Shown here: positions 1 through 64,000 of the stretch, piece after piece
Layout: each line of letters starts with the position of its first letter
Position numbering within the stretch: position 1 is the stretch's first letter
Assembly: GCA_018825985.1 (NCBI GenBank)
Contig: JAHKAP010000047.1
Span: forward strand, 2,719-66,718
Direction of reading: 5' to 3'
Source: Candidatus Omnitrophota bacterium
GTDB lineage: Bacteria; Omnitrophota; Gorgyraeia; Gygaellales; Profunditerraquicolaceae
DNA: 64,000 nucleotides
Position numbers and translations under genes: made by a program
The notes under the pieces: generated by a model
Database searches by the model: none
Seen by the model: the letters and a program-made list of their open reading frames with translations, nothing else
Told to the model about the DNA's origin: nothing

Positions 1-544
1 CTCAAACGGGTATATTAATGAAGAGCCTTTAAAACAACTATGCCTTTATCTTGACGCTGCCAATATTGACTTAAAGGGGTTTAGCGAGGAGTTCTACGCT
101 AAAGTGTGCTCTGGGAGCCTCGAGCCGGTTTTAAAAAGTTTGAAAATTCTAAAGAGCTCCGGCGTACACTTGGAGATTACTAATCTGTTGATCCCGGGCG
201 CAAACGACAGCCCGGAATTAATCAAGAGAATGTGTTTGTGGATAAAAGATAATTTAGGGGCGGATACGCCGCTGCATTTCTCCCGTTTTTATCCTTTGTA
301 TAAACTAAGCAGTCTTAGCCCTACTCCTTTGCAAGCCCTGGAAAGGGCAAGACAGATAGCAATAGATGCAGGGTTGAAATACGTATATATAGGAAATCTG
401 CCTGGACATCAGGCTGAGAATACCTATTGCCCGAAATGTAATAAGCTGGTTATCGGCCGCAGGGGGTATATCATAACTGAGAATAACCTGGAAAAAGGAA
501 GGTGTAAGTTCTGTGGAGAAAATATCCAAGGTATATGGCAATAA
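1..544 (+). CDS. Radical SAM enzyme of the AmmeMemoRadiSam system (AmrS-like), C-terminal portion only; the 5' end lies outside the window
   Basis: The ORF 104-544 frame is open back to position 2. The C-terminal sequence (NIDLKGFSEEFY...CPKCNKLV...CKFCGE) resembles AmrS-type radical SAM proteins. A Memo-AMMECR1 gene follows immediately. Confidence 0.55.
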   Translation, partial: SNGYINEEPLKQLCLYLDAANIDLKGFSEEFYAKVCSGSLEPVLKSLKILKSSGVHLEITNLLIPGANDSPELIKRMCLWIKDNLGADTPLHFSRFYPLYKLSSLSPTPLQALERARQIAIDAGLKYVYIGNLPGHQAENTYCPKCNKLVIGRRGYIITENNLEKGRCKFCGENIQGIWQ

Positions 545-2099
545 TGCGAATTTTCATTGTGTACCACAGGGATTAATCCGGTTTTTTATTATTTTGGTTC
601 TATGCTTTGCGCTATGCCCTCTTAGATTATGGGCTGACGAGATTAAACAGCCGACTGCCGCCGGAAAATTTTACCCTGATAATCCTGAAGTTTTGTCCCG
701 GCAGGTAGATAAGTATCTTGCTGATGCCGATCCTGAAGGTATCGATGGTGAGATATTTGCTTTGGTTGTTCCTCATGCCGGCTATGATTTTTCCGGGCCT
801 GTCGCGGCGTATGCCTATAAGCTGATCCGGGGGAAGCCGTATAAAACAGTTATCATTATCGCAGGAAGCCATTACTATGGATTCAAAGGAGTTTCAATAT
901 ATCCAACCGGTTTTTTTAGGACACCCTTAGGGGATATTGAAATCGACAGGGATTTTATTTCTAAATTGCTGAACCTGGATCCGGAAATTTATTTTGATCC
1001 TCAGGCCTTTAGCCAAGAACATTCGCTGGAGGTCCAGATTCCTTTTTTACAAAGAAGCCTTACAGGCTGGAAGATCGTTCCAATTATTATGGGCGAGTGT
1101 ACTCTGCTTTCCTGTAAAAAGCTGGCCGGTTTGATCAAAGAGGCGATCGGCGCGCGGCGCGATGTTTTAGTGGTAGCTTCTACTGATATGTACCATGGAC
1201 ATGATTATCAGGAATGTCCGATAATGGACGGATTGACCAATTCTTTTTTGAATAATATGGATGACGAGGGGCTCTATTATGGCCTGCGGGAAGGTAAATT
1301 GCAGCTCTGCGGAGGGCTTCCGGCAGTAACAACTTTAATATTGGCCAAAAGCCTGGGGCATAAAGTTTCAAAACTTTTAAAATATACCAATTCCGCTGAA
1401 GTAACCGGAAATAAGATTAAAGGCATCTGGACAGTAGGCTATTCTAGTTGGGTAATCGATGCTCCGGCAGGGCAACGCATCGACCCTGAGCAAAGTCGGA
1501 TGGTCGGCCAAATCCACAATAAGGAGGATGCAGAGATGTTCAGTTTAAAACAAAAGAAAAAATTGCTGGAGCTCGCCCGCTCCTCAGTAGAGACTTATTT
1601 AAAAACCGGCAGGCGGCTGGAGGTTTATGAGACTGATCCGGAGTTGCTTAAACCAATGGGGGCGTTTGTGACCTTAAGCCAGAAAGGGGAATTGCGCGGT
1701 TGTATCGGTAACCTTATTGGAAGTCAGCCAATATATCTTACGATCAGGGATATGGCTGTGGAAGCTGCGGTGAGCGACCCGCGTTTTTTGCCGGTCAAGT
1801 TAGTTGATTTGGCAAAGATAGAAATCGAGATATCAGCGCTTTCTGCTATGGAAAGAGTAGATACCGCGGATAAGATAATTTTAGGGAAACACGGGGTATT
1901 GATAAAGCAGGGTTACAGGAGCGGCGTATTTCTACCTCAGGTAGCAACTGAAACCGGTTGGTCAAAGGAGGAATTTCTCTCTAATTTATGCTCCCATAAA
2001 GCGGGATTACCTGATGACGCCTGGAAGAAGAAGGGGGTAGAATTGTATATATTTACAGCCGAGGTATTTTCCGAAAAAGAATTACGAACTGCTGAGTAA
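513..2099 (+). CDS. Fusion protein: N-terminal Memo/AmrB-like domain plus C-terminal AMMECR1/AmrA domain. A hydrophobic signal-peptide-like N-terminus is predicted; the start codon is uncertain.
   Basis: Memo motifs are present (AGKFYP, VVPHAGYDFSG, MYHGHDY). The AMMECR1 core is present (GAFVTLSQKGELRGCIGN). It overlaps the upstream radical SAM gene by 32 nt. Confidence 0.8.
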   Translation: MEKISKVYGNNANFHCVPQGLIRFFIILVLCFALCPLRLWADEIKQPTAAGKFYPDNPEVLSRQVDKYLADADPEGIDGEIFALVVPHAGYDFSGPVAAYAYKLIRGKPYKTVIIIAGSHYYGFKGVSIYPTGFFRTPLGDIEIDRDFISKLLNLDPEIYFDPQAFSQEHSLEVQIPFLQRSLTGWKIVPIIMGECTLLSCKKLAGLIKEAIGARRDVLVVASTDMYHGHDYQECPIMDGLTNSFLNNMDDEGLYYGLREGKLQLCGGLPAVTTLILAKSLGHKVSKLLKYTNSAEVTGNKIKGIWTVGYSSWVIDAPAGQRIDPEQSRMVGQIHNKEDAEMFSLKQKKKLLELARSSVETYLKTGRRLEVYETDPELLKPMGAFVTLSQKGELRGCIGNLIGSQPIYLTIRDMAVEAAVSDPRFLPVKLVDLAKIEIEISALSAMERVDTADKIILGKHGVLIKQGYRSGVFLPQVATETGWSKEEFLSNLCSHKAGLPDDAWKKKGVELYIFTAEVFSEKELRTAE

Positions 2100-2208
2100 A
2101 TAATTACGCGGATATACACGGATCAAATAACGGATATACGCGGATAGTCCGTGAAAATCCGTAAGTAAATCCGCGATAATCTGTGTGAACTATTAATTAA
2201 TAAATTAT

Positions 2209-2874
2209 ATGAATAATCAGTTGGTTTTAAACATGTTTTTAACCGGTTTATTGTTTGGGGCAGGCCCCTGCATGGCCAGCTGTGGCCCTATTCTGATTAC
2301 TTATATTTCCGGAACCAAAAAAAATATCGCTAAGGCGATGATAAGTTATGTATTATTTTCTTTAGCCAGGATATTGGTTTATCTGGGGTTGAGTCTGGCT
2401 ATATATTTTATTGGAGCTTTAAGCGTTGAAAAATTAAGCGGTAATTATTCCTGGCTGGTATATAAAGCAGGAGGCAGCTTCATCGTTATGATCGGCTTGT
2501 TTATGGTTTTGGGCAAGAGAATTGTATATCTGCCATTTTTAAAAGGCCTTGAGCGCAGGCTCCTGGAAAATGATAAAAAAAGTGTTTTTATATTAGGTCT
2601 GATAATCGGATTGTTGCCGTGCGCTCCGTTATTAGCGGTGTTTTCTTATATAGCGCTGATAGCTTCGTCAAGCCATGAGAGTTTAGCTTATAGCTTTTTT
2701 TTTGGAATAGGCACATCCTTATCTCCTTTAATTTTATTAGTGGCAGCCAGCGGGGCATTATCCGGTTTTATCCGTAAAAAAGGAGAAATTTATCGACGAG
2801 GATTTAGTCTTGTCTGCGGATTGATAATTATTTTTTTAGGGATAAAATTAATATTAAGAGGAATTAATGTTTAG
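2209..2874 (+). CDS. Polytopic membrane protein with a paired-Cys motif (GAGPCMASCGP), CcdA/DsbD_2-like
   Basis: Six or more hydrophobic segments and a Cys-x3-Cys motif in the first TM segment. Ends with TAG. Confidence 0.35.
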   Translation: MNNQLVLNMFLTGLLFGAGPCMASCGPILITYISGTKKNIAKAMISYVLFSLARILVYLGLSLAIYFIGALSVEKLSGNYSWLVYKAGGSFIVMIGLFMVLGKRIVYLPFLKGLERRLLENDKKSVFILGLIIGLLPCAPLLAVFSYIALIASSSHESLAYSFFFGIGTSLSPLILLVAASGALSGFIRKKGEIYRRGFSLVCGLIIIFLGIKLILRGINV

Positions 2875-3601
2875 GATATATTGTTTGAGCGGAGATATCT
2901 CAGGGGATGAAATTACGTTTACTGATACGCAACAGATCCATCATTTAAGAGATGTTTTAAGGATTAAAAGCGATGAGGAGATCATTGTCTGTGACGAGAA
3001 AGGGGATGAATATATTACAGCGATCGATAGTTTTAAGTCCGCCAAGATGGTTTTAAGGATTAAAAAGAGGAGTGGGTTTGTTACGGATAATAAACCCAAG
3101 ATCACCGTCGCCTGCGCCATCCCTAAGAGATCCAATATGGATGAAATCATTGATAAATTAACTCAGCTTGGTGTATACCGTATAATTCCTTTGCAAACTG
3201 AAAGAGTTATCGTTAGAATCGGGCAGGATAAAAAGATATCCCGCCAGAAACGTTGGAGTAAGATTGCCTTAAATGCCAGCCAGCAAAGCCAGAGAAAGAT
3301 CCTGCCGGTAGTTGATCCGGTCAGGGATATAAAGGAGTTATTAGCTGAATTAGATGAATTTGACCTTAGGCTTATACCTACTCTTGAAGGGGAACGAATA
3401 ACTATTAAGGAAATTTTAAAAAAAGGAAAACCGGAAAGCATTATTGTTTTTATTGGGCCGGAAGGTGATTTTACCCCGGAGGAAGTGGAAATGGCAAAAA
3501 AAGCGCTCTGTATTCCGGTAACTCTGGGGGATTTGGTTTTGAGGGTAGAAACTGCGGCTATCGCGGTTGCCGGATTCTTGAGGTTTTATGAAGAGGCCTA
3601 A
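2867..3601 (+). CDS. rsmE: 16S rRNA (uracil1498-N3)-methyltransferase RsmE
   Basis: Matches the RsmE family along its length (PUA-like N-terminus, C-terminal FIGPEGDFTPEE SPOUT motif). It precedes mtaB as in Bacillus yqeU-yqeV. Confidence 0.8.
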   Translation: MFRIYCLSGDISGDEITFTDTQQIHHLRDVLRIKSDEEIIVCDEKGDEYITAIDSFKSAKMVLRIKKRSGFVTDNKPKITVACAIPKRSNMDEIIDKLTQLGVYRIIPLQTERVIVRIGQDKKISRQKRWSKIALNASQQSQRKILPVVDPVRDIKELLAELDEFDLRLIPTLEGERITIKEILKKGKPESIIVFIGPEGDFTPEEVEMAKKALCIPVTLGDLVLRVETAAIAVAGFLRFYEEA

Positions 3602-4907
3602 TCCTTCGACTGTGCTTAGAGGTAAAGGTGAGCGTAGCCGAAACTTTAAGCTTATTACCTTAGGATGCAAGGTAAATCAATATGAAACTCAGGTAATCCG
3701 CGAAAATCTTATTAAGGCCGGATTCAGGGAATTCAAAGATAAGCCTCCCGCCGATATCTACGTTATTAATACCTGCACAGTTACTCATAAGGCTGATAAG
3801 GAATCGCTTTATTATATTAATCGTTCATACCGTGAAAACCCCAAAGCTAAAATTATAGTTACCGGATGCCTGGCTGAACTGGATAAAAAAGTTATCTCTG
3901 GCCTGAAAGGCAATAGCCAAATTGTTAAAAATAAAGATAAATATAGGATAGCCGGTTTGCTAAAAGGCAAAGGTTTTAATAATGAATCGGGCATAACCGG
4001 TTTTTATAAACATACCCGGGCCTTCCTGAAGATCCAGGATGGCTGTGATAATTTTTGCTCTTATTGCAAGGTGCCGCTGGTCAGGGGGCCTTCCCGCAGC
4101 CGGCCATTAAATGAGATTGTAAATGAAGCAAAGGCATTGGCTAAAAATGGGTTTAAAGAAATTGTTTTAACCGGGATATGCTTAGGGTCGTATGGTAAAG
4201 ACCTAAGTATGGGTAAAGGTAGGGGCATAGATTTGGTTAGGGTAATTGAAGAGCTGGAAAAAATAAGGCGCTTAATGCGGATTCGTTTAAGTTCTATTGA
4301 GGCCGGCGACGTAACGGACGAACTAATCGCCGGGATGGCAAAATCTAAGAAACTATGCCGGCATTTGCATATACCTATTCAAAGTGGAGATGATAATATC
4401 CTAAAGGCTATGAACCGTAAATATTCCCATCAGGATTACCTGGGCCTGATCAGAAAGATTAAAAAGACTATTCCCGATATTGCTGTTACTACCGATTGCC
4501 TGGTAGGTTTTCCCGGTGAAAAAGAAGACAATTTCCGGAATACCGCTGATTTGGTAAGAAAAATAATGCCGCTTAAAGTGCATATATTTCCATACAGTGA
4601 AAGAAAAGGAACCTTAGCTTATGATTTTAAAGATAAGACCCCATCCGCTGCTCTAAGGGATAGGATGATTTATCTTGAAACAATAGCCAATAAATGTGCC
4701 TTAGAATTCCAAAGAAAATTCATAAATAAGAAAATGGATGTCTTGATTGAAGGGATTATTAAGGACAATCCGGGGTTTTGGCAGGGATATACCGGTAATT
4801 ATCTTAAAGTCATGGTTAAATCTCCCAAGGATATCAAAAACCGTGTTTTATCAGTTAGATTAAAAGAGATTAGCCGGGGTTATTTTGTGGCTAAGATTAT
4901 GGATTAG
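3588..4907 (+). CDS. mtaB: Radical SAM methylthiotransferase, MtaB-like (MiaB/RimO family)
   Basis: N-terminal MTTase domain (TLGCKVNQYET, INTCTVT), a radical SAM CxxxCxxC motif (CDNFCSYC), and a C-terminal TRAM-like region. Confidence 0.7.
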   Translation: MKRPNPSTVLRGKGERSRNFKLITLGCKVNQYETQVIRENLIKAGFREFKDKPPADIYVINTCTVTHKADKESLYYINRSYRENPKAKIIVTGCLAELDKKVISGLKGNSQIVKNKDKYRIAGLLKGKGFNNESGITGFYKHTRAFLKIQDGCDNFCSYCKVPLVRGPSRSRPLNEIVNEAKALAKNGFKEIVLTGICLGSYGKDLSMGKGRGIDLVRVIEELEKIRRLMRIRLSSIEAGDVTDELIAGMAKSKKLCRHLHIPIQSGDDNILKAMNRKYSHQDYLGLIRKIKKTIPDIAVTTDCLVGFPGEKEDNFRNTADLVRKIMPLKVHIFPYSERKGTLAYDFKDKTPSAALRDRMIYLETIANKCALEFQRKFINKKMDVLIEGIIKDNPGFWQGYTGNYLKVMVKSPKDIKNRVLSVRLKEISRGYFVAKIMD

Positions 4908-4922
4908 TATGGAAAGAAAAAA

Positions 4923-4944
4923 ACGGGGTCAGAATTATTTTTAG
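4923..4944. repeat. Half-REP (GGGGTCAGAATTATTTTT) at the 5' flank of RAYT. It is followed by a CCTCCC...GGGAGG hairpin that contains the RBS.
   Basis: Same core as the eight or more paired REP copies elsewhere in the window. Confidence 0.7.
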
Positions 4945-4993
4945 TTAGATTTTACCTCCCGACACGTCTATTAATATTAGAAGGGAGGATCTT

Positions 4994-5683
4994 ATGGCCA
5001 GAAGACCGCGTTTATTTGTATCCGATGTACCCTATCACGTTGTTCAGCGAGGCAATAATAAAATTCCTATTTTTTTAGCCGATCAAGATTACCGCATCTT
5101 TTTGGATACGCTCCAAGAAGCCAAAACCAAACACCCTTGTTTTATTTACAGCTATTGCCTGATGCCTAACCATTTCCATTTACTTATTGAACCTAAAGAA
5201 GATAATAATGTCAGTTTATTAATAAAGTTATTGGGAGCCAAATATGTGCGGTATATCAATAAAAACTATGAACGTTCAGGCACTCTTTGGGAAGGTCGTT
5301 TTAAATGCTCATTGATTGATAAGGAATTATATTTTTTAACCTGTCTTCGTTATATTGAAATGAATCCAGTAAGGGCTGGCATAGTCAATTCTCCAGAACT
5401 ATATCGGTGGTCGAGTTATCGGGTTAGGGCAGTTGGTGAAAGAAGTTTTATTGTAGACATGGATCATTGGTATGATAATCTGGGTTCTAATGCAGAAGAA
5501 CGTCAAAATAAATATCGACAATTCTTCCAAAATTCAATATCTGATTCCGCTTTGCAACTTCTACGAGAAATGACTAATAAGAATGGTATCGTAGGCAGCG
5601 TAAACTTTAAAACGCGAGTAGAACAATTTGTCCACAGAGAGATTGTTATAAGGTCTGCTGGCAGGCCGAAGAACGAAAAATAA
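4994..5683 (+). mobile_element. REP-associated tyrosine transposase (RAYT; IS200/IS605 TnpA-like Y1 HuH transposase)
   Basis: HuH motif (PNHFHLLIE) and catalytic Tyr region (RYIEMNPVRAGIV). Inverted half-REPs flank both ends. Confidence 0.85.
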
Positions 5684-5696
5684 TTCTGACCCCATT
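5674..5696. repeat. Half-REP (AAAAATAATTCTGACCCC) at the 3' flank of RAYT. It overlaps the RAYT stop codon.
   Basis: It is the inverse complement of the left half-REP. The decamer ATTAATATTA occurs just inside both flanks. Confidence 0.7.
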
Positions 5697-5708
5697 AATA
5701 TTAATAAG

Positions 5709-5740
5709 AAAGCCCTGACAAAATTTTGTCAGGGCTTTCT
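5709..5740. terminator. Bidirectional rho-independent-type hairpin (AAAGCCCTGACAAAATTTTGTCAGGGCTTTCTTTG) between convergent RAYT and SBP genes
   Basis: Perfect 11-bp stem with T-rich tails on both strands. Confidence 0.7.
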
Positions 5741-5758
5741 TTGTTAAAAGTTCTTAAA

Positions 5759-6721
5759 TTATTCAATGATATTTTTGGCAATACTCAGCATAGACGCCGG
5801 CACTTTTATATCCGATGCTTTAGCTATAGCATTATTAATGGTAATATCATACTGTTTTAATAGCTCGATTGGAAGCTCTGCCGGACTCTTGCCGTTTAAG
5901 ATCTGGATTGCTTTTTTAGTGGATAATTGCCCTAACATATAGGAACTGGAGGATACACATAATAGGACCCCCTGTTTTGCCCTATCGGCCATGTGCGCAA
6001 CAGTCATAATTTTATTATTTTTTGCCACAGTTGTGATATCCGTAAGCGCTTTAGTAACAGTTGTGCCTCCGGTTATAAATATAGCGTCAACTTTTCCTAT
6101 CAGGGAGTTAGCTACGGCAGTTCCATCTTCTGCTTTTGCAAGATTTGCCGCTATAACAGTGATTTTGCTTGTTTCTTGGATTTTCTGGAGCGCCGCTAAT
6201 TGTTGTGTTGTATTAGCTTCTCCTTCCGTGTAGATAACGCCAAGACGGACAACCTTGGTTATTTTTCTCATGGCGTTGATGATTGCAGCCATGTCTACCA
6301 TGGTAGAGGTGCCGGTTGTATTATTTCCTGATGATCCCCAATCCTTGGCAATCTTTGAGCTGATCGGGTCAAATACGAGACTAAACACAACAGGTATATT
6401 TTTTTCTGCCTGGCTCGCAACTATGGCTGCCGGGGTCCCTACCGCGATAATAAGGTTAACTTTATTAGCCTGGAATTCATTTACAATAGCCAGCATTTTA
6501 TCTTTATTATTCTCGGCAAACTGGATGTTAAAATCTACCTTGTCTTTCCCGTATCCTGATTTTTCAAATTGATCAAGTATCCCTTTTTGAGTATCCAGGT
6601 AATGCGAGGCATTCGAAGTGAGGACTATTCCGATTTTAATTTTTTCCTGCGCCAAAGCGATAGAACAAAGGCCAAGGCATATTGCCAAAACAACAACCAC
6701 GACTATTCCTTGCTTAAGCAT
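5759..6721 (-). CDS. Solitary ABC-transporter-type periplasmic substrate-binding protein (PF04392-like), signal peptide present
   Basis: N-terminal signal peptide; the type-I periplasmic-binding-protein-like fold is repeated twice. No permease or ATPase genes are adjacent. Confidence 0.55.
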   Translation of the reverse strand: MLKQGIVVVVVLAICLGLCSIALAQEKIKIGIVLTSNASHYLDTQKGILDQFEKSGYGKDKVDFNIQFAENNKDKMLAIVNEFQANKVNLIIAVGTPAAIVASQAEKNIPVVFSLVFDPISSKIAKDWGSSGNNTTGTSTMVDMAAIINAMRKITKVVRLGVIYTEGEANTTQQLAALQKIQETSKITVIAANLAKAEDGTAVANSLIGKVDAIFITGGTTVTKALTDITTVAKNNKIMTVAHMADRAKQGVLLCVSSSSYMLGQLSTKKAIQILNGKSPAELPIELLKQYDITINNAIAKASDIKVPASMLSIAKNIIE

Positions 6722-6822
6722 GTTTCCCTCCCTTTTAATAAATTACTTTTTCTAAACCCGTATATATGATAATATAAACAATTGATAAGTCAAGTATTTT
6801 TAAAACGTTAGAATATTTTTTG

Positions 6823-6850
6823 TTGACAAGTTGCTGCGTAAAGTTATAAT
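6823..6850 (+). promoter_or_regulatory. Consensus sigma70-type promoter TTGACA-16-TATAAT for the sensor/MCP operon
   Basis: Perfect -35 and -10 hexamers. It lies 124 nt upstream of the 6974 start. Confidence 0.5.
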
Positions 6851-6973
6851 AATGACAATTGGAATAAAAATGATTAGAAAATTAAAAAAGTAAGGTTGTG
6901 TACTCTGGTAAGATAAGGCCTTTTAGTTGAATAACTATCCTGCGGCAGGCAGGATACAATAAAGGAGCGAGAA

Positions 6974-7582
6974 ATGAAAAAGTCTCGGTGGGCTGGTTTA
7001 ATGCTATGTTGCGCTTTGTTATTAACCGCGGTGTTAGATGTATGTTATGCTCAAGCCAAAAAAGAACTAACCCCGGCAGGACAGGCTTTATTTGACAAGG
7101 AAGTGGCTACAGTGCAGTCCTGGGGAAAAGACCCTAAGATAGTTTCTTATGTCAAGGCCAAGAATGCCTCCGGGGAAACCTTAGACCAGGTTAAAGAAAG
7201 AGATAAAGCATGGATCACCACCTCCGGAATAGACGCATTCATGAAAGGCATATTGGATAATGATTGCTCTAAGTATTTGCTGGAGTTAAGAAAGTCAACC
7301 CCAGCGGTTGGAGAGTTTTTTCTTATGGATATAAACGGGGCAATAGTAGGCGAGACTAATAAAACCTCCGATTATTGGCAAGGCGATGAGGATAAGCATA
7401 TTAAGACCTGCCAGGTTGGCGGCTCGGGCGCTACCTTTATTGATAAAAGCAAATATGACGAAAGCTCCCAGAAATTTTCCCGGCAGGTGAGTGTCCCGGT
7501 TATTGATCCTGATACAGGTAAGGTAATAGGCGCGATAACGGTTGGCGTTGACCTGGATAAGTTGATCCGGCTTTCTCAATAA
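6974..7582 (+). CDS. Secreted single-domain Cache/PDC-like sensor protein
   Basis: Signal peptide, then about 175 aa with a Cache-like C-terminal motif ([16 protein letters not shown]). Adjacent to a Cache-containing MCP. Confidence 0.4.
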
Positions 7583-7598
7583 AGACGATTTAAGGAGG

Positions 7599-9653
7599 AT
7601 GGTAATGGCGGTAGAAGCAGTTAAGATCAAGATGTCTGATAGCTTGCGTTGTAGGTTAATCTTATATTTTGTACTTATTACTTTTATCCCCTTGGTTATT
7701 TTGAGCGTCATTGCTTATAATATTACAAAATCAAGGCTGCAATCTCAGATTGCCGGTTCTCTGGAAGTTGTGGCTACGGAGACATTAGACAAAGTAGACC
7801 GCTTTATCTATCAGCAGACATCAGATGTCAAGTCCTGGAGTAAAAATCCGATTTTAAAAGGAGCTCTTTTTTTTGGAACCGCGGATGTAGCGGATACATT
7901 TTTCAGAACTATCCTTGATTCATACAGGGAATTCCAGGCGTTGGCGCTATTTGAACGTAACGGAGATCAGATTATATCTAAAGGTGAATGTGTGTTATAT
8001 GAAAAAGGCCAGAATCAATCCCGGGCTAACTGGTTTAAGGCAGCTATAGCCGCAAAAGGCAGTTTTTATATTACTGAGGTAAAGAAATCCAAAGATAAAG
8101 TGCGTTTAGGGATTTCTGTCGCAGTTGTGGATTCCGAGACCGGAGAGGTCAGCGGAGTGTTGTTTGCAGAATTAAATTTTCTTACTATCAGGGAGATCAT
8201 TGCTCCGGTTCAGGTAACCGCAAATATTAAAGACCAGTCTATCAGTATCATTAATAAAGATGGGTTGATTATATTTGATCTTAATCAAGATGTCATATTT
8301 GAAAAGAATTTGATCAAGGATAATTTCCTGAGCGCCAAGCGGGTGCTCTCAGCCAAGGATAACGGGTACGTAGTTGATCTTAATAGCGGGCGGCTTACAG
8401 GGTATGCTTTCAGTAAGGGTTATAAGGAATTTAAGGGAGAGATGTGGAGCCTTTTATTAGGGGTACAGAATAAGGCTATTCTTGCCCCGGTATTACGCCT
8501 GCGCCAGGTTTTCATGTTAATTATTTTTATAACGTTGATCGTAGTTACTATTATTTCCATATTCATCAGTCACAAGATCACCAGTCCTATTATTATTGTT
8601 ACTAACGCTATTCTTGATATTGCTGAAAGAGAGGCCGATTTAACCCATAAAATTAATTATACTTCTAAAGATGAAATAGGGATGTTAGTGGTAGCGTTTA
8701 ATAAGATTATAGATTCAATTCATAATGTGATTAAGCAGGTTAAAAATACGGCAAACACGGTAGTTGATTCGTCACAGAATATGTCCGCGACCACCCAGGA
8801 GATGAATGCGTCTACTCAGGAAGTATCTGCTGCGATTTTACAAGTGAGTAAGGGCGCCAGTTCTCAGGCAGATCATTTGGCCAGAACTTTTGAAATTATA
8901 GAAAAGTTAGCGGCAAGCCTGCGCCAGGTAGTGGCCAATGCTCAATTAGCTAACCAGACCGCTGACAAGACGAGCCTTGGAACTGAAGAGGCATTTATTT
9001 TTGCTGGTGAGGCGGTGGAGAAAATCGAGATATTAAATAATTCGGTTAATGTGGCTAAAGATGTTATCCAGGAATTAGGCGAAACATCTCAACAAATAGG
9101 CGCAATTACCGAAACAATTACTTCTATCGCAGACCAGATTAATCTTTTGGCTCTGAATGCCGCTATTGAGGCTGCCAGGGCTGGCGAGGCTGGCCGGGGT
9201 TTTGCTGTTGTCGCCGAAGAGGTGCGTAAGTTAGCCGAGGGGTCTGCCGATGCAGTGCGTAAAATTAGCGGGTATATACGTTCGATCCAGAGCGGAACCG
9301 CGAAAGCAGTCAGCGCTATACTCACAAGCTCCAAGGCAGTTCAGGAGGGTAAAGCCAAGGTAGCGAAGATCTCCGAGAACCTGCGGGATATCAATACAGC
9401 TATTAAAGAAGCCGCTGTTTTAATAAACCAGATTGCTGTTGCTGGAACTGAACGCGTAGAAGAGACAGAGAAGATAGTTAGGGCGATTAATGAGGTAGCT
9501 GCCATTGCTAAGCAGTCTGCCGACACTGCCCAGCAGGTATCTTCGACCAGTGAAGAGCAGACTGCGTCGATGCAGGAAGTATCTGCTTCTTCTCAGGAGC
9601 TTTCTCGCTTGGCAATGGATTTAAGAGATGTAGTTAATAGGTTTAAGATTTAG
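7599..9653 (+). CDS. Methyl-accepting chemotaxis protein (TM1, periplasmic Cache-like domain, TM2, HAMP, MCP signalling domain)
   Basis: Highly conserved MCP signalling region ([32 protein letters not shown]). Two TM helices. Confidence 0.9.
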
Positions 9654-9671
9654 GTTAATAAGTAATTTCAA

Positions 9672-9745
9672 AATAGGAAAATAGGGACAGCGACTATTTT
9701 TTTAAATATAGTATGTGAAAAAAATAGTCGCTGTCCCTATTTTCT
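9672..9745. repeat. REP-like hairpin, type B (AAATAGGGACAGCGACTATTTTT ... AAAAATAGTCGCTGTCCCTATTT)
   Basis: 23-bp inverted repeat. A second copy lies at 40152-40216. Confidence 0.7.
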
Positions 9746-9789
9746 TGATTGACACCCGCCTAAAACAGTGGTATATTAAGAAAATATTA

Positions 9790-9838
9790 TTGGGGTCAGA
9801 ATTATTTTTTTGTTAAAAAATAATTCTGACCCCATTTT
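9790..9838. repeat. Paired REP type A (GGGGTCAGAATTATTTTTTTGTTAAAAAATAATTCTGACCCC)
   Basis: Inverted pair with a 4-nt loop. Same core as the RAYT flanks. Confidence 0.8.
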
Positions 9839-9860
9839 AAAACGAAAGGGGATGATATTA

Positions 9861-10028
9861 GTGCCGGAAATCGAAATTAAGAAAGGCGAGTCTTTTGAAG
9901 GGGCGATGCGCCGTTTCAAGAGAAAGATCGAAGAAGAAGGGATTTTGAGGGAAGTTAGGGACCGTAAGCATTACGAAAAGCCCAGTGAGCGCAAAAGAAA
10001 GAAGATGAAGCAAAGCAAAAGAAGATAA
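9861..10028 (+). CDS. rpsU: 30S ribosomal protein bS21
   Basis: [27 protein letters not shown] aligns with the E. coli S21 N-terminus. A GTG start with an AAGGGGA SD is preferred over the ORF-track ATG at 9810, which lies inside the REP. Confidence 0.8.
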
Positions 10029-10942
10029 TGGGCTTGGCTCTTTCTAGTTCCTGGAATGCCTTTAGATATTCTAACGGCGTTCCATTGATCCAGGAGATAA
10101 AATCCTTAGGTTTTGATGAAGTAGAATTAAGCTTTAATCTTACCTCTTCAATGTTTAAGGATATCGAAGATCTAGTAAAAAAACGTTTTATACAAGTTAC
10201 CAGTCTGCACAATTATTGCCCTATACCGACGGGTTTAAAAAGGAAGAATGCTCTTCCTGATTATTATTCGCTTGCCTCAATAGACGGGCCGCAAAGAAAA
10301 AAAGCGGTTTTGGAGACCAAAAAAACAATTGATTCTGCTTCGCGGGTCAAGGCAAAGGCGGTAGTTTTGCATTGCGGGAGAGTGGAGATCCCCGACCCGA
10401 CCCGAGCTCTAATTGGCCTGTATAACCGCGGCTTAACGGGCACGGCTGAATTTTAGGATTTAAAAAAAGACGTCATCCGCAGGAGAAAGGCCAAGGCCGG
10501 GCCATTCCTGGAAAATACCCTGAAATCCCTGGGTGAGTTAAATAAATACGCTTTGAGTAAATCAATAAAGCTGGGTATTGAGACCCGTTTTTATTATCGC
10601 GAAATACCTTGTTTTGAAGAAATAGGCATAATTCTGGGTAAATTCCGGAATTCAAGCCTATTTTATTGGCACGATACCGGGCACGCCGAAGTTATGGATC
10701 GGTTAGGATTAGCCAGGCATATGGCATTTTTGGATTCATATTCCCCTGATTTATTGGGGATGCATCTTCATAATATCCAAGGTTGTATTGATCACCAGGC
10801 TCCTGTAGAAGGGGACTTTGATTTTAAATCTTTAAAGCCTTATCTTACGGGGGAAGCGATCAAAGTGATTGAGGCTCATCATCCGGCAACCCCTGAAGAT
10901 TTAATTGAGAGTAAAAAGCAACTAGAAGCATTATTTGGTTAA
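10028..10942 (+). pseudogene. Sugar phosphate isomerase/epimerase (xylose-isomerase-like TIM barrel) interrupted by an in-frame TAG at 10454-10456
   Basis: ORFs 10028-10456 and 10553-10942 are in the same frame. The translation is continuous across the TAG (…GTAEF*DLKKDV…GIETRFYY…WHDTGHAEV) and forms one single-domain protein. Confidence 0.55.
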
Positions 10943-11100
10943 ACACGAATATACATGAATTATCCCGGCCTTCACATAAGTGGTTCGGGATCCCGACCGG
11001 GTAAATGCGAATATCAGGACACACGAATGGACGCGAATTTATTCGTGTTAATTAGTGAGAGCTTTGAATTTTTAAGATTCAATAGCGAATTTTTGAGAAT

Positions 11101-11931
11101 TTGTGTATGATGGAAAAGAGCAGGATAAGAAAGGCTGTAGTCGCCGGGCAATTCTATCCTTCTTTAAAAGAAGATATTTTTAGCCAGATAGAGAGTTTTA
11201 TCGATAATAAGGCCGAGAAGTGCGATGGTTTAGCCTGTGTCCTGCCTCATGCCGGATATATGTATTCCGGTAAAGTGGCCGTAGAAACAATATCCCGGCT
11301 GAAGGTTAGAAAAAAAATCATTCTTTTAGGTCCTAACCATACCGGATACGGAGCGCGGTTCAGCCTGATGAGCGAAGGGGTTTGGATGACTCCTTTAGGG
11401 CAGGTAAAGATTGCTGAAGTCCTGGCCAAGGGGATGCTTTCAGGGTCAAAGTACCTAAAAAGCGATCATCTGGCTCATGACTATGAGCATTCTCTGGAAG
11501 TAGAATTGCCGATATTGCAGTATTTTAACCCTGATTTTGAGATTGTACCGGTAACCATTCTTTCTCAGGATAAAACAGCGTTAAAAGATCTGGGCCGGGA
11601 GATCGCCGAAGCGGTTAAAGTAAGCGATAATCCCAATGACATAATGATCATAGCTAGTTCTGATATGACCCATTATGAGCCGCAGAAGCAAGCTGAACAG
11701 AAAGATAAAGAGGCGATCGAGGCTATTTTAAGCCTGGATGAAGAGAGGCTTTTTGATAAGGTAAAAAGATTGAATATTACGATGTGCGGGTATGCCGCGG
11801 TGATAGTTATGTTAAGCGCCGTTAAATTGCTGGGGGCTAAGTCCGCAAAGCTGGTAAGTTATATGACCAGCGGCCAGGCCAGCGGTGATTATGAAAGCGT
11901 GGTAGGCTACGCCGGGATAATAATATCTTAA
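11101..11931 (+). CDS. Memo-like protein (second AmrB/MEMO1-family paralog)
   Basis: AGQFYP, VLPHAGYMYSG and SSDMTHYEP motifs. Stand-alone, no AMMECR1 domain. Confidence 0.75.
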   Translation: MCMMEKSRIRKAVVAGQFYPSLKEDIFSQIESFIDNKAEKCDGLACVLPHAGYMYSGKVAVETISRLKVRKKIILLGPNHTGYGARFSLMSEGVWMTPLGQVKIAEVLAKGMLSGSKYLKSDHLAHDYEHSLEVELPILQYFNPDFEIVPVTILSQDKTALKDLGREIAEAVKVSDNPNDIMIIASSDMTHYEPQKQAEQKDKEAIEAILSLDEERLFDKVKRLNITMCGYAAVIVMLSAVKLLGAKSAKLVSYMTSGQASGDYESVVGYAGIIIS

Positions 11932-11947
11932 AAGGAAGGTCGCTGAT

Positions 11948-12295
11948 ATGGACGAGAAAGAAAAAAACATCGATGAGAGCTGGAAGGAAACAGTAGCCAA
12001 AGAAAAAGAGTCTTTAAAAAAAGATAATGGTTTTGCCCCTCCTGAGCCGGACTTCTCCTTTTTTATCACTACTTTATCCCTGCAGGCCTCTATTGCCCTG
12101 GGAAAGATCCCTAATCCTGGGACCAACCAAAAAGAGAATAACCCTGAGCAGGCAAAATTCATAATTGATACCCTGGCGATGTTGAAAGAGAAAACCGCCG
12201 GTAATTTAAAAAAAGAAGAAGGCGAACTTTTAGAAAACCTGCTGTATGAATTGAGGATGGAGTATATATCCTTATCGAAAGAGAGGTTAAAATGA
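11948..12295 (+). CDS. DUF1844-family protein
   Basis: PEPDFSFFITTLSLQASIALG core, flanked by charged helical regions. Confidence 0.45.
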   Translation: MDEKEKNIDESWKETVAKEKESLKKDNGFAPPEPDFSFFITTLSLQASIALGKIPNPGTNQKENNPEQAKFIIDTLAMLKEKTAGNLKKEEGELLENLLYELRMEYISLSKERLK

Positions 12296-12444
12296 TCGAT
12301 AAAGAGCTGTTGGATATTTTGGCCTGCCCGGACTGCAAAGGTGATGTGGAGTTAAAAGAAGAAAAGATTGTTTGTAAGAAATGCGGCAAGAAATATCCTA
12401 TTAAAGACGGCATCCCGGTAATGTTGATTGACGAGGCCGAATGA
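12292..12444 (+). CDS. Trm112/YcaR-like (UPF0434) small zinc-ribbon protein, 50 aa. It is not in the supplied ORF track.
   Basis: [54 protein letters not shown] overlaps upstream, and its stop overlaps the aroQ start. Confidence 0.7.
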
Positions 12445-12872
12445 TAAGAATATTAGTGATCCATGGCCCGAATTTAAATCTTCTCGGGGCAAGAGAACCC
12501 GAGGTCTACGGCCGGATAACCCTGAAAGCCATTAACCAGGCTTTAAAAAAAATGGCCGGTAAAAAGAAAGTTGGTTTGTCGATCATTCAGTCTAACCACG
12601 AAGGCGAAATAGTCGATAAAATCCACCAGGCCGGCAAAAAATTCCAGGGGATATTAATAAATCCCGCAGCTTATACCCATACGAGCGTAGCCATCAGGGA
12701 TTGCCTGGCCGGATGCGCTATTCCTACGGTTGAGGTCCATCTCTCCAATATTTATTTCCGGGAAGAATTTCGTCAAAAATCCTTGGTAACTCCTGTGGTG
12801 AAGGGTACGGTTATGGGTTTTGGCAAAAATAGCTATTTGCTGGGATTAGAGGCCCTCCTGGATATAATATAG
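12441..12872 (+). CDS. aroQ: 3-dehydroquinate dehydratase, type II
   Basis: [15 protein letters not shown] and [10 protein letters not shown] motifs. Confidence 0.9.
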
Positions 12873-12873
12873 A

Positions 12874-12943
12874 AAAATGGGGTCAGAATTATTTTTTCTC
12901 TGGTCTACTTTCTAAAAAAATAATTCTGACCCCATTTCTCAGA
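12874..12943. repeat. Paired REP type A
   Basis: AAAATGGGGTCAGAATTATTTTTT...AAAAAATAATTCTGACCCCATTT. It ends 6 nt before the pepP-like start. Confidence 0.8.
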
Positions 12944-12948
12944 GGTAT

Positions 12949-14010
12949 ATGAATAACAAAATAAAAGATATTTACCATAAATTAAAAGAAGAAGGCTTGG
13001 ATGCATTGCTGGTGTTATCGCCGGCTAATATTTCTTACCTGACGGGTTTTTTATCCAGAGATGCCCATCTATTAGTTTCTTCGAAAAAGAATATTTATTT
13101 TACCGACAGCCGTTATATCCAGGCAGTAAGAAAAAGTTTAAAAGGTTGCCTTCTTAAAGAGGCAGATTCTAACGGTTTTAAACACTTTATGGAGGCTTTT
13201 TATAAATTAGGTTTTAAGCGCCTTGGTTTTGAGAAAGAGCATTTATCGTTAGCGCTTTATCAGAAGCTCAGGAGAGAATCTGCCGGCAGGGGAATTACAT
13301 TGATCCCGGTCTGCGGAATCATAGAGGAGTTTAGGCAGATAAAAAATGAAGATGAACTGGAAAAGATTCGGTTTGCCTGCGGCATAGCCATAAAGGCTTT
13401 AAGGAATATAAAAGATTTTATTGCGCCCGGGAAAAGAGAGATAGAAGTGGCTGGAGAGCTGGAACGGTATCTGCGTTACGCAGGCGCATCCCGGGCCTCT
13501 TTTGATATAATAGTAGCCTCGGGGCCTAATTCCAGCCTTCCGCATCATATAACCGGCTCAAGGAAGATCAGAGATAATGAACCGGTGCTGGTGGATGTTG
13601 GGGCTGATTATTTGGGTTATAAATCTGACTTGACAAGGGTTTTCTTCTCAGGTAGAATAAACACTCTTTATAGAAAGATCCAGGATATAGTCCATAAAGC
13701 CCGGGATCTGGCCGTGCAAGAGATAAAACCCGGCAAGATCGCCCGGGATATTGATTTTCTGGCCCGTTCATTTATAGCTGAAAAAGGGTATGGGAAGTAT
13801 TTTTTCCATAGCCTGGGCCATGGGATAGGTTTAGAGGTCCACGAAGGCCTGAGCCTATCCCCTAAAAGCGATAATATTTTAAAATCCGGAATGGTATTAA
13901 CGGTTGAGCCGGCAATATACCTGCCTGATAAGTTCGGCTCAAGGGTTGAAGAGATGGTTTTAGTTACCAGGAAAGGATGCGAGGTGCTTAGTGGGGCTCT
14001 CGATAAATGA
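12949..14010 (+). CDS. M24 family Xaa-Pro aminopeptidase
   Basis: Creatinase-like N-terminal domain plus a pita-bread fold (HSLGHGIGLEVHE). Confidence 0.85.
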   Translation: MNNKIKDIYHKLKEEGLDALLVLSPANISYLTGFLSRDAHLLVSSKKNIYFTDSRYIQAVRKSLKGCLLKEADSNGFKHFMEAFYKLGFKRLGFEKEHLSLALYQKLRRESAGRGITLIPVCGIIEEFRQIKNEDELEKIRFACGIAIKALRNIKDFIAPGKREIEVAGELERYLRYAGASRASFDIIVASGPNSSLPHHITGSRKIRDNEPVLVDVGADYLGYKSDLTRVFFSGRINTLYRKIQDIVHKARDLAVQEIKPGKIARDIDFLARSFIAEKGYGKYFFHSLGHGIGLEVHEGLSLSPKSDNILKSGMVLTVEPAIYLPDKFGSRVEEMVLVTRKGCEVLSGALDK

Positions 14011-14560
14011 AATTAAAAACGGTTTAACTTTATTGATAGACAATGATGCATATGTAGTCATTGATTTTCAGCAGGTCAAGCCTGGAAAAGGCGCTGCTTT
14101 TGTCCGGGTTAAAATACGCAATCTTAAGACCGGAAATGTGCAGGAGAGGACTTTTCGGGGCGATGAAAAGATAGATGAGGCTTATATAGAGGAACGCAAA
14201 CTCCAGTATCTTTACCTCTCGGGAGAGATGTATCATTTTATGGATCAGGAGAATTATGAGGAATTGGCGATCTCCAAGGATGTTCTAGGAGAAAAGACCA
14301 GATTCCTTAAAGACAGTCTGGATATTATCGCCTATCAATATAAAGACGAGGTTTTAAACGTAAACCTCCCTAATTTCGTGGAGTTTGAGATTATTCATAC
14401 CGAACCGGGTATTAAAGGAGATACGGCTAAAAGCGGCACTAAACCCGCTGAGATTGAGACCGGGGCCAGTATTCAGGTTCCGCTTTTTATCAACACCGGA
14501 GACAGGATTAAAGTGGATACCCGATCCGGCAGTTATATTGAAAGGGCGTCCGGATCATAA
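13991..14560 (+). CDS. efp: Translation elongation factor P
   Basis: Matches EF-P over three OB domains (KPGKGAAFVRVKIRNLKTG). GTG start overlapping the pepP-like 3' end. Confidence 0.9.
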   Translation: MGLSINEIKNGLTLLIDNDAYVVIDFQQVKPGKGAAFVRVKIRNLKTGNVQERTFRGDEKIDEAYIEERKLQYLYLSGEMYHFMDQENYEELAISKDVLGEKTRFLKDSLDIIAYQYKDEVLNVNLPNFVEFEIIHTEPGIKGDTAKSGTKPAEIETGASIQVPLFINTGDRIKVDTRSGSYIERASGS

Positions 14561-14576
14561 CAAAGGGAGCTTGGGG

Positions 14577-14735
14577 TGAACCCAGCACCTTCTTTATAAA
14601 TCAGTAATTATAATACAACGCTTTAGTTTCGTTAATAAGAAAGAAGGTGCTGGATGAATCCCGCACCTTCCAAAAGATTAAATAACTTAAAGCGAACGGT
14701 TTTAATATCATTAATAAAAAGGAAGGTGCTGGATG
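14577..14735 (+). repeat. Two head-to-tail copies of an ~80-bp MITE-like element with 11-bp terminal inverted repeats (CCAGCACCTTC / GAAGGTGCTGG). Each copy ends in SD plus ATG; the second copy supplies the accB start.
   Basis: Copies at 14577-14656 and 14657-14735, plus a third copy at 24741-24820. The ends are conserved: GAAYCCMGCACCTTC … AATAARAARGAAGGTGCWRGRTG. Confidence 0.7.
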
Positions 14736-15194
14736 AATATCAAAGAAATTAAAGAGATGATCAATCTCATGAATGAAAACGAATTAGTGGAGCTGGAAGT
14801 TGAAAAAGAGGGTATGCGTATAAGGTTAAAGAAAACCACGGCTGAGACTCAAGGATATAACGGGCCGGTAGTCATAGATAGGCAAAAGATGCCTGAGGCA
14901 TCGCATCATAAAGAAACCGGCATTTCGGCAATTACCGAAAAACCCCAGATAAAAACAGTGGAAGTAAAGGCTCCGATGGTCGGGACTTTTTACCGCGCCC
15001 CTTCTCCGGAAGCGCCTCCTTATGCTGAAGTAGGCCAGGTTGTAGAGCCGGGCCAGGTGGTCTGTATTATCGAAGCTATGAAATTAATGAATGAGATTAA
15101 ATCTGAGATCCGGGGGAAGATCGTTGATATTCAGGTTGACAATGCCGAGCCGGTTGAGTTTGGCCAGCCGATGTTCATTATAGAACCTCTATAA
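14733..15194 (+). CDS. accB: Biotin carboxyl carrier protein of acetyl-CoA carboxylase
   Basis: Biotinyl-lysine motif EAMKLMNEI. Confidence 0.9.
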
Positions 15195-15198
15195 AATA

Positions 15199-16560
15199 AT
15201 GTTTTCTAAAATATTAATAGCTAACCGCGGTGAAATAGCCCTAAGGATCATCAGGGCCTGTAAAGAATTGGGCATTCGTACGGTAGCGGTATATTCCCAG
15301 GCCGACAAGAATTCTCTGCACGTGCGTTTTGCGGATGAGGCGGTCTGCATAGGCCAGCCTGCCAGCAGTAAGAGTTATCTTAATATTCCTTCTATTATAA
15401 GCGCGGCTGAAATCACCGATGTGGAAGCGATCCATCCCGGATATGGTTTTTTAGCTGAAAATTCCCACTTTGCTGAAATATGCGAGTCCTGTAATATTAA
15501 ATTCATCGGCCCTACTGCGGAGAATATCCGGATGATGGGCGATAAAATGAACGCCCGCAACACGATGCAAAAGGCGGGTTTACCGATTATCCCGGGCAGT
15601 ACCGGTATCATAAAAAATAAAGATGAGGCGGTTAAAATCGCCAAAAGAATTGGTTATCCGGTGATCATTAAGGCTTCAGCCGGCGGCGGCGGCAAAGGGA
15701 TGCGTATTTGTCATAACGATATTACTCTGGCTTCCAGCTTTATGACTGCCCAGTCTGAGGCAGAGGTCAATTTCGGCAATCCGGCAGTATACATCGAAAA
15801 ATACCTGGAAAAACCACGGCATATTGAGATTCAAATCCTGGCTGATAATTACGGGCATGTCCTTCATTTAGGCGAGAGGGATTGTAGTATTCAAAGAAGG
15901 CACCAGAAATTGCTGGAAGAATCTCCTTCTTTAGCGGTTGATAGCAAATTGCGCAAGCGTTTAGGCGAATTAGCGGTAAAGGCGGCCAAGGCTCTGAATT
16001 ATTCTAATGTCGGGACTATGGAATTTCTTTTGGATAAACATAAGAATTTTTATTTTATGGAGATGAATACCCGGATCCAGGTTGAGCATTCGGTAACCGA
16101 GATGGTTACCGGCATCGATATGATTAAGGAGCAGATATACGTTGCTTCCGGAGGAAAACTTAAAATACGCCAGGATGATATTAAGTTTAAGGGCGCTGCT
16201 ATTGAATGCCGGATAAACGCCGAAGATTATGAAAATAATTTTATGCCGTCTCCCGGTAAAATAGAAACTCTTAATCTGCCCGGCGGGCCGGGGGTACGCG
16301 TGGATACCCATATTTATCCCGGATACGAAATTCCTACTTATTATGATTCTCTGATTGCGAAATTAATAGTCCACGGCAATAGCCGGGAAGAGGCGATCAT
16401 GATTATGCGCCGGGCCTTAAATGAGTTTATCATTGGTCCCATTAAGTCAACCGTAAACTTTCACATCCGTCTTTTGGACAATCCTTTGTTCTTGAAGGGC
16501 GATATATCCACGCATTTTGTGCAGGAGATGCTCGCTGAGGTATTTGAAAAAACAGAATAG
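15199..16560 (+). CDS. accC: Biotin carboxylase
   Basis: Matches AccC along its full length (ATP-grasp; [12 protein letters not shown]). Confidence 0.95.
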
Positions 16561-16569
16561 GATTTATTT

Positions 16570-16926
16570 ATGTTAGATAGGCAGGATTCGCGCACAGATC
16601 TGGGCATAATCAGGATCCATAAGAATGCCATAGCATCGATTACTTCTATAGCTGCCAGCGAAATAGAAGGGGTAAGTTTCCTGGGAGAGAGTTTTAGATT
16701 TAGCTGGTGGTTATTGTTGCGCAAGAAAAAGGCCTGTTCGATCAGGGTAGAGATTGATAAGAATCAGGAATTAAAGATTACCATACCTCTGGTAGTAAAA
16801 TACGGGTTTAATATTCCCGATATAGCTTCAAGTGTCCAGGAGAATGTGCGGCAAGCGTTAGAAAATAGCACTAATCTCACTTTAAAAGATATAGATATCG
16901 TGGTCAAGGGCGTAAAGAAAGATTAA
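16570..16926 (+). CDS. Asp23/Gls24-family alkaline shock protein
   Basis: Asp23 domain signature (IRIHKNAIASITSIAASEIEGV … VKYGFNIPDIASSVQENV). Confidence 0.7.
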   Translation: MLDRQDSRTDLGIIRIHKNAIASITSIAASEIEGVSFLGESFRFSWWLLLRKKKACSIRVEIDKNQELKITIPLVVKYGFNIPDIASSVQENVRQALENSTNLTLKDIDIVVKGVKKD

Positions 16927-17042
16927 TCGTCCCGCTCCGCAAGAGGCGTCAAAAATTTTCCGTGAATTTTTGACTTGCTCCGCGGGATCTCACTAAATGT
17001 CCGCCTTAGGCGGACGTATTATAGGTGTTCGAGGAGGTATAC

Positions 17043-17651
17043 ATGAGAGTATTTACGGTGGTATTTTATACGATTGTACTTATATTAATCGGTATCAGTA
17101 TGGTATTGTTTTCTCTGGCGCTGACTTTTAATTTTCTGGATATTGAGAGTATAAGTAAGATCTTAGGCTACATTCATTCCAATATGAATATTCGGATCAT
17201 TCTCGGAGGGTCAGGGTTGGCCCTGGTGCTGATCAGTATTTCTTTTGCCCAGGTTGTCCTCGGCCGTTTCCAGCGCGAAAAAACAATCGCTTTTTCCACT
17301 GCCAGCGGTGAGGTCACCATCGCCCTTTCAGCTATCGAAGACCTGCTTAAACATTTTATTTTTATCCTGCCGGAGATCAAAGAATTAAAGCCGGATGTGA
17401 TCGCCGGAAAAAAGGGGATACTTGTTAACCTGAGGGTGGTTTTAAAATCCGAGGCTAACCTGCCGGAGCTGACAGCCCGGCTTCAGGAGATGACCCGGTC
17501 TAAGATTCAGGAAGTCCTAGGCGTGGAAGAGGAGATAATTACCAGGATACATATAGCCAAGATTATCTCCCGGGATGAAAAAGATAAAAAAAGAAAAGAG
17601 CTTGAGAAAGAAGAAACTACTATTCCCTTTGGTGGTTATGGTAGAGCTTAA
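17043..17651 (+). CDS. AmaP-like membrane anchor protein (two N-terminal TM helices plus an Asp23-like domain)
   Basis: Hydrophobic N-terminus and an Asp23-like C-terminal region. It neighbours the asp23 homolog. An ATG at 17043 with a GAGGAGG SD is preferred over 17025. Confidence 0.45.
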   Translation: MRVFTVVFYTIVLILIGISMVLFSLALTFNFLDIESISKILGYIHSNMNIRIILGGSGLALVLISISFAQVVLGRFQREKTIAFSTASGEVTIALSAIEDLLKHFIFILPEIKELKPDVIAGKKGILVNLRVVLKSEANLPELTARLQEMTRSKIQEVLGVEEEIITRIHIAKIISRDEKDKKRKELEKEETTIPFGGYGRA

Positions 17652-17668
17652 AAGGAGGAAATTCTAAT

Positions 17669-18697
17669 ATGAAGATCGGTATTCTTACGGGCGGCGGGGA
17701 TTGTCCCGGCCTGAACCCGGTAATCCGGGCAGTAGTGCGTAAAGCTCATTGTGAAGGTTATGAAGTAATTGGTTTTAAGAACGGCTGGAAGGGGCTTATT
17801 GAAAACGATACGCTAAAACTTGATCTTGGCGCGGTTTCCGGGATTCTGCCTAAGGGCGGGACTATCCTGGGCACCAGCAGGACTAATCCTTACAAAAAAG
17901 AAGGCGCGCTCGAGAAAGTAAAACAGAATTTTACCAAGATGGGTTTAGACGCCCTGGTTGCGGTGGGAGGCGAAGACACACTTGGCGTGGCTTCAAGATT
18001 AACCCGGGATGGCGTACCTAATATCGTCGGGGTTCCTAAGACCATTGATAATGATCTTTCTTGTACTGATTATACTTTTGGTTTCGATACTGCGGTCAAT
18101 ACCGTGATGGAGTGCATAGACCGGCTGCATACTACCGCTGAAAGCCATCATCGTATTATTGTGGCTGAGGTTATGGGCAGGCACGCGGGATGGATCGCGC
18201 TTGAAGCAGGATTGGCCGGAGGCGCGGATGTGATCCTTATCCCGGAAATTCCCATAGATATGGATGAGGTCTGCGCTATAATTAAAAAAAGGCACCAGAG
18301 AGGCAAAACTTTTAGTATCGTAGTTGTTGCCGAAGGCGCTCAATTTAAAGATAAGGATATGGTTACTCAGGAAGAGAAACTGGATGAGTTTGGCCATGTG
18401 CGATTAGGAGGTATAGGCGAATTCTTAGGGGGAGAGATCGAGAAGCGCACCGGTTATGAGACCAGGATCAGCGTGCTTGGACATATTCAAAGAGGCGGTT
18501 CTCCTACTGCTTTTGACCGGGTCTTAGGCACTCGGTTCGGGGTAAAGGCTGTTGAATTGATCAAAAATAAAAAATTCGGCAGGATGGTTGCCTTGGCGGG
18601 GAATAAGATAGTTGACTTTCCTTTGGAAGAGGCAGTCAAGGCTTTAAAAACCGTGGATCAGGAGCTATATGATATAGCTAAAGTATTTTCCGGGTGA
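17669..18697 (+). CDS. pfp: 6-phosphofructokinase with PPi-dependent signature residues
   Basis: PFK-A family. GGEDT (Asp at E. coli position 104) and PKTIDND (Lys at position 124) are the PPi-type determinants. Confidence 0.75.
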   Translation: MKIGILTGGGDCPGLNPVIRAVVRKAHCEGYEVIGFKNGWKGLIENDTLKLDLGAVSGILPKGGTILGTSRTNPYKKEGALEKVKQNFTKMGLDALVAVGGEDTLGVASRLTRDGVPNIVGVPKTIDNDLSCTDYTFGFDTAVNTVMECIDRLHTTAESHHRIIVAEVMGRHAGWIALEAGLAGGADVILIPEIPIDMDEVCAIIKKRHQRGKTFSIVVVAEGAQFKDKDMVTQEEKLDEFGHVRLGGIGEFLGGEIEKRTGYETRISVLGHIQRGGSPTAFDRVLGTRFGVKAVELIKNKKFGRMVALAGNKIVDFPLEEAVKALKTVDQELYDIAKVFSG

Positions 18698-18839
18698 AAG
18701 AGAAATTAAAAAGCTATTTATTTATATGATTCCAGAGATTAAAAGGCAGATTCCAGAGATTTTGTTTTAATCGTTGTAATCTTCCTAAGAATCGCTGTAA
18801 TCAGGTATAAACCATAGAATTATTTTCTAGGAGAATACC

Positions 18840-19406
18840 ATGAGAGATAGAATAAAAGAAATTTTGTTAGAAAGTATTCAGATCAAAGAAGATGTTTTGC
18901 ATAATCGTATCGACCAGATCATTGAAATAACTAACCTGTTCATCGACTGCCTGAAAAAAGGCGGTAAAGTTATTTTTTTCGGCAACGGCGGTTCTGCCAG
19001 CGACAGCCAGCATCTGGCCGCTGAACTGGTAGGTAGGTTTAAAAAAGACCGTTTGGCCCTACCGGCAATATCATTAACTACTAATACCTCAATTTTGACT
19101 TCTTTGGCAAATGATTATGGTTATGATGTGGTTTTTTCCAGACAGATTGAGGCCTTAGGGAGTAAAAATGATTTAGCGATCGGGATTTCGACCAGCGGAA
19201 AGGCAAAAAATGTGGCGATGGCTATAAAACAGGCCAAGAAGATGGGGCTTAAAACAATTGCTTTTACCGGAGGAGATGGCGGAGAGTTGGTTAAATTGGC
19301 TGATGTCTCGCTGATGATTAATTCCGCGGTTACCGCCCGGATACAGGAAGCCCATATTACTATCGGGCACATTATATGCGAACTGGTGGAAGAGGCGATG
19401 GGTTGA
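18840..19406 (+). CDS. gmhA: Phosphoheptose isomerase (SIS domain)
   Basis: FFGNGGSASDSQH, AIGISTSGKAKN. Confidence 0.8.
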   Translation: MRDRIKEILLESIQIKEDVLHNRIDQIIEITNLFIDCLKKGGKVIFFGNGGSASDSQHLAAELVGRFKKDRLALPAISLTTNTSILTSLANDYGYDVVFSRQIEALGSKNDLAIGISTSGKAKNVAMAIKQAKKMGLKTIAFTGGDGGELVKLADVSLMINSAVTARIQEAHITIGHIICELVEEAMG

Positions 19407-19897
19407 TGAGAAAAATATTGCCGCTCGACCTTTTAAAAAAGAATATAATTTCTCTTAAAAGGCAGGGAAAAAAAATAGTATTCACTAACGGTTGTTTTGA
19501 CATCTTGCATTATGGCCATGTTAAGTATTTAGAAGACGCCTCGCATAAAGGCGACTGTCTGGTAGTAGCTATAAATAGCGATGTTTCCGTCAGAAGGATA
19601 AAGGGAAACCATCGGCCTATTGTAAAAGAGATGGACCGGGCCAGAGTTCTGGCGGGTTTAAAGAGTGTTGATTATGTGGTTATTTTTAAACAAGAAACCC
19701 CGCTTGAGGTCATCGAATACATTAAGCCGGATATTTTGGTTAAGGGCGCGGATTGGGGCCTCAAAGATATCGTAGGCAGGGAAGCGGTTTTAAAATACGG
19801 CGGCAAGGTTTCGGTAATAAGATTTTTAAAGGGGTATTCCACGACCAAGCTTATAAATAAAATTGCTCAAACATTCCAAAGACAGCGGTATAGATAG
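19406..19897 (+). CDS. D-glycero-β-D-manno-heptose 1-phosphate adenylyltransferase (HldE domain II / RfaE2), stand-alone
   Basis: Cytidylyltransferase fold (FTNGCFDILHYGHVKYL). The ATG at 19406 overlaps the gmhA stop (TGATG). Confidence 0.75.
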   Translation: MRKILPLDLLKKNIISLKRQGKKIVFTNGCFDILHYGHVKYLEDASHKGDCLVVAINSDVSVRRIKGNHRPIVKEMDRARVLAGLKSVDYVVIFKQETPLEVIEYIKPDILVKGADWGLKDIVGREAVLKYGGKVSVIRFLKGYSTTKLINKIAQTFQRQRYR

Positions 19898-20306
19898 GAT
19901 AATCGACGCTAACTTAAACCGGGCCAAAGAGGGTTTGCGGGTCATGGAAGAGATATCCCGGTTTATTCTGGAAAACCGCTCACTTAGCGCTGAATTAAAG
20001 AAGTTCAGGCATAGGTTGGATTCAATAATTAAAATTCTGCCCTCCAGATCTATTCTCTTGGTAGAAAGGGACAGCCTAAAGGATATCGGAAAAACCATTT
20101 ACATGAAAGAGTTGCGCCGGGAGAATTGCCGGGATATTTTTGCGGCTAATATGCAGAGGGTCAAAGAGTCTTTAAGGGTATTGGAGGAATTTTCTAAATT
20201 ACGAGATATCAAAGCGGCGATTAGATTTAAAGAGGCCAGGTATTACATCTATGAATTGGAAAAAAAGATCGATCAAAGACTGTCGTCTTTACGCTATCTT
20301 AGATAA
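19863..20306 (+). CDS. Hypothetical small protein upstream of thiE (possibly a ThiE-associated N-terminal-type domain)
   Basis: Helical. DANLNRAKEGLRVMEE resembles the extra N-terminal domain fused to ThiE in some lineages. Weak support. Confidence 0.3.
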   Translation: MLKHSKDSGIDRIIDANLNRAKEGLRVMEEISRFILENRSLSAELKKFRHRLDSIIKILPSRSILLVERDSLKDIGKTIYMKELRRENCRDIFAANMQRVKESLRVLEEFSKLRDIKAAIRFKEARYYIYELEKKIDQRLSSLRYLR

Positions 20307-20889
20307 AGATGTTCTGGTGAAAAGATCCTTATTAAATACCGCGCGAAAAATGTTGGACGCGGGCGTGGATATTATCCAATACCGGGATAAGTCATCCGAT
20401 AAAAAAACCATCCTTAAACACTCCCTCATATTAAAAAAACTATTACAAAAAAGCAGGACCATATTTATAATCAATGATCATGTTGATATCGCCTCTTTAG
20501 TGGATAGCGATGGAGTTCATTTGGGCCAGGACGACCTTTCGCTTGGAGGTGCCCGTAAATTATTAGGGCCGGAGAAGATAATCGGGATATCCTGCCGCGG
20601 TTTAAAACAGGCTTTGATAGCCCAGAATGAGGGCGCTGATTATTTGGGTTTAGGCCCGGTATTCTCAACTCCGGTAAAAAAAGGATTTTCGCCGGTTGGC
20701 CTGGAGAAGATACGTGAGTTTGAAAAAAATATCCGTATTCCTTATTTTGTAATCGGCGGGATTAATTGTAATAATCTCCTGCGGGTAAGATCGGCCGGGG
20801 CTAAAAGGGCGGCGATCTGCCGCGGATTATGCCGGGCGCAAGATATACTTAAACAAACCAGGAAGATCCGAAGTATTTTGAATAATTAA
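20251..20889 (+). CDS. thiE: Thiamine-phosphate synthase
   Basis: TIM barrel ThiE motifs (LYAILD, IQYRDK, VHLGQDD, GLGPVFSTPVKK). Confidence 0.85.
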   Translation: MNWKKRSIKDCRLYAILDKDVLVKRSLLNTARKMLDAGVDIIQYRDKSSDKKTILKHSLILKKLLQKSRTIFIINDHVDIASLVDSDGVHLGQDDLSLGGARKLLGPEKIIGISCRGLKQALIAQNEGADYLGLGPVFSTPVKKGFSPVGLEKIREFEKNIRIPYFVIGGINCNNLLRVRSAGAKRAAICRGLCRAQDILKQTRKIRSILNN

Positions 20890-20894
20890 TTATA

Positions 20895-22178
20895 ATGACC
20901 CAGATAGAATACGCTAGAAAGAATATTCTTACTTCGATAATGAAAAAGATTTCGTCGCAGGAATCATTATCGGGTGAGGTTTTTTTAAAGCGCTTAAAAG
21001 AAGGGAAGATCGTCATACCTTTAAATCATAAACATAAGATAAAAAAACCCTGCGCGGTAGGTTTAGGTTTGAAGACTAAAATAAATGCTAATATTGGGAC
21101 CTCTCCGGATAAGGATAGCTCCTCAGATGAATTGGAGAAATTAGCCGTAGCTCTAAAATATGGCGCGGATACGGTTATGGACCTTAGTGTTGGTTCTGAT
21201 ATACCTGGTGTCCGCCGCAGGATACTAAAGGCGTCTTGTGTTCCTGTAGGTACCGTGCCTATTTATGAGATTGCGGTAAACGCTCAAAAAAAGTATAAAG
21301 ATCTGCTCAGATTTGATATTAACAGCATATTGGATTGCCTTGAAACTCAGGCCAGCGACGGAGTCGATTTTTTTACTATCCATTGCGGAGTTACCAAAAA
21401 AAGCCTTGATGCTTTAAACTCGAGCAAAAGGTTGATGGGAATTGTCTCCCGGGGAGGAGCGATGATCGCCTCCTGGATCAAGAAGAATAAGAAAGAAAAT
21501 CCTTTTTATGAATATTTTGACCGGATACTGGATATCGCTTATCGTTATGATGTTACCTTAAGCCTGGGTGACGGACTGCGTCCGGGATCGATATTCGACG
21601 CTACTGATAATGCCCAGATCTGTGAACTAAAAATTTTGGGCGAACTTAAGGCAAGGGCGAATAAGCGCAATGTCCAGGTAATAATTGAAGGCCCGGGCCA
21701 TGTCCCCTTAGACCAGATAAGAGAGAATATCCTATTGGAAAAAAAGATTTGCCGGGGAGCGCCATTTTATGTCCTTGGACCGCTGGTTACAGATATTGCT
21801 CCCGGATATGACCATATTACTTCTGCGATAGGCGCTGCAATGGCCGCTGGTTATGGCGCGGACTTTTTGTGTTATGTGACCCCTTCAGAACATTTGCGCC
21901 ATCCCTCGGCTGAAGATGTTAGGGAAGGGGTGATAGCTTCCAGGATCGCTGCCCACGCGGCAGATATTGTTAAAGGACTGCCGCAGGCTTTAGAATGGGA
22001 CAGAAAAATGTCGCTGGCTCGTAAAAAGCGCGATTGGCAAAAACAGATCAAGTTGGCAATAGATCCTCAAAAGGCTAAACTTTATCGTTTGTCTTCCAAA
22101 CCGGATCTGTCCGACGTATGCACAATGTGCGGGAAGTATTGTTCAATTAAACTAAGCGAGAAGTGCCTGAAACTTTAA
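20895..22178 (+). CDS. thiC: Phosphomethylpyrimidine synthase (short form)
   Basis: ThiC core plus the C-terminal CTMCGKYC cluster. Confidence 0.9.
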   Translation: MTQIEYARKNILTSIMKKISSQESLSGEVFLKRLKEGKIVIPLNHKHKIKKPCAVGLGLKTKINANIGTSPDKDSSSDELEKLAVALKYGADTVMDLSVGSDIPGVRRRILKASCVPVGTVPIYEIAVNAQKKYKDLLRFDINSILDCLETQASDGVDFFTIHCGVTKKSLDALNSSKRLMGIVSRGGAMIASWIKKNKKENPFYEYFDRILDIAYRYDVTLSLGDGLRPGSIFDATDNAQICELKILGELKARANKRNVQVIIEGPGHVPLDQIRENILLEKKICRGAPFYVLGPLVTDIAPGYDHITSAIGAAMAAGYGADFLCYVTPSEHLRHPSAEDVREGVIASRIAAHAADIVKGLPQALEWDRKMSLARKKRDWQKQIKLAIDPQKAKLYRLSSKPDLSDVCTMCGKYCSIKLSEKCLKL

Positions 22179-22183
22179 ATTTT

Positions 22184-22298
22184 GCGGGTGTAGTTTCCGC
22201 CACAAACCGTGGCGGATCCACCGAGTTCTTTGGCGGACATCGGTAGAATACCAGCTTCCTCCCGACGCTATCGTAAGGAGAATCGGGATCCCGCCCCA
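22184..22298 (+). other. tRNA-like remnant. It starts with the same 9 nt (GCGGGTGTA) as the downstream tRNA-Gly, contains GGTAGAAT and ends CCCGCCCCA, but has no valid anticodon arm.
   Basis: Partial similarity to the neighbouring tRNA-Gly. The acceptor halves are recognisable but the middle is rearranged. Contains the CGGGATCCCG palindrome. Confidence 0.25.
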
Positions 22299-22335
22299 CA
22301 TAAACGAAGGTCGGGACAAGCTGTTGAATTAGTTT

Positions 22336-22409
22336 GCGGGTGTAATTCAATGGTAGAATGGCAGCTTCCCAAGCTGTCTATGGCGGTTCGATTCCGCTCA
22401 CCCGCTCCA
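22336..22409 (+). tRNA. tRNA-Gly (anticodon CCC)
   Basis: Cloverleaf: GCGGGTG acceptor stem, GGTAGAAT D-loop, anticodon loop TTCCCAA, T-arm GGCGGTTCGATTCCGCT, 3' CACCCGC-T-CCA. Confidence 0.8.
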
Positions 22410-22451
22410 AAATACAGTATGTAGTAGGTAGTAGATAGGCGTAAGAAAAAT

Positions 22452-23153
22452 ATGGAGAAAATGAGGGGATATTTATTAAGGAATAGAAAAAGAATAACCT
22501 ATATACTATATACTACATACTTTATGCTGTTCTTGGTCGGGTGCGCCAGTACTACAGTTATTAAGCCAACACATCCCGGCGCGGCCAGGCCGGAAGGTGT
22601 TTATCACCGGGTGGAAAAAGGCCAGACCCTTTGGGCAATTTCTAAGAAATATTCGGTGGATATCGATAGCCTTGCCAGGGCAAACCGAATTTTTGATACT
22701 GCCAGGATAGAAGTAGGGCAGTTAATATTTATACCTGAAAATAAACAGCCTGCTGCGGTTAAGGTTTATTCAAACGATGATTTTATCTGGCCCTTAGAAG
22801 GAAAGGTTGTATCCAGTTTCGGCCAGAGTTTTAATAACATGATCAATAAAGGATTGAACATCCAGCCGGCCTCATCTGCCGATATCCTGGTTTCTCGCAG
22901 CGGCAGGGTAGTTTTTTACAGCGATAATTTTATTTCTTTCGGTAAGACCTTGATCGTTGATCATCAGGATGGATTCTTAACTGTTTACGCTGGGATAGCG
23001 CAGGCTTTGGTTAAGCTTGGCGATGATATTTTAAAAGGCGTTTCCATAGGCAGGGTTTACCCGACAAGTAATTTGGCAGGGGGTAAACCGTATTTACATT
23101 TTGAGATCAGGAAGGGGCATTTAGCCCAAAACCCATATTTTTATCTGCCATGA
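22452..23153 (+). CDS. LysM plus M23 peptidase lipoprotein (NlpD/EnvC-like)
   Basis: Lipobox LVGCAS, a LysM domain (YHRVEKGQTLWAISKKY), and an M23 C-terminal domain. Confidence 0.85.
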   Translation: MEKMRGYLLRNRKRITYILYTTYFMLFLVGCASTTVIKPTHPGAARPEGVYHRVEKGQTLWAISKKYSVDIDSLARANRIFDTARIEVGQLIFIPENKQPAAVKVYSNDDFIWPLEGKVVSSFGQSFNNMINKGLNIQPASSADILVSRSGRVVFYSDNFISFGKTLIVDHQDGFLTVYAGIAQALVKLGDDILKGVSIGRVYPTSNLAGGKPYLHFEIRKGHLAQNPYFYLP

Positions 23154-24742
23154 ACGAAAATAATATTTTTGGAAGACAGGTCTATTTGGATATCCTGGAA
23201 AAGCGGATCAATGATTTTAAAGAAGGCTACCGTCAGAATATCGCTATAATTGGCGATGAGTCTATCGGCAAGACTTCTCTGGTCTTTGAATTCCTGCGCA
23301 AATTTTATGATAATAGCGTTATTACCGTATATCTTGAAGTAAGGCCGGAATCCCTGGCTACTTTCGGTAAGCGGTTTATCGGGGTATTACTTTATAATTT
23401 CCTGGTTAATAGCAATATCAATCTAAAAGAAGATCTGGATTTTCTAATCAATAAATCTTACTCTTATATACCGAAAACCGTAGACAAGATCCGGGTGATA
23501 CTTAAGGATTTGGAAAAAAGGAAAAAAGATAATATCTTCTTTGACCTGCTATCTCTCTGCGATCTAATTTACCAGGAGACCGGAAAGCTTAGCCTGGTGA
23601 TCATGGATGAGTTTCATAATTTTGACAACGCCCAAGCAAAGAAGTTATACAGCGAATGGTCCAAGAGCCTGATGGTCCAGAAGAATACAATGTATATAAT
23701 CCTGAGTTCGTCTGTCTGCCGGGCCCGGGCCCTGCTCTCCAAAGAACTTTCTCTTTTATTTGGCAATTTTCAGGTAGTTGAGATAGAGCCTTTTGACGCC
23801 CAAACCACGGAAGAATACTTAAGCCTTAAATTAGAAGGTATTAATATCGATCCGGAGTTGAAAAATTTCCTGGCCCATTTTACCGCCGGCCATCCGTTTT
23901 ACCTGGAGATCATTGCTAATCTTTTGCTGAAATCTCCGCAGGTTGACCTGGTTGACCTGCTGGAGGATATTATTTTTGAATCATCCGGGATTCTTAACCA
24001 GAGGTTTCATAATTATCTTAAACGGTTTGAATCCGGAAAACATAGTGATGTCCATATCGCGATCCTTTATTCGGTCTCCCGGGGCCAGAATAAGATCAAA
24101 GACCTTGTCCATATTACCCACACGCCTAAAAAAGAATTAGAGTCCCGGATCAATTATTTATTAAGCGTTGATGCCCTTAGCCGCAACGGAGATTTTTTAA
24201 AGATAAATGACCGGGTTTTTAGTTTTTGGCTAAGGTTTGTTTACCAGCAGAAATTGCGTTCTTTTACATATGATGCCCAGAATCAAAAATCGGTATTCAG
24301 GAAGAATATCGAGGATATGGTCGGTGAATTCCTGAATAGCTCAGGAAAGAGCGTTTTTCAGAGGGTAAAGGAGCTATTGAACCTTTTTGCGGATGACTCG
24401 ATCCAGATAGAAAAAAAGAGGCTTAAGCTTACTCACTTCCGCGAGATAAAAAAGGTGGAATTTACTAATCGCGGGATCAGGGAGGGGTTGGTCTGCCGTT
24501 CCGGCGAGAGCCTCTGGATCATCGCTTTCAAGCCGGATGTTTTGAATGAAATAGATATCAGTGAATTCGCCAGGGAATGCAAAAAATTCCGCTATAGACT
24601 CCAAAAAAAAATTATTATCACTATGCGGGAGATGGACGCTAATAGCCGTTTAAGGGCATTAGAGGAGAAGATTATGACTTGGGATGTGGATAATCTAAAC
24701 CAGATATTGGATCTTTATTCCCGGCCAAGGATAGCTATATGA
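23150..24742 (+). CDS. Archaeal-type AAA ATPase (PF01637-like) with a DUF234 C-terminal domain
   Basis: Walker A (IGDESIGKTS) and Walker B (VIMDEFH). The architecture is typical of ATPase_2/DUF234 proteins. Confidence 0.55.
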   Translation: MNENNIFGRQVYLDILEKRINDFKEGYRQNIAIIGDESIGKTSLVFEFLRKFYDNSVITVYLEVRPESLATFGKRFIGVLLYNFLVNSNINLKEDLDFLINKSYSYIPKTVDKIRVILKDLEKRKKDNIFFDLLSLCDLIYQETGKLSLVIMDEFHNFDNAQAKKLYSEWSKSLMVQKNTMYIILSSSVCRARALLSKELSLLFGNFQVVEIEPFDAQTTEEYLSLKLEGINIDPELKNFLAHFTAGHPFYLEIIANLLLKSPQVDLVDLLEDIIFESSGILNQRFHNYLKRFESGKHSDVHIAILYSVSRGQNKIKDLVHITHTPKKELESRINYLLSVDALSRNGDFLKINDRVFSFWLRFVYQQKLRSFTYDAQNQKSVFRKNIEDMVGEFLNSSGKSVFQRVKELLNLFADDSIQIEKKRLKLTHFREIKKVEFTNRGIREGLVCRSGESLWIIAFKPDVLNEIDISEFARECKKFRYRLQKKIIITMREMDANSRLRALEEKIMTWDVDNLNQILDLYSRPRIAI

Positions 24743-24820
24743 GCCCCGCACCTTCTAAAATATTAAATCATTAAAGGCAAATGGTGTTAGGGTTATGAAT
24801 AAGAAAGAAGGTGCAAGGTG
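24741..24820 (+). repeat. Third copy of the ~80-bp MITE-like SD-carrying element. It supplies the SD and GTG start of the yfcE-like gene.
   Basis: About 80% identical to copy 2 at 14657-14735. It begins at the stop codon of the upstream ATPase gene. Confidence 0.7.
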
Positions 24821-25309
24821 AGGATCGGGGTGATCGCAGATACGCATGTTCCGGACAGGGCTAAAAAAATACCGGATGAAGTTCTAAAGGCCTTTAGAAA
24901 TGTAGATATGATTATCCACGCCGGAGACCTGGTCGTTTTAAACGTGTTGGAAGATCTTAAAAAGCTCTGCCCTGACGTGAGGGCAGTCTGCGGCAACATG
25001 GATTGTATTCATGTGCGTAATAATTTTCCCGATAGAATGCTGATCAAAGCAGGCGAAGTTAATATCGGGGTAATGCATGGGTTTGGGCCGGTCGGGAGCT
25101 TAATGGATGTTTTAAAAGAGGCTTTTAAGAAAGAGAAAGTGGGCCTGATCATATTCGGGCATTCTCACAAGGCATTTAATAAAAATAAAGATAATATCAT
25201 TTTTTTTAATCCCGGAAGCCCGACTGATAAATTATTTTCATCCTACAATTCTTATGGTATTATAGAGATTAAAGGCAGGAATATTGATGCCAAGATAGTT
25301 AAATTATAA
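24818..25309 (+). CDS. YfcE/MJ0936-family metallophosphoesterase
   Basis: GVIADTH, HAGDL, GNMD and GHSH motifs. Confidence 0.8.
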   Translation: MRIGVIADTHVPDRAKKIPDEVLKAFRNVDMIIHAGDLVVLNVLEDLKKLCPDVRAVCGNMDCIHVRNNFPDRMLIKAGEVNIGVMHGFGPVGSLMDVLKEAFKKEKVGLIIFGHSHKAFNKNKDNIIFFNPGSPTDKLFSSYNSYGIIEIKGRNIDAKIVKL

Positions 25310-25310
25310 A

Positions 25311-25390
25311 TGTAAATGGGGTCAGAATTATTTTTCTTATTTTACTTACCCGAAAAATAATTCTGACCCCATTTAGACCCCATTTACAAG
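25311..25390. repeat. Paired REP type A, flanked by a 25-bp direct duplication (25283-25309 and 25391-25417)
   Basis: GATGCcAAGATAGTTAAATTAtAAA repeats as GATGCgAAGATAGTTAAATTAaAAA. The first copy contains the yfcE stop. Confidence 0.75.
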
Positions 25391-25418
25391 ATCGATGCGA
25401 AGATAGTTAAATTAAAAA

Positions 25419-25901
25419 ATGGATAAACTCTGGGCGCCCTGGCGGGAGAGTTATGTGCAATCAAAGAAGGATAAGAAGTGCATATTTTGCCTGGCAGTAA
25501 AAAAAGCCCGGGGCAGTCAAATAATTTTTAAATCTAAATATTCATTTTGTATCCTGAACATATTCCCTTATAATAACGGGCATTTGATGGTTGCCCCGAT
25601 TAAGCATTGCGCGGATATAACTTTACTAAAAGATGAAGAAGTCCTGGACCTATTCAGGTCATTAAAAGAAGCCAAGAAACTGCTGGATAGGGTATTAAGG
25701 CCCCAAGGATATAATATAGGTATTAATTTAAATGATGTGGCCGGAGCCGGAGTCACCGGACATTTGCATATCCATATAGTCCCCCGCTGGAAAGGCGATA
25801 CAAATTTTATGCCGATCATAGGCAATACTAAAGTGATATCCCAATCGTTAAAAGAATTATTTAAGCAGTTAATAAATGAGCGCAAAAAAACAAATATTTG
25901 A
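25419..25901 (+). CDS. HIT-family nucleotide hydrolase/transferase
   Basis: Histidine triad HLHIHIVPRW. Confidence 0.85.
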   Translation: MDKLWAPWRESYVQSKKDKKCIFCLAVKKARGSQIIFKSKYSFCILNIFPYNNGHLMVAPIKHCADITLLKDEEVLDLFRSLKEAKKLLDRVLRPQGYNIGINLNDVAGAGVTGHLHIHIVPRWKGDTNFMPIIGNTKVISQSLKELFKQLINERKKTNI

Positions 25902-27030
25902 TCTTGAAGAAAGTTTCCTCGCTCCTTACGCAATGAAGAGCGTAAATTCCAAGGGAAGAGTATATCCGGAGGAAGTCCATTCTTACCGTTCTCCTTACCA
26001 GCGGGACAGGGACAGGGTCATCCATTCCGCGGCTTTCAGGAGGCTGGAATATAAAACCCAGGTTTTTGTTAATCATGAAGGCGATTACTATCGCACCAGG
26101 CTGACCCATACTATTGAAGTGGCCCAAATAGCCAGGACTATTGCTTACGCCTTGCGTTTGAATTTTGATCTGACCGAAGCGATCGCCTTGGCCCATGATT
26201 TGGGGCACACCCCTTTCGGCCATTCCGGAGAAGACGCCTTAAATGAACTAATGTCGAAATTCGGAGGTTTTAATCATAACCTGCAGGGTTTACGGGTCGT
26301 TGATATCCTGGAAGAACGTTATCCGGATTTCCCCGGGCTTAATTTGAGCTGGGAGGTCAGGGAAGGCATAGTTAAACACTCCAGCGCCTTTGATATCGCT
26401 GCGAAAATTAAGGATTTGGCTCCCAAGGAACTGCCGACCCTGGAGACTCAAATCGTTGACATTGCCGATGAAATTGCTTATGATAACCATGATATCGATG
26501 ATGGCATTACATCGGGGCTTCTAAAAGAGTCGGATTTTAAGACCCTGGAGATTTGGAATAATATATGTAAGGCAATTTCCAGTAAATATGCTAAAATAGA
26601 TCCGGCGATAAAGAAATACCTGATCATCCGCTCGTTGATAAATATACAGGTTACTGACCTTATTCAAAAGACGCAGGCCACTATAGACCGGCTTAAGCCT
26701 AAGTCGCATCAGGATGTTAAAAGCGCGGATAAAAAAATAGTTTCGTTTAGCCCAAGGTTAAATGAATTACGTTTGCCATTAAGGGATCTTTTGATCAATA
26801 AATTATATCGGCACTACCGGGTAGTGCGGATGAGCGATAAAGCCAAACGTTTTATTAAAGAATTATTTGAAGTTTATATCTCCCGGCCGCAGGCTCTGCC
26901 TTCGAATATCCAGAAGCGTATCCCCAAGGATGACACTCGCAGGGCGGTGTGCGATTATATCGCCGGAATGACTGATAGGTATGCCTTAGATGAATACAAA
27001 AAACTATTTGATCCCTACGAAAAGGTATAA
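25876..27030 (+). CDS. dGTP triphosphohydrolase-like HD-domain protein
   Basis: HDLGHTPFGHSGE and the DIADEIAY motif. Confidence 0.85.
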   Translation: MSAKKQIFDLEESFLAPYAMKSVNSKGRVYPEEVHSYRSPYQRDRDRVIHSAAFRRLEYKTQVFVNHEGDYYRTRLTHTIEVAQIARTIAYALRLNFDLTEAIALAHDLGHTPFGHSGEDALNELMSKFGGFNHNLQGLRVVDILEERYPDFPGLNLSWEVREGIVKHSSAFDIAAKIKDLAPKELPTLETQIVDIADEIAYDNHDIDDGITSGLLKESDFKTLEIWNNICKAISSKYAKIDPAIKKYLIIRSLINIQVTDLIQKTQATIDRLKPKSHQDVKSADKKIVSFSPRLNELRLPLRDLLINKLYRHYRVVRMSDKAKRFIKELFEVYISRPQALPSNIQKRIPKDDTRRAVCDYIAGMTDRYALDEYKKLFDPYEKV

Positions 27031-28051
27031 AACTCTAATTTCATCCATCCATAGTATTTACCGGCTGGTGAATTCTACCTTTGAATTAAATGATCTAATC
27101 ATCCGGCTATCCCGGTTGATCTGTCAGATATTCGATTCCCAGCACTGTATGATTCTAATCCTGGATTCCAGCAAGAAGCATTCAATATTTAAATGCGTTA
27201 TAAACAACAAAAAGAAGACTATTATTGATAAGAAACATAATATCTCCGCCAGGCTCGAGAAGAGGATCATTGCCAAGCTTTCGGTTGTGCGTAATGATCA
27301 TTGTATCGGTTTGCCGTTGATCGGTGACGATATTGTAGGCGTGGTTGTGTTAAAGCGCTCCAAAAAGGAACCGGCCTTTGATAATTATGACCAGGAGATA
27401 TTAATGACTCTTCTGGAGCAGGCGATGATCGCTATTAAAAATTTGCAGTTATATGAAGAGCAGCAGAAGACCGTTTTCGGAAGTATCAAGAGCCTGGTTA
27501 TGCTTTTAGATATGCGGGTCCCTCAGGGGTACACCCACTCTCCATATTTCAGCCGTCTGGTAGCGGCTATTGCCGGACAGCTGCACCTTGACCAGAAGCA
27601 GATCGAGTCTTTAAAATACGCCAGCCTTTTGCATGATGCCGGAAAAATAGATATTCCCATTGAGATTTTGACTAAAACCACTAAATTGACTCCTCAGGAG
27701 TATTCGATCATTAAGCGCCATCCGGTCATGGGCGCGCAGATCTTAAGGCCATTGCAGATCTTAAGGCCGGCGATACCGATTATTATGCATCATCATGAAA
27801 AATATAACGGAACGGGTTATCCGTCTAAGCTGAAAAAAGGGCAGATCCCGTTGGGCGCCCGGGTTATGGCGGTTGCCGATGCTTTTGAGGCTATGGTTTA
27901 CGGAAGGCCTTACCGGGAGCGGATTAACATAGACCTGGCTATCCGGGAGATTAAAAAGAAGAGCGGGACCCAGTTTGACCCGAAAATAGTCGAAGCCTTC
28001 TTAAAAATATCCAAAAAAATGGCAAAAAAATACTTGCAATTTAATAGATAG
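26990..28051 (+). CDS. HD-GYP phosphohydrolase with an N-terminal GAF-like domain
   Basis: HD motif (LLHDAGK) and HHHEKYNGTGYP. Confidence 0.8.
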   Translation: MNTKNYLIPTKRYKTLISSIHSIYRLVNSTFELNDLIIRLSRLICQIFDSQHCMILILDSSKKHSIFKCVINNKKKTIIDKKHNISARLEKRIIAKLSVVRNDHCIGLPLIGDDIVGVVVLKRSKKEPAFDNYDQEILMTLLEQAMIAIKNLQLYEEQQKTVFGSIKSLVMLLDMRVPQGYTHSPYFSRLVAAIAGQLHLDQKQIESLKYASLLHDAGKIDIPIEILTKTTKLTPQEYSIIKRHPVMGAQILRPLQILRPAIPIIMHHHEKYNGTGYPSKLKKGQIPLGARVMAVADAFEAMVYGRPYRERINIDLAIREIKKKSGTQFDPKIVEAFLKISKKMAKKYLQFNR

Positions 28052-28074
28052 AGGATATATAATAAAAGGTTAAG

Positions 28075-28653
28075 ATGGAGAAAAATAAAGCTTCCCAAAT
28101 GGAATTATTCTCTCAAGGGCGGGATCCTCAAGATGCGGATAACCGGTCTGCGGCCGGATTTATATCCCGGATACGCAATTACGAGAAAGTTGTTTTAGGG
28201 GTAATGGTTTTTATAATTTTTGGAGTGGTTACTTTTTGTATCGGGGTAGAAAGAGGTAAAAGCTTAAGCCGTTTGGATAATTTTAAGCGTTTGGATGTAG
28301 CTAGTAAACCTGTTTTACCGGTCAAATCTCAGGAGACCGTAATATCAGTTGCGCCTGCGAATGTCATTGCGGTTGAGCAGCCGCTGATAAAGAAGATTCC
28401 TGCGGTTGCGCCGGCAATAAAAGAACCGGCCGGATCTTATACCGTCCAAGTAGGAAGTTATAAGAATAATAGCGCGGCCCAGAAAGAGGCCCAGAGATTG
28501 CGCCAGAACGGATTGGACTCTTTAGTTTTGGTCAAGGGGGCGTATTCAATAGTCTGTATAGGAAGTTTTACCGGGAAAAATAAGGCCCAGGCGGCTTTAT
28601 TAAAATTAAAAAATCAATACCAATACCATGATTGTTTATTAAGGAGGCTATAA
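28075..28653 (+). CDS. SPOR-domain protein (septal peptidoglycan binding), N-terminal TM anchor
   Basis: C-terminal SPOR (YTVQVGSYKNNSAAQKEAQRL…). One TM helix. Confidence 0.6.
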   Translation: MEKNKASQMELFSQGRDPQDADNRSAAGFISRIRNYEKVVLGVMVFIIFGVVTFCIGVERGKSLSRLDNFKRLDVASKPVLPVKSQETVISVAPANVIAVEQPLIKKIPAVAPAIKEPAGSYTVQVGSYKNNSAAQKEAQRLRQNGLDSLVLVKGAYSIVCIGSFTGKNKAQAALLKLKNQYQYHDCLLRRL

Positions 28654-28657
28654 AAAT

Positions 28658-28945
28658 ATGTCTATTCACCCGTCGTTAAATATTTCGGATAAGGATAAAC
28701 AGCAAAGGTCGGTATTAAAACGCATTGAGCGGATTAAGCTCATGAAAGATAAGGAGCAATGGAAAGAAGGCGATGATGTTTTTGGATTGCCTAAGATCAA
28801 GACCTTGAGGATCAAGATCAAAAAAGAAAAGGCTGAAAAAGCAACTGATGCTACCGCCGCTCCCGGAGCTGCCGCTTCCGCTCCTGCCGCGCCTGCGCAG
28901 GCCTCGTCAAAAGCGCCCGCCGCCAAAGGTCAGGAAAAGAAATAG
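28658..28945 (+). CDS. Small basic protein with an Ala/Pro/Lys-rich histone-H1-like C-terminal tail
   Basis: Conserved-looking N-terminal half (SIHPSLNISDKDKQQRSVLKRIERI) and a low-complexity AAPGAAASAPAAPAQASSKAPAAKG tail. Confidence 0.35.
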   Translation: MSIHPSLNISDKDKQQRSVLKRIERIKLMKDKEQWKEGDDVFGLPKIKTLRIKIKKEKAEKATDATAAPGAAASAPAAPAQASSKAPAAKGQEKK

Positions 28946-29010
28946 GTATGTCGTGCAGATAAGCGAATTTTTTGCCTGAAGTCCTGGCGATCCGCTTTAC
29001 TTTTTAAAAT

Positions 29011-30096
29011 ATGAAAAAGATCAGGGTTGAACTTAATCAGCGCGCCTATAGCGTTTTTATCGGCAGAGGGATATTGTCCTCGCTGGGAGAGCGCCTGCGC
29101 CAACTAAATATTGGCAGCGATTGTTATATTATTACCAACGCCTGGCTAAAGAAAAAATATTCAAAAGTGCTGGACGCGCCGCTAAGGAGTTCGGGTTTTA
29201 CTTTAAGATACATGATTATCCCGGACAGCGAAAAAAGCAAATCTTTTGAATCCGCTTGCAATATTTTTGAGGATCTGGCTGTTGTTGATAAGAAAAAAAA
29301 CATATTTATTCTGGCTTTTGGAGGCGGGGTGATCGGAGATCTTTCAGCCTTTATCGCCTCTATTTACCGCAGGGGCATCCCGTATATTCAAATACCCACA
29401 ACCCTGCTGGCCCAGGTTGATTCCAGTATCGGGGGAAAGGCCGCGGTTGATATGAGCGCGGCTAAGAACCTGGTGGGGGCGGTTTACCAGCCTAAGGCGG
29501 TATTTTCCGATAATGGACTCTTAAAGACTTTATCCTCCAGGCAGATAAGGGCCGGCTTAGCCGAGATTATTAAATATGGCGTGATTAAAGAGCCGGGGTT
29601 ATTTGATTTTCTAGAAAAAAATTATAATTCGGTTCTCATGCTGAATGAGGCAAAATTAGAATATACCATTAGCAGATGTGTTAAAATAAAAGCTGATATT
29701 GTCAAAAAAGATGAATTAGATCAAAAAGGAATTCGGGCTATCCTTAATTTCGGGCACACTATTGGCCATGCTATTGAAACTGCGGGCGGTTATTTCAGAT
29801 ATAATCATGGTGAAGCCGTGGCTTTGGGTATGCTGGTAGCAATAGATATAAGCCGGTTAATCGGCCTGGCCAATGAGAAAGCAGCCCGGAGAATCGATTG
29901 CCTGATCCAGCAAACAGGCCTGCCTCACCGGATCAGGGGAATAGGGATCGATGCTATAGTAAAGGCCCATTATCATGACAAGAAATTTAAAGGCGCCAGT
30001 AATAGATTCGTGTTATTTAAAGATATTGGTAAAGTTATGCTGGTAGAAAACGTGCCTTTGTCTGTAATTAAAAAAGCGATAAAGAATAGATTTTAG
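29011..30096 (+). CDS. aroB: 3-dehydroquinate synthase
   Basis: GGGVIGDLSAF, GHTIGHAIE. Confidence 0.9.
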   Translation: MKKIRVELNQRAYSVFIGRGILSSLGERLRQLNIGSDCYIITNAWLKKKYSKVLDAPLRSSGFTLRYMIIPDSEKSKSFESACNIFEDLAVVDKKKNIFILAFGGGVIGDLSAFIASIYRRGIPYIQIPTTLLAQVDSSIGGKAAVDMSAAKNLVGAVYQPKAVFSDNGLLKTLSSRQIRAGLAEIIKYGVIKEPGLFDFLEKNYNSVLMLNEAKLEYTISRCVKIKADIVKKDELDQKGIRAILNFGHTIGHAIETAGGYFRYNHGEAVALGMLVAIDISRLIGLANEKAARRIDCLIQQTGLPHRIRGIGIDAIVKAHYHDKKFKGASNRFVLFKDIGKVMLVENVPLSVIKKAIKNRF

Positions 30097-30098
30097 GG

Positions 30099-30127
30099 TT
30101 GACAAAAAGCGATTATTGTTATAAAAT
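30099..30127 (+). promoter_or_regulatory. Sigma70-type promoter TTGACA-17-TAAAAT upstream of guaB-like/guaA
   Basis: Consensus -35 and a good -10, about 80 nt upstream of 30208. Confidence 0.4.
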
Positions 30128-30207
30128 CAAGCTTTAAATCGCGGAGTAAAGTGGCTTATTATTCATAACATATTGTAATGCAATGGTTTATATAAAAAGG
30201 AGTTGAA

Positions 30208-31368
30208 ATGGGTGAATGGATAGGCATGGGTAGGAGGGCCCGCAGATGTTACGGGTTTGATGAAATTGCGTTAGTGCCGGGCACGCAGACAGTTAATCCT
30301 AATGAAGTAGACGCCAGTTTTGAATTCGCTGGAAAGAAATTTAAGGTTCCGATCATGGCCGCGGCTATGGATGGAGTTGTTGATGTTAGATTTGCCGTGG
30401 AGATGTCCAAACTCGGCGGGATCGCGGTTTTGAATCTCGATGGAATTCAGACGCGGTATGAGAATCCGGATCTGGTGCTGGAGAAAATAGCAAAAGCTTC
30501 TCCACAGGAAGCCACTGAATTAATGCAGGCGGTATATACCAAGCCGGTCAAGGATAAACTGATTTCTAAAAGGATTCTGGAGATCAAAAGGAAAAAAGGC
30601 ACTGCCGTGGTTAGCTGTATACCCGCGCATGCCGAAAAATTCGCTAAGCTCGCCCAGGCTGCTGGAGTAGACATATTTGTGGTCCAGTCAACAGTTACTA
30701 CTGCTAAGCACGTTGCCAAAGAATATAAGAGCCTGGACCTGTTTAAATTCTGCAAGTCATCCAAAGTGCCGGTAATTTTAGGCAATTGCGTTACTTACGA
30801 AAATACTTTGGATCTGATGGATACCCAGGCCTCTGGCTTATTAATTGGCGTAGGCCCTGGCGCTGCCTGTACTACTCGCGGAGTATTGGGTATTGGCGTG
30901 CCTCAGGTTACAGCTACTGTGGATGCTGCTGCTGCCCGGGATTTCTATTTTAAGCGCACCGGAAGATACGTGTCTATTATTACTGATGGAGGGATGAATC
31001 GGGGAGGAGATATTTGTAAAGGTTTTGCTGCCGGAGCTGACGCAGTAATGATCGGCTCTAGTTTTGCCCGGGCAATGGAGGCTCCGGGAAGAGGTTATCA
31101 CTGGGGTATGGCTACCTCTCATGTAAATCTTCCCCGGGGTACCCGGATTTATGTTGGTTCGACCGGCTCACTTAAGGAGATTCTTTTTGGCCCGGCAAAG
31201 GTTGATGACGGTTCTCAGAACCTGATGGGAGCGCTGAAGACTTCCATGGGTTCATTGGGGGTCTTGAATATTAAACAGATGCATGATGTGGAGATAATTA
31301 TTGCTCCCACAATACAGACTGAAGGAAAGATTTTTCAGGTCGGCCAGAAAGTAGGGATGGGAAAATGA
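30208..31368 (+). CDS. IMP dehydrogenase family protein lacking the CBS subdomain (GuaB3-like)
   Basis: IMPDH TIM barrel with a catalytic Cys loop (GVGPGAACTTR). 386 aa with no CBS pair. Confidence 0.7.
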   Translation: MGEWIGMGRRARRCYGFDEIALVPGTQTVNPNEVDASFEFAGKKFKVPIMAAAMDGVVDVRFAVEMSKLGGIAVLNLDGIQTRYENPDLVLEKIAKASPQEATELMQAVYTKPVKDKLISKRILEIKRKKGTAVVSCIPAHAEKFAKLAQAAGVDIFVVQSTVTTAKHVAKEYKSLDLFKFCKSSKVPVILGNCVTYENTLDLMDTQASGLLIGVGPGAACTTRGVLGIGVPQVTATVDAAAARDFYFKRTGRYVSIITDGGMNRGGDICKGFAAGADAVMIGSSFARAMEAPGRGYHWGMATSHVNLPRGTRIYVGSTGSLKEILFGPAKVDDGSQNLMGALKTSMGSLGVLNIKQMHDVEIIIAPTIQTEGKIFQVGQKVGMGK

Positions 31369-32906
31369 ACCGTGAAATAGTGCTTATTCTGGATTTTGGC
31401 TCGCAGTATACCCAGTTGATCGCCAGGCGGGTCAGGGAGAACCGGGTTTTTTCTAAGATCGTTCCATATAATATATCGGCCAAAGAAATAGCTGCTATCG
31501 CCCCTAAGGGCCTAATTTTATCCGGTGGTCCGGCATCGGTAGTGGATAAAAAGAGCCCGATGCCCGATAAAACAATTTTTAAATTGGGCATACCTGTTTT
31601 AGGCATATGCTACGGTATGCAGGCTATCGCCCAGATATTCGGCGGCAAGACCAGGCATACCAAGGATCGCGAATACGGCAAAATTGAACTATTTGTGGAT
31701 AATAACCGGATTCTATTCGCGGGCCTGCCGGGTAATTTTACTTGTTGGGCCAGCCATGGAGATTATGTGACTAAGCAGCCCCCAGGATTTACTATCAGCG
31801 CGCATAGTCTGAATTCGCCAATAATGTCTATTGCCAACAAAGCAAAAAAAATCTACGGAGTTCAATTCCACCCGGAAGTAACCCATACTGAGAAAGGCTC
31901 GCAGATATTAAGCAATTTTTTATTTAAGGTCTGCGATTGCTCCGGACGCTGGACTATGCGTTCATTCATTAAAGAAACTGTGGACGGATTAAAAAAAACT
32001 ATTGGAAAAGATAAGGTCGTCTTAGGTTTGAGCGGCGGAGTTGATTCTTCGGTAGTGGCGGTGCTAATGCATCGGGCTATCGGCAGGAATTCCCGCTGTA
32101 TTTTTATTGATAATGGATTAGTTCGGAAAGATGAGGCCGCCCAGATCAAGAATATTTTCCGCAAAGGTTTTCATCTTAATCTTGATTATGTTGACCGCAG
32201 CCGCAGGTTTCTAAACGCCCTCAAAGGGATAACCGATCCCGAAGAGAAGAGGAAGATCATCGGCAGGGAATTTATCAAGGTTTTTGAGGAAGAGGCGAAA
32301 AAAGTCAGGGGCGTGAAATATTTGGCCCAAGGCACGCTTTATCCCGACGTGATCGAATCTATTTCCGCTACTGGTTCTCCGACCAGCAAGATCAAGAGCC
32401 ATCATAACGTGGGAGGGTTGCCCGAGCAGATGCATTTAAAATTAATCGAGCCGCTCAGGGACCTGTTTAAAGATGAGGCCCGCCATATTGCCAGAGAACT
32501 CGGCCTCCCGGAGAGCATAACCTATCGCCAGCCTTTTCCCGGGCCAGGCTTAGGCATCAGGATTATTGGAGAAGTAACAGATGAGCGCCTAAAGATACTG
32601 CGGGAAGTGGATAACCGGGTGATCGAAGAGATCAGAAAAGAGAACCTTTATAACCAGGTTTGGCAATCATTCGCTATATTACTTCCGATAAAGACTGTTG
32701 GAGTTATGGGCGACGAAAGGACCTATGATTGCGTTGCGGCAATACGCTGCGTTGCCAGTGTTGACGGGATGACCGCTGACTGGGTAAAGCTCCCCCATGA
32801 GGTTTTAGAGAAAATATCCAACCGGATAGTCAATGAAGTAAAAGGCGTTAACCGCGTAGTATACGACATAACCTCCAAGCCTCCGGCAACCATTGAGTGG
32901 GAATAA
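31365..32906 (+). CDS. guaA: GMP synthase (glutamine-hydrolysing)
   Basis: GATase1 plus ATP-PPase (SGGVDSSV) plus the C-terminal dimerisation domain. Confidence 0.95.
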   Translation: MNREIVLILDFGSQYTQLIARRVRENRVFSKIVPYNISAKEIAAIAPKGLILSGGPASVVDKKSPMPDKTIFKLGIPVLGICYGMQAIAQIFGGKTRHTKDREYGKIELFVDNNRILFAGLPGNFTCWASHGDYVTKQPPGFTISAHSLNSPIMSIANKAKKIYGVQFHPEVTHTEKGSQILSNFLFKVCDCSGRWTMRSFIKETVDGLKKTIGKDKVVLGLSGGVDSSVVAVLMHRAIGRNSRCIFIDNGLVRKDEAAQIKNIFRKGFHLNLDYVDRSRRFLNALKGITDPEEKRKIIGREFIKVFEEEAKKVRGVKYLAQGTLYPDVIESISATGSPTSKIKSHHNVGGLPEQMHLKLIEPLRDLFKDEARHIARELGLPESITYRQPFPGPGLGIRIIGEVTDERLKILREVDNRVIEEIRKENLYNQVWQSFAILLPIKTVGVMGDERTYDCVAAIRCVASVDGMTADWVKLPHEVLEKISNRIVNEVKGVNRVVYDITSKPPATIEWE

Positions 32907-33010
32907 ATCTGTTGTAGAGTTACCGAGTTAATGAGCTAGCGCTTTAACGAGTTATAACCCGCTAACCCGATAACTCGAGTAATCCTATAACTCGTTAACT
33001 CTATAATTAG

Positions 33011-36000
33011 ATGTTTCATTCTGATTTCATCCACCTCCATTTACATACCCAATACAGCCTGCTGGATGGAGCCTGCCGTTTACCTGATTTATTAACTCTG
33101 GCGAAACTTTATAAAATGGATTCCCTGGCTATTACCGACCACGGGAATATGTTCGGGGCAATTGATTTTTATACGGAAGCCCTTAAACAGGGGATTAAGC
33201 CTATAATCGGAGCAGAGGTTTATGTGGCTCCCCGCAGCCGCTTGGATAAATCCAGCAGCGGCATTGAAGAAGCAGCCTACCATTTAATATTATTAGCCAA
33301 GGATGAGTTAGGGTATAAAAATCTGGCTAAACTTATATCAATAGCCTACCTTGAAGGTTTTTATTACCGGCCCCGTATAGATAAAGAGATCTTGAGCGTT
33401 TATCATGAAGGTTTGATCGGCCTGACTGCCTGTCTTAAAGGCGAGATCCCTTCATTGTTGCAGGAGAAAAGGTTTAATGATGCTTTGAAAACCGCGGACG
33501 ATTATCTGAATATAATGGGTAAGGATAATTTATTCCTGGAGATTCAGGTGAATAAGATTCCCGATCAGGTAACGGTTAATCAGGGCCTGATCAGGATCTC
33601 CCGCGAACTTAAAATTCCCCTGGTAGCAACCAACGATGTGCATTACCTGCAGAAGTCTCATGCCCGGGCCCATGAAGCCCTGCTTTGCATCCAGACCCAG
33701 AATACCCTGGATGACCCCAATAGGATGCGTTTTCAAACCGACGAATTTTATTTTAAATCTCCGGAAGAGATGAAGGAACTTTTTAAAGAAGTCCCTGAGG
33801 CGATAGCTAATACCCTGGAGATCGCCGGACGCTGTAACCTGGAATTGGATTTTAAACAGATCCATCTGCCTAAGTATGAACCACCGGTAAATACGACCAA
33901 GGAAGCGTTCTTAAAAGACCTTTGCGAAAAGGGGTTAAAACAAAAATATCCCGAAGTAGATGCTCAGATAAGAGAGCGCCTGGAGCATGAATTAAAAGTT
34001 ATCAGAGATATGGGTTTTACCAGTTATTTTCTGATCGTCTGGGATTTTATCCATTATGCCAAGAGCCAGCAGATACCGGTCGGACCGGGGAGGGGGTCGG
34101 CTGCCGGTAGCCTGGTTAGTTATTTGTTAGGTATAACCGACATCGACCCCCTAAAATATAAGTTGTTATTTGAGCGTTTTCTCAATCCTCAGAGGATGGG
34201 CCTGCCGGATATAGATATAGATTTTTGTTATGAAAGGCGGCAGGAAGTCATTGATTACGTAACAAAAAAATACGGGCAGGAGAACGTAGCCCAGATTATT
34301 ACTTTCGGGACCATGCAGGCCAGAGCAGTGGTGAGGGATGTCGGCAGGGTTATGGGATTGGCTTACGCGGATGTGGACCGGATCGCTAAAATGATACCTC
34401 CTGATCCTTCGATTAATCTAAAGGACGCCTTAGAGTCGGAACCGGAATTAAAAAATCTTTATAAAAATGACCCGCAGATAACTAAATTAATCGATACCGC
34501 CCTGATATTGGAGGGGCTTAACCGGCATGCCTCGATTCACGCAGCCGGGGTGGTGATTGCGGATAAGCCCCTGAATGAATATATGCCTTTATTCAAGAGC
34601 CAGGATGACCAGATTACCTCAGGTTACGGAATGAAGGTTTTGGAAAAGATAGGTTTATTAAAGGTAGATTTTTTAGGTCTTAGGACCCTGACCGTAATTG
34701 ATCAAGCTAAAAAGATAATCAAAGAAACCAGGGGTAAGGATATAGATATCGATAATATTCCGCTGGATGACCCCAATACCTATAAGCTCTTAGCCGCAGC
34801 TCAAACTATCGGTGTCTTCCAGGTGGAAAGTTCCGGGATGCGGGATCTGCTAAAAAAAATGGAACCGGAGGAATTCGAGGACCTGATCGCTCTCCTGGCT
34901 TTATACCGGCCCGGGCCTATGGGTTCAGGGATGTTAAGCGATTTTATACAGCGTAAGCGGAATAAGACCCCCATCCGGTATGATAATAAAAGATTGGAGC
35001 CGATCTTAAAATCTACTTATGGGATCATGGTATACCAGGAGCAGATCATGCAGATAGCCTCCAGCCTTGCCGGTTTTACCCTGGCCCAGGCTGACCTTTT
35101 GCGCCGGGCTATGAGTAAGAAGACCCCTGAAGTTATGGAACAACAGAGGAAAAGTTTTATAGCCGGCGCGGTTAAACAGGGGGTGAGCGAAACAATAGCT
35201 TCCAAGATATTCGACCAGATCGAATATTTTTCCGGATATGGATTTAACCGCAGCCACAGCGCCGCTTATGCTTTAATATCTTTCCGCACTGCTTATCTTA
35301 AGGCAAATTATCCAGTTGAGTTTATGACCGCGCTCTTGACCTCAGAACGCGACAATACCGATAAGATCGTGGAATATATAAATGAATCCGAACGTATGGG
35401 TATAGAGATTTTGCCTCCGGATATTAATGCCAGCTCAGGCCTGTTTAAAGTGGTTGATGAAAAGAAGATAAGGTTCGGCCTGCTGGCGGTTAAGAATGTT
35501 GGCCGGGGGGCCATAGATTCGATCATTCAGTCCAGAGAAAAGCATGGTAATTTTACTTCCTTGGAAGATATTTGTCAGAGGGTTGATCTAAGGCTGGTTA
35601 ACCATAAAGTCCTGGAGAGCTTGATTAAATGCGGAGCTTTGGATAGTTTTGGAATACATCGGGCCCAAATGTTTATTTCGTTAGACAAAATCCTGGAATT
35701 TGCCTCTAATACCAATAAGGATAAAGCCAAGGGTCAACTTTCTTTTTTTGACAAAGAACTTAATGGGAATGGATTCGACACCCATCTGCCGGCTTCACAG
35801 GTATTGATCAAGGAATGGCCTGAGCCGCAGTTATTGGCTTTTGAAAAAGAAATGCTGGGTTTTTATATTAGCGGCCATCCCTTGGCCCGTTATGCCAGGC
35901 AATTGAAACGTTTTACCTCCCTTTCTATCAAGGACCTTAATCAGTGCAAAGATGAAGATATGATTAAGATAGTCGGGATGATCACTAAGGTTAAACATAC

Positions 36001-36451
36001 TATTACCAGGCAGAAACAGGAGAAGATGGCTATTTTAAAACTGGAAGACCTGGATGGTATAGTGGAGGTTCTGGTTTTTCCGCAGGCTTTTCAGAAGGTA
36101 TCTCAATATATACAGGCTAACCTGGTAGTATTGGTAAAGGGCAGGCTTAATCTGAAAGAAGACGTTCCTAAGATAATAGTGAGCGATATGTTTCCTATGG
36201 ACGAGGTCTATAAATTGGTTACTACATTAAATATCAATCTTACCGGAATGAGGGAAAACCTCTTCGAGAGCCTCAAGGAATTGCTGGGTTCTTCATCGGG
36301 CAGGATACCGGTTTACTTGCATCTGGATACCCCGGCAAAATCCCGGGTCAAAGTGGTTGTGGGCGATAATTTATTTGTTTCGCCGTCAGAGAAGTTGGTC
36401 GAAGATATCGTTAACCTTTTGGGTGAAGATAGGTTATCCCTGACCATCTAA
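33011..36451 (+). CDS. dnaE: DNA polymerase III alpha subunit
   Basis: PHP N-terminus, polymerase core, OB fold. 1146 aa. Confidence 0.95.
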   Translation: MFHSDFIHLHLHTQYSLLDGACRLPDLLTLAKLYKMDSLAITDHGNMFGAIDFYTEALKQGIKPIIGAEVYVAPRSRLDKSSSGIEEAAYHLILLAKDELGYKNLAKLISIAYLEGFYYRPRIDKEILSVYHEGLIGLTACLKGEIPSLLQEKRFNDALKTADDYLNIMGKDNLFLEIQVNKIPDQVTVNQGLIRISRELKIPLVATNDVHYLQKSHARAHEALLCIQTQNTLDDPNRMRFQTDEFYFKSPEEMKELFKEVPEAIANTLEIAGRCNLELDFKQIHLPKYEPPVNTTKEAFLKDLCEKGLKQKYPEVDAQIRERLEHELKVIRDMGFTSYFLIVWDFIHYAKSQQIPVGPGRGSAAGSLVSYLLGITDIDPLKYKLLFERFLNPQRMGLPDIDIDFCYERRQEVIDYVTKKYGQENVAQIITFGTMQARAVVRDVGRVMGLAYADVDRIAKMIPPDPSINLKDALESEPELKNLYKNDPQITKLIDTALILEGLNRHASIHAAGVVIADKPLNEYMPLFKSQDDQITSGYGMKVLEKIGLLKVDFLGLRTLTVIDQAKKIIKETRGKDIDIDNIPLDDPNTYKLLAAAQTIGVFQVESSGMRDLLKKMEPEEFEDLIALLALYRPGPMGSGMLSDFIQRKRNKTPIRYDNKRLEPILKSTYGIMVYQEQIMQIASSLAGFTLAQADLLRRAMSKKTPEVMEQQRKSFIAGAVKQGVSETIASKIFDQIEYFSGYGFNRSHSAAYALISFRTAYLKANYPVEFMTALLTSERDNTDKIVEYINESERMGIEILPPDINASSGLFKVVDEKKIRFGLLAVKNVGRGAIDSIIQSREKHGNFTSLEDICQRVDLRLVNHKVLESLIKCGALDSFGIHRAQMFISLDKILEFASNTNKDKAKGQLSFFDKELNGNGFDTHLPASQVLIKEWPEPQLLAFEKEMLGFYISGHPLARYARQLKRFTSLSIKDLNQCKDEDMIKIVGMITKVKHTITRQKQEKMAILKLEDLDGIVEVLVFPQAFQKVSQYIQANLVVLVKGRLNLKEDVPKIIVSDMFPMDEVYKLVTTLNINLTGMRENLFESLKELLGSSSGRIPVYLHLDTPAKSRVKVVVGDNLFVSPSEKLVEDIVNLLGEDRLSLTI

Positions 36452-36465
36452 TCCGCCAGGCCCGT

Positions 36466-36547
36466 GAAATGGGGTCAGAATTATTTTTTCTTTAGTCTGG
36501 CGCTCGAAAAAATAATTCTGACCCCATTTCTGCTGACCCCATTTCTG
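36466..36547. repeat. Paired REP type A with an extra partial 3' repeat (GACCCCATTTCTG x2)
   Basis: GAAATGGGGTCAGAATTATTTTTTC…GAAAAAATAATTCTGACCCCATTTCTGCTGACCCCATTTCTG. Confidence 0.8.
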
Positions 36548-36568
36548 AAGTTAAATTACTGTTTTTAT

Positions 36569-36597
36569 TTGACGCCAGCTAATTTATGTGCTATTAT
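36569..36597 (+). promoter_or_regulatory. Sigma70-type promoter TTGACG-17-TATTAT upstream of hup
   Basis: About 75 nt upstream of the hup start codon. Confidence 0.4.
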
Positions 36598-36673
36598 TTA
36601 AACAATAAAACAAGCGATCCTATCATTCTAACATTTTGTTAATATTATAGTTACAAATTAGAGGAGGTGAGTA

Positions 36674-36946
36674 ATGACGAAGAAAGATATAATACTCAAG
36701 ATCTCTGATGATACAAATTTAAAGCAGACTGATGTCAAAAAGGTAGTCCAGAAGACTTTTGACTATATGATCGAGGCATTAGTCAGGGGAGAGAAAATAG
36801 AGCTGCGTAATTTCGGAGTATTCAAAATTAAAGAACGCAAGAGCAGGACCGGAAGGAATCCCCGTACCGGAGAAGTAGTGCCTGTTCCGCCCAGAAAAGT
36901 GGCGGTTTTTAAGCCGGGTTTGGAAATGAAGACGAAGATAAGGTAA
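36674..36946 (+). CDS. hup: HU/IHF-family DNA-binding protein
   Basis: RNFGVFKIKERKSRTGRNPRTGEVVPVPPRKVAVFKPG. Confidence 0.9.
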   Translation: MTKKDIILKISDDTNLKQTDVKKVVQKTFDYMIEALVRGEKIELRNFGVFKIKERKSRTGRNPRTGEVVPVPPRKVAVFKPGLEMKTKIR

Positions 36947-36958
36947 GAATCAAAAAAC

Positions 36959-38200
36959 ATGTTTAAAAGAGTGCCCGGTACCAGGGATATTTTGCCAGGC
37001 GAGATCTCCTGGTGGTTAAAAATAGAAGAAGCCAGCCGCAGGATATTTTCGCTGTACAATTATCAAGAGATACGCCCGCCTTTAATCGAAGATGCCCGTT
37101 TATTTAACCGTTCTTTAGGTGAATCCGCTGAAATAGTCCAAAAACAGATGTTTCTGGTCAGGAACAATGAAGATATTTACGCATTGAGGCCTGAAGGTAC
37201 AGCTTCAATAGTCAGGGCTTACCTGGAAAACAATTTGGACAAAACTAACAGCTTTGTAAAATTATATTATACGGGCGCGATGTTCCGTATGGAAAGGCCG
37301 CAAAAAGGAAGGCTTAGGCAATTTCACCATTTAGGCTCTGAAGTGATCGGTTCTTATCAACCGCAGGTAGATGCGGAAGTTATATCCTTAGGCAATAGGA
37401 TTTTAACAGAGGGCGGGATAAATGGTTATAAGATCAAAATCAATACTTTAGGCTGCAGGCAGGATAAAAAAGAATTATCCTCTAATTTAAATAAGAGCCT
37501 TAAGGATAAACTAGGGCAATTGTGTAAGGAATGCCAGGTTCGTTTTGAACGTAATATTTTAAGGGTTTTGGATTGTAAAAACGAGAGTTGCCGGGAGGTT
37601 GTCAGTAGTTTAAACCTTTCCGGTAGTCATATCTGCAAGGAATGCGCGGATCATTTTAAACAGGTCAGGGAGGCCCTGGATTCATTAAAAATAAATTATC
37701 AGGTTTCTCCTTACTTAGTCAGGGGATTGGATTATTATACCCGGACAGTTTTTGAATTTATCCATCCCAACCTGGGTCCGCAACAGGATGCCTTAGGCGC
37801 CGGAGGAAGATATGATAATTTGGTTAAAGATTTGGGCGGACCGGAAATAGGGGCAGTAGGATTCGCTTTTGGCATGGAAAGGTTGTTAATAGCCGATAGT
37901 CCACAGCCAACAGTCAACAGTAATAAATTAGTGTATATTATAACAATGGGCGATGCGGCTAAAAAACAAGGGGTCAGGTTTTTGGACCAGCTGCGCCGGG
38001 CTGGGATCGCAGCGGATACTGATTATGAAGGCAGGACCTTAAAAGGAGCGATGCGCCAGGCCAATGACTTAAAGGCTGGGTTTGTTTTAATTATCGGCGA
38101 TAATGAATTAAATAAAGATGCGGTTACTTTAAAAAATATGTCTTCAGGGGAACAAAAAGAAGTAAAATCCGCTGATATTATAGAGGAGTTAAAATGTTAA
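36959..38200 (+). CDS. hisS: Histidine--tRNA ligase
   Basis: Class II HisRS motifs plus the C-terminal anticodon-binding domain. Confidence 0.9.
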   Translation: MFKRVPGTRDILPGEISWWLKIEEASRRIFSLYNYQEIRPPLIEDARLFNRSLGESAEIVQKQMFLVRNNEDIYALRPEGTASIVRAYLENNLDKTNSFVKLYYTGAMFRMERPQKGRLRQFHHLGSEVIGSYQPQVDAEVISLGNRILTEGGINGYKIKINTLGCRQDKKELSSNLNKSLKDKLGQLCKECQVRFERNILRVLDCKNESCREVVSSLNLSGSHICKECADHFKQVREALDSLKINYQVSPYLVRGLDYYTRTVFEFIHPNLGPQQDALGAGGRYDNLVKDLGGPEIGAVGFAFGMERLLIADSPQPTVNSNKLVYIITMGDAAKKQGVRFLDQLRRAGIAADTDYEGRTLKGAMRQANDLKAGFVLIIGDNELNKDAVTLKNMSSGEQKEVKSADIIEELKC

Positions 38201-39594
38201 GGACCCACACTTGCTCAGAATTGAAAGCTGGCGATGTTACTAAAGAAGTTACTCTTTGCGGCTGGGTGGGCGCCAGGCGCGATCATGGAAAACTTATATT
38301 TATTGATTTAAGAGATAGAGGCGGTATTACTCAAATCGTCTTTATACCCAAAGAATCAGGAGATGCCTATCAAAAAGCCCAGGAATTAAGGGATGAATTT
38401 GTATTGAAAATAAGGGGAATAGTTAATAAACGGCCCGCCAATAATCTAAACCAAAAGATACCTACCGGAGAAATAGAGATTATTGTTAAGGATCTGGAGA
38501 TTCTAAACTCCAGCCTTACACCTCCGTTTGAAATAAAGGATGACCTGGAAGTTACCGAAGAGATGCGTCTTAAATACCGTTATCTGGACTTACGCCGCAG
38601 GAGGGTGCTGGATAATTTTTTATTAAGGCCTAAGATGTACAGAGTCATTCGTTCTTTTCTGGATTCCCAGGGATTTTTAGAGTGCGAAACTCCAATCCTG
38701 ACCAAATCTACGCCCGAAGGAGCCAGGGATTACCTGGTTCCTTCTAGGCTTAATCCCGGGCAATTCTACGCGCTTCCCCAATCTCCGCAGCTATTTAAAC
38801 AGATATTAATGGTCTCAGGTATAGAGAAATACTATCAGATCGCAAAATGTTTCCGGGATGAGGATTTACGGTCTGACCGCCAGCCGGAATTTACCCAACT
38901 GGACCTGGAGATGTCTTTTATTCAAGAGGAGGATATTTTTTTTATATTTGAGCGGATGATGCAGTTGATATTTAAAGAATTGAAGAACATTGATATTAAG
39001 ATTCCGTTCCCTCGTTTAAGTTACAAAGAGTCTATTGGTAAATATGCCTGTGATAAGCCGGACCTAAGAAAAGAATTCAACAGCGATTTCGCCTTTGTCT
39101 GGGTTGTAGATTTTCCTCTTTTTAAATATAACCAGGAAGAGCAGCGCTGGGAGAGCGAACATCATCCTTTTACCGCTGTGGCTGACGGGGATATTGAAAT
39201 ATTAGAAAAGTCTCCGGATAAGGTGAAATCCCGTTCTTATGATTTAGTTTTAAACGGTACGGAGATCGGGTCTGGTTCGATAAGGATCCATAATCAACAA
39301 CTCCAGGAAAAGATATTTAACATTATAGGCATAGATAAAGAGGATGCTTATAAGCGGTTTGGATTTCTTTTGGAGGCTTTTCAATACGGGGCCCCGCCCC
39401 ACGGGGGGTTTGCTTTCGGGATAGACCGGTTATTGGCAATCATAGCCGGCGAGGCCAGCATCCGTGAGGTGATCGCTTTTCCGAAAAACCAAAAAGCGTT
39501 TTGCCCGCTTACCAGCGCGCCTTCGAATGTGGATAAGAAACAATTAAGAGAGTTAGGTATTATGCTTAAAGAAGGAGGAAAGAATGAGGCTTAA
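38194..39594 (+). CDS. aspS: Aspartate--tRNA ligase, bacterial-type sequence, compact form lacking the GAD insertion domain
   Basis: FRDEDLRSDRQPEFTQLDLEMSF (bacterial AspRS motif 2). DKPDLR is followed directly by WVVDFPLF, which would carry the ~130-aa GAD domain in E. coli. Confidence 0.8.
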   Translation: MLRTHTCSELKAGDVTKEVTLCGWVGARRDHGKLIFIDLRDRGGITQIVFIPKESGDAYQKAQELRDEFVLKIRGIVNKRPANNLNQKIPTGEIEIIVKDLEILNSSLTPPFEIKDDLEVTEEMRLKYRYLDLRRRRVLDNFLLRPKMYRVIRSFLDSQGFLECETPILTKSTPEGARDYLVPSRLNPGQFYALPQSPQLFKQILMVSGIEKYYQIAKCFRDEDLRSDRQPEFTQLDLEMSFIQEEDIFFIFERMMQLIFKELKNIDIKIPFPRLSYKESIGKYACDKPDLRKEFNSDFAFVWVVDFPLFKYNQEEQRWESEHHPFTAVADGDIEILEKSPDKVKSRSYDLVLNGTEIGSGSIRIHNQQLQEKIFNIIGIDKEDAYKRFGFLLEAFQYGAPPHGGFAFGIDRLLAIIAGEASIREVIAFPKNQKAFCPLTSAPSNVDKKQLRELGIMLKEGGKNEA

Positions 39595-40150
39595 GAATAT
39601 ATTTTCTTTGATTTTTTTATTTAGCGTATTTATATTTTCCGGATGTGTGGCCAGGACTTATCAAATGACCAGGGATAGGGTTGATCAAGATCTGCCGGGT
39701 AACCGCGGTTGTTTGCAGGGAAAATGCCTGCAGGATGAATTAGAGAGAAAGAAGACCCGTACGATCCAGGTGGTAGAAATTGAAATACCTTCTTTGACCG
39801 GGAAGAAGAAAGCCGTTTCGCAAGAGAGCCTGGAAGCGCCTCTAGTTAAGGAGAAGTCGCCGAAGGAGATTCCTGTTACTGGCGCGGCTTTAGTCCGCCA
39901 AGAGGAAAGATCCGTAGGGGGAGTCAAATTTGAGAAGTATACGGTTTTAAAAGATGATACCTTGCAGAAGATCTCGGAAAAATTCTACGGCACTTCCAAT
40001 AAATGGGAAAAAATTTACGAAACCAACAAAGCAATTCTTAAGACTCCGGACAGGCTTTATCCGGGTGAGTCAATTGATATTCCTATAGAATCAGGAAAAT
40101 CCGCGGAGTCAATTCCGGAAAATAAAAAAGTTAAAGATAATATCAAATAA
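39584..40150 (+). CDS. LysM-domain lipoprotein
   Basis: Lipobox FSGC. C-terminal LysM (YTVLKDDTLQKISEKFYG…). Confidence 0.6.
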   Translation: MRLKNIFSLIFLFSVFIFSGCVARTYQMTRDRVDQDLPGNRGCLQGKCLQDELERKKTRTIQVVEIEIPSLTGKKKAVSQESLEAPLVKEKSPKEIPVTGAALVRQEERSVGGVKFEKYTVLKDDTLQKISEKFYGTSNKWEKIYETNKAILKTPDRLYPGESIDIPIESGKSAESIPENKKVKDNIK

Positions 40151-40151
40151 T

Positions 40152-40216
40152 TAAATAGGGACAGCGACTATTTTTTAGCTCGCTCTCCCTATTTAAAAAA
40201 TAGTCGCTGTCCCTAT
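40152..40216. repeat. REP-like hairpin type B, second copy, with a diverged middle copy
   Basis: AAATAGGGACAGCGACTATTTTTT … AAAAAATAGTCGCTGTCCCTAT. Confidence 0.7.
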
Positions 40217-40218
40217 CA

Positions 40219-41187
40219 ATGGAAAATATAGTAAAACTGGATAATTTATCTGAAGCCCAGGCTCTTTTTGGGCTGCATGATGAAAATATCAGGGCTATAG
40301 AAAGGGAATTCAAGGTCAGACTGCGTCTAGATGAGAATCATTTAAGGATCAAGGGGCTGACCAATAATGTCAAGAAGGCCTCAGTTTTAATAAATAGCAT
40401 TATAAATACTATCCGCCTGCGGGGGAATGAGTCTTTAACTAAATCCGATATATATTCTTTGATTAAAGAAGCCAGGCAGAATAAAGCCGCTGGGATTATT
40501 GCCTTTCCCAAAAATAAGCCTTCAAGCGCGGTCCGAGCTTTATCAGCCAGGCCAATAGAGCCCAAGACTAAGGGGCAGCGGGAATATGTTGAGGCGATAA
40601 AAAAACACGATATTGTATTTGGTATCGGTCCTGCCGGGACAGGCAAGACTTACCTGGCGATGAGCTGCGCTGTCGAAGCCCTAAAAAACCAGGAGGTCCG
40701 CCGGATCATCCTTACCCGTCCTGCGATCGAGGCCGGGGAGTCTCTGGGATTTCTCCCCGGGGATATTTATGAAAAGATTTCTCCATATCTTAGGCCTCTT
40801 TATGATGCCTTGTATGATATGATGGATGCTGAGCGGATCGAGAAATATATTGAAACCGGGATTATTGAGGTCGCGCCCTTGGCTTATATGCGGGGTAGGA
40901 CCTTAAACGACGCTTTCATAATCCTGGATGAAGCCCAGAATTCTACGCCTGAACAGATGAAGATGTTTTTGACCAGGTTGGGTTTTGATTCCAAGGTCGT
41001 CATTACCGGAGATATAACCCAGAGTGATCTGCCCGGAGGCAGGCCGATAGGACTGCTTCAGGCTCAACAGATACTTAAGGATATCGAAGGCATTAAAATA
41101 GTCAAGTTTAGCGGATCTGATGTTGTCCGGCATGAACTGGTGCAAAAGATAATAGAAGCCTATGAAAAAGCCAGCAGTAATAATTAA
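40219..41187 (+). CDS. phoH: PhoH-like ATPase
   Basis: Walker A GPAGTGKT. Conserved phoH-ybeY neighbourhood. Confidence 0.9.
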   Translation: MENIVKLDNLSEAQALFGLHDENIRAIEREFKVRLRLDENHLRIKGLTNNVKKASVLINSIINTIRLRGNESLTKSDIYSLIKEARQNKAAGIIAFPKNKPSSAVRALSARPIEPKTKGQREYVEAIKKHDIVFGIGPAGTGKTYLAMSCAVEALKNQEVRRIILTRPAIEAGESLGFLPGDIYEKISPYLRPLYDALYDMMDAERIEKYIETGIIEVAPLAYMRGRTLNDAFIILDEAQNSTPEQMKMFLTRLGFDSKVVITGDITQSDLPGGRPIGLLQAQQILKDIEGIKIVKFSGSDVVRHELVQKIIEAYEKASSNN

Positions 41188-42565
41188 ACTGAAATTTATT
41201 TTTGGGTTACTTCGCCAGCCTAGGAAGATATTTGCGATCATCGGGTTTGCGCTTACCGCCGGATACATTTTTTTTATCAGTTATAGTTTGGGAATTAATC
41301 CGGTAATTATATTATTTTTATTTTCCCTGGCTATTTACCTTAAGTTCCTTCAAAAAAATCTTTTTTTAAAGGGATGCCGGATCATCAATCTAATCCTGCT
41401 TTTGGTGATAATTTTTCTGTTGGGATATTTTATTACCCGGATTGGCTGGCCTGTATATTGGACCCCGATCGCCGCAATCACCATGCTGGCTACATTGTTG
41501 TTCAGCCAGCCGGTAATTTCATTATTAATTGCCGTAGGTTCGGCGGTCACTGTAGCTTTTATTGAAAGAGGGGACCTTTATTTAGGGACATTATTTTTAA
41601 TCAGCGGTATCCTCTCTTCGGTGCTGGTCTTCGGCGCGCGCAGACGGGGTGTCATTATTCGCAGCGGGTTCATAATCGGAATTGTTCAGGCCCTCTCCTT
41701 ATTCTTTATTAAACGGTTTGATCCTTCAGGCTTAAATGATTATGCCATACTTGTTGCTAATGGGGTTTTGTGCGCTATCGCTACATTGGGAACGCTTACT
41801 ATTTTCGAGTACCTGTTTAACACCGTCACCAATGTAAGCCTTCTGGAACTAGCCGATTTTAACCATCCGTTATTGAACCGGATGATATTAGAAGCGCCTG
41901 GAACCTATCACCATAGTCTTATAGTCGGCAATCTATCTGAGGCTGCCTGTTCAGCTATTGGAGCGAATTCATTGCTGGCCAGGGTCGGAGCTTATTATCA
42001 TGATCTGGGTAAATTACGCAAACCCGAGTATTTCAGCGAGAATCAGGCTTTAAAAGGAAATAAGCATGAGGCCCTTTCTCCGACTATGAGCAAGTTGGTA
42101 ATAATAAATCACGTTAAGGAGGGGATGGACCTGGCTCGGGAATATAATATCAATCCCCGCCTGGTTGATTTTATCCAGCAGCATCACGGAACCAGCCTGG
42201 TTTACTATTTTTATAAAAGGGCAATCGAGGCCCTGGAAGAAGACCAGGATGTCAAGGAGGATGGTTTTCGCTATACCGGTCCTAAGCCGAATACCAAAGA
42301 AACCGCGGTGGTTCTTTTGGCTGATTCCGTGGAAGCGGCGACCCGGGCTTTAAAGGAACCCAGCGCCCAGAAGATCGAAGAAGTAGTGCATAAGATAATC
42401 AATAATAAATTCATTGACGGCCAGCTTGATGAATGTGATCTAACCTTAAAGGACCTGGAAAAGATATCCGGAGTTTTTATTCATATCTTAAGCGGCATAT
42501 ACCATACCCGGGTCAGCTATCCTGATGAAAAAACCGGCAATAGCAATAAGAAGTTTACAAAATAG
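41162..42565 (+). CDS. 7TM-HD membrane phosphohydrolase (PgpH/YqfF-like)
   Basis: Seven predicted TM helices, then an HD domain (HHSLIVGNL…YYHDLGK). Confidence 0.75.
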   Translation: MKKPAVIIKLKFIFGLLRQPRKIFAIIGFALTAGYIFFISYSLGINPVIILFLFSLAIYLKFLQKNLFLKGCRIINLILLLVIIFLLGYFITRIGWPVYWTPIAAITMLATLLFSQPVISLLIAVGSAVTVAFIERGDLYLGTLFLISGILSSVLVFGARRRGVIIRSGFIIGIVQALSLFFIKRFDPSGLNDYAILVANGVLCAIATLGTLTIFEYLFNTVTNVSLLELADFNHPLLNRMILEAPGTYHHSLIVGNLSEAACSAIGANSLLARVGAYYHDLGKLRKPEYFSENQALKGNKHEALSPTMSKLVIINHVKEGMDLAREYNINPRLVDFIQQHHGTSLVYYFYKRAIEALEEDQDVKEDGFRYTGPKPNTKETAVVLLADSVEAATRALKEPSAQKIEEVVHKIINNKFIDGQLDECDLTLKDLEKISGVFIHILSGIYHTRVSYPDEKTGNSNKKFTK

Positions 42566-43001
42566 GATATTTTTTGCGGGTGAACGCAGGAAAGCCGGAG
42601 CCGTTAATTCCCTCGATATCAAAAATCTTGTTTTTAAAACATTATCATTGAGGCCGTTAAATTGGAGCGGCCAAATAAGCATTTTGTTGGTAGGCGATAA
42701 AATGATCAGGGACCTTAATTTTAAATATCTCGATAAAAATAGACCGACTGATGTGCTGGCATTCGATCTGAGCCGGGGAAAAGGTGATATCACTTGTGAA
42801 ATTGTGGTCTCAACCGATGCCGCGTTTTATAACTCCAGGATTTATAAAACCTCTCCCGTTTATGAAACCTATCTTTACGTGGTCCATGGGCTGCTGCATA
42901 TATTAGGTTTTGATGACCGCGCAGAAATTGAGCGTAAATTTATGCAGAAAAAAGCCGAGAAAATACTTTTTGATTTTAATCCTCTAAACTCTAAACTCTA
43001 A
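42525..43001 (+). CDS. ybeY: rRNA maturation endoribonuclease YbeY
   Basis: HGLLHILGFDD zinc-binding motif. Confidence 0.85.
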   Translation: MKKPAIAIRSLQNRIFFAGERRKAGAVNSLDIKNLVFKTLSLRPLNWSGQISILLVGDKMIRDLNFKYLDKNRPTDVLAFDLSRGKGDITCEIVVSTDAAFYNSRIYKTSPVYETYLYVVHGLLHILGFDDRAEIERKFMQKKAEKILFDFNPLNSKL

Positions 43002-43024
43002 ACTTCAAGCTCCAAACTAAAATA

Positions 43025-43792
43025 ATGCCTATACATAAAGCCGAAGCAATAGTTCTTAGTAAGCGTGATTTTCGCGAAACTTCTTTAATAGTTAATTTTT
43101 ATACCAGGGAGTTCGGAAAACTATCCGGAATCTTAAAAGGGATCAGGAAAGAACCGATTAAGTTTGCCAGCAGCCTGGAGCCGTTTTCGCTCAACGATAT
43201 AGTATTTTATAAAAACAGGTCTACTACGCTTCATTTGGTAAGCCAGTGTGATCTTAAGGATAATTTTTCTTCGATACGGCAGAATATGTTCAAGGTGGGG
43301 ATGGCTAGCATAGTCTTGGAGTTGATAGACGCCGTAATGCAGCTGGATGATAAGAATGAAGATATTTTTCAGCTGGGCCTGGATACTCTTGCGGGGTTGG
43401 CTTCGGCTCCTAATCCGGACAAGATTACCACTATTTTCAAGATTAAAATGCTTTCTCTGTCAGGTTTTAAACCAAATCTGGATTCTTGCGTTGTCTGCTC
43501 AAACAAGATCCTTGGGGAATCGAAATTTAGCCTCAAATCAGGCGGACTGCTTTGTTTAAGATGCGCCCCTAAAGATTTGAATTCCCGTTCGATATTCAGG
43601 GGCACGATAGCTACGATCTTGCATATTGAAAGGAACGATTTTAAGTGTAACCTGAATTTAGGTATTAATCCGCAGATTAAAAAAGAATTGGACCTGGTGC
43701 TGAACGCTTTTCTAAATTTTCACCTAGAGAAGGAACTAAAATCCCAGAAAGTACTGCATAAGATCGAGAATTTTATTCCAGTAATTAGATAG
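43025..43792 (+). CDS. recO: DNA repair protein RecO
   Basis: OB-fold N-terminus and a C4 zinc finger (CVVCSNK…CLRC). Confidence 0.85.
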   Translation: MPIHKAEAIVLSKRDFRETSLIVNFYTREFGKLSGILKGIRKEPIKFASSLEPFSLNDIVFYKNRSTTLHLVSQCDLKDNFSSIRQNMFKVGMASIVLELIDAVMQLDDKNEDIFQLGLDTLAGLASAPNPDKITTIFKIKMLSLSGFKPNLDSCVVCSNKILGESKFSLKSGGLLCLRCAPKDLNSRSIFRGTIATILHIERNDFKCNLNLGINPQIKKELDLVLNAFLNFHLEKELKSQKVLHKIENFIPVIR

Positions 43793-43794
43793 GA

Positions 43795-43931
43795 AGAAAT
43801 GGGGTCACAAGAAATGGGGTCACACAAGAAATGGGGTCAGAATTATTTTTTCGTATCAAGTAAAGTAGACAAAAATAATTCTGACCCCATTTCTCAAAAA
43901 TAATTCTGACCCCATTTCTTGACCACATTTC
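43795..43931. repeat. Compound REP type A cluster: three tandem GAAATGGGGTCA half-sites, one full pair, and an extra 3' half
   Basis: AGAAATGGGGTCA x3 … AAAAATAATTCTGACCCCATTTCT x2. Confidence 0.8.
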
Positions 43932-43956
43932 TAAAAAAGGCTGAAAGGGGGTGGGG

Positions 43957-44886
43957 ATGAAAATAGCGATAGTCGGGCCGGGGGCAATGGGATGTTTATT
44001 CGCCGCTTTTTTATCAAAAACAGACGCGGATATAGTTTTAATAGATAAAGACAGCCAGCGCGCGGAAAAAATAAATCAGCAAGGCATAATAGTCGAAGGA
44101 GTTTCCGGAAGTTGGCAGGCAAAAGTAAAAGTAACTTCCGATATCAAGGATATAGGCGCGCTGGATTTAATATTGCTCTGCGTAAAATCCTACGATACCA
44201 AGTCAGCTTGCGCCCAAGTCAAGTTATTAGCCGGTGAAAATACCTTGGTTCTTACATTGCAAAATGGTATCGGTAATATTGAAATATTGGGTGAGATCAT
44301 CGGTCAGGATAAAATAATCGCCGGGATCACTAATTTAGGTTCGACATTGATAGGTTTTGGGCATATTAATCATGCCGGATTTGGCGAAACTATAATTGGC
44401 AGGATGGATAATAAACTTCCTGCCGGGATGCGTTCTATCAGAGAAGTTTTTAATAAAGCAGGTTTAGATACTAGGATATCCAGGGATATTAAGGGTTTAT
44501 TATGGTCAAAGTTAGTAATCAATGCCGGGATAAATCCTCTTAGCGCTATAACCAGGCTGAAGAACGGGCGTCTGGTGGAGGCAGAACCTGCCCGCAAGAT
44601 TCTGCGCGAGACGGTTACAGAGGTTGTAAAAGTGATCAAGCGCAAAAGGATCAAACTGATCTTTGATGATCCTTTGGCTAAGGTTGAAGCGGTATGTGAG
44701 GCCACGGCCGGCAACGTATCCTCCATGCTCCAGGATGTCCTTAATAATAAACGCACCGAAATAGATTTTATTAATGGAGTAGTTGTGCGTATGGCTCAGG
44801 AGTTGGGGGTGCCAGCTCCGGTAAATTCGTTTTTAGTGGAATTGGTTAAAACTATTGAAATAAGTTACGGATTATCCTTAAAATGA
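43957..44886 (+). CDS. panE: 2-dehydropantoate 2-reductase
   Basis: Rossmann IVGPGAMG and the ApbA C-terminal domain. Confidence 0.8.
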   Translation: MKIAIVGPGAMGCLFAAFLSKTDADIVLIDKDSQRAEKINQQGIIVEGVSGSWQAKVKVTSDIKDIGALDLILLCVKSYDTKSACAQVKLLAGENTLVLTLQNGIGNIEILGEIIGQDKIIAGITNLGSTLIGFGHINHAGFGETIIGRMDNKLPAGMRSIREVFNKAGLDTRISRDIKGLLWSKLVINAGINPLSAITRLKNGRLVEAEPARKILRETVTEVVKVIKRKRIKLIFDDPLAKVEAVCEATAGNVSSMLQDVLNNKRTEIDFINGVVVRMAQELGVPAPVNSFLVELVKTIEISYGLSLK

Positions 44887-45266
44887 ACACACGGATAAAA
44901 AGAAATATTTTAGTAGTTGACGATAATAAAAATAATAGGGATGTGGTAAGTATGACTTTGGAGGAGGCCGGCCACAGGGTGATTGCTGTGGCCGCCGGGA
45001 CCCATGGTTTGGAGAAACTTAAAACCGAAAAAATAGATCTGATTATTTTAGAATTAGTTTTAGCTGGTTTAGATGGTTACGGATTATTGACGATGCTTAA
45101 AAGCGATCCTCTGACTAAAGAAATACCGGTTTTGGTCCTGACCGGCAGGGATTCAAGGGGCGAGGTAGAGGAAGCGATAAAATTAGGAGCAGTTGATTGT
45201 ATAGTAAGATACAGGCTTCCACCGGCAGAACTTTTGAAAATCGTAAATATAATCCTAAAAGGTTAA
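44883..45266 (+). CDS. Stand-alone receiver (REC) domain with Glu at the phospho-acceptor position and Arg at the conserved Lys
   Basis: LVVDD; IDLIILELVLAG (Glu where Asp57 is expected); VLVLTG; VDCIVRYR (Arg where Lys109 is expected). Confidence 0.8.
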   Translation: MNTRIKRNILVVDDNKNNRDVVSMTLEEAGHRVIAVAAGTHGLEKLKTEKIDLIILELVLAGLDGYGLLTMLKSDPLTKEIPVLVLTGRDSRGEVEEAIKLGAVDCIVRYRLPPAELLKIVNIILKG

Positions 45267-45281
45267 AAAAAGGAGGATATC

Positions 45282-45653
45282 GTGGCCAAAGTAGTAATGG
45301 TAGTTGATGATAGCAAAATGAGCCGGGAAGTCATCCGGATGAGCCTTGAAAAGGCGGATTATCAGGTAATCCTTGCCGAGAATGGCGAGCAGGCCATCGA
45401 TAAATTAAAAACAGATAATAAAGTTGATTTAATTATTCTAGACCTGGTGCTTCCTGGTTTGGACGGTTTTGGCGTCCTTTGCATTATTAAGAATGATCCG
45501 GTACTAAAAAATATTCCGGTAATAATTTTTACAAACAGGGAATCAGAGGCAGATAGGCAGGAGGCATTAGAATTAGGGGCGATAGATGTTATGGTTAAGC
45601 ATAGAGAATCCCAGGATGATCTTGTAAAATATATTAAACAGTTGATACAATAG
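45282..45653 (+). CDS. Stand-alone CheY-like receiver domain (canonical)
   Basis: VVDD, VDLIILDLVLPG, IIFTN, VMVKH. Confidence 0.85.
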   Translation: MAKVVMVVDDSKMSREVIRMSLEKADYQVILAENGEQAIDKLKTDNKVDLIILDLVLPGLDGFGVLCIIKNDPVLKNIPVIIFTNRESEADRQEALELGAIDVMVKHRESQDDLVKYIKQLIQ

Positions 45654-46562
45654 ATGTTAATTTTTTTATTATCGGTTATTATATTCAGCGGCTGTTCACA
45701 GCAGAATCTTTATAAAGACAGCCGGATAATCATGGGCACTTTTGTTGAAGTAACCTCTCCTTATAAGGGGGCGGCCAACACAGCCTTCCAGGAAATCTCC
45801 AGGATCGAGAAGTTACTGAGCAAATATGACCCGGACAGCGAAATATCCAGGCTGAATAGATCCGGGGAATTAGCGCTCAGTGAGGATACTGGGAATGTTT
45901 TAAAAAAAGCCAGAGAGTTTTGGAGGCTTACCGCAGGCAGCTTTGATGTGACCATCGGGCCTTTAATGGACCTCTGGGGATTTACGACAAAGAATTATCG
46001 TCTGCCTGAAGACACTCAGATCAAGAAAACCCTGGAACTAGTTGGTTTTGATAAAATTATCTTTAATGATGAAAATAATGTGGTAAAATACATTTTTTCC
46101 GGGGCAGAAATAGACTTGGGCGGCATTGCCAAGGGGTATGCAATTGATCGGGCAGTATTTAAGTTAAAAGAAAAAGGCATATTCAGCTGTTTGATAAACG
46201 CCGGCGGCCAGGTTTATTGCTTAGGGGATAATTTCGGTAAGCCTTGGCGAGTCGGTATAAAAAACCCGCGCAAGCCCGGAATTGTTGATTATTTAGAGCT
46301 CAGAGATAAAGCGGTCTCGACCTCCGGAGATTATGAACAATATTTTATTATTAATGGCAGGCGTTTTTCTCACATAATGGATCCTAAAACAGGTTATCCG
46401 GTTGATAGGGGAGTAGTTGCAGTAACAGTGGTTGCCGATGATTCGACTCTGGCAGACGCGCTATCAACTTCGATTTTTGTGTTGGGTAAAGAAAAAGGGT
46501 TGGAATTGGCAAAAAAAATACCCGGTGTACAAGTAAATATTTTAAGCAATGAGCAGTATTAA
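45654..46562 (+). CDS. apbE: FAD:protein FMN transferase (ApbE family)
   Basis: ApbE fold (IMGTFVEV…, GGIAKGYAIDRA). Lipoprotein-like N-terminus. Confidence 0.85.
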   Translation: MLIFLLSVIIFSGCSQQNLYKDSRIIMGTFVEVTSPYKGAANTAFQEISRIEKLLSKYDPDSEISRLNRSGELALSEDTGNVLKKAREFWRLTAGSFDVTIGPLMDLWGFTTKNYRLPEDTQIKKTLELVGFDKIIFNDENNVVKYIFSGAEIDLGGIAKGYAIDRAVFKLKEKGIFSCLINAGGQVYCLGDNFGKPWRVGIKNPRKPGIVDYLELRDKAVSTSGDYEQYFIINGRRFSHIMDPKTGYPVDRGVVAVTVVADDSTLADALSTSIFVLGKEKGLELAKKIPGVQVNILSNEQY

Positions 46563-47874
46563 ATCTAATTCAATGTTTATATATTTTTCCCAGCTTTTGG
46601 ATAAGCCGGTGGTTGATTCCGGCGGCCGGGTAGCGGGAGAATTGTATGATATTATAGTAAAAGCAACAGAGGTTTATCCTCAGTCATCCCACCTGATAAT
46701 CCGCAAGGGGTGGTCTCTTAACAAGCAGTATGCGGTTGTGCCTTGGGTGAGTATTGCCGAGAGGGATAATAAAGAAATAAGGCTTAATATCGGCGCTAGC
46801 GCGATCGTTTTTACCGAGCATCACAATAACAAAGAAGAATTCACTCTGCGCCGGGATATACTGGATCAGCAGGTAGTAGATACTTATAATCATAAAGCGA
46901 TCCGGGTAAATGATATTCATCTTTTAGCAGTAGATCATTCTTTAATGATCGCGCATGTGGATGTAAGCGTAAGAGGATTATTCAGGCGCTTAGGTTTTGA
47001 AGGCCTGGTCGATTTTCTGGTCGGCTTAGTGAACAAAGACGCAGATTACCTTTTAACCGAGCATCTGATACCCTGGAAACATATACAGCCTTTATCGGTT
47101 AATCCAGTCAGTATGACTATTAAGGTAAATTTCCCTCAGAAGAAGCTCAACAGTATACCTGCCGCAGATCTGGGCGAGATCTTTCTTGACCTGAATGTCA
47201 AGGATCAGACGGCTTTATTCAAGTCTCTGGATGTTAATTCTAAGGCTAAGGTTTTTCTGGGGATCGATTTTAAATATCAGAAGTCGTTGATTGAAGACCT
47301 GCCCGATCCTGAAATAGCCGCTATCTTAAATGCCTTGCCCACTGACGAAGCTACTGATTTTTTAGAGAAACTGCCTAAGGACCAGGTCAACCGGTTTTTG
47401 GCGATCATGGAAAATAAGCAGGCCAAGAAGTTATCTCAATTATTAGGTTATTCCAGCGATTCAGCAGGCGGGCTTATGACCGCCGATTTTTTATCGGTAT
47501 TTAAGAATATGCCGGTTGAGGCGGTATTAATCCAGATCAGGGAGAGGGCGTTTAAGGTTGAACCCGTACAGTTAGTATATATTATTGATGAAAATAATAA
47601 GTTGGTAGGCGCGACTAATTTCAGGAGGCTTATTTTAGCCAGCCCGGCTGATCCGGTATCCAAAACAGCTTTTGCCAAGACCTATTTTGTTAATTTAAAC
47701 TCTAGCGTGAAGGAAGTGGCTTATCTAATGGAGAAGTATAAATATTATGCAATTCCGGTAGTGGATGATAACAATGCCCTGCAGGGGATTATTACGGTCG
47801 ACGATATATTGAGCCAGGTTATTTCTATTGCCTGGCGCAGGCTGAAGAAAATAAAAATACTTCCGAAACAATAA
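46549..47874 (+). CDS. Soluble regulatory protein: two PRC-barrel domains, MgtE N-terminal domain, CBS pair. The MgtE transmembrane channel domain is absent.
   Basis: MgtE_N motif (…LGYSSDSAGGLMTADF) and CBS pair. The protein ends after the CBS pair with no hydrophobic segments. Confidence 0.7.
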   Translation: MSSIKSNSMFIYFSQLLDKPVVDSGGRVAGELYDIIVKATEVYPQSSHLIIRKGWSLNKQYAVVPWVSIAERDNKEIRLNIGASAIVFTEHHNNKEEFTLRRDILDQQVVDTYNHKAIRVNDIHLLAVDHSLMIAHVDVSVRGLFRRLGFEGLVDFLVGLVNKDADYLLTEHLIPWKHIQPLSVNPVSMTIKVNFPQKKLNSIPAADLGEIFLDLNVKDQTALFKSLDVNSKAKVFLGIDFKYQKSLIEDLPDPEIAAILNALPTDEATDFLEKLPKDQVNRFLAIMENKQAKKLSQLLGYSSDSAGGLMTADFLSVFKNMPVEAVLIQIRERAFKVEPVQLVYIIDENNKLVGATNFRRLILASPADPVSKTAFAKTYFVNLNSSVKEVAYLMEKYKYYAIPVVDDNNALQGIITVDDILSQVISIAWRRLKKIKILPKQ

Positions 47875-47881
47875 TATGAAT

Positions 47882-47946
47882 GAAATGGGGTCAGAATTAT
47901 TTTTTCTTTATTTTATGTGCTCGAAAAAATAATTCTGACCCCATTA
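47882..47946. repeat. Paired REP type A
   Basis: GAAATGGGGTCAGAATTATTTTTTC…GAAAAAATAATTCTGACCCCATTA. Flanked by the similar 13-mers AATATGAATGAAA and AATTATGAATAAA. Confidence 0.8.
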
Positions 47947-47953
47947 ATTAATT

Positions 47954-49192
47954 ATGAATAAACTAAAGGCATACTGGAGAGAGCTGCTGATTTTTCTGTC
48001 AATAATGGGGCCGGGTATCATCACCGCTAACGTGGATAATGATGCCGGCGGCATCACTACTTATTCCGTAGCCGGGGCCCATTTCGGATATTCCCTGATC
48101 TGGTCTTTTGTCCCTATTATTATAGCCCTTATTATAATCCAGGAGATGTGCAGCCGTATGGCTGTAGTTACTGGCAAGGGCCTGGCAGATTTGATCCGCG
48201 AGGAATTCGGGGTCAGGGTTACCTTCTACGCTATGACCGTCCTGGTATTTTCGAACATTTTTAATACTATTTCTGAGTTTGCCGGTATTGCCGCGGCGTC
48301 CGAGCTTTTTGGGATGAGTAAATATCTTTTAGTCCCGGCCTGCGCGATTTTTGTCTGGTGGCTGATTGTAAAAGGGACTTATAAGACCGTGGAAAAAGTT
48401 TTTTTAGCCGCCTGTCTTTTTTACCTATCATACATTTTTTCCGGATTCTTATCTAACCCAAACTGGAATGAGGTGGTGGCTAGTTCCGTAAAACCCAGCA
48501 TAAAATTCGACAAGGCTTATCTTTTTATGCTTATGGGTGTCATCGGGACTACCATTGCTCCTTGGATGCAATTTTACCAACAGTCGTCAGTGGTTGAAAA
48601 AGAGATCAAGATAAAAAATTATAAGTATAGCAAAATGGATGTGATCGTTGGCTCTTTTGTGGTCAATATAGTCGCTATTTTTATAGTGGTGGTCTGCGCA
48701 AACACCCTATTTAAACACGGGATAAGGATAGAGACCGCCAAAGACGCGGCTTTGGCGCTTAAGCCTCTGGCCGGTAAATATTGTTTTTACCTTTTTGCCT
48801 TCGGGCTATTAAACGCCTCAGTGTTCTCTGCATGCATCCTTCCTCTATCTACCGCTTATTCGGTTTGTGAGGGTATGGGTTGGGAGGTGGGCGTAAATAA
48901 GCGTTTCCGTGAAGCCCCGCAATTTTATACCCTTTATACTACCGTTATTATTATCGGAGCCGCGGTGATCTTGCTCCCGAACGTCCCGCTTATCACTGTT
49001 ATGCTTGTCTCTCAGGTTACTAACGGGCTTTTGCTTCCTTTTGTTTTGATTTTTATGTTGATGTTGGTTAATAATAAGCGCCTGATGGGTAACTATACAA
49101 ATTCTAGGGTCTATAATATATTTGCCATAGCTACTATTGTTTTAATGATCGTTTTGTCAGTAATGCTGATATTTAGTTATTTCATCCACTAA
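47954..49192 (+). CDS. NRAMP-family transporter with a non-canonical metal-binding site (NRMT-like, putative Mg2+ transporter)
   Basis: NRAMP core (AGAHFGYSLIWSF…QEMCSRMAVVTGKGLADLIREEF). The TM1 motif reads DNDAGG rather than DPGN. The TM6 motif reads IAPW rather than MPH. Confidence 0.7.
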   Translation: MNKLKAYWRELLIFLSIMGPGIITANVDNDAGGITTYSVAGAHFGYSLIWSFVPIIIALIIIQEMCSRMAVVTGKGLADLIREEFGVRVTFYAMTVLVFSNIFNTISEFAGIAAASELFGMSKYLLVPACAIFVWWLIVKGTYKTVEKVFLAACLFYLSYIFSGFLSNPNWNEVVASSVKPSIKFDKAYLFMLMGVIGTTIAPWMQFYQQSSVVEKEIKIKNYKYSKMDVIVGSFVVNIVAIFIVVVCANTLFKHGIRIETAKDAALALKPLAGKYCFYLFAFGLLNASVFSACILPLSTAYSVCEGMGWEVGVNKRFREAPQFYTLYTTVIIIGAAVILLPNVPLITVMLVSQVTNGLLLPFVLIFMLMLVNNKRLMGNYTNSRVYNIFAIATIVLMIVLSVMLIFSYFIH

Positions 49193-49194
49193 TA

Positions 49195-50043
49195 ATGAGC
49201 AAAATTACTCCAAAGGATATTTTAGGACTGAAGGGTAAACGTAAGATAACCATGCTTACCGCTTATGATTACCCCTTAGCTTCTTTGATCGATAAAGCAG
49301 GTATAGATATTATTTTAATCGGCGATTCTTTGGCTAATGTGGTTTTAGGGCTGGAATCTACTAAGGATGTGGGGATGACAGAGATGATCCATCATTCAAA
49401 AGCCGTATCCCGCGGGGTAAAGAATGCCCTGTTGGTGGGGGATATGCCTTTTGAATCTTACCAGATAAATCCCGGTGAATCAGTAAATAACGCCCGCAGG
49501 TTCGTTGATGAGTCTAAATGTGATGCCGTAAAGATAGAATGGTTTGATCGGTGTTTAGAAGTAACTGAAAAAATTATTAAATCCGGGATCCCGGTGATGG
49601 GGCATATCGGGCTTACTCCTCAGACCGCGGATAAGCTCGGAGGATTTAAGGTCCAAGGTAAAGACGCGCAGGCCGCCGAAAAATTGATCCATCAGGCTAA
49701 AGCTATTGAGAAGTTGGGATGTTTCTCTGTAGTTTTGGAATGTGTTCCGGACAGAATAGCCCAGATCATTACTGAAGAGCTTAAGATTCCTACTATTGGT
49801 ATTGGGGCAGGTCTATTTTGCGACGGCCAGGTCCTGGTAACTCACGACATGCTTGGGTTATTTGACAGGTATAAGCCGAAGTTCGTAAAGCAATATGTGA
49901 ATTTATCTGAAAGCATTTTGAAAGCGATCGAGGAATATAAAAGCGAGGTTATAAACAGCAAATTCCCGGATAAAGAGCATAGTTTCAGTATCAGCCAGGA
50001 AGAACTGGATAAATTAAGGGCCTCACCAGGTGATAGGGATTGA
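49195..50043 (+). CDS. panB: 3-methyl-2-oxobutanoate hydroxymethyltransferase
   Basis: ITMLTAYDYP…IGDSLANVVLG. Confidence 0.9.
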   Translation: MSKITPKDILGLKGKRKITMLTAYDYPLASLIDKAGIDIILIGDSLANVVLGLESTKDVGMTEMIHHSKAVSRGVKNALLVGDMPFESYQINPGESVNNARRFVDESKCDAVKIEWFDRCLEVTEKIIKSGIPVMGHIGLTPQTADKLGGFKVQGKDAQAAEKLIHQAKAIEKLGCFSVVLECVPDRIAQIITEELKIPTIGIGAGLFCDGQVLVTHDMLGLFDRYKPKFVKQYVNLSESILKAIEEYKSEVINSKFPDKEHSFSISQEELDKLRASPGDRD

Positions 50044-51383
50044 CAACCCTGTTAATCTATGTTAAAAATAATAACTCTATGAACGATTTAATGGAAAAAA
50101 TAGTTTCTTTGTGCAAGCGGCGGGGGGTTATTTTTCAGTCTTCCGAGATTTACGGCGGTTTGGCCAATGCCTGGGATTATGGCCCTTTTGGCATCGAATT
50201 AAAGAATAATATTAAGCAAGCCTGGTGGAAGGCAAACGTACATAATAGGTATGATATTTTAGGCATGGATGCCTCTATACTTATGCATCCTAAGGTCTGG
50301 GAAGCTTCAGGCCATGTCCAGAATTTTTACGATCTTAAGAGCGATTGTAAATCCTGTAAAAAGCGCTTTAAGACCGAGGAGCTGAAAGATAAACATAAAT
50401 GCCCGGAGTGCGGTTCGGAATTGACAGAAGGCCGGCAGTTTAATCTGATGTTTGAGACTTACCAGGGAGCTGTGGGTGATGCTGCGGATAAAATATATCT
50501 GCGTCCGGAAACCGCCCAGGGGATGTTCGTTAATTTCGTTAATATTTTGGATTCCCGCCATCCTAAGCTTCCATTTGGCCTGGCTCAGATCGGAAAATCA
50601 TTCCGCAATGAAATAACCCCGGGTAATTTTATTTTTAGGACCCGGGAATTTGAGCAGATGGAGATAGAGTATTTTGTCCGGCCGCAAGACGGGGATAAAT
50701 GTTATCAGTCCTGGGTTGAGGAGAGGCTTAAATGGTATATCGGTTTAGGTATTAAAAAAGATAATATCAGGAAGCGCGAGCATGGCAAAGACGAACTGGC
50801 TCATTACGCCCTGGCCTGTACGGATATCGAATATAATTTTCCGATAGGTTGGTCTGAGCTGGAGGGTATTGCCAATCGGGCTGATTTTGATTTAAAACAG
50901 CATTCTCAATTAAGCGGCAAGGAGTTAAAGTATTTTGATGAAGTAAGTAAGGAGAAATTTTATCCTTTCATCATTGAGCCTTCTGCGGGAGTGGATAGAA
51001 GTTTGTTAGCGTTTTTAGTTGATGCCTACCACGAAGAAAAAGTCAGGGAAGAGACCCGGGTAGTCTTAAAATTAAATAAGGGGCTCTCTCCTGTGAAAGC
51101 GGCAGTGTTGCCGCTTTTAAAGAACCGCACCGCAATCGTGGAGTTAGCTAAAAAAATTGCCGGAGATCTAAAAAAAGATATTTACGCGGTTTATGATGAT
51201 ACTGCGGCTATCGGAAAGTTATACCGCCGGCAGGATGAAGTAGGTACTCCTTATTGCATAACTGTTGATGTGCAGTCCTTGGAAGATAAACAGGTTACTG
51301 TCAGGGACAGGGATTCGATGCTGCAGGAGAGGATCGGGGTAGATAGGGTAAAAGAATATATTTTAGAGGAACTAAATAAATAG
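50040..51383 (+). CDS. glyQS: Glycine--tRNA ligase (α2 dimeric type)
   Basis: IYGGLANAWDYGPFG. 447 aa. The true start is probably ATG 50079 or 50091. Confidence 0.9.
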   Translation: MTTLLIYVKNNNSMNDLMEKIVSLCKRRGVIFQSSEIYGGLANAWDYGPFGIELKNNIKQAWWKANVHNRYDILGMDASILMHPKVWEASGHVQNFYDLKSDCKSCKKRFKTEELKDKHKCPECGSELTEGRQFNLMFETYQGAVGDAADKIYLRPETAQGMFVNFVNILDSRHPKLPFGLAQIGKSFRNEITPGNFIFRTREFEQMEIEYFVRPQDGDKCYQSWVEERLKWYIGLGIKKDNIRKREHGKDELAHYALACTDIEYNFPIGWSELEGIANRADFDLKQHSQLSGKELKYFDEVSKEKFYPFIIEPSAGVDRSLLAFLVDAYHEEKVREETRVVLKLNKGLSPVKAAVLPLLKNRTAIVELAKKIAGDLKKDIYAVYDDTAAIGKLYRRQDEVGTPYCITVDVQSLEDKQVTVRDRDSMLQERIGVDRVKEYILEELNK

Positions 51384-51477
51384 AAATGGGGTCAGAAAAT
51401 GGGGTCAGAATTATTTTTTCTTTTTGTTTTATTGTAAAAAATAATTCTGACCCCATTTTCTGACTGACCCCATTTAC
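51383..51477. repeat. Compound REP type A (two left halves, one right half plus an extra partial)
   Basis: AAATGGGGTCAGAAAATGGGGTCAGAATTATTTTTTC…AAAAAATAATTCTGACCCCATTTTCTGACTGACCCCATTT. Confidence 0.8.
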
Positions 51478-51504
51478 AACAATGATAGGAGGGTTTTAAA
51501 AGAA

Positions 51505-54240
51505 ATGGCAAAGAAGTATGTGTATTCGTTTGGCGGCGGCAAGGCAGATGGTAATGAGAGTATGAAGAACCTCTTGGGTGGCAAAGGCGCCAACCTGGCG
51601 GAGATGGCCGGGCATAAAGATCTGAAGCTTCCGGTTCCTCCGGGATTTACCCTTACTACGGAGGTCTGTACATATTATTATCAGAATAAAAAGAAGTATC
51701 CTAAAGACCTAAAACAAGAAGTAAATAAGGCTTTAGAGAAGATTGAGAAATTAATGGATAGGAAATTCGGCGACTCGGTTAATCCGCTTTTGGTTTCGGT
51801 GCGATCTGGCGCCAGGAAATCAATGCCCGGGATGATGGAGACGGTTTTAAATGTCGGTTTAAATGAGAAAACAATCCCCGGATTGATCAAACAGAGCAAT
51901 GGTAACGGCCGTTTTGTTTATGACGCTTACCGCAGGTTGATCATGATGTATTCCGACGTGGTTATGGAAAAAGCCGCCGGTATTGAACCTAAGGATGAAG
52001 AAGGTATCCGTAAACAGCTGGAAAAGATCATGGGCCAGATGAAAAAAGAAAAAGGCTATAAAACTGATACGGACCTGAACGTTGACGATCTGAAGAAACT
52101 CTGTTCGTTATTTAAGAATAAGATCAGGGAGGTTTTAGGTAAGGATTTTCCTGATGAGCCGATGGAACAACTCTGGGGAGGTATCGGAGCGGTATTTTCT
52201 TCCTGGAATGGCAAGAGGGCAATTAGCTATCGTCGGATCGAAGGGATTCCCGATGAATGGGGCACAGCGGTTAACGTGCAGTCCATGGTTTTCGGGAATA
52301 TGGGTGATGATTCAGCTACCGGAGTTGCTTTTTCGCGCAATCCCGGAAACGGCGAAAATTATTTCTACGGCGAGTATCTTATCAATGCTCAGGGCGAAGA
52401 TGTGGTTGCCGGGATTCGCACTCCGGCTCCTATCAATCAGGCCTCGCAATCCGAACACAATAAGGGATTGTTGACTCTGGAAAAAGGCATGCCTAAGCTT
52501 TATAATGAATTAGTCGGCTATCGCAACCGCCTGGAGAAACATTACCGGGATATGCAGGATATTGAGTTTACAATTGAAAAGGGCAGGCTTTTTATGTTGC
52601 AGTGCCGGGTGGGTAAGCGTAATGGACCGGCTGCTGTGCGTATGGCTATGGATATGATAAAAGAAAAACTCATAAAAAAAGAGGAAGCGGTAATGCGGGT
52701 TACTCCGGCTCAATTAGATGAGCTATTGCATCCTATAATCAATCCTAAAGTAGAAATGGCTTCTAAGCCTTTAGGCAAAGGTTTGCCTGCCGGGCCAGGT
52801 GGCGCTAACGGACAGATAGTATTTTCGGCTAATGATGCCGTAGAGTGGGCAAAGCAGGGTAAAAAAGTTATTTTAGTCCGCGAAGAAACTAACCCTGAAG
52901 ATGTGGAAGGTATGCGCTCTGCCCAGGCTATTCTTACTGCCCGGGGCGGGATGACCTCTCATGCCGCATTAGTTGCCCGCGGCTGGGGTAAGTGTTGTAT
53001 CGTCGGATGCGGCGAAATGCATATTGATTACGCTAAAAAAGAGGTTTATTTAGGGGGCAAGACCCTTAAAGAAGGCGATTGGATCACTTTAAACGGAACT
53101 AAAGGAAGTTTCTACGCCGGAAAAATGGAGATGATCGATGCTTCTCAGGAGAACGCGATCCTTTATGAGTTTTTAAAGATCTGCGGTTCGATCAAAAAAT
53201 TAGGTATCCGGACTAACGCTGATACTCCGGCAGATGCCGATAAAGCCAGGCAATTTGGCGCTGAAGGTATCGGCCTTTTCCGGACCGAACACATGTTTTA
53301 CGGAAAAGGTTCGGATGAACCGTTATTTCTTTTGCGCAAAATGATTATTTCAAAAACCCTTGAGGAGAGGAATAAGGCTTTAGATGAATTGTTCCCCTAT
53401 GTAAAGAAAGATATCAAGGCAACGCTTGAGGCTATGGATGGGTATCCTGTGGTTATCCGTTTACTCGATCCGCCTTTACACGAGTTTGTTCCCAGGGAAC
53501 AAGCCAAGTTAGAAGAATTAGCCAAGAATTTAAATATTGATATGGGAGAGTTGACCCGTAGGGCCGATGTCTTACATGAATCTAACCCGATGATGGGGCA
53601 TAGAGGAGTGCGATTAGGGGTTACTTATCCGGAAGTTTCTGCTATGCAGATCAAGGCTATTTTTGAAGGGGCTGCCGAGTTAATCAAGGAAGGCAAAAAA
53701 CCCTACCCGGAAATAATGATACCGGTAGTTTGCGATGTAAAAGAGTTAGATGACCAGTTGGTAATAGCTAAAAAAGTATACCAGGATGTATTGGCCAAAT
53801 ACAATCTTAAGAAGATTAAGCATATGTTTGGGACAATGATTGAAATTCCCAGAGCAGCGCTTATGGCCGGTGAAATTGCCCGGGTAGCACAGTTTTTCTC
53901 ATTCGGCACCAATGATCTTACTCAGATGGGCTTTGGGTTCTCCCGTGATGATATCGGCGGATTCCTTCCAGAGTATATTAATAAAGGTATTTTACCGGAA
54001 GACCCGTTCCAGAGCATTGATCAGAAGGGTATCGGTGAGTTGATCAAAATCGCTATTGAGCGGGGCCGTAAGACCAAGAAAGAATTGGAAGTAGGTATCT
54101 GCGGTGAACACGGCGGAGAGCCGCGTTCAGTGGAATTCTGCCACAATGTGGGCATGGATTATGTAAGTTGTTCGCCGTTTCGGGTGCCTATCGCTAAATT
54201 AGCGGCAGCCCAGGCAGTGTTGAGGACCAAGAAGAAATAA
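51505..54240 (+). CDS. ppdK: Pyruvate, phosphate dikinase
   Basis: 911 aa. The PEP-utilising phospho-His domain (GGMTSHAALVARGWG) and the PEP/pyruvate TIM barrel with its catalytic Cys are present. Confidence 0.95.
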   Translation: MAKKYVYSFGGGKADGNESMKNLLGGKGANLAEMAGHKDLKLPVPPGFTLTTEVCTYYYQNKKKYPKDLKQEVNKALEKIEKLMDRKFGDSVNPLLVSVRSGARKSMPGMMETVLNVGLNEKTIPGLIKQSNGNGRFVYDAYRRLIMMYSDVVMEKAAGIEPKDEEGIRKQLEKIMGQMKKEKGYKTDTDLNVDDLKKLCSLFKNKIREVLGKDFPDEPMEQLWGGIGAVFSSWNGKRAISYRRIEGIPDEWGTAVNVQSMVFGNMGDDSATGVAFSRNPGNGENYFYGEYLINAQGEDVVAGIRTPAPINQASQSEHNKGLLTLEKGMPKLYNELVGYRNRLEKHYRDMQDIEFTIEKGRLFMLQCRVGKRNGPAAVRMAMDMIKEKLIKKEEAVMRVTPAQLDELLHPIINPKVEMASKPLGKGLPAGPGGANGQIVFSANDAVEWAKQGKKVILVREETNPEDVEGMRSAQAILTARGGMTSHAALVARGWGKCCIVGCGEMHIDYAKKEVYLGGKTLKEGDWITLNGTKGSFYAGKMEMIDASQENAILYEFLKICGSIKKLGIRTNADTPADADKARQFGAEGIGLFRTEHMFYGKGSDEPLFLLRKMIISKTLEERNKALDELFPYVKKDIKATLEAMDGYPVVIRLLDPPLHEFVPREQAKLEELAKNLNIDMGELTRRADVLHESNPMMGHRGVRLGVTYPEVSAMQIKAIFEGAAELIKEGKKPYPEIMIPVVCDVKELDDQLVIAKKVYQDVLAKYNLKKIKHMFGTMIEIPRAALMAGEIARVAQFFSFGTNDLTQMGFGFSRDDIGGFLPEYINKGILPEDPFQSIDQKGIGELIKIAIERGRKTKKELEVGICGEHGGEPRSVEFCHNVGMDYVSCSPFRVPIAKLAAAQAVLRTKKK

Positions 54241-54339
54241 TTGGTAAAGATATAGGTATAGATAGAGAGCTGATTGAATATTTATTTTTTTCTCTGCCTT
54301 TGCCTTCTCCTCTACCTAGGTCAACTTTGAGGGAAATAT

Positions 54340-55152
54340 ATGGAAGCATTAAAGACTTACCTGAAGGAAGTCCGGCTCATATCGCTCCTGACTGCAGAGC
54401 AGGAAGTAGAGTTAAGTAAGAAGATAAAAAAAGGTGATGAACGTGCCCGGAAGGCGATGATCCGGGCTAACCTGAGGCTGGTAATAAATATAGCCAAAAG
54501 GTACTATCATCTAGGTATACCTCTGCTGGATTTGATTGAAGAGGGTAATCTGGGCCTGATGAAGGCGGTGGATAAATTTAACCACCTCCGGGGTTATCGT
54601 TTTTCCACTTACGCTGCTTGGTGGATCAGGCAGGGTATTATCCGAGCGATCAGCCAACAAGGTAAAATGGTCCGGCTTCCAGTATATATGAATGAACGTC
54701 TGACTAAATGGAAGAAGACTAGTGAGGTTATGTCTCAAAGGTTAAAACGGGTACCCACTGATCAGGAAATAGCTAAAAAGATGAAGATATCCGTTACTCA
54801 TATGGAAGAGGTAAAATTTTGGTTAACTAGTAAAACCTCGTCCTTAGAGGCGCCTATCGGCGAAGAAGACGAGAGCCAGGTTTCGGATCTGGTTGAGGAT
54901 GAAAAAGCCGTGGCCCCTGACGCTGAGGTCAGGCGCATATTTGATCAGGAGAGGATTACGGACCTGCTGGGATTAATGACAGTCAGGGAAAAAGTGATCC
55001 TGGATATGCGTTTTGGCCTAGTTAAGGGAAAGACCCATACTTTAAGAGAAGTAGCAAAGAAAATAGGGGTATCCCGGGAGAGGATCCGTCAGATCGAGGA
55101 AGGGGCGCTAAGAAAACTGCGCAGTTTTGTCAAGAAAGAGGAGATTAGATGA
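54340..55152 (+). CDS. Sigma-70 family RNA polymerase sigma factor (regions 2-4, RpoD/RpoS-like; no region 1.1)
   Basis: Region 2 (FSTYAAWWIRQGIIRAI) and region 4 HTH (LREVAKKIGVSRERIRQIE). Confidence 0.85.
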   Translation: MEALKTYLKEVRLISLLTAEQEVELSKKIKKGDERARKAMIRANLRLVINIAKRYYHLGIPLLDLIEEGNLGLMKAVDKFNHLRGYRFSTYAAWWIRQGIIRAISQQGKMVRLPVYMNERLTKWKKTSEVMSQRLKRVPTDQEIAKKMKISVTHMEEVKFWLTSKTSSLEAPIGEEDESQVSDLVEDEKAVAPDAEVRRIFDQERITDLLGLMTVREKVILDMRFGLVKGKTHTLREVAKKIGVSRERIRQIEEGALRKLRSFVKKEEIR

Positions 55153-55679
55153 AAAAAACAAATCTGGCTGATGCAGTAAGAAGCATTCCCGGATTTCCCA
55201 AGCAGGGGATCATATTCCGCGACATCACCACTTTAGTAAAAGATAAAAAAGCGTTCAAGGAATCAATAGACGCTTTAACCGAAAAATATAAGAATAAAGG
55301 TATAGATATCGTAGTAGGAGTTGAATCCCGGGGATTTATTTTTGGCAGTGCGGTCGCCTATAAACTAGGCGCGGGTTTTGTCCTGGTGCGCAAAAAAGGC
55401 AAACTTCCGGCTAAAACTATATCTGCTACTTATGAGTTGGAGTATGGCACTGATACCTTGGAGATCCACGAGGACGCTATTAAACCTGGTTCTAAAGTTT
55501 TAATTGTGGATGATCTTTTAGCTACTGGCGGCACAGTTAAAGCTGTGACTGGATTGGTCGGACAGCTAATGGGGAAGATTGCCGGGATCGCTTTCGTGAT
55601 CGAACTGGTGGATTTAAAAGGTAAAGAAAAACTAAAAGGGTATCCGGTTTATTCTTTGATAAAATTTAAGGGTCATTGA
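55149..55679 (+). CDS. apt: Adenine phosphoribosyltransferase
   Basis: PRPP-binding VLIVDDLLATGGT. Confidence 0.9.
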   Translation: MKKTNLADAVRSIPGFPKQGIIFRDITTLVKDKKAFKESIDALTEKYKNKGIDIVVGVESRGFIFGSAVAYKLGAGFVLVRKKGKLPAKTISATYELEYGTDTLEIHEDAIKPGSKVLIVDDLLATGGTVKAVTGLVGQLMGKIAGIAFVIELVDLKGKEKLKGYPVYSLIKFKGH

Positions 55680-55682
55680 ATT

Positions 55683-55756
55683 GCGCCTGTAGCTCATAAG
55701 GATAGAGCAGCAGTTTCCTAAACTGCGTGCGGCAGGTTCGATTCCTGCCAGGCGCA
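55683..55756 (+). tRNA. tRNA-Arg (anticodon CCT)
   Basis: GCGCCTG acceptor stem, anticodon loop TTCCTAA, T-arm GGCAGGTTCGATTCCTGCC, 3' CAGGCGC-A. The CCA is not encoded. Confidence 0.8.
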
Positions 55757-55771
55757 CAAGACAGACAAGGC

Positions 55772-55858
55772 AGGGACACCCCGTCAGCTAATCGTCAGGG
55801 TGTCCCCATACAAAAATAATAGGGACACCCTTAGCTTTATCTGGGAGGGTGTCCCTAA
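55772..55858. repeat. Two tandem hairpins of type C (GGGACACCC…GGGTGTCCC) immediately 3' of tRNA-Arg
   Basis: 55772-55807 and 55820-55858. The GGGACA core is shared with type B repeats. Confidence 0.7.
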
Positions 55859-55864
55859 GGAAAT

Positions 55865-56524
55865 ATGAGAATGTATAATCTGCACTGCCATTCACTATTA
55901 AGCGATGGAGAGCTGCTTCCTTCGGAAGTAGCAGTCCGTTATATGGACAAAGGGTATAAGGCAATTGCCATTACTGACCATAGCGACTATGGTAATATCA
56001 GTTCAAATGCCCGATCGATAGTTGAGTTTTCTCGGCACTGGCCTAAGGATTTTGCGATCCGGGTTTTTCCGGGCATTGAATTGACCCATATACCGCCTGA
56101 ACAATTTAAACCTTTAACCAAATTAGCCCGGTCAAAGGGAATCAAGATTATTATAGCCCACGGAGAGACTCCGGTTGAACCGATGATCGCAGGAACCAAC
56201 CGCGCGGCCCTGGAATCGGATATCGATATCCTGGCTCATCCCGGGAAGATCACTGATGAGGATGTGAAATTAGCCAGGGATAAAGGCATATTCCTGGAAG
56301 TAACTACCCGTAAAGGGCATTCTTTGGCTAATGCCTATGTGATTAAAAAAGCTCTTAAGTTCGGCGCCCGTCTGATCATTAACACAGATAGTCATTCGCC
56401 CGATGATATTATCAGCCCGGAGAAAGTCATAGCTATTGCCAGAAAATCGGGCTTAAGCCTTAAGCAAATAGAAGATATTTATAAAGACGTAGCTAACTTT
56501 TTAGGCGAAAGGGGGAAGAAATGA
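55865..56524 (+). CDS. PHP-domain metal-dependent phosphoesterase (histidinol-phosphatase-like)
   Basis: HCHSLLSDG…ITDHSDYG. Confidence 0.75.
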   Translation: MRMYNLHCHSLLSDGELLPSEVAVRYMDKGYKAIAITDHSDYGNISSNARSIVEFSRHWPKDFAIRVFPGIELTHIPPEQFKPLTKLARSKGIKIIIAHGETPVEPMIAGTNRAALESDIDILAHPGKITDEDVKLARDKGIFLEVTTRKGHSLANAYVIKKALKFGARLIINTDSHSPDDIISPEKVIAIARKSGLSLKQIEDIYKDVANFLGERGKK

Positions 56525-57003
56525 GGAGCATTTTAGTTATTTTATTAGTTGGAATTTTCATTACCGGTATTTTGGGCTGCGCAACAACTTCCAGTGATAA
56601 GCCGGGTTTGCCCAAGGATGAAGCTATGCTGGAGCCTTCGGGTTTATTAAAATTCAGCGATATTCCTATCCCCTCCGGGTTTAAGTCTCTATCTCAGGAT
56701 TCTTATTCATTTGAGAGCGCTGGAGTGAGGGTGGGTTTATTGAAATACCAGGGGAAGGCCAATCCTGGCCAGGTAGTAAATTTTTTTAAAGAACAGATGG
56801 TGATGTATAACTGGAATCTTTTGAATGTTATTGAATACGGAGAAAAGATTTTGAATTTTGACCGGGAGGGGGAAAGCTGTATTATTACTATATCCGGCAA
56901 GGGCAATAATTATACAATTACTATTTCTTTAGGCCCAAAATCCCAAAAGATTTCTACCAGGAGATCTTCCTGGGACACCAGGGCCAAAGACCCAGTCAAA
57001 TAA
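56521..57003 (+). CDS. Hypothetical lipoprotein
   Basis: Lipobox ILGCA. No recognisable domain. Confidence 0.4.
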   Translation: MRSILVILLVGIFITGILGCATTSSDKPGLPKDEAMLEPSGLLKFSDIPIPSGFKSLSQDSYSFESAGVRVGLLKYQGKANPGQVVNFFKEQMVMYNWNLLNVIEYGEKILNFDREGESCIITISGKGNNYTITISLGPKSQKISTRRSSWDTRAKDPVK

Positions 57004-57036
57004 AAATGACTAGGTGACCTGTCCCCTTACTCTGGG

Positions 57037-57657
57037 ATGAATTTAAACTGGGACATTTTATTTTTTCTATCCTCCGTAGTCCTTATCTCTTTATCCGGGG
57101 TAATGATGCCCGGGCCTTTATTCGCGGTCACAGTCGTCAAAGGTTACAAAAATAAAAACAGCGGTTTTCTGATCAGTATCGGCCATGGTATAGTCGAGAT
57201 CCCCTTAATGATCCTGATCTACCTCGGCTTCACCCGCTTACTTACCTCGGATATTGTTAAGATCGCTATAAGCCTCTCTGGCGGTTTAATGCTTATTTTT
57301 ATGGGTTATCAGATGTTCAGGCAGAGAAAAACCTCCTTTGCTTCAGTCGAAGACAATCATAATAATTCTCTGGCAGCAGGTATATTTACTACCGCCCTTA
57401 ACCCGTATTTTCTCTTGTGGTGGGCAACTATCGGAGCCGCCTTGATATTAACCACCCGTAAATATGGGGTAATGGGTTTTATATTGTTTGTTATAATCCA
57501 TTGGCTCTGCGATTTTTTCTGGTGTTCATTTATTTCGTTGGCTGTGTTTAAGTCCCGGTATTTATGGAGCCCTAAGGTCCAGCAAACAGTAATCACGATA
57601 TGCGCGTTTGTTCTTTTAGGTTTTGGAGGTTGGTTTATTTATAATGTTATCAGCTAA
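57037..57657 (+). CDS. LysE/RhtB-family amino-acid exporter
   Basis: Six TM helices. PGP motif in TM1. Confidence 0.6.
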   Translation: MNLNWDILFFLSSVVLISLSGVMMPGPLFAVTVVKGYKNKNSGFLISIGHGIVEIPLMILIYLGFTRLLTSDIVKIAISLSGGLMLIFMGYQMFRQRKTSFASVEDNHNNSLAAGIFTTALNPYFLLWWATIGAALILTTRKYGVMGFILFVIIHWLCDFFWCSFISLAVFKSRYLWSPKVQQTVITICAFVLLGFGGWFIYNVIS

Positions 57658-57993
57658 GTTTTTAAAAATTTATTTTGTTTTCGGAGATGAGGACTAACCC
57701 AGGCAGCTTATGAAAAGGGCCTGAAGGTTGCTGTTTCTTATCCTGGCCATGGAGCCTTTGATGACCTCTGCGTATTATAGGTATAGGCAGAGGAGGCAAT
57801 TATGGTCAGGCAACTGAATGTTTTTTCTGAATAAGCTGACTAGGGAAAGACACCGCTTTTTTAAATGAACTAAAAATACCACTTGGGTTTAGAAAATGAT
57901 TTTTCCGGTAACGCCATAGCCATGATTGGGTTATAGTCAAATTTTACCGTATCCGGCTATTTGAAAACGTTTTCGCAAATTTTAAAAAAATAC

Positions 57994-58022
57994 TTGACAA
58001 ATATGAAGGTATATGTTAAAAA
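57994..58022 (+). promoter_or_regulatory. Possible promoter (TTGACA-17-TAAAAA) inside the 560-nt leader upstream of the outer-membrane-protein gene
   Basis: Consensus -35 with a weak -10. Followed by strong SD sequences and tiny ORFs. Confidence 0.3.
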
Positions 58023-58218
58023 AGAGAAAATGCAGCAGAGTTCATATACCGTAGAGGCTGATTAACTTAAGGCGAAGGAGGAGGTGAGCAGGCTTAAGAG
58101 TCAGAAGTCAGCTAAAGACGGTAAAAAGTAGATGTGAAAATCACCTGGAGGCTCAAAGCCCCAGTTAGAAATAGAAACGGCATACTTCTAATAAAAATAA
58201 ACAAAGGAGGAAAAAGAA

Positions 58219-59595
58219 ATGAGTAAACGTTTAATCTTAGTGTTAACGTTGGCTTTTGTGGTTGGCATCACTTTTGGTGCTTACGCAGAAGTTCAGAATG
58301 TCAAGGTAGGCGGTGAAATTTTGATGCAGGCATTGCACCAGAAGAATTTTGGTTTAAGCCAAAGCACTACCATGGGTGATAAGGAAAATGATACCAGTAA
58401 CCGTTTAATAACGCACGTGCAGATTAATGTGAGTGCGGATTTAACTGATAACGTTGGCGTGGTAGTAAAATTATTAAATGAAAGGGCCTGGGGCTTAGAG
58501 AGAATCCCGACCGACACTAACGGCGATGTCAGCAGCACTTCCATTGATTTGGATTTAGCTTATGTAACCTTAAAAGAGTTTCTTTATTCGCCTTTAACTT
58601 TAAAGATCGGCCGTCAAGCAGTAAAGTTTGGCAATGGTCTGGTTATTGGTTCTGGCACATCAGCAACAAATTTAGCTAGTGGTGACACAGCTAGGGCCAC
58701 CAATTATGCTAACGGTGTTCCCAAAGATCAGCGTTTAAGAAAATCTATGGATGCCATGCGGGCAACCTTAGACTATGATCCTTTGACAGTTGATTTATTG
58801 TATGCCAAGATAGAAGAGGGCCCTAACACTGATCGTAATGACAACGTTGATGTATACGGAATCAACGCTGCTTATAAGTTCAACAAAAAGGCATCAGTTC
58901 AGGGCTACGTATTCAGCAAGGTTGATGGCAAAACAGCAGAGGCCATTACTGGTGCTGCTCCCCGAAAAGGTAGCCAACAAATTCATACTATAGGTATTTT
59001 AGGTTATCTTGCGCCTATAGCTAACCTTAAAACATCCTTAGAATTAGCTGGCCAGCTTGGGAATCGTACTCCGACCTCTACTGATACCGCATCAAAACGC
59101 AGGGCTTACGCGATCCAGGCTATGGCAGACTATACATTTAAGGGTAAAAAGTTTGATCCGGCACTCGGAGCAACTTTTACATATTTGTCAGGTGATAATC
59201 AGAGAAACGATGAATACTATCGCAATTGGGATACAATGCAAGAAGGACAGGCACCTAACATATTTACCAACCATTTTTCAATGACTAGTTGTGTAGTAAC
59301 GAATCTTAGAGGTAAAATGAAGCCCGTGGATGATGTTACTTTGAGCGCTAACTATGGTTATTATCACTTCCCGGCTAAATTAAATGAGGTTGGTTTAAGT
59401 AACGCTTATAGCGCTCAAACATTGACTATGACCAAAAGCAAAGACGGCGGAAGCGCGCTGGATCTGTTCGCTAAATACGACTACACCGAAGATGTGCAGA
59501 TTGGTTTGGATATCGGCACATTCTTCCCTGGCAAGGCATTTTCAGATGCCAGAAGCGCAGTTTCGGTAATGCCATATCTAAAGGTAACCTTCTAA
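58219..59595 (+). CDS. Outer-membrane β-barrel protein (porin-like)
   Basis: Signal peptide. Alternating amphipathic β-strand pattern. C-terminal …YLKVTF ending in Phe. Confidence 0.55.
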   Translation: MSKRLILVLTLAFVVGITFGAYAEVQNVKVGGEILMQALHQKNFGLSQSTTMGDKENDTSNRLITHVQINVSADLTDNVGVVVKLLNERAWGLERIPTDTNGDVSSTSIDLDLAYVTLKEFLYSPLTLKIGRQAVKFGNGLVIGSGTSATNLASGDTARATNYANGVPKDQRLRKSMDAMRATLDYDPLTVDLLYAKIEEGPNTDRNDNVDVYGINAAYKFNKKASVQGYVFSKVDGKTAEAITGAAPRKGSQQIHTIGILGYLAPIANLKTSLELAGQLGNRTPTSTDTASKRRAYAIQAMADYTFKGKKFDPALGATFTYLSGDNQRNDEYYRNWDTMQEGQAPNIFTNHFSMTSCVVTNLRGKMKPVDDVTLSANYGYYHFPAKLNEVGLSNAYSAQTLTMTKSKDGGSALDLFAKYDYTEDVQIGLDIGTFFPGKAFSDARSAVSVMPYLKVTF

Positions 59596-59616
59596 TAAAG
59601 ATTCAATGTAAGCAAA

Positions 59617-59652
59617 AACCCCTGGGGGAGAAATTCCCCAGGGGTTTTTTGT
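59617..59652 (+). terminator. Rho-independent terminator (CCCCTGGGGGAGAAATTCCCCAGGGGTTTTTTG)
   Basis: 10-bp GC-rich stem followed by a T6 run. Confidence 0.85.
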
Positions 59653-59668
59653 TGCCGAAAGTAATATA

Positions 59669-61228
59669 ATGTTAAATCTCGCTTTCATCTTTCACATGCA
59701 TCAGCCGTATTACAAAAATCTCCTGACTAAGGTTGCGGATGTGCCCTGGGTGCGTTTACATGGCTCTAAGGATTATTTGGATATGGTTTTGATGCTAAAA
59801 AATTATCCCAAGATAAACCTTGTTTTCAATTTGGTTCCTTCTTTAATAGAGCAGACCGAAGATTATCTTAGCGGCAATGTTAAAGATAAATTCCTGGAGC
59901 TTAGCCTTAAGCCGGCATTAGAATTGGCATCTGCAGAAAAAGAGTTCCTATTAAATAATTTTTTCAGCATAAATCCGGATAAGGTTATATCTATTTTTCC
60001 CAGGTATTATCAGCTTTACTTAAAAAAGCAATCCGGGGATGATTTTAGTGTCCAGGATTTTCTGGATTTGCAGGTTTGGTTTAATTTAGCCTGGATTGAT
60101 CCTTATTTCCGCAGAGAAATGCCGGAATTAAAAAAAATAGAAGGGAAGGGGCGGTTTTTCAAGGAAGAAGAAAAAAGGATAGTGTTAGAAAAACAGCTGG
60201 AGATCTTAAAAGGGATTATCCCTGCTTATAAGGAGTATGGACTTAAAGGCCAGATTGAGGTGACAATGAGCCCTTATTATCATCCGATCCTACCTTTGCT
60301 TTCTAATACTAATATCGCTAAAGAAGCCAATAGTAAAACCGTATTGCCCAAGGTTAATTTTTCATATATCCAGGATGCCTTGGCCCAGATTGATGAGTCG
60401 GTAAAATTTTACCGGCAAAGGTTTGGCTTAAAGCTGAATGGGATGTGGCCGTCTGAGGAGGCGGTGAGCGAGCATATCCTGCCTTTGTTTATTAAATCCG
60501 GCATCAACTGGATCGTGGCTGATGAGGGAGTCTTGTTCAGGTCCTTAAAAAGCAAAAAAAGAAATACCCGCCTTTTGTATCAGCCCCATGTATTAAAAAG
60601 AAAAGACGGGTATTTAAATATAGTTTTCCGGGACCGTAATCTTTCAGACCTCATAGGTTTTGTTTATCAGGCCTGGAAAGCGGAAGACGCGGTTAAGGAT
60701 TTTATTACTCACCTGGAAAATATTAACCGATCGCTAATGAATGAGGATATTTTAGTGGTTATAGCTATGGACGGTGAAAATGCCTGGGAGTATTATAAAA
60801 ATGACGGCCATGATTTTCTGGAGTTACTTTATCAGCGTTTGTCCGAATCAGAAAGTATAAAGACCGTTACTATAAGCGATTATTTAAATGATCATCCAGC
60901 AAAACATCAGATCCCTAGGCTTGCCGCGGGTTCCTGGATTTATACTGAATTCGGTAAATGGATCGGCAATCCTTATAAAGTAAAAGCCTGGGAGTGGCTG
61001 GCTCTGGCCAGGAAGGAATTAGAGGCGAGCATTAATTCCGGCGCGAACATTGATTTAGGCCTGGTTTTAAAACAAATGTATATTTTAGAGGGGAGCGACT
61101 GGTTCTGGTGGTTCGGCGAAGATTATCCCGGTTATTTTGATTCTTTGTTTCGTATGCATATGACGAATTTTTATACACTGCTCAAGAAGGAAATTCCTGA
61201 ATATTTAAGTAAGCCTTTAACTCCTTGA
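59669..61228 (+). CDS. GH57-family glycoside hydrolase (α-glucan branching/amylase-like)
   Basis: N-terminal FHMHQPYY and GH57 catalytic regions. 519 aa. Confidence 0.85.
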   Translation: MLNLAFIFHMHQPYYKNLLTKVADVPWVRLHGSKDYLDMVLMLKNYPKINLVFNLVPSLIEQTEDYLSGNVKDKFLELSLKPALELASAEKEFLLNNFFSINPDKVISIFPRYYQLYLKKQSGDDFSVQDFLDLQVWFNLAWIDPYFRREMPELKKIEGKGRFFKEEEKRIVLEKQLEILKGIIPAYKEYGLKGQIEVTMSPYYHPILPLLSNTNIAKEANSKTVLPKVNFSYIQDALAQIDESVKFYRQRFGLKLNGMWPSEEAVSEHILPLFIKSGINWIVADEGVLFRSLKSKKRNTRLLYQPHVLKRKDGYLNIVFRDRNLSDLIGFVYQAWKAEDAVKDFITHLENINRSLMNEDILVVIAMDGENAWEYYKNDGHDFLELLYQRLSESESIKTVTISDYLNDHPAKHQIPRLAAGSWIYTEFGKWIGNPYKVKAWEWLALARKELEASINSGANIDLGLVLKQMYILEGSDWFWWFGEDYPGYFDSLFRMHMTNFYTLLKKEIPEYLSKPLTP

Positions 61229-61244
61229 CAGATAAGGGGTTTGT

Positions 61245-61832
61245 ATGCTATACTTTTACGATATGGAGAAGACCGATATATACGAACATTTGGCCCATAT
61301 TTATTTAGATACTCCCCTTCGTAAGAAAAATCAACTTAAAAATCAGCCGCCGCAGGTATCTAAAAAATATTTATATATCAGCCTGGCTATTATCGCCTGT
61401 CTGGCTATATTGCTATCGATCGCTCTCCAGATCAAACGCAAGCCTTTAACGACCCAGAATTCATCGGTACTCCAGCCTGATGTAATAAAAATAAATTATC
61501 ATTTCAATACCGGTAAGAAAGAAGTATACTCTTTGAACCTGAAGAAAGCGGACCTTTCTAAATTTAAGCAATTGGCATTTTTCTTAAAAAAGGCTAATAA
61601 TCGGGATACTATTTCTATACGGGTTGAGTTCGCTAACGCTTTTAAGGAAAAAGGCGAGATTTACATAAAGGATGTAGCCAAGAATTGGAAATTATACAAA
61701 TTGGACCTGGCTGATTTCAAGGGGATCACTGATTGGACCGAGATTTTGGAATTGTCTTTTATTATCGAGGAATGGAATGCGCAGGATAAGGACGGCGCTG
61801 TCTACATAGAAAGTGTAACTTTATTTAGATAG
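61245..61832 (+). CDS. Hypothetical membrane-anchored protein (single TM helix, ~130-aa extracytoplasmic domain)
   Basis: One TM helix (YISLAIIACLAILLSIAL). No recognisable domain. Tight spacing within the GH57-ParA operon. Confidence 0.4.
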   Translation: MLYFYDMEKTDIYEHLAHIYLDTPLRKKNQLKNQPPQVSKKYLYISLAIIACLAILLSIALQIKRKPLTTQNSSVLQPDVIKINYHFNTGKKEVYSLNLKKADLSKFKQLAFFLKKANNRDTISIRVEFANAFKEKGEIYIKDVAKNWKLYKLDLADFKGITDWTEILELSFIIEEWNAQDKDGAVYIESVTLFR

Positions 61833-61842
61833 GAGGGAGGCA

Positions 61843-62934
61843 ATGCGGATTATATCCATTACTAATCAAAAAGGCGGGTGCGGCAAGACTACCACTGCGG
61901 TAAACCTGGCTGCGTCATTGGCCAATAACGGCAAGAAAGTGTTATTGATAGACCTGGACCCCCAGTCACATGCCACTGCCGGTTTAAACATTGAATCCTC
62001 TTTAAGTATTTATAATGTCCTCTCCAAATTAACCAATAAGAAGGCCGGGTTTGAAGATATCATTCAAAACCTGGGGCCGAATCTGGATATCGCTCCCTCA
62101 AGCATTGTTTTAAGCACGTTAGAACAGGAATTAGCTTATGAGATCGGTAGGGAATCCCGCTTAATCGATACCTTGAGTGCTTTTAAGGGTAATTATGATT
62201 ATTGCTTAATTGATTGCCCTCCGAATCTAGGAATATTAACGGTTAACGCGCTCAGGGCGACTGACGAGATTATCATTCCTGTGGAAGCCAGCCGTTTTTC
62301 CCTGGAAGGCTTAAAGCAGTTGATCAGTATAATTGATCTGGTAAAAGATAGATTAAATCACGTGGTTGAATACCGGGTGCTGGTGGCTAACTTTGATTCC
62401 AGGCTTAGGCATTCTTTCATAATGCTGGAGCGGATCAAGTCGGCTTTCGGATCCAGGATGTTCGGAACTATTATCCATGTTAATGTTAAATTAAAAGAAG
62501 CCCAGAACCAGGGGACCCATATCTTTAAATACGATAAGTATTGCCGGGGCGCCAAAGATTATTACAGTTTATCCAGGGAGATCATTACCCAGGATAAGGC
62601 TACGGGTCATGAAGTTACGATGTCACAGATCAAAGAAAAAATGGCCGAGGCCATAAAAGAAAATTTGCCCGGATTAACCGAAGTGGTGTTTTCTTTGGCT
62701 GCTAAGGATGCCAAAGAGATCTATGTGGTAGGCGATTTTAATGATTGGAAGATCGATGATAACAGCCGGATGCTCGAACATGACGGCACCTGGACCAAAA
62801 GCTTAAGTTTGTTATCCGGAAATTACCGTTACCGTTTTGTAATGGATGGTAAATGGACCGATGACCCCAATAATTCGAACCGGGCCATGAATCCTTATGG
62901 ACAGATGGATTCTTTATTGGAAGTCAAAGGTTAA
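61843..62934 (+). CDS. ParA/Soj-type deviant Walker ATPase fused to a C-terminal CBM48/AMPK-β glycogen-binding domain
   Basis: KGGCGKTT deviant Walker A. ParA fold to about residue 255. The C-terminal ~85 aa match the AMPK-β GBD pattern (VVFSLAAKDAKEIYVVGDFNDW…GTW…LSGNYRYRFVMDGKWTDDPNN). Confidence 0.85.
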   Translation: MRIISITNQKGGCGKTTTAVNLAASLANNGKKVLLIDLDPQSHATAGLNIESSLSIYNVLSKLTNKKAGFEDIIQNLGPNLDIAPSSIVLSTLEQELAYEIGRESRLIDTLSAFKGNYDYCLIDCPPNLGILTVNALRATDEIIIPVEASRFSLEGLKQLISIIDLVKDRLNHVVEYRVLVANFDSRLRHSFIMLERIKSAFGSRMFGTIIHVNVKLKEAQNQGTHIFKYDKYCRGAKDYYSLSREIITQDKATGHEVTMSQIKEKMAEAIKENLPGLTEVVFSLAAKDAKEIYVVGDFNDWKIDDNSRMLEHDGTWTKSLSLLSGNYRYRFVMDGKWTDDPNNSNRAMNPYGQMDSLLEVKG

Positions 62935-62944
62935 GGAGGTAAAA

Positions 62945-63370
62945 ATGCCCCTTAAAAAAAGTAATAAAAAACAGGTAAAGAAGATAGTTAAGAAAAAAAT
63001 TATCAGAAAAAAGCCGGCGAAAAAAGCGATAAAGAAATTATCCAGAAAACCGGTAAAAAAGCCGGCAAATAAAAAAGTAATTAAGAAGAAGGTTTTTAAA
63101 AAGAAATCAGTGCCGGGTTTGGAGAAAGGGAAGATTTTGGGTGAGATAACCCATTATTTTCCTAAAGTCAGAGCTGGCGTTATCAAATTAAAAGCGCCGC
63201 TTAAATCCGGGGAGAAGGTCAGAATTAAGGGCCATACCACTGATTTTAAGCAGGTAATAGTTTCGATGCAGATTGACCGGGTTACTATTCAGGAAGCCAA
63301 AAAGGGAGATGAAATCGGCATTTTAGTCAACTCCCGGGTCCGCAAAAAAGACACCGTCTATAAGGTTTAG
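62945..63370 (+). CDS. Small protein with an extremely Lys-rich disordered N-terminal tail and a C-terminal β-barrel-like domain. Candidate ParA partner/adaptor.
   Basis: Residues 1-60 are KKxxKK repeats. The C-terminus (GKILGEITHYFPKVRAGVIKLKAPLKSGEKVRIKG…GDEIGILV) resembles an EF-Tu domain-2-type barrel. AAGGAGG SD; 10 nt after the ParA stop. Confidence 0.5.
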   Translation: MPLKKSNKKQVKKIVKKKIIRKKPAKKAIKKLSRKPVKKPANKKVIKKKVFKKKSVPGLEKGKILGEITHYFPKVRAGVIKLKAPLKSGEKVRIKGHTTDFKQVIVSMQIDRVTIQEAKKGDEIGILVNSRVRKKDTVYKV

Positions 63371-63408
63371 AACCCCCTATGGGTCACCCTAGGGGTCATC
63401 ACCCTAGG
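63371..63408. repeat. REP type D (GGGTCACCCTAGGGGTCATCACCCTAGGGGTCAGG) flanking the second RAYT
   Basis: Nested palindromes around CCCTAGGG. Shares GGGGTCA with type A. Confidence 0.6.
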
Positions 63409-63430
63409 GGTCAGGTCCCTTTCACGCAAC

Positions 63431-64000
63431 CTAACTATAATCAATAGGTTGCAACAAGTCACTTTGCACTTCTTCGTTCTGATGGGTACAATCTATCTTT
63501 TTTTTAATATTCTCATTGATTATCGTCTTTAAATAAAATTGTTGTCTTATTATAATACTGCTTCCTAATTCAATATAGTAAGGATCTATATCTACTAGTT
63601 TATCTGCTACTCCCAATACATATACCCTATAACTTGAGAATGGGTATGCTTCAGGCTTACTAATCAATCTAGCCCTTACAGGATTAAGCTCGATATACTT
63701 TCCACACTGCAAATAGTAGGCCTCGTCGTCAATAACCTTACTCTTAAACCGCCCTTGCCATAGATGCCCTACGCATTGATGTCGCTTCTTAAAATAGTAA
63801 TAATAGGTAAGGCTGAGCCTTTGTATAAACTTAGCTAAATCGCTATTGTCATCTACTCCTACCATAAAGTGGAAATGATTGGGCATTAGAGCATAATGAT
63901 AAATCTTGACCTTTTCTGTCTGTTTAAATAGCAGCGCCATCTTCCAGAATAACTTATAGTCCTTGGGTCGGAAGAACAGTTTTCGTTTATTATTACCTCG
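63431..64000 (-). mobile_element. Second RAYT/IS200-like Y1 transposase, a different family from the first. Its N-terminus runs past the window end.
   Basis: HuH (MPNHFHFMV) and ELNPVRARLI. The frame stays open upstream of Met63940 (…RGNNKRKLFFRPKDYKLFWK). Confidence 0.8.

Follow-up and report, generated by a model that had tools for sequence, protein, structure and literature searches.

A single-copy RAYT-family transposase gene of an Omnitrophota bacterium and the dispersed hairpins that carry its terminal repeats

In an uncultured Omnitrophota bacterium, a single-copy tyrosine-transposase gene lies between the two arms of a short inverted repeat, with which it forms a cassette of 769 bp, and the same repeat recurs in hairpin-forming pairs elsewhere in the window (the whole stretch of DNA that we analysed, 64,000 nucleotides). 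Is this a canonical REP/RAYT system, an insertion sequence with short derivatives, a set of hairpins that serve the host beside a Y1 gene, or a TIRtron, in which a RAYT-like Y1 gene (TIRYT) is flanked by terminal inverted repeats with a GGGGWSAS box (Di Nocera et al., 2013, PMC3733652)? We consider it probable that the system is a TIRtron, made up of a single-copy RAYT-family TIRYT gene and of non-autonomous, REPIN-like dimers of its terminal repeat that lie in spacers just past stop codons.

The transposase cassette, its leader and its protein

The left terminal inverted repeat (4925-4942, plus strand) is an exact copy of the 18-mer GGGGTCAGAATTATTTTT and opens with GGGGTCAG, an instance of the GGGGWSAS box; in 16 Omnitrophota cassettes this arm lies about 50 nt 5' of the ATG. 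The right terminal inverted repeat (5676-5693, minus strand), likewise an exact copy, shares sequence with the final Lys codon and with the stop codon TAA (5681-5683), which thus sits within the arm, an overlap preserved in most of the 16 cassettes (exceptions include loci L012 and L090). The terminal inverted repeats of the cassette measure 18-25 bp. The first-pass annotation had described the gene as flanked by inverted half-REPs: the inverted flanking 18-mers are there, but they are not classical REPs. Between them, the plus-strand gene (4994-5683) encodes a HUH/Y1 tyrosine transposase of 229 aa that is of the TIRYT type and has TnpA-Y1 subclass 2.1 features.

The leader between the left arm and the ATG (4943-4993, plus strand) contains a -35-like GTTAGA (4944-4949), which occupies invariant columns in our alignment A2, a pyrimidine tract CCTCCC (4955-4960), the segment CGTCTATTAAT with a -10-like TATTAA at 4969-4974, and a Shine-Dalgarno sequence GGGAGG (4983-4988) with which the pyrimidine tract pairs. 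These elements suggest that a weak promoter may adjoin the left arm; a promoter scan of the cassette did not call it, and a TTGAC at the matching offset from the box is present only in some distant relatives. The Shine-Dalgarno sequence is paired to an upstream tract in 15/16 loci, a count obtained by per-sequence folding and inspection and not by a formal covariation statistic, with stem sequences that differ between loci and z-scores down to -7. RNAalifold on a MAFFT alignment of the leaders returned a weak consensus (-0.7 kcal/mol), as indels shift the stems out of register. In IS200 and in IS10/IS50, a leader stem-loop occludes the ribosome-binding site of the transposase, and in IS10/IS50 this is specific to transcripts entering from outside. 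The present leader resembles these elements in its occluded ribosome-binding site and differs from them in protein class and element ends. From the pairing in 15/16 loci, we infer a comparable regulatory role, in which the pyrimidine tract would pair with the ribosome-binding site, read-through transcripts would not be translated and transposase expression would be insulated.

The protein belongs to the RAYT branch of the Y1 HUH transposases, as the first-pass annotation had proposed. It matches Pfam PF01797 (Y1_Tnp, 'Transposase IS200 like'; E = 3.5e-16) and narrowly passes the NCBIfam model for REP-associated tyrosine transposases (NF047646; 85 bits, with the cut-off at 80), under which its close relatives fall with 65-75 bits, but it fails the NCBIfam IS200 equivalog model (19 bits, with the cut-off at 55). 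The motifs named in the first-pass annotation held up on alignment, since His60 and His62 (NHFH) and Tyr120 (YIEMNP) are invariant across 31 homologues, Trp99 of the WE motif is a further key residue, and the HuH and YxxxNP motifs align with those of Escherichia coli TnpA-REP (4ER8). A PDB search with the single transposase sequence gave no match and a profile was required: that of the 31 homologues matches 4ER8 with E = 2.9e-5, at 19% identity between the two proteins. The AlphaFold model (pLDDT 91.7) has 4er8_A as its best fold match (TM 0.76 on target), followed by the TnpA structures of ISDra2 and IS608. Its C-terminal extension is helical, confidently predicted in the full-length model and ends in an invariant Gly-Arg-Pro; this region had no Pfam match even at E = 10, its profile found nothing meaningful among PDB sequences, and when modelled in isolation it gave a poor model (pLDDT 72).

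Subclass 2.1 proteins are described as about 238 aa long, with NHVH or NH[YF]H, W[EQ], and YIELNP or Y[IV]HLNP motifs, as opposed to DHLH and YIHYNP in subclass 2.2 and DH[LF]H and YI[VI]ANP in subclass 2.5 (Quentin et al., 2018, PMC6006769). With 229 aa, NHFH, WE and YIEMNP (Met replacing the Leu of YIELNP), the present protein fits subclass 2.1, as judged by its length, its motifs and the arms of the gene. Against four orthologues, dN/dS is 0.06-0.10, with dS up to 2.3 and synonymous sites thus saturated; the gene behaves like a resident one that is inherited vertically and that strong purifying selection maintains.

Dispersed inverted pairs of the terminal repeat

Exact copies of the 18-mer GGGGTCAGAATTATTTTT number 17 in the window, where 0.15 would be expected, and none of 100 shuffles reached 17; allowing up to three mismatches added no further sites. 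Two of these 17 arms bracket the gene, seven inverted pairs account for 14 (9792/9833, 12879/12933, 25318/25370, 36471/36525, 43833/43888, 47887/47942 and 51401/51454), and one is an extra full arm (43896-43913). The first-pass annotation had counted at least eight dispersed pairs; the repeat does recur as inverted pairs, but there are seven of them, and eight arm loci only with the gene-flanking pair, which corresponds to about one dimer per 9 kb, or about one locus per 8 kb when the gene-flanking pair is included. The loops, previously given as 4-20 nt, measure 6 nt at 9792 and 17-20 nt at the other pairs when taken between the 18-mers, and 4-17 nt when A/T-extended arms are considered, which yield perfect stems of 22-29 bp. 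Folded as DNA, the pairs reach -20 to -25 kcal/mol (z = -9 to -12).

All seven dispersed pairs are intergenic, as had been noted, and 6/7 begin 0-16 nt past the stop codon of the upstream gene, inside strings of co-directional genes. The exception is the pair at 9789-9836 (22-bp stem, 4-nt loop), which lies in the 5' leader of rpsU and not after a stop codon, with TTGACA-17-TATATT (9749-9777) upstream of it. The second dimer (12872-12940; 26-bp stem, 17-nt loop) directly follows the stop codon of the gene at 12441-12872, and the sixth (47884-47945) has a 23-bp stem and a 16-nt loop. In the third (25311-25386) and fourth (36466-36547), the right end is tandemly duplicated over 11 nt (GACCCCATTTA twice, 25365-25386) and 15 nt (CTGACCCCATTTCTG twice, 36518-36547), respectively. 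The compound site at 43795-43932 begins with the partial left units AGAAATGGGGTCACA and then AGAAATGGGGTCACACA, continues with a dimer (43827-43894), and ends on the right with the additional complete right arm (43896-43913), followed by a partial unit that is degenerate (43919-43932). The seventh dimer (51384-51478) has a 13-nt partial unit on its left (AAATGGGGTCAGA) and a degenerate remnant on its right (51459-51478).

Most of the extra half-sites of the first-pass annotation are not half-sites but tandem duplications of 11-17 nt that comprise the outer 6-9 nt of an arm and 4-8 nt of flank, with such arm-end duplications at 25365-25386, 36518-36547, 43795-43826, 43919-43932, 51384-51409 and 51459-51478. 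BIMEs are clusters of full REPs in alternating orientation with defined linker motifs between them. The proposed likeness of the compound forms to BIME arrays is not borne out, since each of these sites consists of one dimer with direct copies of arm ends, joined in one case by a single extra full arm.

The loops of the dimers are homologous, their score being matched by 0/1000 shuffles, and the dimers thus go back to a single founder unit. The loops have diverged to roughly half identity, as judged by eye on the alignment, while the arms stay invariant. Of the six long-loop dimers, five point the same way and the loop at 43833 is inverted relative to the others, but six dimers are too few for an orientation bias to have meaning. 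The plus strand is the leading strand throughout the window, as judged from GC skew and gene direction. We also considered the loops as leftovers of the cassette interior, as in a MITE arising by internal deletion, and rejected this origin because only 6-9 of about 19 positions match and orientations are mixed. No target-site duplications were found around the dimers, in keeping with what Y1 enzymes should leave. Past the stems, the sequence reads AUUU(C/U) in place of a clean U-run, which makes them poor intrinsic terminators, and an Rfam scan of the whole window returned only two tRNAs, the hairpins matching no family.

A second, related family of hairpins is represented at 9675-9746 (AGGGACAGCGACTATTTT) and by a further folding copy at 40155-40216, and the window contains no gene cognate to it. 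The window holds one copy of the main transposase type, and its only other Y1 gene is a 39% identical paralogue (63431-64000, minus strand) with NHFH and YIELNP motifs, whose N-terminus is cut by the window end; it scores 69 bits on NF047646, for which the cut-off is 80. The arm region that flanks the paralogue on its 3' side (63384-63422, minus strand) carries GGGGTCAGGTCCCTTT on the plus strand at 63407-63422 and holds two tandem 15-nt units (TGACCCCTAGGGTGA), each consisting of arm end and flank, and the arm has no other copies in the window. Paralogues in one genome thus bear different arms.

Arms, clades and spacers across genomes

The arm type is the same in 16 Omnitrophota cassettes, which occupy 15 different contexts in their genomes and whose arms are about 98.5% identical (4 substitutions in 270 positions, counted by hand in alignment A2). 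In 45/45 loci, the nearest protein neighbour has the matching arm type, so that arm type tracks protein clade, and no other transposase gene bearing these arms was found. On these sequence comparisons, the dispersed palindromes are the cognate repeat of the Y1 gene, in agreement with the first-pass annotation, which had called the repeats cognate and had proposed to test whether RAYT phylogeny matches the type of the flanking repeat. In about 60 of 80 relatives, spread over several phyla, inverted repeats with a core of the GGGG(T/A)CAGA type lie on the flanks, and the dimer design also occurs in beta- and delta-proteobacterial relatives. Most related cassettes are without dispersed copies in their 20-kb loci, which indicates that the gene persists without needing the repeat family. 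Several public Omnitrophota contigs terminate within arms, the repeats breaking short-read assemblies.

The first-pass annotation had called the system active and had proposed a search for presence/absence polymorphism of the pairs among related assemblies. Among same-species assemblies from other samples (99.93-100% identity; 7 + 4 contigs) we found no such polymorphism: the cassette is present in every assembly compared, and the four repeat sites that are spanned (40155 of the second family, 43795, 47884 and 51384) are all occupied alike. The compound site at 43795 is identical in four of these assemblies and the dimer at 47884 is identical in contigs L177 and L178; L177 differs from the window by 13 SNPs, 2/13 of which lie inside the right remnant of the dimer at 51384-51478. 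Together with the diverged loops and with the conservation of one repeat copy at its site in a sister species that is only about 80% identical in DNA, this result leaves the label 'active' unsupported, and present mobility of the dimers is unsupported by the strain comparison. In structure, the doublet hairpins appear REPIN-like.

The cassette is syntenic in this sister species. The dimer in the rpsU leader is found there at the same site with conserved arms and a different loop, and the dimer at 12879 is missing from the orthologous spacer, the only clear presence/absence difference. In the sister species, the spacer of the dimer at 36466 holds a palindrome of a different family, the site at 9675 a hairpin of a third family (GGGGACGTTTCTATTTT), and the spacer of the 40155 hairpin a dimer of the first family. 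Altogether, 7/8 orthologous spacers of the sister contain a palindrome, mostly of another family, a co-occupancy with a rough hypergeometric p between 4e-5 and 0.012. A tentative reading, which we think rather unlikely to hold as a whole, is that GGGG-box palindromes land non-randomly by inserting into or replacing hairpins already in a spacer, in which case occupancy would be fixed and the family would follow the active TIRYT paralogue; the duplicated arm ends, like the partial arms nested at 43795 and 51384, would be scars of a nick just inside the GGGGWSAS box, and arm identity might be kept by enzyme-driven copy correction.

The kind of repeat system

TIRtrons and TIRYTs largely equal TnpA-Y1 subclass 2.1 (Quentin et al., 2018, PMC6006769) and Group 1 of the RAYTs (Bertels et al., 2017, PMC5581495). 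The present locus resembles them in its arms, which are not self-folding, contain the GGGGWSAS box (GGGGTCAG) and bracket a Y1 gene, in a right repeat that overlaps the 3' end of the gene (the '3'ov' class; PMC3733652), and in low copy number, with repeat families that occur as dimers or clusters in some genomes. It differs in its Omnitrophota host, our literature search having found no link between RAYTs and this phylum, and in its perfectly identical arms at about one dimer per 9 kb. In the available text of the sources, Quentin et al. did not find REP-like repeats for subclass 2.1 (PMC6006769), and Group 1 RAYTs have few flanking 16-mers (PMC5581495). The C-terminus of subclass 2.1 proteins is described as HTH-like by similarity to Bac_DnaA_C, HTH_23 and HTH_28 (PMC6006769), a Pfam signal that was not recovered in this protein. 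Nor did the available text of PMC3733652, PMC6006769 and PMC5581495 describe a leader hairpin, duplicated arm ends or a turnover of families in orthologous spacers.

The first-pass reading of a canonical REP/RAYT system, in which self-folding REPs with a 5' GT[AG]G foot associate with a Group 2 or 3 RAYT of the E. coli or Pseudomonas type and pairs form REPINs or BIMEs, has in its favour the NF047646 match, the best structural match to E. coli TnpA-REP and extragenic repeats as abundant as one per 8 kb. We nevertheless judge it very improbable and already largely refuted by the features examined. In Groups 2 and 3 (subclasses 2.2, 2.4, 2.5, 2.7 and 2.8), the REP monomer is an imperfect palindrome with that foot (PMC6006769), but a single arm of the present repeat folds at 0 kcal/mol, that is, into no structure, and lacks GT[AG]G, opening with a TIR-type box; the length and the NHFH and YIEMNP motifs of the protein are signatures of subclass 2.1, and the compound sites are direct partial duplications without alternating full REPs. 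The likeness to REPIN-RAYT systems (Bertels and Rainey, 2011, PMC3116915, PMC3337134) lies in two inverted repeats that form a long hairpin with a less conserved spacer, in their extragenic position and in their tie to a Y1 gene that is inherited vertically in single copy and has the same repeat on its flanks. The differences lie in a monomer that is not palindromic, in a gene of Group 1 and subclass 2.1, in far shorter elements (about 60 nt), and in mobility among populations, which was seen in none of the assemblies compared. Similarly, E. coli TnpA-REP (4ER8, PMC3479197), the best profile and fold match, with aligned HuH and YxxxNP motifs, is a 165-aa protein that reads a GTAG foot (PMC3479197), whereas the present protein adds a helical C-terminal region of about 80 aa with a GRP tail, and its DNA partner carries the GGGGTCAG box. 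Still less credible, and in our view highly improbable, is an autonomous insertion sequence of the IS200/IS605 type or an unrelated MITE family of the DDE type. The Pfam Y1_Tnp match, and terminal inverted repeats with short derivatives, would give the classic picture of an IS with its MITEs, but the IS200 model is missed at 19 bits, the tyrosine motif is YxxxNP and not YxxxQ, and the window holds no second cassette copy, its other Y1 gene being the 39% paralogue with different arms. Subterminal hairpins, a tnpB neighbour and target-site duplications at the dimers are all missing, the cassette is syntenic across species with dN/dS of about 0.1, and these arms were found on no other transposase gene.

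A further explanation overlaps with the one that we prefer, and we regard it as possible, though doubtful as the main account: the hairpins would mainly serve the host as stabilizers of mRNA 3' ends, terminators, attenuators or protein-binding sites, and the Y1 protein would be a domesticated maintainer or a mere neighbour. The position of 6/7 dimers 0-16 nt past stop codons within co-directional gene strings is in line with such a use, as are the rpsU-leader dimer common to two species, the palindromes in 7/8 orthologous sister spacers, mostly of a different family, and arms that stay invariant while loops drift, with no strain-level polymorphism seen. A need for just any hairpin leaves unexplained why the repeat exactly matches the terminal repeat of a Y1 gene, why arm type and protein clade agree in 45/45 loci and why the loops share descent; moreover, the stems are poor intrinsic terminators and match no Rfam family. 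Invariant arms beside diverged loops would be explained equally well by recognition by the transposase and by selection in favour of a host function. Under the TIRtron explanation, and with E. coli TnpA-REP and IS608 as models, the enzyme would act on single-stranded DNA, in which it would recognize the box or hairpin, Tyr120 would cut with the help of a metal bound at His60/His62, and rejoining of strands would copy or move the dimers as units; both catalysis and mobilization by this transposase are what we infer from these relatives.

TIR-associated relatives of RAYTs form the second-largest Y1 subclass and occur in about 15% of the strains surveyed (PMC6006769). The class is almost unstudied: the literature that we searched yielded no experiments on any TIRYT and scarcely uses the term. 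This locus clearly adds a new member to a known kind of repeat system, and it is compact and clean, with a 769-bp cassette, 60-nt hairpins with perfect arms and an explicit link between enzyme and repeat. It would suit tests of the cut site, of whether the AT-rich half of the arm is read by the GRP tail together with the C-terminal helices, and of whether the leader blocks translation from read-through transcripts. The dimers could act as strain or lineage markers, and the exchange of families seen between orthologous spacers, should it extend genome-wide, would bear on the question of whether such hairpins are parasites or are used by their host.

A conserved Y1 gene and the dispersal of its terminal repeat

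In this uncultured Candidatus Omnitrophota bacterium, the gene at 4994-5683 encodes a 229-aa protein with a conserved Y1 core, which matches Pfam Y1_Tnp (E = 3.5e-16), passes the NCBI curated 'REP-associated tyrosine transposase' model narrowly (85 bits against a cut-off of 80) and fails the IS200 model (19 bits against a cut-off of 55). Across 31 aligned homologues, His60 and His62 (NHFH), Trp99 and Tyr120, Asn124 and Pro125 (YIEMNP) are invariant, as is a C-terminal Gly-Arg-Pro, and the top match of the resulting profile was E. coli TnpA-REP (4ER8; E = 2.9e-5) with both motifs aligned, bearing out the HuH and Tyr motifs named in the first-pass annotation. The AlphaFold model (pLDDT 91.7) is also best matched by 4er8_A (TM 0.76 on target), with the ISDra2 and IS608 TnpA structures next, and continues past the catalytic core into a confident helical region of about 80 residues, for which neither Pfam nor a profile search against PDB sequences returned a known family. 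Gly-Arg-Pro and the basic residues that follow it resemble an AT-hook core, and the inner half of the repeat arm is AT-rich; we offer a link between the two as a suggestion only. Selection on the transposase gene is strongly purifying (dN/dS of 0.06-0.10 against four orthologues).

The 18-mer arm GGGGTCAGAATTATTTTT has 17 exact matches in the window, compared to 0.15 expected from shuffles, and no further sites at up to three mismatches. They comprise the cassette arms (4925-4942 and 5676-5693), which are inverted to each other and bracket the open reading frame, seven further inverted pairs (9792, 12879, 25318, 36471, 43833, 47887 and 51401) and an extra single arm (43896-43913). All pairs are intergenic. 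The arrangement claimed at first pass, a Y1 gene between inverted repeats with pairs dispersed through intergenic DNA, is real and was described well. The dimers reside in spacers past stop codons, six of the seven starting 0-16 nt beyond that of the upstream gene, with the seventh in the rpsU leader; the + strand carries nearly all genes of the window, and GC skew is positive throughout. When the A/T extensions are included, along with the AAAT/ATTT that usually flanks the arms on the outside, the dimers are predicted by folding to form perfect 22-29-bp stems with 4-17-nt loops (-20 to -25 kcal/mol as DNA, z -9 to -12), compared to 0 kcal/mol and no structure for a lone arm. They are without target-site duplications.

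Assignment to the TIRtron type

Classical REPs are described as self-folding monomers with a 5' GT[AG]G foot (Quentin et al., PMC6006769), and the literature sets them apart from the terminal inverted repeats (TIRs) found beside some RAYT-like genes (PMC6006769, PMC3733652). Di Nocera et al. introduced the names TIRtron for a TIR-flanked unit and TIRYT for its protein, and describe a common GGGGWSAS motif, repeats that in some cases overlap the 3' end of the gene, and moderately abundant TIR families present as dimers or clusters (PMC3733652). Quentin et al. place most TIRYTs in TnpA-Y1 subclass 2.1, corresponding to Bertels Group 1; in their description, proteins of this subclass have a median length of 238 aa and carry the motifs NH[YF]H, W[EQ] and YIELNP, and REP-like repeats are absent (PMC6006769). 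The arm in the window starts with GGGGTCAG, does not fold on itself and, on the right side, contains the stop codon of the gene, and the protein, at 229 aa and with NHFH, WE and YIEMNP, resembles a TIRYT; the cassette therefore fits the description of a TIRtron and not that of a classical REP. Of the REP/RAYT label proposed at first pass, the RAYT part holds by the narrow pass of the curated model, but the REP part gives way to the TIRtron type. The dispersed pairs resemble REPINs (PMC3337134) in design, each being a hairpin made of two inverted units around a spacer, except that here the units are TIRs. We conclude that the system is of the TIRtron type with REPIN-like TIR dimers, a kind that is known but barely studied.

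Arm type, protein clade and leader among relatives

A scan of species-representative genomes yielded at least 590 relatives, 80 loci of which were retained. In about 60 of these 80 the gene lies between inverted repeats whose core is of the GGGG(T/A)CAGA type (for example GGGGTCAGAGAACAAT, GGGGACAGACCACG and GGGTCAGACTCGAT) in hosts including Nitrospira and gamma-, beta- and delta-proteobacteria. In 16 Omnitrophota cassettes from 15 distinct genomic contexts, the left arm lies about 50 nt upstream of the ATG and is almost constant despite pairwise protein identities of 56-91%, and the right arm overlaps the stop codon in most; by hand count on the alignment of these cassettes the arms are ~98.5% identical (4 substitutions in 270 positions), unlike synonymous sites, which are saturated. 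The comparison of protein clade with flanking repeat type proposed at first pass gave the same arm type for the nearest protein neighbour in 45 of 45 loci, and mean protein identity is 55-67% within an arm type versus 47% between types. Arm type thus tracks protein clade, the terminal repeat being cognate to the gene and co-varying with it.

Paralogues within a genome bear different arms. The second, RAYT-like Y1 gene of the window (63431-64000, minus strand; 39% identical, with NHFH and YIELNP), which runs past the right end, has the arm GGGGTCAGGTCCCTTT; its 3' flank (63384-63422) holds this arm and two tandem 15-nt arm-end units, and the window contains no other copies of it. Another Omnitrophota MAG (L172) has Y1 genes at 8321-8998 and 10001-10693, 1 kb apart with an RHH/Fic pair between them, each with its own arm type (GGGGACGGTTC and GGGGTCAGAATT). 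Most 20-kb loci have the two gene-flanking arms only, versus 15 more in the window, and dimers of like design occur in a few other lineages (e.g. L042 and L066); repeat dispersal is lineage-specific. Beside a further Omnitrophota homologue (L171, 1048-9184), a bAvd-like gene, a reverse transcriptase (RVT_1) and a 2086-aa protein form a layout resembling a diversity-generating retroelement.

Between left arm and ATG, GTTAGA and CGTCTATT are invariant in the cassette's clade. In 15 of 16 cassettes the leader (4943-4993 in the window) forms a hairpin between the Shine-Dalgarno sequence and a pyrimidine tract upstream of it (z down to -7), and the sequence of this tract differs from locus to locus. 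GTTAGAT and TATTAA are 18 nt apart and match in position a near-consensus TTGAC(A/T)-17-TA(T/C)AAT present in a few more distant relatives; a promoter scan of the cassette leader called none. If GTTAGAT-18-TATTAA is a promoter, the pyrimidine tract would lie upstream of the transcription start and so act on read-through transcripts only. In L172 the same leader (8200-8320) precedes a paralogue of 36% identity, suggesting strong constraint or leader exchange between paralogues.

Two other genes have upstream elements of note. A near-consensus promoter (TTGACA-17-TATATT, 9749-9777) precedes rpsU (GTG at 9861; region 9749-9881), and the dimer at 9789-9836 is located in the 5' leader of this gene, 25 nt upstream of the start codon, both here and in the sister species (L005, 14530-14660); it may affect S21 expression. 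Upstream of the biotin-carboxyl-carrier-like gene at 14733, a conserved hairpin, ACCCAGCACCTTCTTT / AAAGAAGGTGCTGGAT (14580-14740; L005, 18560-18670), pairs with the ribosome-binding and start region and may be a translational control element; a AAGAAGGTGCTGGATGAAT segment recurs at 14701, with a looser copy at 24786-24823.

Age and turnover of the repeats

The dimer loops are homologous (observed similarity reached by 0 of 1000 shuffles) yet about half identical by eye on the alignment, while the arms are identical, and the dimers therefore share one ancestral unit and are not recent copies. Same-species assemblies from other samples (99.93-100% identical) showed no presence/absence differences at the spanned repeat sites, and the 'active' system of the first-pass annotation is thus not demonstrated; the sister species, syntenic at ~80% DNA identity, does lack the 12879 dimer. 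The cassette occupies the same locus there, between a MiaB-like gene and an ABC substrate-binding gene, and the gene persists vertically; the rpsU-leader dimer likewise keeps its position and its arms, with a loop that differs.

The remaining compared spacers also hold a palindrome in the sister species, but of another family. The dnaE>HU and ProS>PPDK spacers carry the cassette's arm (family 1) in the window and a nested GGGGACGGTTC-type element in the sister species; LysM>PhoH has family 2 versus a family-1 dimer, the spacer downstream of the chemoreceptor gene (MCP) family 2 versus a third family, RecO>ApbA a family-1 compound versus a ~170-nt element with GGGGTCAGGTCCC ends, and MgtE>Nramp family 1 versus a simple hairpin. 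Both species are occupied at 7 of 8 spacers (rough hypergeometric p of 4e-5 to 0.012, depending on how spacers are counted). The family-2 hairpins (9675-9746 and 40155-40216; arm AGGGACAGCGACTATTTT, 23-29-bp stems) have no cognate gene in the window, and both sites hold another family in the sister species. Turnover at the species time-scale is demonstrated.

The family-2 arm resembles the AAATAGGGGACAGACCACG arms of proteobacterial relatives, and the arm type of the window's second Y1 gene occupies the sister-species RecO>ApbA spacer (L176, ~9808-9990). In L005 (8700-9700), the cassette has on either side a copy of ~150 bp from the 3' end of the MiaB-like gene, the two being 75% identical; a family-2 arm immediately precedes the left arm, and the upstream gene copy reads through into these repeats. 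Public short-read contigs of this species break off or begin near or inside arms (ends of L002-L004 and L181, starts of L181-L183), at points about 40 nt beyond the cassette right arm, within the 43896 arm and within the 47887 dimer; the repeats therefore fragment assemblies, as expected of a multi-copy repeat.

In four of the seven dimers, 4-8 nt of flank together with the outer 6-9 nt of the arm are repeated as 11-17-nt tandem copies. The forms that had been called BIME-like consist mostly of these arm-end duplications, and that label is to be dropped. Such units also adjoin the cassettes of L008, L011 and L172 and the second Y1 gene of the window; full-arm duplications are found at 43896 and in L170 and L175, and the partial units at 43795 and 51384 are symmetric about a complete dimer, as if nested. 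Between the window and a same-species assembly (L177) there are 13 SNPs in 17.5 kb, two of them in a 19-nt degenerate arm remnant by the 51401 dimer (51459-51478; L177, 14095-14114).

Judging from E. coli TnpA-REP (PMC3479197) and IS608-type enzymes, the transposase would bind the box or hairpin on single-stranded DNA, Tyr120 would cut and the strands would be rejoined, duplicating or moving dimers; the arm-end duplications share an inner boundary 6-9 nt in from the outer end of the arm, and the nick may lie there. Alternatively or in addition, the hairpins may serve the host, for instance in mRNA 3'-end protection or modulation of translation termination, which would account for their persistence at fixed spacers and for the invariant arms but leaves unexplained why the hairpin sequence is the gene's own terminal repeat. 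Of most interest are the replacement of one family by another in orthologous spacers, the scars at arm ends and how extremely conserved the arms are.

Follow-up and report, generated by a model that had tools for sequence, protein, structure and literature searches.

Short Inverted-repeat Elements at Start Codons in Omnitrophota, Probable Derivatives of a Small GIY-YIG Cassette

RESULTS

Repeats at the Starts of accB and a YfcE-like Gene

The window (the whole 64,000-nucleotide stretch that was analyzed) contains three repeats of about 80 bp, all on the + strand and at the positions given in the original prediction. Two lie in tandem between efp and accB and the third is at the start of a gene encoding a YfcE-like protein (Table I). 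The proposal that copy 2 forms the start of accB is confirmed by Pfam and by the conservation of the N terminus with orthologues, and the same evidence confirms the assignment of the GTG start of the YfcE-like gene to the copy at 24741. The inverted repeats themselves are 11–13 bp long; the sequences described as the ends of the repeats include part of a flanking 4-bp TGAA or TGAG direct repeat, and the upstream ORF that begins with ATG 14654 was found to have 32 codons and a stop (14654–14752) rather than 34 codons. The pattern GCACCTTC-N40-70-GAAGGTGC has three matches in the window versus 0.00 expected (100 shuffles), and each of the six GAAGGTGC sites in the 64 kb is part of one of the three copies. 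It should be noted that a start codon is also present just 5' of every copy (GTG 14576, ATG 14654, and ATG 24739); these upstream start codons had been missed previously.

TABLE I. Positions of the repeats, their parts, and the associated genes in the window
Feature	Position	Strand	Remarks
efp	13991–14560		Pfam
Probable ancestral accB ribosome-binding site and GTG	14563–14578	+	AAGGGAG 14563–14569; GTG 14576–14578
Copy 1 mini-ORF	14576–14599	+	VNPAPSL and stop, 7 codons; opened by ancestral accB GTG
Left TGAA direct repeat of copy 1	14577–14580	+	4 bp; from sequence and flank statistics
Copy 1, short element	14581–14654	+	Predicted hairpin −24.1 kcal/mol, z −4.8
Copy 1 parts	14581–14592; 14593–14642; 14643–14653	+	5' arm CCCAGCACCTTC; loop; 3' arm GAAGGTGCTGG
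TGAA common to the tandem copies	14655–14658	+	Right flank of copy 1, left flank of copy 2
Copy 2, short element	14659–14733	+	Predicted hairpin −28.7 kcal/mol, z −6.9; 80.3 bits
Copy 2 mini-ORF	14654–14752	+	32 codons; out of frame; ends 20 nt beyond accB start
accB, biotin carboxyl carrier protein	14733–15194	+	Pfam Biotin_lipoyl; ATG 14733; start occupied by tandem pair
Right TGAA repeat of copy 2	14734–14737	+	TG of accB start and codon 2 bases 1–2
Former YfcE-like start codon and left TGAG repeat (ATGAG)	24739–24743	+	
Copy 3 mini-ORF	24739–24774	+	MSPAPSKILNH and stop, 11 codons; opened by ATG 24739
Copy 3, short element	24744–24818	+	Predicted hairpin −19.2 kcal/mol, z −1.8; 73.0 bits
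Copy 3 parts	24744–24755; loop; 24807–24817	+	5' arm CCCCGCACCTTC; loop; 3' arm GAAGGTGCAAG
YfcE-like gene	24818–25309	+	Pfam Metallophos_2; GTG 24818
Right TGAG repeat of copy 3	24819–24822	+	TG of GTG and codon 2 bases 1–2

Copy 2 has the 5' arm TCCCGCACCTTCC, a loop, and the 3' arm GGAAGGTGCTGGA and ends with A14733, the base with which the accB ATG begins; the Shine-Dalgarno (SD) sequence of accB (GGAAGGTG) also comes from this copy. Similarly, the GTG of the YfcE-like gene begins with G24818, the last base of copy 3, and A14654, the last base of copy 1, completes an ATG. Copy 1 is not shown by cmsearch on the + strand because overlapping matches are removed. The TGA at 24740–24742 is the stop codon of the upstream AAA-ATPase ORF (23150–24742), indicating that the ancestral junction with the YfcE-like gene was an ATGA stop/start overlap. 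The tandem architecture seen at accB is also found at four other loci (L020, L004, L022, and L038). The AccB N terminus, MNIKEIKEM, is kept at locus L024, where the site is empty (TAA-ATGAATATTAAAGAA), at L052, where an SD and then GTGAA immediately precede a single short copy, and at L076, which has a long cassette; the orthologous site of the YfcE-like gene in L045 is occupied by a copy flanked by TGAA on both sides.

Flanking Duplication and Empty Sites

The element has terminal inverted repeats (TIRs) of 11–13 bp (YCCCGCACCTTC/GAAGGTGCGGGR) and is flanked by a 4-bp direct repeat, TGNN, in which TG belongs to the start codon of the host gene. The left and right flanks agree in the two bases that follow TG in 50 of 54 copies, compared with 35 expected (permutation p < 1e-5), and differ in the remaining 4 pairs. 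All nine right flanks other than AA are matched on the left (TGAG or TGGA), and one long copy, in L065, has TGCA on both sides. Empty orthologous sites, which have a single copy of TGNN, are present in related genomes at rpiB, dCMP deaminase, nrdR, asp23, and accB; the identity of neighboring proteins in the empty/occupied pairs is 79–93%, with values of 58–66% for accB and 50% for the window's own asp23 site. In one such pair, the empty site in L008 reads ...aaaatcatATGAGTCC and the occupied site in L005 reads ...aaaattatATGAG, the element, and ATGAGTAAG. That these are real insertions is established by the empty sites at orthologous positions and by the covariation of the flanking duplication. 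Insertion falls on the start codon itself, so that the duplicated TGNN takes in its TG, and the original SD and ATG of the host persist upstream, where they open a mini-ORF that runs through the element.

Distribution of the Family and Start-codon Specificity

A scan of genome contigs for the TIR pair, the kind of search proposed with the original prediction, yielded 54 further copies with the exact pattern; these lie in 52 loci of about 20 MAGs, which are nearly all Omnitrophota and have up to at least nine copies each. A census of short and long forms, in which copies were gathered within 8-kb loci, comprises 90 copies from Omnitrophota MAGs and metagenomes at ≥53 unrelated gene families, but the independent count is 53 gene families rather than 90, since some copies represent one contig assembled from several samples and others are at orthologous sites. 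Regex-based censuses were used because the search with the covariance model R1, which gave a few extra copies, drops overlapping matches and hides tandem members. The downstream genes are unrelated housekeeping genes, including accB, rpmJ, rplI, topA, nrdR, rpiB, purN, and genes for tRNA synthetases.

Tabulation of start codons, also proposed earlier, shows that an ORF of ≥36 codons begins exactly at the right repeat of 83 of the 90 copies, always in the same orientation; the others comprise the upstream copies in tandem or nested pairs and one reverse-oriented exception (L011:3772-3848). At least 53 of the 54 independent sites are start codons. For comparison, 38 of the 101 non-genic RTGRR sites in the window are gene starts, so that about 38% of insertions would be expected at starts if insertion were random. 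It should be recognized, however, that the search patterns required exact arms and the copy set is therefore biased toward well conserved copies; decayed intergenic copies may have escaped detection, and the exclusivity for start codons would then be overestimated. In the upstream flanks, past the generic purine-rich SD region, no motif was found beyond RTGRR. Viral contigs gave no match to the short or long pattern and thus provide no evidence for a phage vector. With further copies present and facing their downstream genes in one orientation, the two points on which the original prediction had been made to depend, its core reading, that of a small mobile element bounded by TIRs that brings along an SD, completes a start codon, and faces the downstream gene, is upheld.

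The Long Form Contains a GIY-YIG Nuclease Gene

At L031:6425-6730 and at least 20 other loci, identical ends surround a GIY-YIG ORF (Pfam PF01541, E = 3.9e-16). The L031 long form came to light through a search for solo arms. The long form is about 300 bp in length and has a single ORF, which encodes a 100-residue UPF0213/Slx1-like GIY-YIG nuclease (MNPAPS…NKKEGAG and stop), is read from the host ATG, and closes in a GTGA stop/start overlap. This ORF is the only coding capacity found between these ends, and in most intact copies both arms are read in its frame. In several long copies, those in L067, L080, and L082, the frame of the nuclease ORF differs from that of the MNPAPS leader, and the picture of one ORF read from the host ATG fails for these copies. 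In the gene calls, the cassette gene overlaps each of its neighbors by 4 nt in the arrangements gcvPA-GIY-gcvPB and dCMP-deaminase-GIY-nrdR.

The nuclease has 124 homologues, many with MNPAPS...NKKEGAG. The catalytic residues Tyr15, Tyr26, Gly28, Arg36, His40, and Glu72 are invariant. The proteins are 85–110 residues long and consist of the nuclease domain only, with no separate DNA-binding domain. The nearest Protein Data Bank entries found with phmmer are the UPF0213 proteins 1zg2 (E = 1.1e-7) and 1ywl (E = 3.7e-7), followed by SLX1 chains; the match to TIGR01453 is 19 bits versus a cut-off of 56. A divergent nuclease, P0096, lies between different, perfect 20-nt ends, and several short families with other arm cores keep the ATGA-AYCC...GGRTGAA frame; the ends and the nuclease thus appear to vary together. 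The nrdR, dCMP deaminase, purN, and accB sites have the long form in some genomes and the short form in others, and all of these except purN are also found empty.

To our knowledge, no class of transposase consists of a minimal GIY-YIG domain, and an enzyme encoded elsewhere may therefore act in trans. TIRs, a 4-bp duplication, and many copies are the classical signature of a MITE, duplications of 3–4 bp are made by IS5, IS701, and IS3-type elements, and only arms conserved enough for matching were gathered. Accordingly, the repeats might be viewed as ordinary MITEs of a conventional IS with its transposase elsewhere, the GIY-YIG gene being cargo and the pattern at starts a result of selection and detection bias. 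This is decidedly unlikely, given that variant nucleases accompany variant ends, that the GIY-YIG ORF is the sole coding capacity found between the ends, that about 600 kb of loci gave no IS-sized element bounded by these ends in the solo-arm search, although that search was noisy, and that the fraction of independent sites at starts far exceeds the ∼38% expected if only intragenic insertions had been purged.

Origin and Spread of the Short Form

The short form has 70–100 nt between its flanks, and its sole ORF is a mini-ORF of ≤33 codons, usually 26. On sequence grounds, the 80-bp form is an internal-deletion derivative of the GIY-YIG cassette. The frame that starts with the ATG is open in 38 of 58 short copies, versus 2 and 0 for the other frames and 13% for shuffled loops; 41 of the 58 fall in the in-frame spacing class, and an xTGA overlap closes 35 of the mini-ORFs. 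A conserved functional peptide was considered as the primary constraint and rejected, because stem-preserving changes alter the peptide (Pro to Leu or His) and the length of the loop varies.

The nearest neighbor is another short copy for 47 of 51 short copies and another long copy for all 17 long copies, and the short copies share an interior, …YSxIKxIxFxELN…, that differs from that of the long form, …YSGLKLRIxxSLN…. Thirteen of 17 copies are closer to paralogues in their own genome than to the copy at the orthologous site in another genome, and a 26-nt mini-hairpin with TGAAT flanks is nested in another copy in L039. These observations bear on the alternative that each short copy arose by decay of a full cassette in situ, through a recurrent deletion between the two ATTCA microhomologies, and was never mobile as a short element, in which case the window copies would be tombstones of three nuclease-gene invasions. 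It is favored by the four sites that are long in some genomes and short in others, by the location of the deletion end points at a short direct repeat, and by an array in L091 that has a preceding copy, a long form, and a deletion derivative of a different size in which part of the nuclease ORF remains. Decay of such long-form arrays could also give rise to tandem short copies like those in the window. However, the short copies group together by sequence and have a derived interior in common, are nearer to short copies in the same genome than to those at orthologous sites, and include the nested mini-hairpin with repeats of its own. Selection on the hairpin could mimic a shared derived interior, so that decay in situ is only weakened as an explanation, but we regard it as unlikely.

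The mini-ORF frame of the family is lost in all three window copies, which have 7, 32 (out-of-frame), and 11 codons; that of copy 2, with a spacing of 79 nt, is therefore seen as a decayed version of the 26–27-codon mini-ORF of the family. The efp-accB spacer is 100% identical in four other assemblies that encode an identical AccB, and no copy-number polymorphism was found at the accB site among these four, so that there is no sign of current mobility in this population. The window copies are fixed relics.

Predicted Hairpins at the Ribosome-binding Site

The folding predictions, which had been proposed as a check, give hairpins of differing stability in which the 5' arm is paired with the 3' arm, where the SD lies (Table I). 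In the outer stem, some two-sided changes keep the pairing: CCCC/GGGG is replaced by TCTC/GAGA in L025 and by TCAC/GTGA in L005, and a U-A pair is present where the start codon is ATG. From the predicted fold and these few compensatory changes, regulation by sequestration of the ribosome-binding site is plausible. At the gathering threshold, a search of the whole window against Rfam returned only two tRNAs, neither of them near the repeats, and in the permissive mode the repeat region gave chance matches far below threshold; the element is therefore outside any described RNA family.

The pairing of the SD and of the base that begins the start codon in stable predicted hairpins, the two-sided stem changes, the open mini-ORF, and the far better conservation of arms than loops at orthologous sites would all fit an RNA of the host that acts in cis as a thermometer, riboswitch, or leader-peptide attenuator and marks out a translational regulon, rather than mobile DNA. 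This is very unlikely to be the nature of the family, because the ≥53 downstream gene families lack functional coherence, the same genes have empty sites in close relatives, the flanks contain a covarying direct repeat, identical ends surround a nuclease gene, and no Rfam family has a threshold match at the repeats in the window; arms that change symmetrically would be just as much expected of the inverted ends of a mobile element. Single copies may nevertheless have been exapted as regulators.

DISCUSSION

The repeats are very probably non-autonomous, MITE-like derivatives of a very small selfish cassette of Omnitrophota, whose long parent encodes a GIY-YIG nuclease and which inserts at start codons. 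The full cassette of about 300 bp, with one 100-residue nuclease ORF between inverted ends of 12–13 bp, enters at a start codon that the element appears to recognize and doubles the 4 bp TGNN, the TG of the start codon and two following bases. The left repeat retains the host SD and ATG, which now initiate the cassette ORF (MNPAPS...), and, where the upstream gene has an ATGA overlap, its TGA stop as well. At the right end, the SD-like arm GAAGGTG, the last base of the element (G or A), and the TG of the right repeat constitute a new SD and GTG or ATG start, with the cassette ORF terminating in an overlapping xTGA. These stop/start overlaps would keep gene A, the cassette ORF, and gene B translationally linked. 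The 80-bp form would result from a deletion between two ATTCA microhomologies that fused the N-terminal 6 codons with about 20 C-terminal codons, followed by spread as a short element in which a mini-ORF of 26 codons was usually retained. The window copies still provide accB and the YfcE-like gene with an SD and start codon, located in a predicted hairpin that a ribosome translating the mini-ORF or gene upstream would have to open; the hairpin and mini-ORF would in this way influence translation.

It would be the GIY-YIG nuclease that mobilizes the ends. That the ∼300-bp cassette represents an unrecognized class of transposable element, in which the Slx1-like nuclease acts on hairpin or cruciform ends with a 4-nt stagger (A^TGNN), is a serious possibility that we rate slightly below an even chance. 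If true, it would be among the smallest autonomous mobile elements described, the window copies being its MITE-like 80-bp derivative, and would possibly involve a new transposition chemistry. UPF0213/Slx1-like nucleases, which are widespread and held to be repair proteins, would be tied to mobility. Occupation of the start codon and of the host initiation signals would also represent a new parasitic strategy in compact genomes; the element's own SD, start codon, and stop/start overlap mend the damage, and insertion into essential operons would therefore be tolerable. If the interpretation holds, the findings are also relevant to the annotation of Omnitrophota, where many housekeeping genes owe their SD and GTG start to the element, spurious ORFs of 26–100 codons precede such genes, and callers disagree on starts (90 or 100 residues for the same nuclease). 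Recognition of a start codon by a DNA element becomes a testable question.

Comparison with Known Systems

A search of open-access papers and bioRxiv found no account of GIY-YIG cassettes bounded by TIRs, of MITEs that target start codons, or of repeats in Omnitrophota. The short form has the size, TIRs, target-site duplication, dispersed copies, and insertion polymorphism of a MITE, and it resembles the bacterial MITEs (Neisseria Correia, pneumococcal RUP, and enterobacterial ERIC/IRU) in these properties (∼80–150 bp, a short duplication, many copies per genome, presence/absence polymorphism), as well as in forming mRNA hairpins and being able to bring expression signals. However, known MITEs have ends in common with IS that encode DDE or other recognized transposases, whereas the ends of this element are those of a GIY-YIG cassette, and they are intergenic with no fixed register to genes, whereas nearly every copy of this element is at a start codon in one orientation. 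Other differences from known MITEs are that the duplication includes the TG of the start codon, the SD and start are rebuilt, and a coupled mini-ORF is kept.

Several other systems were considered and rejected. REP/REPIN-RAYT and IS200/IS605-derived palindromes, which have a conserved 5' tetranucleotide of the GTAG type, make no duplication, are associated with a Y1 transposase, and lie mostly downstream of genes, do not fit flanks that are a covarying TGNN duplication, a location at gene starts, or a GIY-YIG rather than an HUH enzyme, and IS200/IS605-type insertion beside a fixed tetranucleotide is at odds with a right-hand TGNN that varies with the target. In an integron cassette the ORF is followed by an attC with RYYYAAC...GTTRRRY cores, in arrays next to an integrase; in the present cassette the ORF is within the inverted repeat, attC cores are absent from the ends, and the copies are dispersed among housekeeping operons. 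Matching TGNN flanks are explained more simply by duplication than by translational bypass of the T4 gene-60 type, and an SD and start codon are present.

Free-standing GIY-YIG homing endonuclease genes (T4 seg and I-TevI-type) are, like the cassette, selfish nuclease genes located between host genes, variably present among relatives, and subject to decay once fixed. The GIY-YIG domain is common to both, but homing endonucleases have a C-terminal DNA-binding domain and lack inverted ends and target duplication, whereas the cassette protein is a bare domain of about 90 residues; and the repair of double-strand breaks carries them into a single cognate site, whereas the cassette, with its TIRs and 4-bp duplication, is present at ≥53 unrelated sites. 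The closest relatives of the cassette protein are the UPF0213/Slx1-like proteins (BH0048, 1zg2; EF2693, 1ywl), which have about 90–100 residues and the same Tyr, Tyr-Gly, Arg, His, and Glu. Previous work (PMC1564403) regards the members of the UPF0213 family as presumed repair nucleases, mostly of vertical descent, and does not describe a mobile, TIR-bounded form resident at start codons.

With respect to translation, the element would work in the same way as coupled upstream ORFs and leader hairpins (erm leader peptides, operon ATGA overlaps), the ribosome opening the SD hairpin, but such leaders are gene-specific and vertically inherited, whereas the element is mobile, located at unrelated genes, and absent from orthologues. 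The Rickettsia palindromic elements are small selfish palindromic repeats that are tolerated in translated regions, with the host frame remaining functional; they insert in frame within ORFs and become host protein. In contrast, the element described here is a separate cistron that has an overlapping stop/start with the host gene and replaces its initiation region.

Copies of the element in the window

The original description of three ~80-bp copies with inverted ends holds in the window; all three are on one strand, and the arm pair GCACCTTC…GAAGGTGC occurs three times (0.00 expected) and GAAGGTGC is absent from the rest of the 64 kb. The accB ATG (14733) and the GTG of the YfcE-like gene (24818) form the ends of copies 2 and 3, as had been proposed, and both starts are backed by orthologue N-terminal conservation and Pfam matches from residue 1; the upstream ORF from the ATG at 14654 is, however, 32 rather than 34 codons long. 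In every copy, a hairpin is predicted in which the SD-like 3' arm pairs with the 5' arm (-24.1, -28.7, and -19.2 kcal/mol for copies 1, 2, and 3; z = -4.8, -6.9, and -1.8), in agreement with the folding originally envisaged. Before the insertions, the accB SD and start were probably the AAGGGAG-N6-GTG that now lies directly 5' of copy 1.

Features located in the window and in fetched ~8-kb loci (L numbers) from other MAGs and metagenomes
Feature	Position	Strand	Context
Copy 1 with flanking repeats	14577-14658	+	tandem with copy 2, between efp and accB
Copy 2 with flanking repeats	14655-14737	+	tandem with copy 1, between efp and accB
Copy 3 with flanking repeats	24740-24822	+	between AAA-ATPase ORF and YfcE-like phosphoesterase
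Second interspersed family	9791-9834, 12872-12940, 25313-25375, 36466-36530, 43825-43921, 47884-47945, 51391-51464; half-sites near 4921, 5676		between genes, e.g. aroQ/pepP and just past the YfcE-like ORF
Third palindromic repeat	9677-9744, 40155-40216		two copies, 23-27-bp perfect arms
Imperfect 38-nt palindrome	55772-55856		directly after tRNA gene 55683-55756
Reverse-oriented copy	L011:3772-3848		between two genes, no flanking repeat
5'-truncated copy	L039:~2330-2390	+	before gene starting at 2388
Long form	L031:6425-6730
Long form, altered left start	L072:2500-2510		nrdR site
Array	L091:1050-1600		before acetyltransferase gene
Sister-family candidates	L016:760-819, L042:7050-7104, L022:826-931		between genes
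Sister-family candidates	L020:3355-3414, L043:2651-2706, L033:5950-6030	-	between genes

The window also holds other palindromes. The second family, with one sequence common to seven or more sites, comprises perfect 20-29-bp palindromes, (A)AATGGGGTCAGAATTATTTTTT - variable 4-45-nt loop - AAAAAATAATTCTGACCCCATT(T), which look like REP-like sequences or bidirectional terminators. The third repeat, ATAGGGACAGCGACTATTTTTT - loop - AAAAAATAGTCGCTGTCCCTAT, has the G/C-core-plus-T-run layout of the GGGGTCAGAATT family, and the palindrome after the tRNA gene reads AGGGACACCC…GGGTGTCCCT.

Family structure and position at start codons

One scan of species-representative genomes for GCACCTTC-N35-55-AATAANAANGAAGGTGC gave 54 matches (estimated chance expectation ~0.4) at 52 loci outside the window, from about 20 MAGs, nearly all Candidatus Omnitrophota with a few labelled Planctomycetia or Planctomycetales, and some with up to nine or more copies. 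Every aligned copy has the layout (purine-rich SD region)-ATG-RR-YCCC-GCACCTTC-loop-AATAARAAA-GAAGGTGC-GGGR-TG-RR-gene, in which the inverted repeat is flanked on both sides by a direct repeat TGNN, an A or G before the left TGNN gives a second start codon with its own SD region, and the host start consists of the last base of the element and the TG of the right repeat; these features go beyond what was originally described.

A relaxed-arm census of all fetched loci found 90 copies, both short (~80 bp) and long (~300 bp, with the same ends around a GIY-YIG nuclease ORF). An ORF of at least 36 codons begins exactly at the right repeat in 83 of them, the others being upstream members of tandem or nested pairs or cut by contig ends, and all are in one orientation bar the single copy in L011; the predicted adjacency of the 3' end to gene starts and its fixed orientation are thereby confirmed. 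The downstream proteins, named from N-terminal sequences and gene-call Pfam hits, cluster into 53 distinct families, including accB, rpmJ, rplI, topA, alaS-like, valS/ileS-like, nrdR, rpiB, purN, gcvPB, dxr, murI, gatB, fabH, and others. In about 27 of 61 short copies, window copy 3 among them, the upstream gene stops at the TGA contained in the left ATGA, and the ancestral junction was an ATGA stop/start overlap.

Of 54 independent sites, 53 are start codons. If insertion were random and only intragenic hits were purged, just about 38% of copies would be expected at starts, on the basis of the 754 RTGRR sites in the window (653 intragenic, 63 intergenic, and 38 at gene starts). Detection bias toward conserved arms may contribute to this exclusivity but cannot easily account for all of it. 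The upstream flanks contain nothing beyond a generic purine-rich SD region.

Evidence for insertion

In 50 of 54 canonical-register copies the two flanks agree in the two bases after TG, compared with 35 expected (permutation p < 1e-5). The flanking repeat follows the target and is no fixed end, because non-AA right flanks (five TGAG and four TGGA) are matched on the left in 9 of 9 cases and TGCA lies on both sides of one long copy (L065). At the orthologous junctions of related genomes the element is missing, and the sequence is collinear as far as the start codon.

Occupancy of orthologous sites in the window and fetched loci
Site	Empty	Occupied
rpiB	L008, L044	L005, L023, L030
dCMP deaminase	L044, L023	L005, L008
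nrdR	L023, L005, L008	L044, L049
asp23	L024, window at 16570	L040, L046
accB	L024 (efp-TAA-ATGAATATTAAAGAA)	L052 (one copy), window (two copies)

Neighboring proteins are 79-93% identical at the rpiB, dCMP deaminase, nrdR, and L024 asp23 sites and 58-66% at accB; it should be noted that the window's own empty asp23 site has only 50% identity to the occupied ones. Occupancy varies between genomes even within the single rpiB-glyA-dCMP deaminase-nrdR operon, and the loop of one copy in L039 contains a nested insertion, a 26-nt mini-hairpin flanked by TGAAT repeats of its own. The empty sites, covarying repeat, mosaic occupancy, and nested insertion bear out the original view of a mobile element. 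That the element is purely a regulatory RNA leader is very improbable, being contradicted by the empty sites, the unrelated downstream genes, the flanking repeat, and the nuclease-bearing form, although individual copies may possibly have been exapted as regulators.

A separate, 5'-truncated copy in L039, of which only the 3' half (…AATAAAAAAGAAGGTGCGGGGTGAA) is left, adjoins an unrelated 22-bp palindrome; the part that gives the host its SD and start appears to have been retained after loss of the rest.

The nuclease cassette

In L031, the ends of the short element surround about 290 nt encoding a small GIY-YIG protein (reconstructed ORF, Pfam E = 3.9e-16). Among 124 homologues found by protein search, many carry the annotation "GIY-YIG nuclease family protein [Candidatus Omnitrophota]" and have exactly 100 residues, starting with MNPAPS and ending with NKKEGAG; the two arms encode these two peptides. 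The Tyr, Tyr-x-Gly, Arg, His, and Glu residues of catalytic type are invariant, and among solved structures the UPF0213 proteins BH0048 and EF2693 come closest, with SLX1 next. This group was described as prokaryotic Slx1-like minimal GIY-YIG domains with a presumed repair function (Dunin-Horkawicz et al., 2006; PMC1564403).

The cassette DNA, ATGAACCCCGCACCTTC…AATAAGAAAGAAGGTGCGGGGTGA(A/G), has termini identical to those of the short element and overlaps both neighbors by 4 nt (gcvPA-GIY-gcvPB and dCMP deaminase-GIY-nrdR). Scanning metagenomes for arms separated by 265-295 nt added 30 loci, and the long forms there include those at purN, a response regulator (TGGA/TGGA), gcvPB (TGCA/TGCA), dCMP deaminase, and accB (L076). 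The nrdR, dCMP deaminase, purN, and accB sites hold the long form in some genomes and the short form in others, and all of these except purN are also seen empty.

Variant ends accompany variant nucleases: the homologue P0096 lies between perfect 20-nt ends of different sequence, a Sedimentisphaerales-labelled copy retains CCCGCACCTTCT arms, and the ATGA-AYCC…GGRTGAA frame recurs in several short families whose arm cores differ. These associations support the ends and the nuclease being a cognate pair. It is quite improbable that a conventional IS partner mobilizes the ends and that the nuclease is only its cargo, since the GIY-YIG ORF is all that these ends were seen to enclose in the ~8-kb loci examined and the nucleases vary with the ends.

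Six short elements with differing arm cores (e.g. TCCCGTTAGAG/CTCTAACGGGA and CCCGCCCTTCC/GGAAGAGCGGGG), which share the outer frame ATGA-AYCC…GGRTGAA and a position between two genes, appear to be sister families. In the long forms of L067, L080, and L082/L083, the MNPAPSKY leader stops early and the nuclease ORF runs from an internal ATG in another frame to …LNKKE*, with a separate KEGAG* remnant shortly after it; the arrangement resembles a nuclease gene lodged inside a short-form shell. The L072 cassette has CTG for the left ATG (…gagcggcCTGAACCCC), and its nuclease ORF may have lost its initiation codon with the rest intact.

Origin of the short form

The short peptide MNPAPS/KYSxIKxIxFxELNKKEGAG corresponds to the first six and last ~20 residues of the nuclease (…AYSGLKLRIxNSLNKKEGAG), and the deletion at the DNA level joins two ATTCA-containing microhomologies. 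Short copies retain this mini-ORF, which runs through the element from the old host start, far beyond chance: it is open in the ATG frame in 38 of 58 (2 and 0 in the other frames; 13% for shuffled loops), ends in an xTGA overlapping the host start in 35, and is of the in-frame spacing class in 41 of 58, with variants of 74, 80, 83, 92, and 98 nt preserving the frame. In the window, the mini-ORFs are all broken, with 7, 32 (out-of-frame), and 11 codons at spacings of 78, 79, and 79 nt, and the efp-accB spacer does not differ between the window and four other assemblies. The window copies are therefore fixed relics, whose remaining role is as initiation regions of accB and the yfcE-like gene.

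Most short copies probably spread as short elements, because the nearest neighbor is of the same form for 47 of 51 short copies and for 17 of 17 long ones. In-situ decay of long forms also occurs, as in L091, but as the sole source of short copies it is unlikely, a reading weakened by this grouping and by the concerted evolution seen in 13 of 17 comparisons, where a copy is closer to those in its own genome than to the one at the orthologous site elsewhere. In the L091 array, a preceding copy is accompanied by a full GIY-YIG cassette and a ~115-nt derivative retaining a nuclease ORF fragment; shared GGGATGAATCCC junctions link all three, and the whole resembles successive stages of degeneration at a single site.

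Proposed mechanism

The element occupies a start codon, so that the host SD and ATG stand before the element's ORF; the host gene in turn receives from it an SD-like GAAGGTG, the spacer after that, and the opening base of a new GTG or ATG, and the stop of the element's ORF overlaps this new start. Ribosomes would start at the old start codon, or reinitiate past the upstream gene's TGA, and then traverse the 5' arm, melting the hairpin; on terminating at xTGA they would either begin again on the host gene or leave the SD open to a new round of initiation. Under this scheme an insertion would be close to neutral, and the cassette would need no expression signals of its own. More tentatively, the Slx1-like nuclease might act on the paired ends, making a 4-nt staggered cut at A^TGNN.

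Comparison with known elements

A search of open-access papers and bioRxiv found no description of such an element, and Rfam has no family for it. It is filed as a variant, itself new, of known kinds of selfish element; that the parent cassette is a new class of transposable element falls slightly short of an even chance. Structurally, the short form is a MITE in every respect but one, its ends being shared, in the loci examined, with the GIY-YIG cassette and with no recognised transposase gene. The long form is like a free-standing homing-endonuclease gene but differs in lacking a DNA-binding domain, in having terminal inverted repeats and a duplication, and in occupying many sites.

Follow-up and report, generated by a model that had tools for sequence, protein, structure and literature searches.

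Results

Organization of the yfcE/HIT junction

The locus described here lies in a 64,000-nt stretch of DNA from a Candidatus Omnitrophota bacterium, referred to below as the window. It comprises a gene for a YfcE-family metallophosphoesterase, a REP doublet and a gene for a HIT-family protein, with one copy of an imperfect direct repeat on each side of the doublet (Table 1).

Table 1. Coordinates of the yfcE/HIT junction, of related elements in the window and of palindrome-containing junctions in other loci.
Feature	Position	Strand	Description
YfcE-family metallophosphoesterase (phosphodiesterase) gene, 163 aa	24818-25309	+	ORF; Pfam Metallophos_2, 1.7e-34; NCBIfam TIGR00040 yfcE, 6.8e-35, above cutoff
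Left repeat copy	25280-25310 (robust core 25286-25310)	+	Last 9 codons of yfcE (..NIDAKIVKL), stop TAA at 25307-25309 and 1 nt
REP doublet (REPIN-like), 78 nt	25311-25388		Outer inverted repeat TGTAAATGGGGTC / GACCCCATTTACA
Right repeat copy	25388-25418 (robust core 25394-25418)	+	Now non-coding leader directly 5' of the HIT ATG
HIT-family gene, 160 aa	25419-25901	+	ORF; Pfam HIT, 8.4e-15
Reconstructed empty site			...GTTAAATTATAAA joined to ATGGATAAAC
Other same-family doublets	9788-9837, 12875-12937, 36467-36544, 43797-43917, 47883-47946, 51384-51478 (span 9788-51478)		None with a flanking direct repeat
Cognate RAYT locus	4921-5697	+	Gene 4994-5683 (229 aa) bracketed by inverted REP half-sites at 4921-4935 (+) and 5683-5697 (-)
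Reference sequences for putative RAYT cleavage sites			TGTAAATGGGG / CCCCATTTACA
yfcE/HIT spacers with palindromes	L004 592-676; L005 3496-3582; L077 1690-1823; L078 1690-1851; L079 838-994; L082 1690-1846; L095 808-890

A preliminary description of this DNA had reported a 25-nt direct repeat at the junction with the REP element exactly between its copies. The repeat is present, with coordinates 1 nt further right than given there and 23 of 25 positions matching, and the 78-nt doublet does abut both copies. A sequence search of the window placed GATGCCAAGATAGTTAAATTA at 25286-25306 and GATGCGAAGATAGTTAAATTA at 25394-25414; these are followed by TAAA and AAAA, respectively, to complete the two 25-mers. 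Ungapped extension gives a 31-nt imperfect direct repeat (27/31 matching) with a spacing of 108 nt. In the left copy, AATATT and the codon register agree with the yfcE 3' ends of the sister clade. The right copy has AAA at the stop position where the left copy has TAA, and its last base is followed immediately by the ATG of the HIT gene.

Chance is excluded as the source of the repeat, because neither shuffled sequence nor random pairs of positions in the window reach its score. There were no repeat matches in 100 shuffles, the flank-alignment score of 20.5-21 compares with a maximum of 14.5 among 3,200 random window pairs, and the comparison with shuffled flanks gave p<0.0005. Just one other non-REP short-range direct repeat of at least 22 nt occurs in the 64 kb. 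The same structure is found at the site in the window and in four assemblies of sequencing runs, which excludes an assembly artefact.

The 108-nt spacing corresponds to 36 codons and places the right copy in the yfcE frame (KIDAKIVKLKNG followed by a stop, whose TAA overlaps ATGGATAA of HIT). Read-through from yfcE into the right copy in this frame is blocked by stops inside the REP, and the in-frame spacing is probably a coincidence (a 1 in 3 chance).

A REP/REPIN family with its own RAYT

The arms of the doublet form a perfect 24-nt inverted repeat (25313-25336 / 25352-25375) around a 15-nt loop, with an extra half-site. The right terminus, the 11-nt GACCCCATTTA, is present in tandem (25364-25374 / 25375-25385). 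The predicted RNA fold of the doublet has an energy of -35.1 kcal/mol (z=-9.15). A comparison with Rfam gave generic hairpin matches only, none above the gathering score, and no terminator signal was found; the doublet was thus rejected as a known RNA family or a terminator.

In the 64 kb, the arm AAATGGGGTCAGAAT is found 21 times as a half-site, where 0.3 would be expected; these half-sites fall at about 9 loci, all of them between ORFs. Most belong to inverted doublets, whose loops vary and which often carry additional half-sites in tandem. Approximately 20 kb from the doublet lies a RAYT gene with matches to Pfam Y1_Tnp (PF01797, 3.5e-16) and to the NCBIfam REP_Tyr_transpos equivalog (85 bits, cutoff 80); HFH within MPNHFHLLI and the RYIEMNP sequence are visible in its protein. 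Since an inverted REP pair brackets this gene, the family is of the REP/REPIN type with its own RAYT, and the doublet at 25311-25388 is a genuine RAYT-associated REP/REPIN. The half-site counts and the RAYT profile matches therefore bear out the REP/RAYT assignment made in the preliminary description.

Extra tandem terminal half-sites with periods of 11-25 nt are carried by 4 of the 7 window doublets (25364-25385, 36522-36546, 43797-43828, 43870-43919, 51384-51396), and many copies in other genomes have an additional TGACCCCATTT a few nucleotides past the right end. The termini of the family appear prone to local duplication, or the arrangement is BIME-like. One further window doublet, at 9788-9837, sits between a promoter-like TTGACA...TATATT and the start of a gene resembling that for ribosomal protein S21 (both by eye; region 9730-9870). 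This doublet would be within a 5' UTR, since the promoter-like sequence precedes it and the gene start follows.

The exact 22-mer REP arm AAATGGGGTCAGAATTATTTTT was found in 65 loci (L011-L075) from approximately 20 species-level genomes, nearly all labelled Omnitrophota; among the loci are some from MAGs with the label Planctomycetales and, as a single match, one (L022) on a 1.75-Mb 'Gammaproteobacteria' contig. Such breadth is unusual for a REP family, and horizontal transfer or long persistence could explain it. In two genomes of other species recovered via the REP arm (L021 and L050), the RAYT region is 76-78% identical to that of the window at the nucleotide level. Loops in the family range from 2 to 34 nt, yet some are identical across unrelated genomes, as for the window copy at 43829 and L020. 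The L020 locus was considered as a close relative and rejected, having the loop in common but no synteny.

Orthologous junctions carry a single yfcE 3' end

Three outgroups with about 60% YfcE identity (L007, L008/L009 and L010) have in common the conserved gene order upstream ATPase - yfcE - HIT - HD. Each carries a single yfcE 3' end, whose stop codon is separated from the HIT ATG by 1-3 nt (e.g. ...attattaagttaTAAgATGGATAAG). In a wider sample, the spacer is -11 to +3 nt in 30 of 56 yfcE-to-HIT loci, and a tandem duplication of the yfcE end was found in none of the 56 other junctions. The closest distinct relatives, L004 and L005 (~75% protein and ~80% nucleotide identity), have a spacer of 85-87 nt with a palindrome of a different family (CCACCCCGTAGGTGGA). 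No GATGCNAAGATA copy was found 5' of HIT in these two loci, nor a significant flank repeat; the sister clade too has a GTTAAAT motif 5' of the HIT ATG. No relative between 99% and 75% protein identity was found in the databases, and intermediate states within the lineage (empty, A-A', A-REP) were not available.

The preliminary description had proposed a comparison of related yfcE-HIT junctions, and the insertion-free outgroups do carry one copy of the yfcE 3' end. Both 25-mers without a REP were seen at none of the orthologous loci, which upholds the reading of the repeat as a duplication of the yfcE 3' end. Comparison with the outgroups, in which one copy is present and 1-3 nt separate the stop from the start of HIT, identifies the flanking repeat as a derived duplication that coincides with the insertion.

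The same comparison bears on whether the stop codon was gained or lost. Among outgroups, the junction most often reads ...K[L/I] TAA + 1-3 nt + ATGGAYAAR, and the left copy joined to the HIT start (...AAATTA TAA A, then ATGGATAAAC) matches the outgroup form TTA TAA N ATGG exactly. The stop is thus most simply ancestral: it was probably part of the duplicated segment and was lost from the right copy (TAA to AAA, T to A at 25415), which is the simplest history given the outgroups. The preliminary suggestion that the insertion recreated a stop for the upstream gene is not supported, as the left copy and the ATG already rebuild the outgroup junction. Read-through of the right copy would give the C-terminus KLKNG, 3 residues longer than the usual ending ...K[L/I], and in the -8 overlap forms found elsewhere this ending is replaced or extended by only one or two residues.

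Ancestrally, the HIT start directly adjoined the yfcE stop, across a gap of 1-3 nt. No Shine-Dalgarno (SD) sequence is evident for HIT, which was probably once translationally coupled to yfcE. A search of the right copy for a small ORF restoring such coupling to HIT found none, and no promoter or terminator signal or consensus was found at the yfcE/HIT junction.

A separate observation concerns the DNA just 5' of yfcE. This spacer (24740-24820) and the efp-to-accB spacer (14610-14745) have a leader-like motif of about 85 nt in common (78% identity). It includes a mini-ORF, M[N/S]PAPSK[R/I]LN, and the GCACCTTC within the codons of this mini-ORF is complementary to an SD-like GAAGGTGC further downstream. 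In the case of accB, a second copy of the complete 38-nt initiation region (SD and ATGAAT) lies 79 nt upstream (14622-14659 / 14701-14738). Next to efp, the motif may serve as a leader that sequesters the SD and encodes a proline-containing peptide.

Age and fixation of the duplication

The site is filled and 100% identical in six datasets: the window, SRR2544004, SRR27458547, SRR27458548, SRR10598176 and GCA_018827565.1. The four assemblies of SRR runs carry the full structure, while GCA_018827565.1 covers only its right part. No empty-site allele of the same species was found among the six. The repeat copies differ at 2/25 to 4/31 positions, for a Jukes-Cantor distance of 0.085 (25-mer) to 0.14 (31-mer). 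At four-fold sites, two sister genomes have diverged by 0.23 and the window from either sister by ~0.6, so that the divergence of the copies amounts to ~40-60% of the former and ~15-25% of the latter, figures that rest on only 2-4 substitutions and carry a large error. The event nevertheless postdates the separation from the sister clade; its age is at the species level, and the structure is fixed. It had been called recent in the preliminary description, a term that is not supported by this divergence or by six identical, filled datasets.

In GCA_018827565.1 (JAHJXR010000220.1; L001, positions 1-112), the left REP arm (from window position 25314) adjoins, in place of yfcE, 112 nt that the window lacks. 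The assembly was probably joined here through the repeat, although the REP may have been the site of a genuine rearrangement.

The duplication is unique but the junction is repeatedly invaded

A flanking repeat was found at 1 of 50 doublets of the family, with a score of 21 and a next best of 9.5. These 50 comprise the doublets of the window and of the 22-mer-arm loci, from approximately 20 genomes, for which complete flanks were required. The duplication was rejected as a family-wide signature, and as the way in which the family moves, since the 49 other doublets lack the repeat (scores of 9.5 or less) and the seven other window copies are at background. It was also rejected as a general feature of palindromes in the clade: 709 kb of Omnitrophota DNA contained 132 palindromic clusters, of which only this locus has a flanking repeat.

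Expanded yfcE/HIT spacers elsewhere contain strong hairpins of at least 5 other families (L004/L005, L077, L078/L079, L082 and L095), with a three-hairpin composite common to L078 and L079. Each invading palindrome starts directly 3' of the yfcE stop (TAA/G.., TAG/GGG..), and palindromes that follow stops are also found elsewhere in the window. A duplication of the yfcE end was not detected at these other invaded junctions (p=0.99 for L004; p>0.15 for L077, L078, L079, L082 and L095), and L005 has a marginal flank repeat, the 8-mer AGTTAAAT (p=0.04-0.06). Across Omnitrophota, at least 6 palindrome families have thus entered the 1-3-nt yfcE/HIT junction independently of one another, and the site appears to be a hot spot for REP-like elements. 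Additionally, at a second orthologous site, the AAATGGGGTCAGAAT doublet at 36467-36544 in the window corresponds to a different palindrome, GGGACGGTT...AACCGTCCC, in the sister genome JBDRLN (L066 1321-1461). That palindrome resembles the L095 element and suggests that palindrome families turn over or replace one another at fixed sites.

We also considered whether selection made the duplication obligatory for insertion at so tight a junction, and rejected this, because at least 5 lineages tolerate an insertion there without it. The duplication is therefore not needed for viability, and selection does not explain it. The locus is a one-off insertion scar, neither a signature of the family nor a requirement for survival.

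Discussion

Comparison with known elements

The family resembles the REPIN/RAYT systems of P. fluorescens SBW25 and the REP/BIME and TnpA-REP systems of E. coli in its inverted palindromic doublets that form one long hairpin and occur in many copies per genome (PMC3116915, PMC2817692, PMC3733652). Similarly, the window has one RAYT gene bracketed by inverted REPs, and copies lie just after stops within operons. It differs in its variable loops with conserved arms, in the exact 22-mer found across approximately 20 species-level genomes, and in the 28-31-nt flanking duplication of the present copy, which is undescribed in PMC3116915 and PMC3733652. In the literature searched, we found no paper linking REPs to Omnitrophota and no prior report of REP/REPIN-type elements in this phylum.

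With IS200/IS605 elements (HUH/Y1 TnpA) the family has in common the transposase family PF01797, the use of subterminal hairpins as recognition elements and, at 49 of 50 doublets, the absence of a target-site duplication (PMC2817692). In contrast, the present copy has a long flanking duplication, and REPINs are non-autonomous; the RAYT appears to be domesticated or single-copy. The view that long target duplications are atypical for REP/RAYT elements, already expressed in the preliminary description, is confirmed for REP and IS200-type elements by the literature: target duplications are not known for Y1/HUH transposition (PMC2817692), and a wide-ranging survey of REPs uses neither 'duplication' nor 'direct repeat' in its main text (PMC3733652). 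The mechanism of REPIN integration has never been directly observed, and only excision footprints have been reported (PMC3116915).

The order of direct repeat, inverted-repeat element and direct repeat, flush with the terminal inverted repeats, recalls MITEs and IS elements mobilized by DDE enzymes with target-site duplications. With DDE elements, however, each copy is flanked by a duplication of short, fixed length (2-14 bp). A DDE-type MITE was rejected here, as the duplication is ~30 bp at 1 of 50 doublets and lacking at the other 49.

The GTAG- and CGTC-tagged REP superfamilies (Di Nocera et al. 2013, PMC3733652) likewise abut or overlap coding ends, often supply or adjoin stops, and form dimers that fold as one stem-loop. 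In contrast, the arm of the present family begins (T)GTAA-ATGGGG, (T)GTAAATGGGG, which by eye is not a canonical GTAG or CGTC tag. The sister-clade element at the same junction, CCACCCCGTAGGTGG, contains GTAG.

Origin of the duplication

Both copies of the repeat abut the inverted-repeat termini exactly, and a two-step origin would need a coincidence or selection to produce this arrangement. For this reason we favor a single aberrant insertion or repair event that would have made both the presence of the element and the duplication, a reading to which we give a probability of about 0.45. The ancestral 1-3-nt gap between the yfcE stop and the HIT ATG would have received a REPIN in this one event. 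The element may have been joined into breaks staggered by ~30 nt, with the gaps then filled in, or a template switch in replication or repair may have copied the REPIN and resumed ~30 nt upstream on the original template; inspected by eye, the two junctions gave no clear template-switch microhomology. Such an aberrant route would differ from the usual duplication-free one of the family, which is expected for the HUH/Y1 single-strand 'peel-and-paste'. Afterwards the right copy, free of coding constraint, would have lost its vestigial stop and drifted at its 5' end, and the structure would then have become fixed in the species. Replication around these hairpins may well be error-prone, as the 11-nt terminal duplication at this doublet and the extra half-sites at 4 of 7 window doublets suggest, and tandem duplications of apparent slippage type are common at the termini of the family.

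The main alternative, which we consider somewhat less likely, is that the duplication came first. A ~30-nt tandem duplication of the yfcE-3'/HIT-5' region would have arisen by slippage (for example at AAT microhomologies, at 25280 and before the ATG), and a REPIN would have entered later at the joint. A tandem copy would be neutral, because the first copy keeps the stop, and palindromes of the clade habitually land after stops, so that the joint is an expected landing point. Ordinary transposition chemistry would suffice, and the absence of a repeat at 49 of 50 copies agrees with this order; a REP between the copies would moreover stabilize an unstable tandem duplication, a form of survivorship bias. 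It requires, however, that two rare events struck one site and that, of ~31 positions open to the insertion, one within ~1 nt of the joint was used. No allele or relative with the A-A' arrangement was found, and a tandem yfcE end is found at 0 of the 56 other junctions. Improbable in our view is the opposite order, in which a REPIN inserted cleanly between stop and ATG and ~30 nt of the yfcE end were later copied past the hairpin by ectopic repair or conversion, possibly selected to restore the context of HIT. Clean insertions at this position are known from at least 5 other lineages, and a restored upstream sequence could help a HIT gene that has no evident SD sequence and was probably coupled to yfcE. 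No simple mechanism, however, copies 31 nt over a 78-nt hairpin to exact abutment; the other lineages tolerate the insertion without such repair, and no small ORF re-establishes coupling.

At least as improbable is recombination between staggered alleles, one with a REPIN after the stop and one with a REPIN ~31 nt upstream inside yfcE, where a crossover within the REPIN would join yfcE..A-REP to REP-A-HIT. REP copies are recombination substrates and lie at the REP join-points of enterobacterial tandem duplications; the junction is a recurrent target of palindromes, and exact abutment on both sides would follow. This scheme nevertheless needs a second insertion of the same family that truncates yfcE, as well as the recombination, and no such allele is seen in any dataset. 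Readings that have no connection with the REP (a local repeat of ordinary, ancestral kind, a similarity by chance, an artefact of assembly) could appeal to the AT-rich, low-complexity sequence of the region and to the GTTAAAT 5' of the HIT ATG in the sister clade; they are effectively refuted by the scores against shuffled and window nulls (p<0.0005), by the single copies in outgroups and sisters, and by the six identical datasets.

A broader idea is that REPIN integration can proceed or misfire via a replication-coupled route (staggered breaks, fork template switch) that duplicates ~30 nt of target, with the present locus as a natural footprint. We regard this as doubtful. If true, such misfires might be the only REPIN entry to a zero-spacer junction that spares both the C-terminus of the upstream protein and the native leader of the downstream gene. 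No mechanism can be generalized from a single instance (0/49 other doublets and 0/~129 other palindromic clusters), and we make no mechanistic claim from one old, fixed case, which is not evidence for a new mechanism.

Significance

A long duplication flush with both ends of a REPIN is a rare clue that integration, or a later repair, can involve the resynthesis of ~30 nt. As an element of a known kind, the present copy is a modest curiosity for those who study REPIN integration, and the context of the invaded junction is perhaps the more useful result. Invasion of the yfcE/HIT junction in Omnitrophota by at least 6 palindrome families, together with the turnover of families at a second orthologous site, makes this clade well suited, as a natural system, to the question of what draws REP-like hairpins to positions directly after stop codons.
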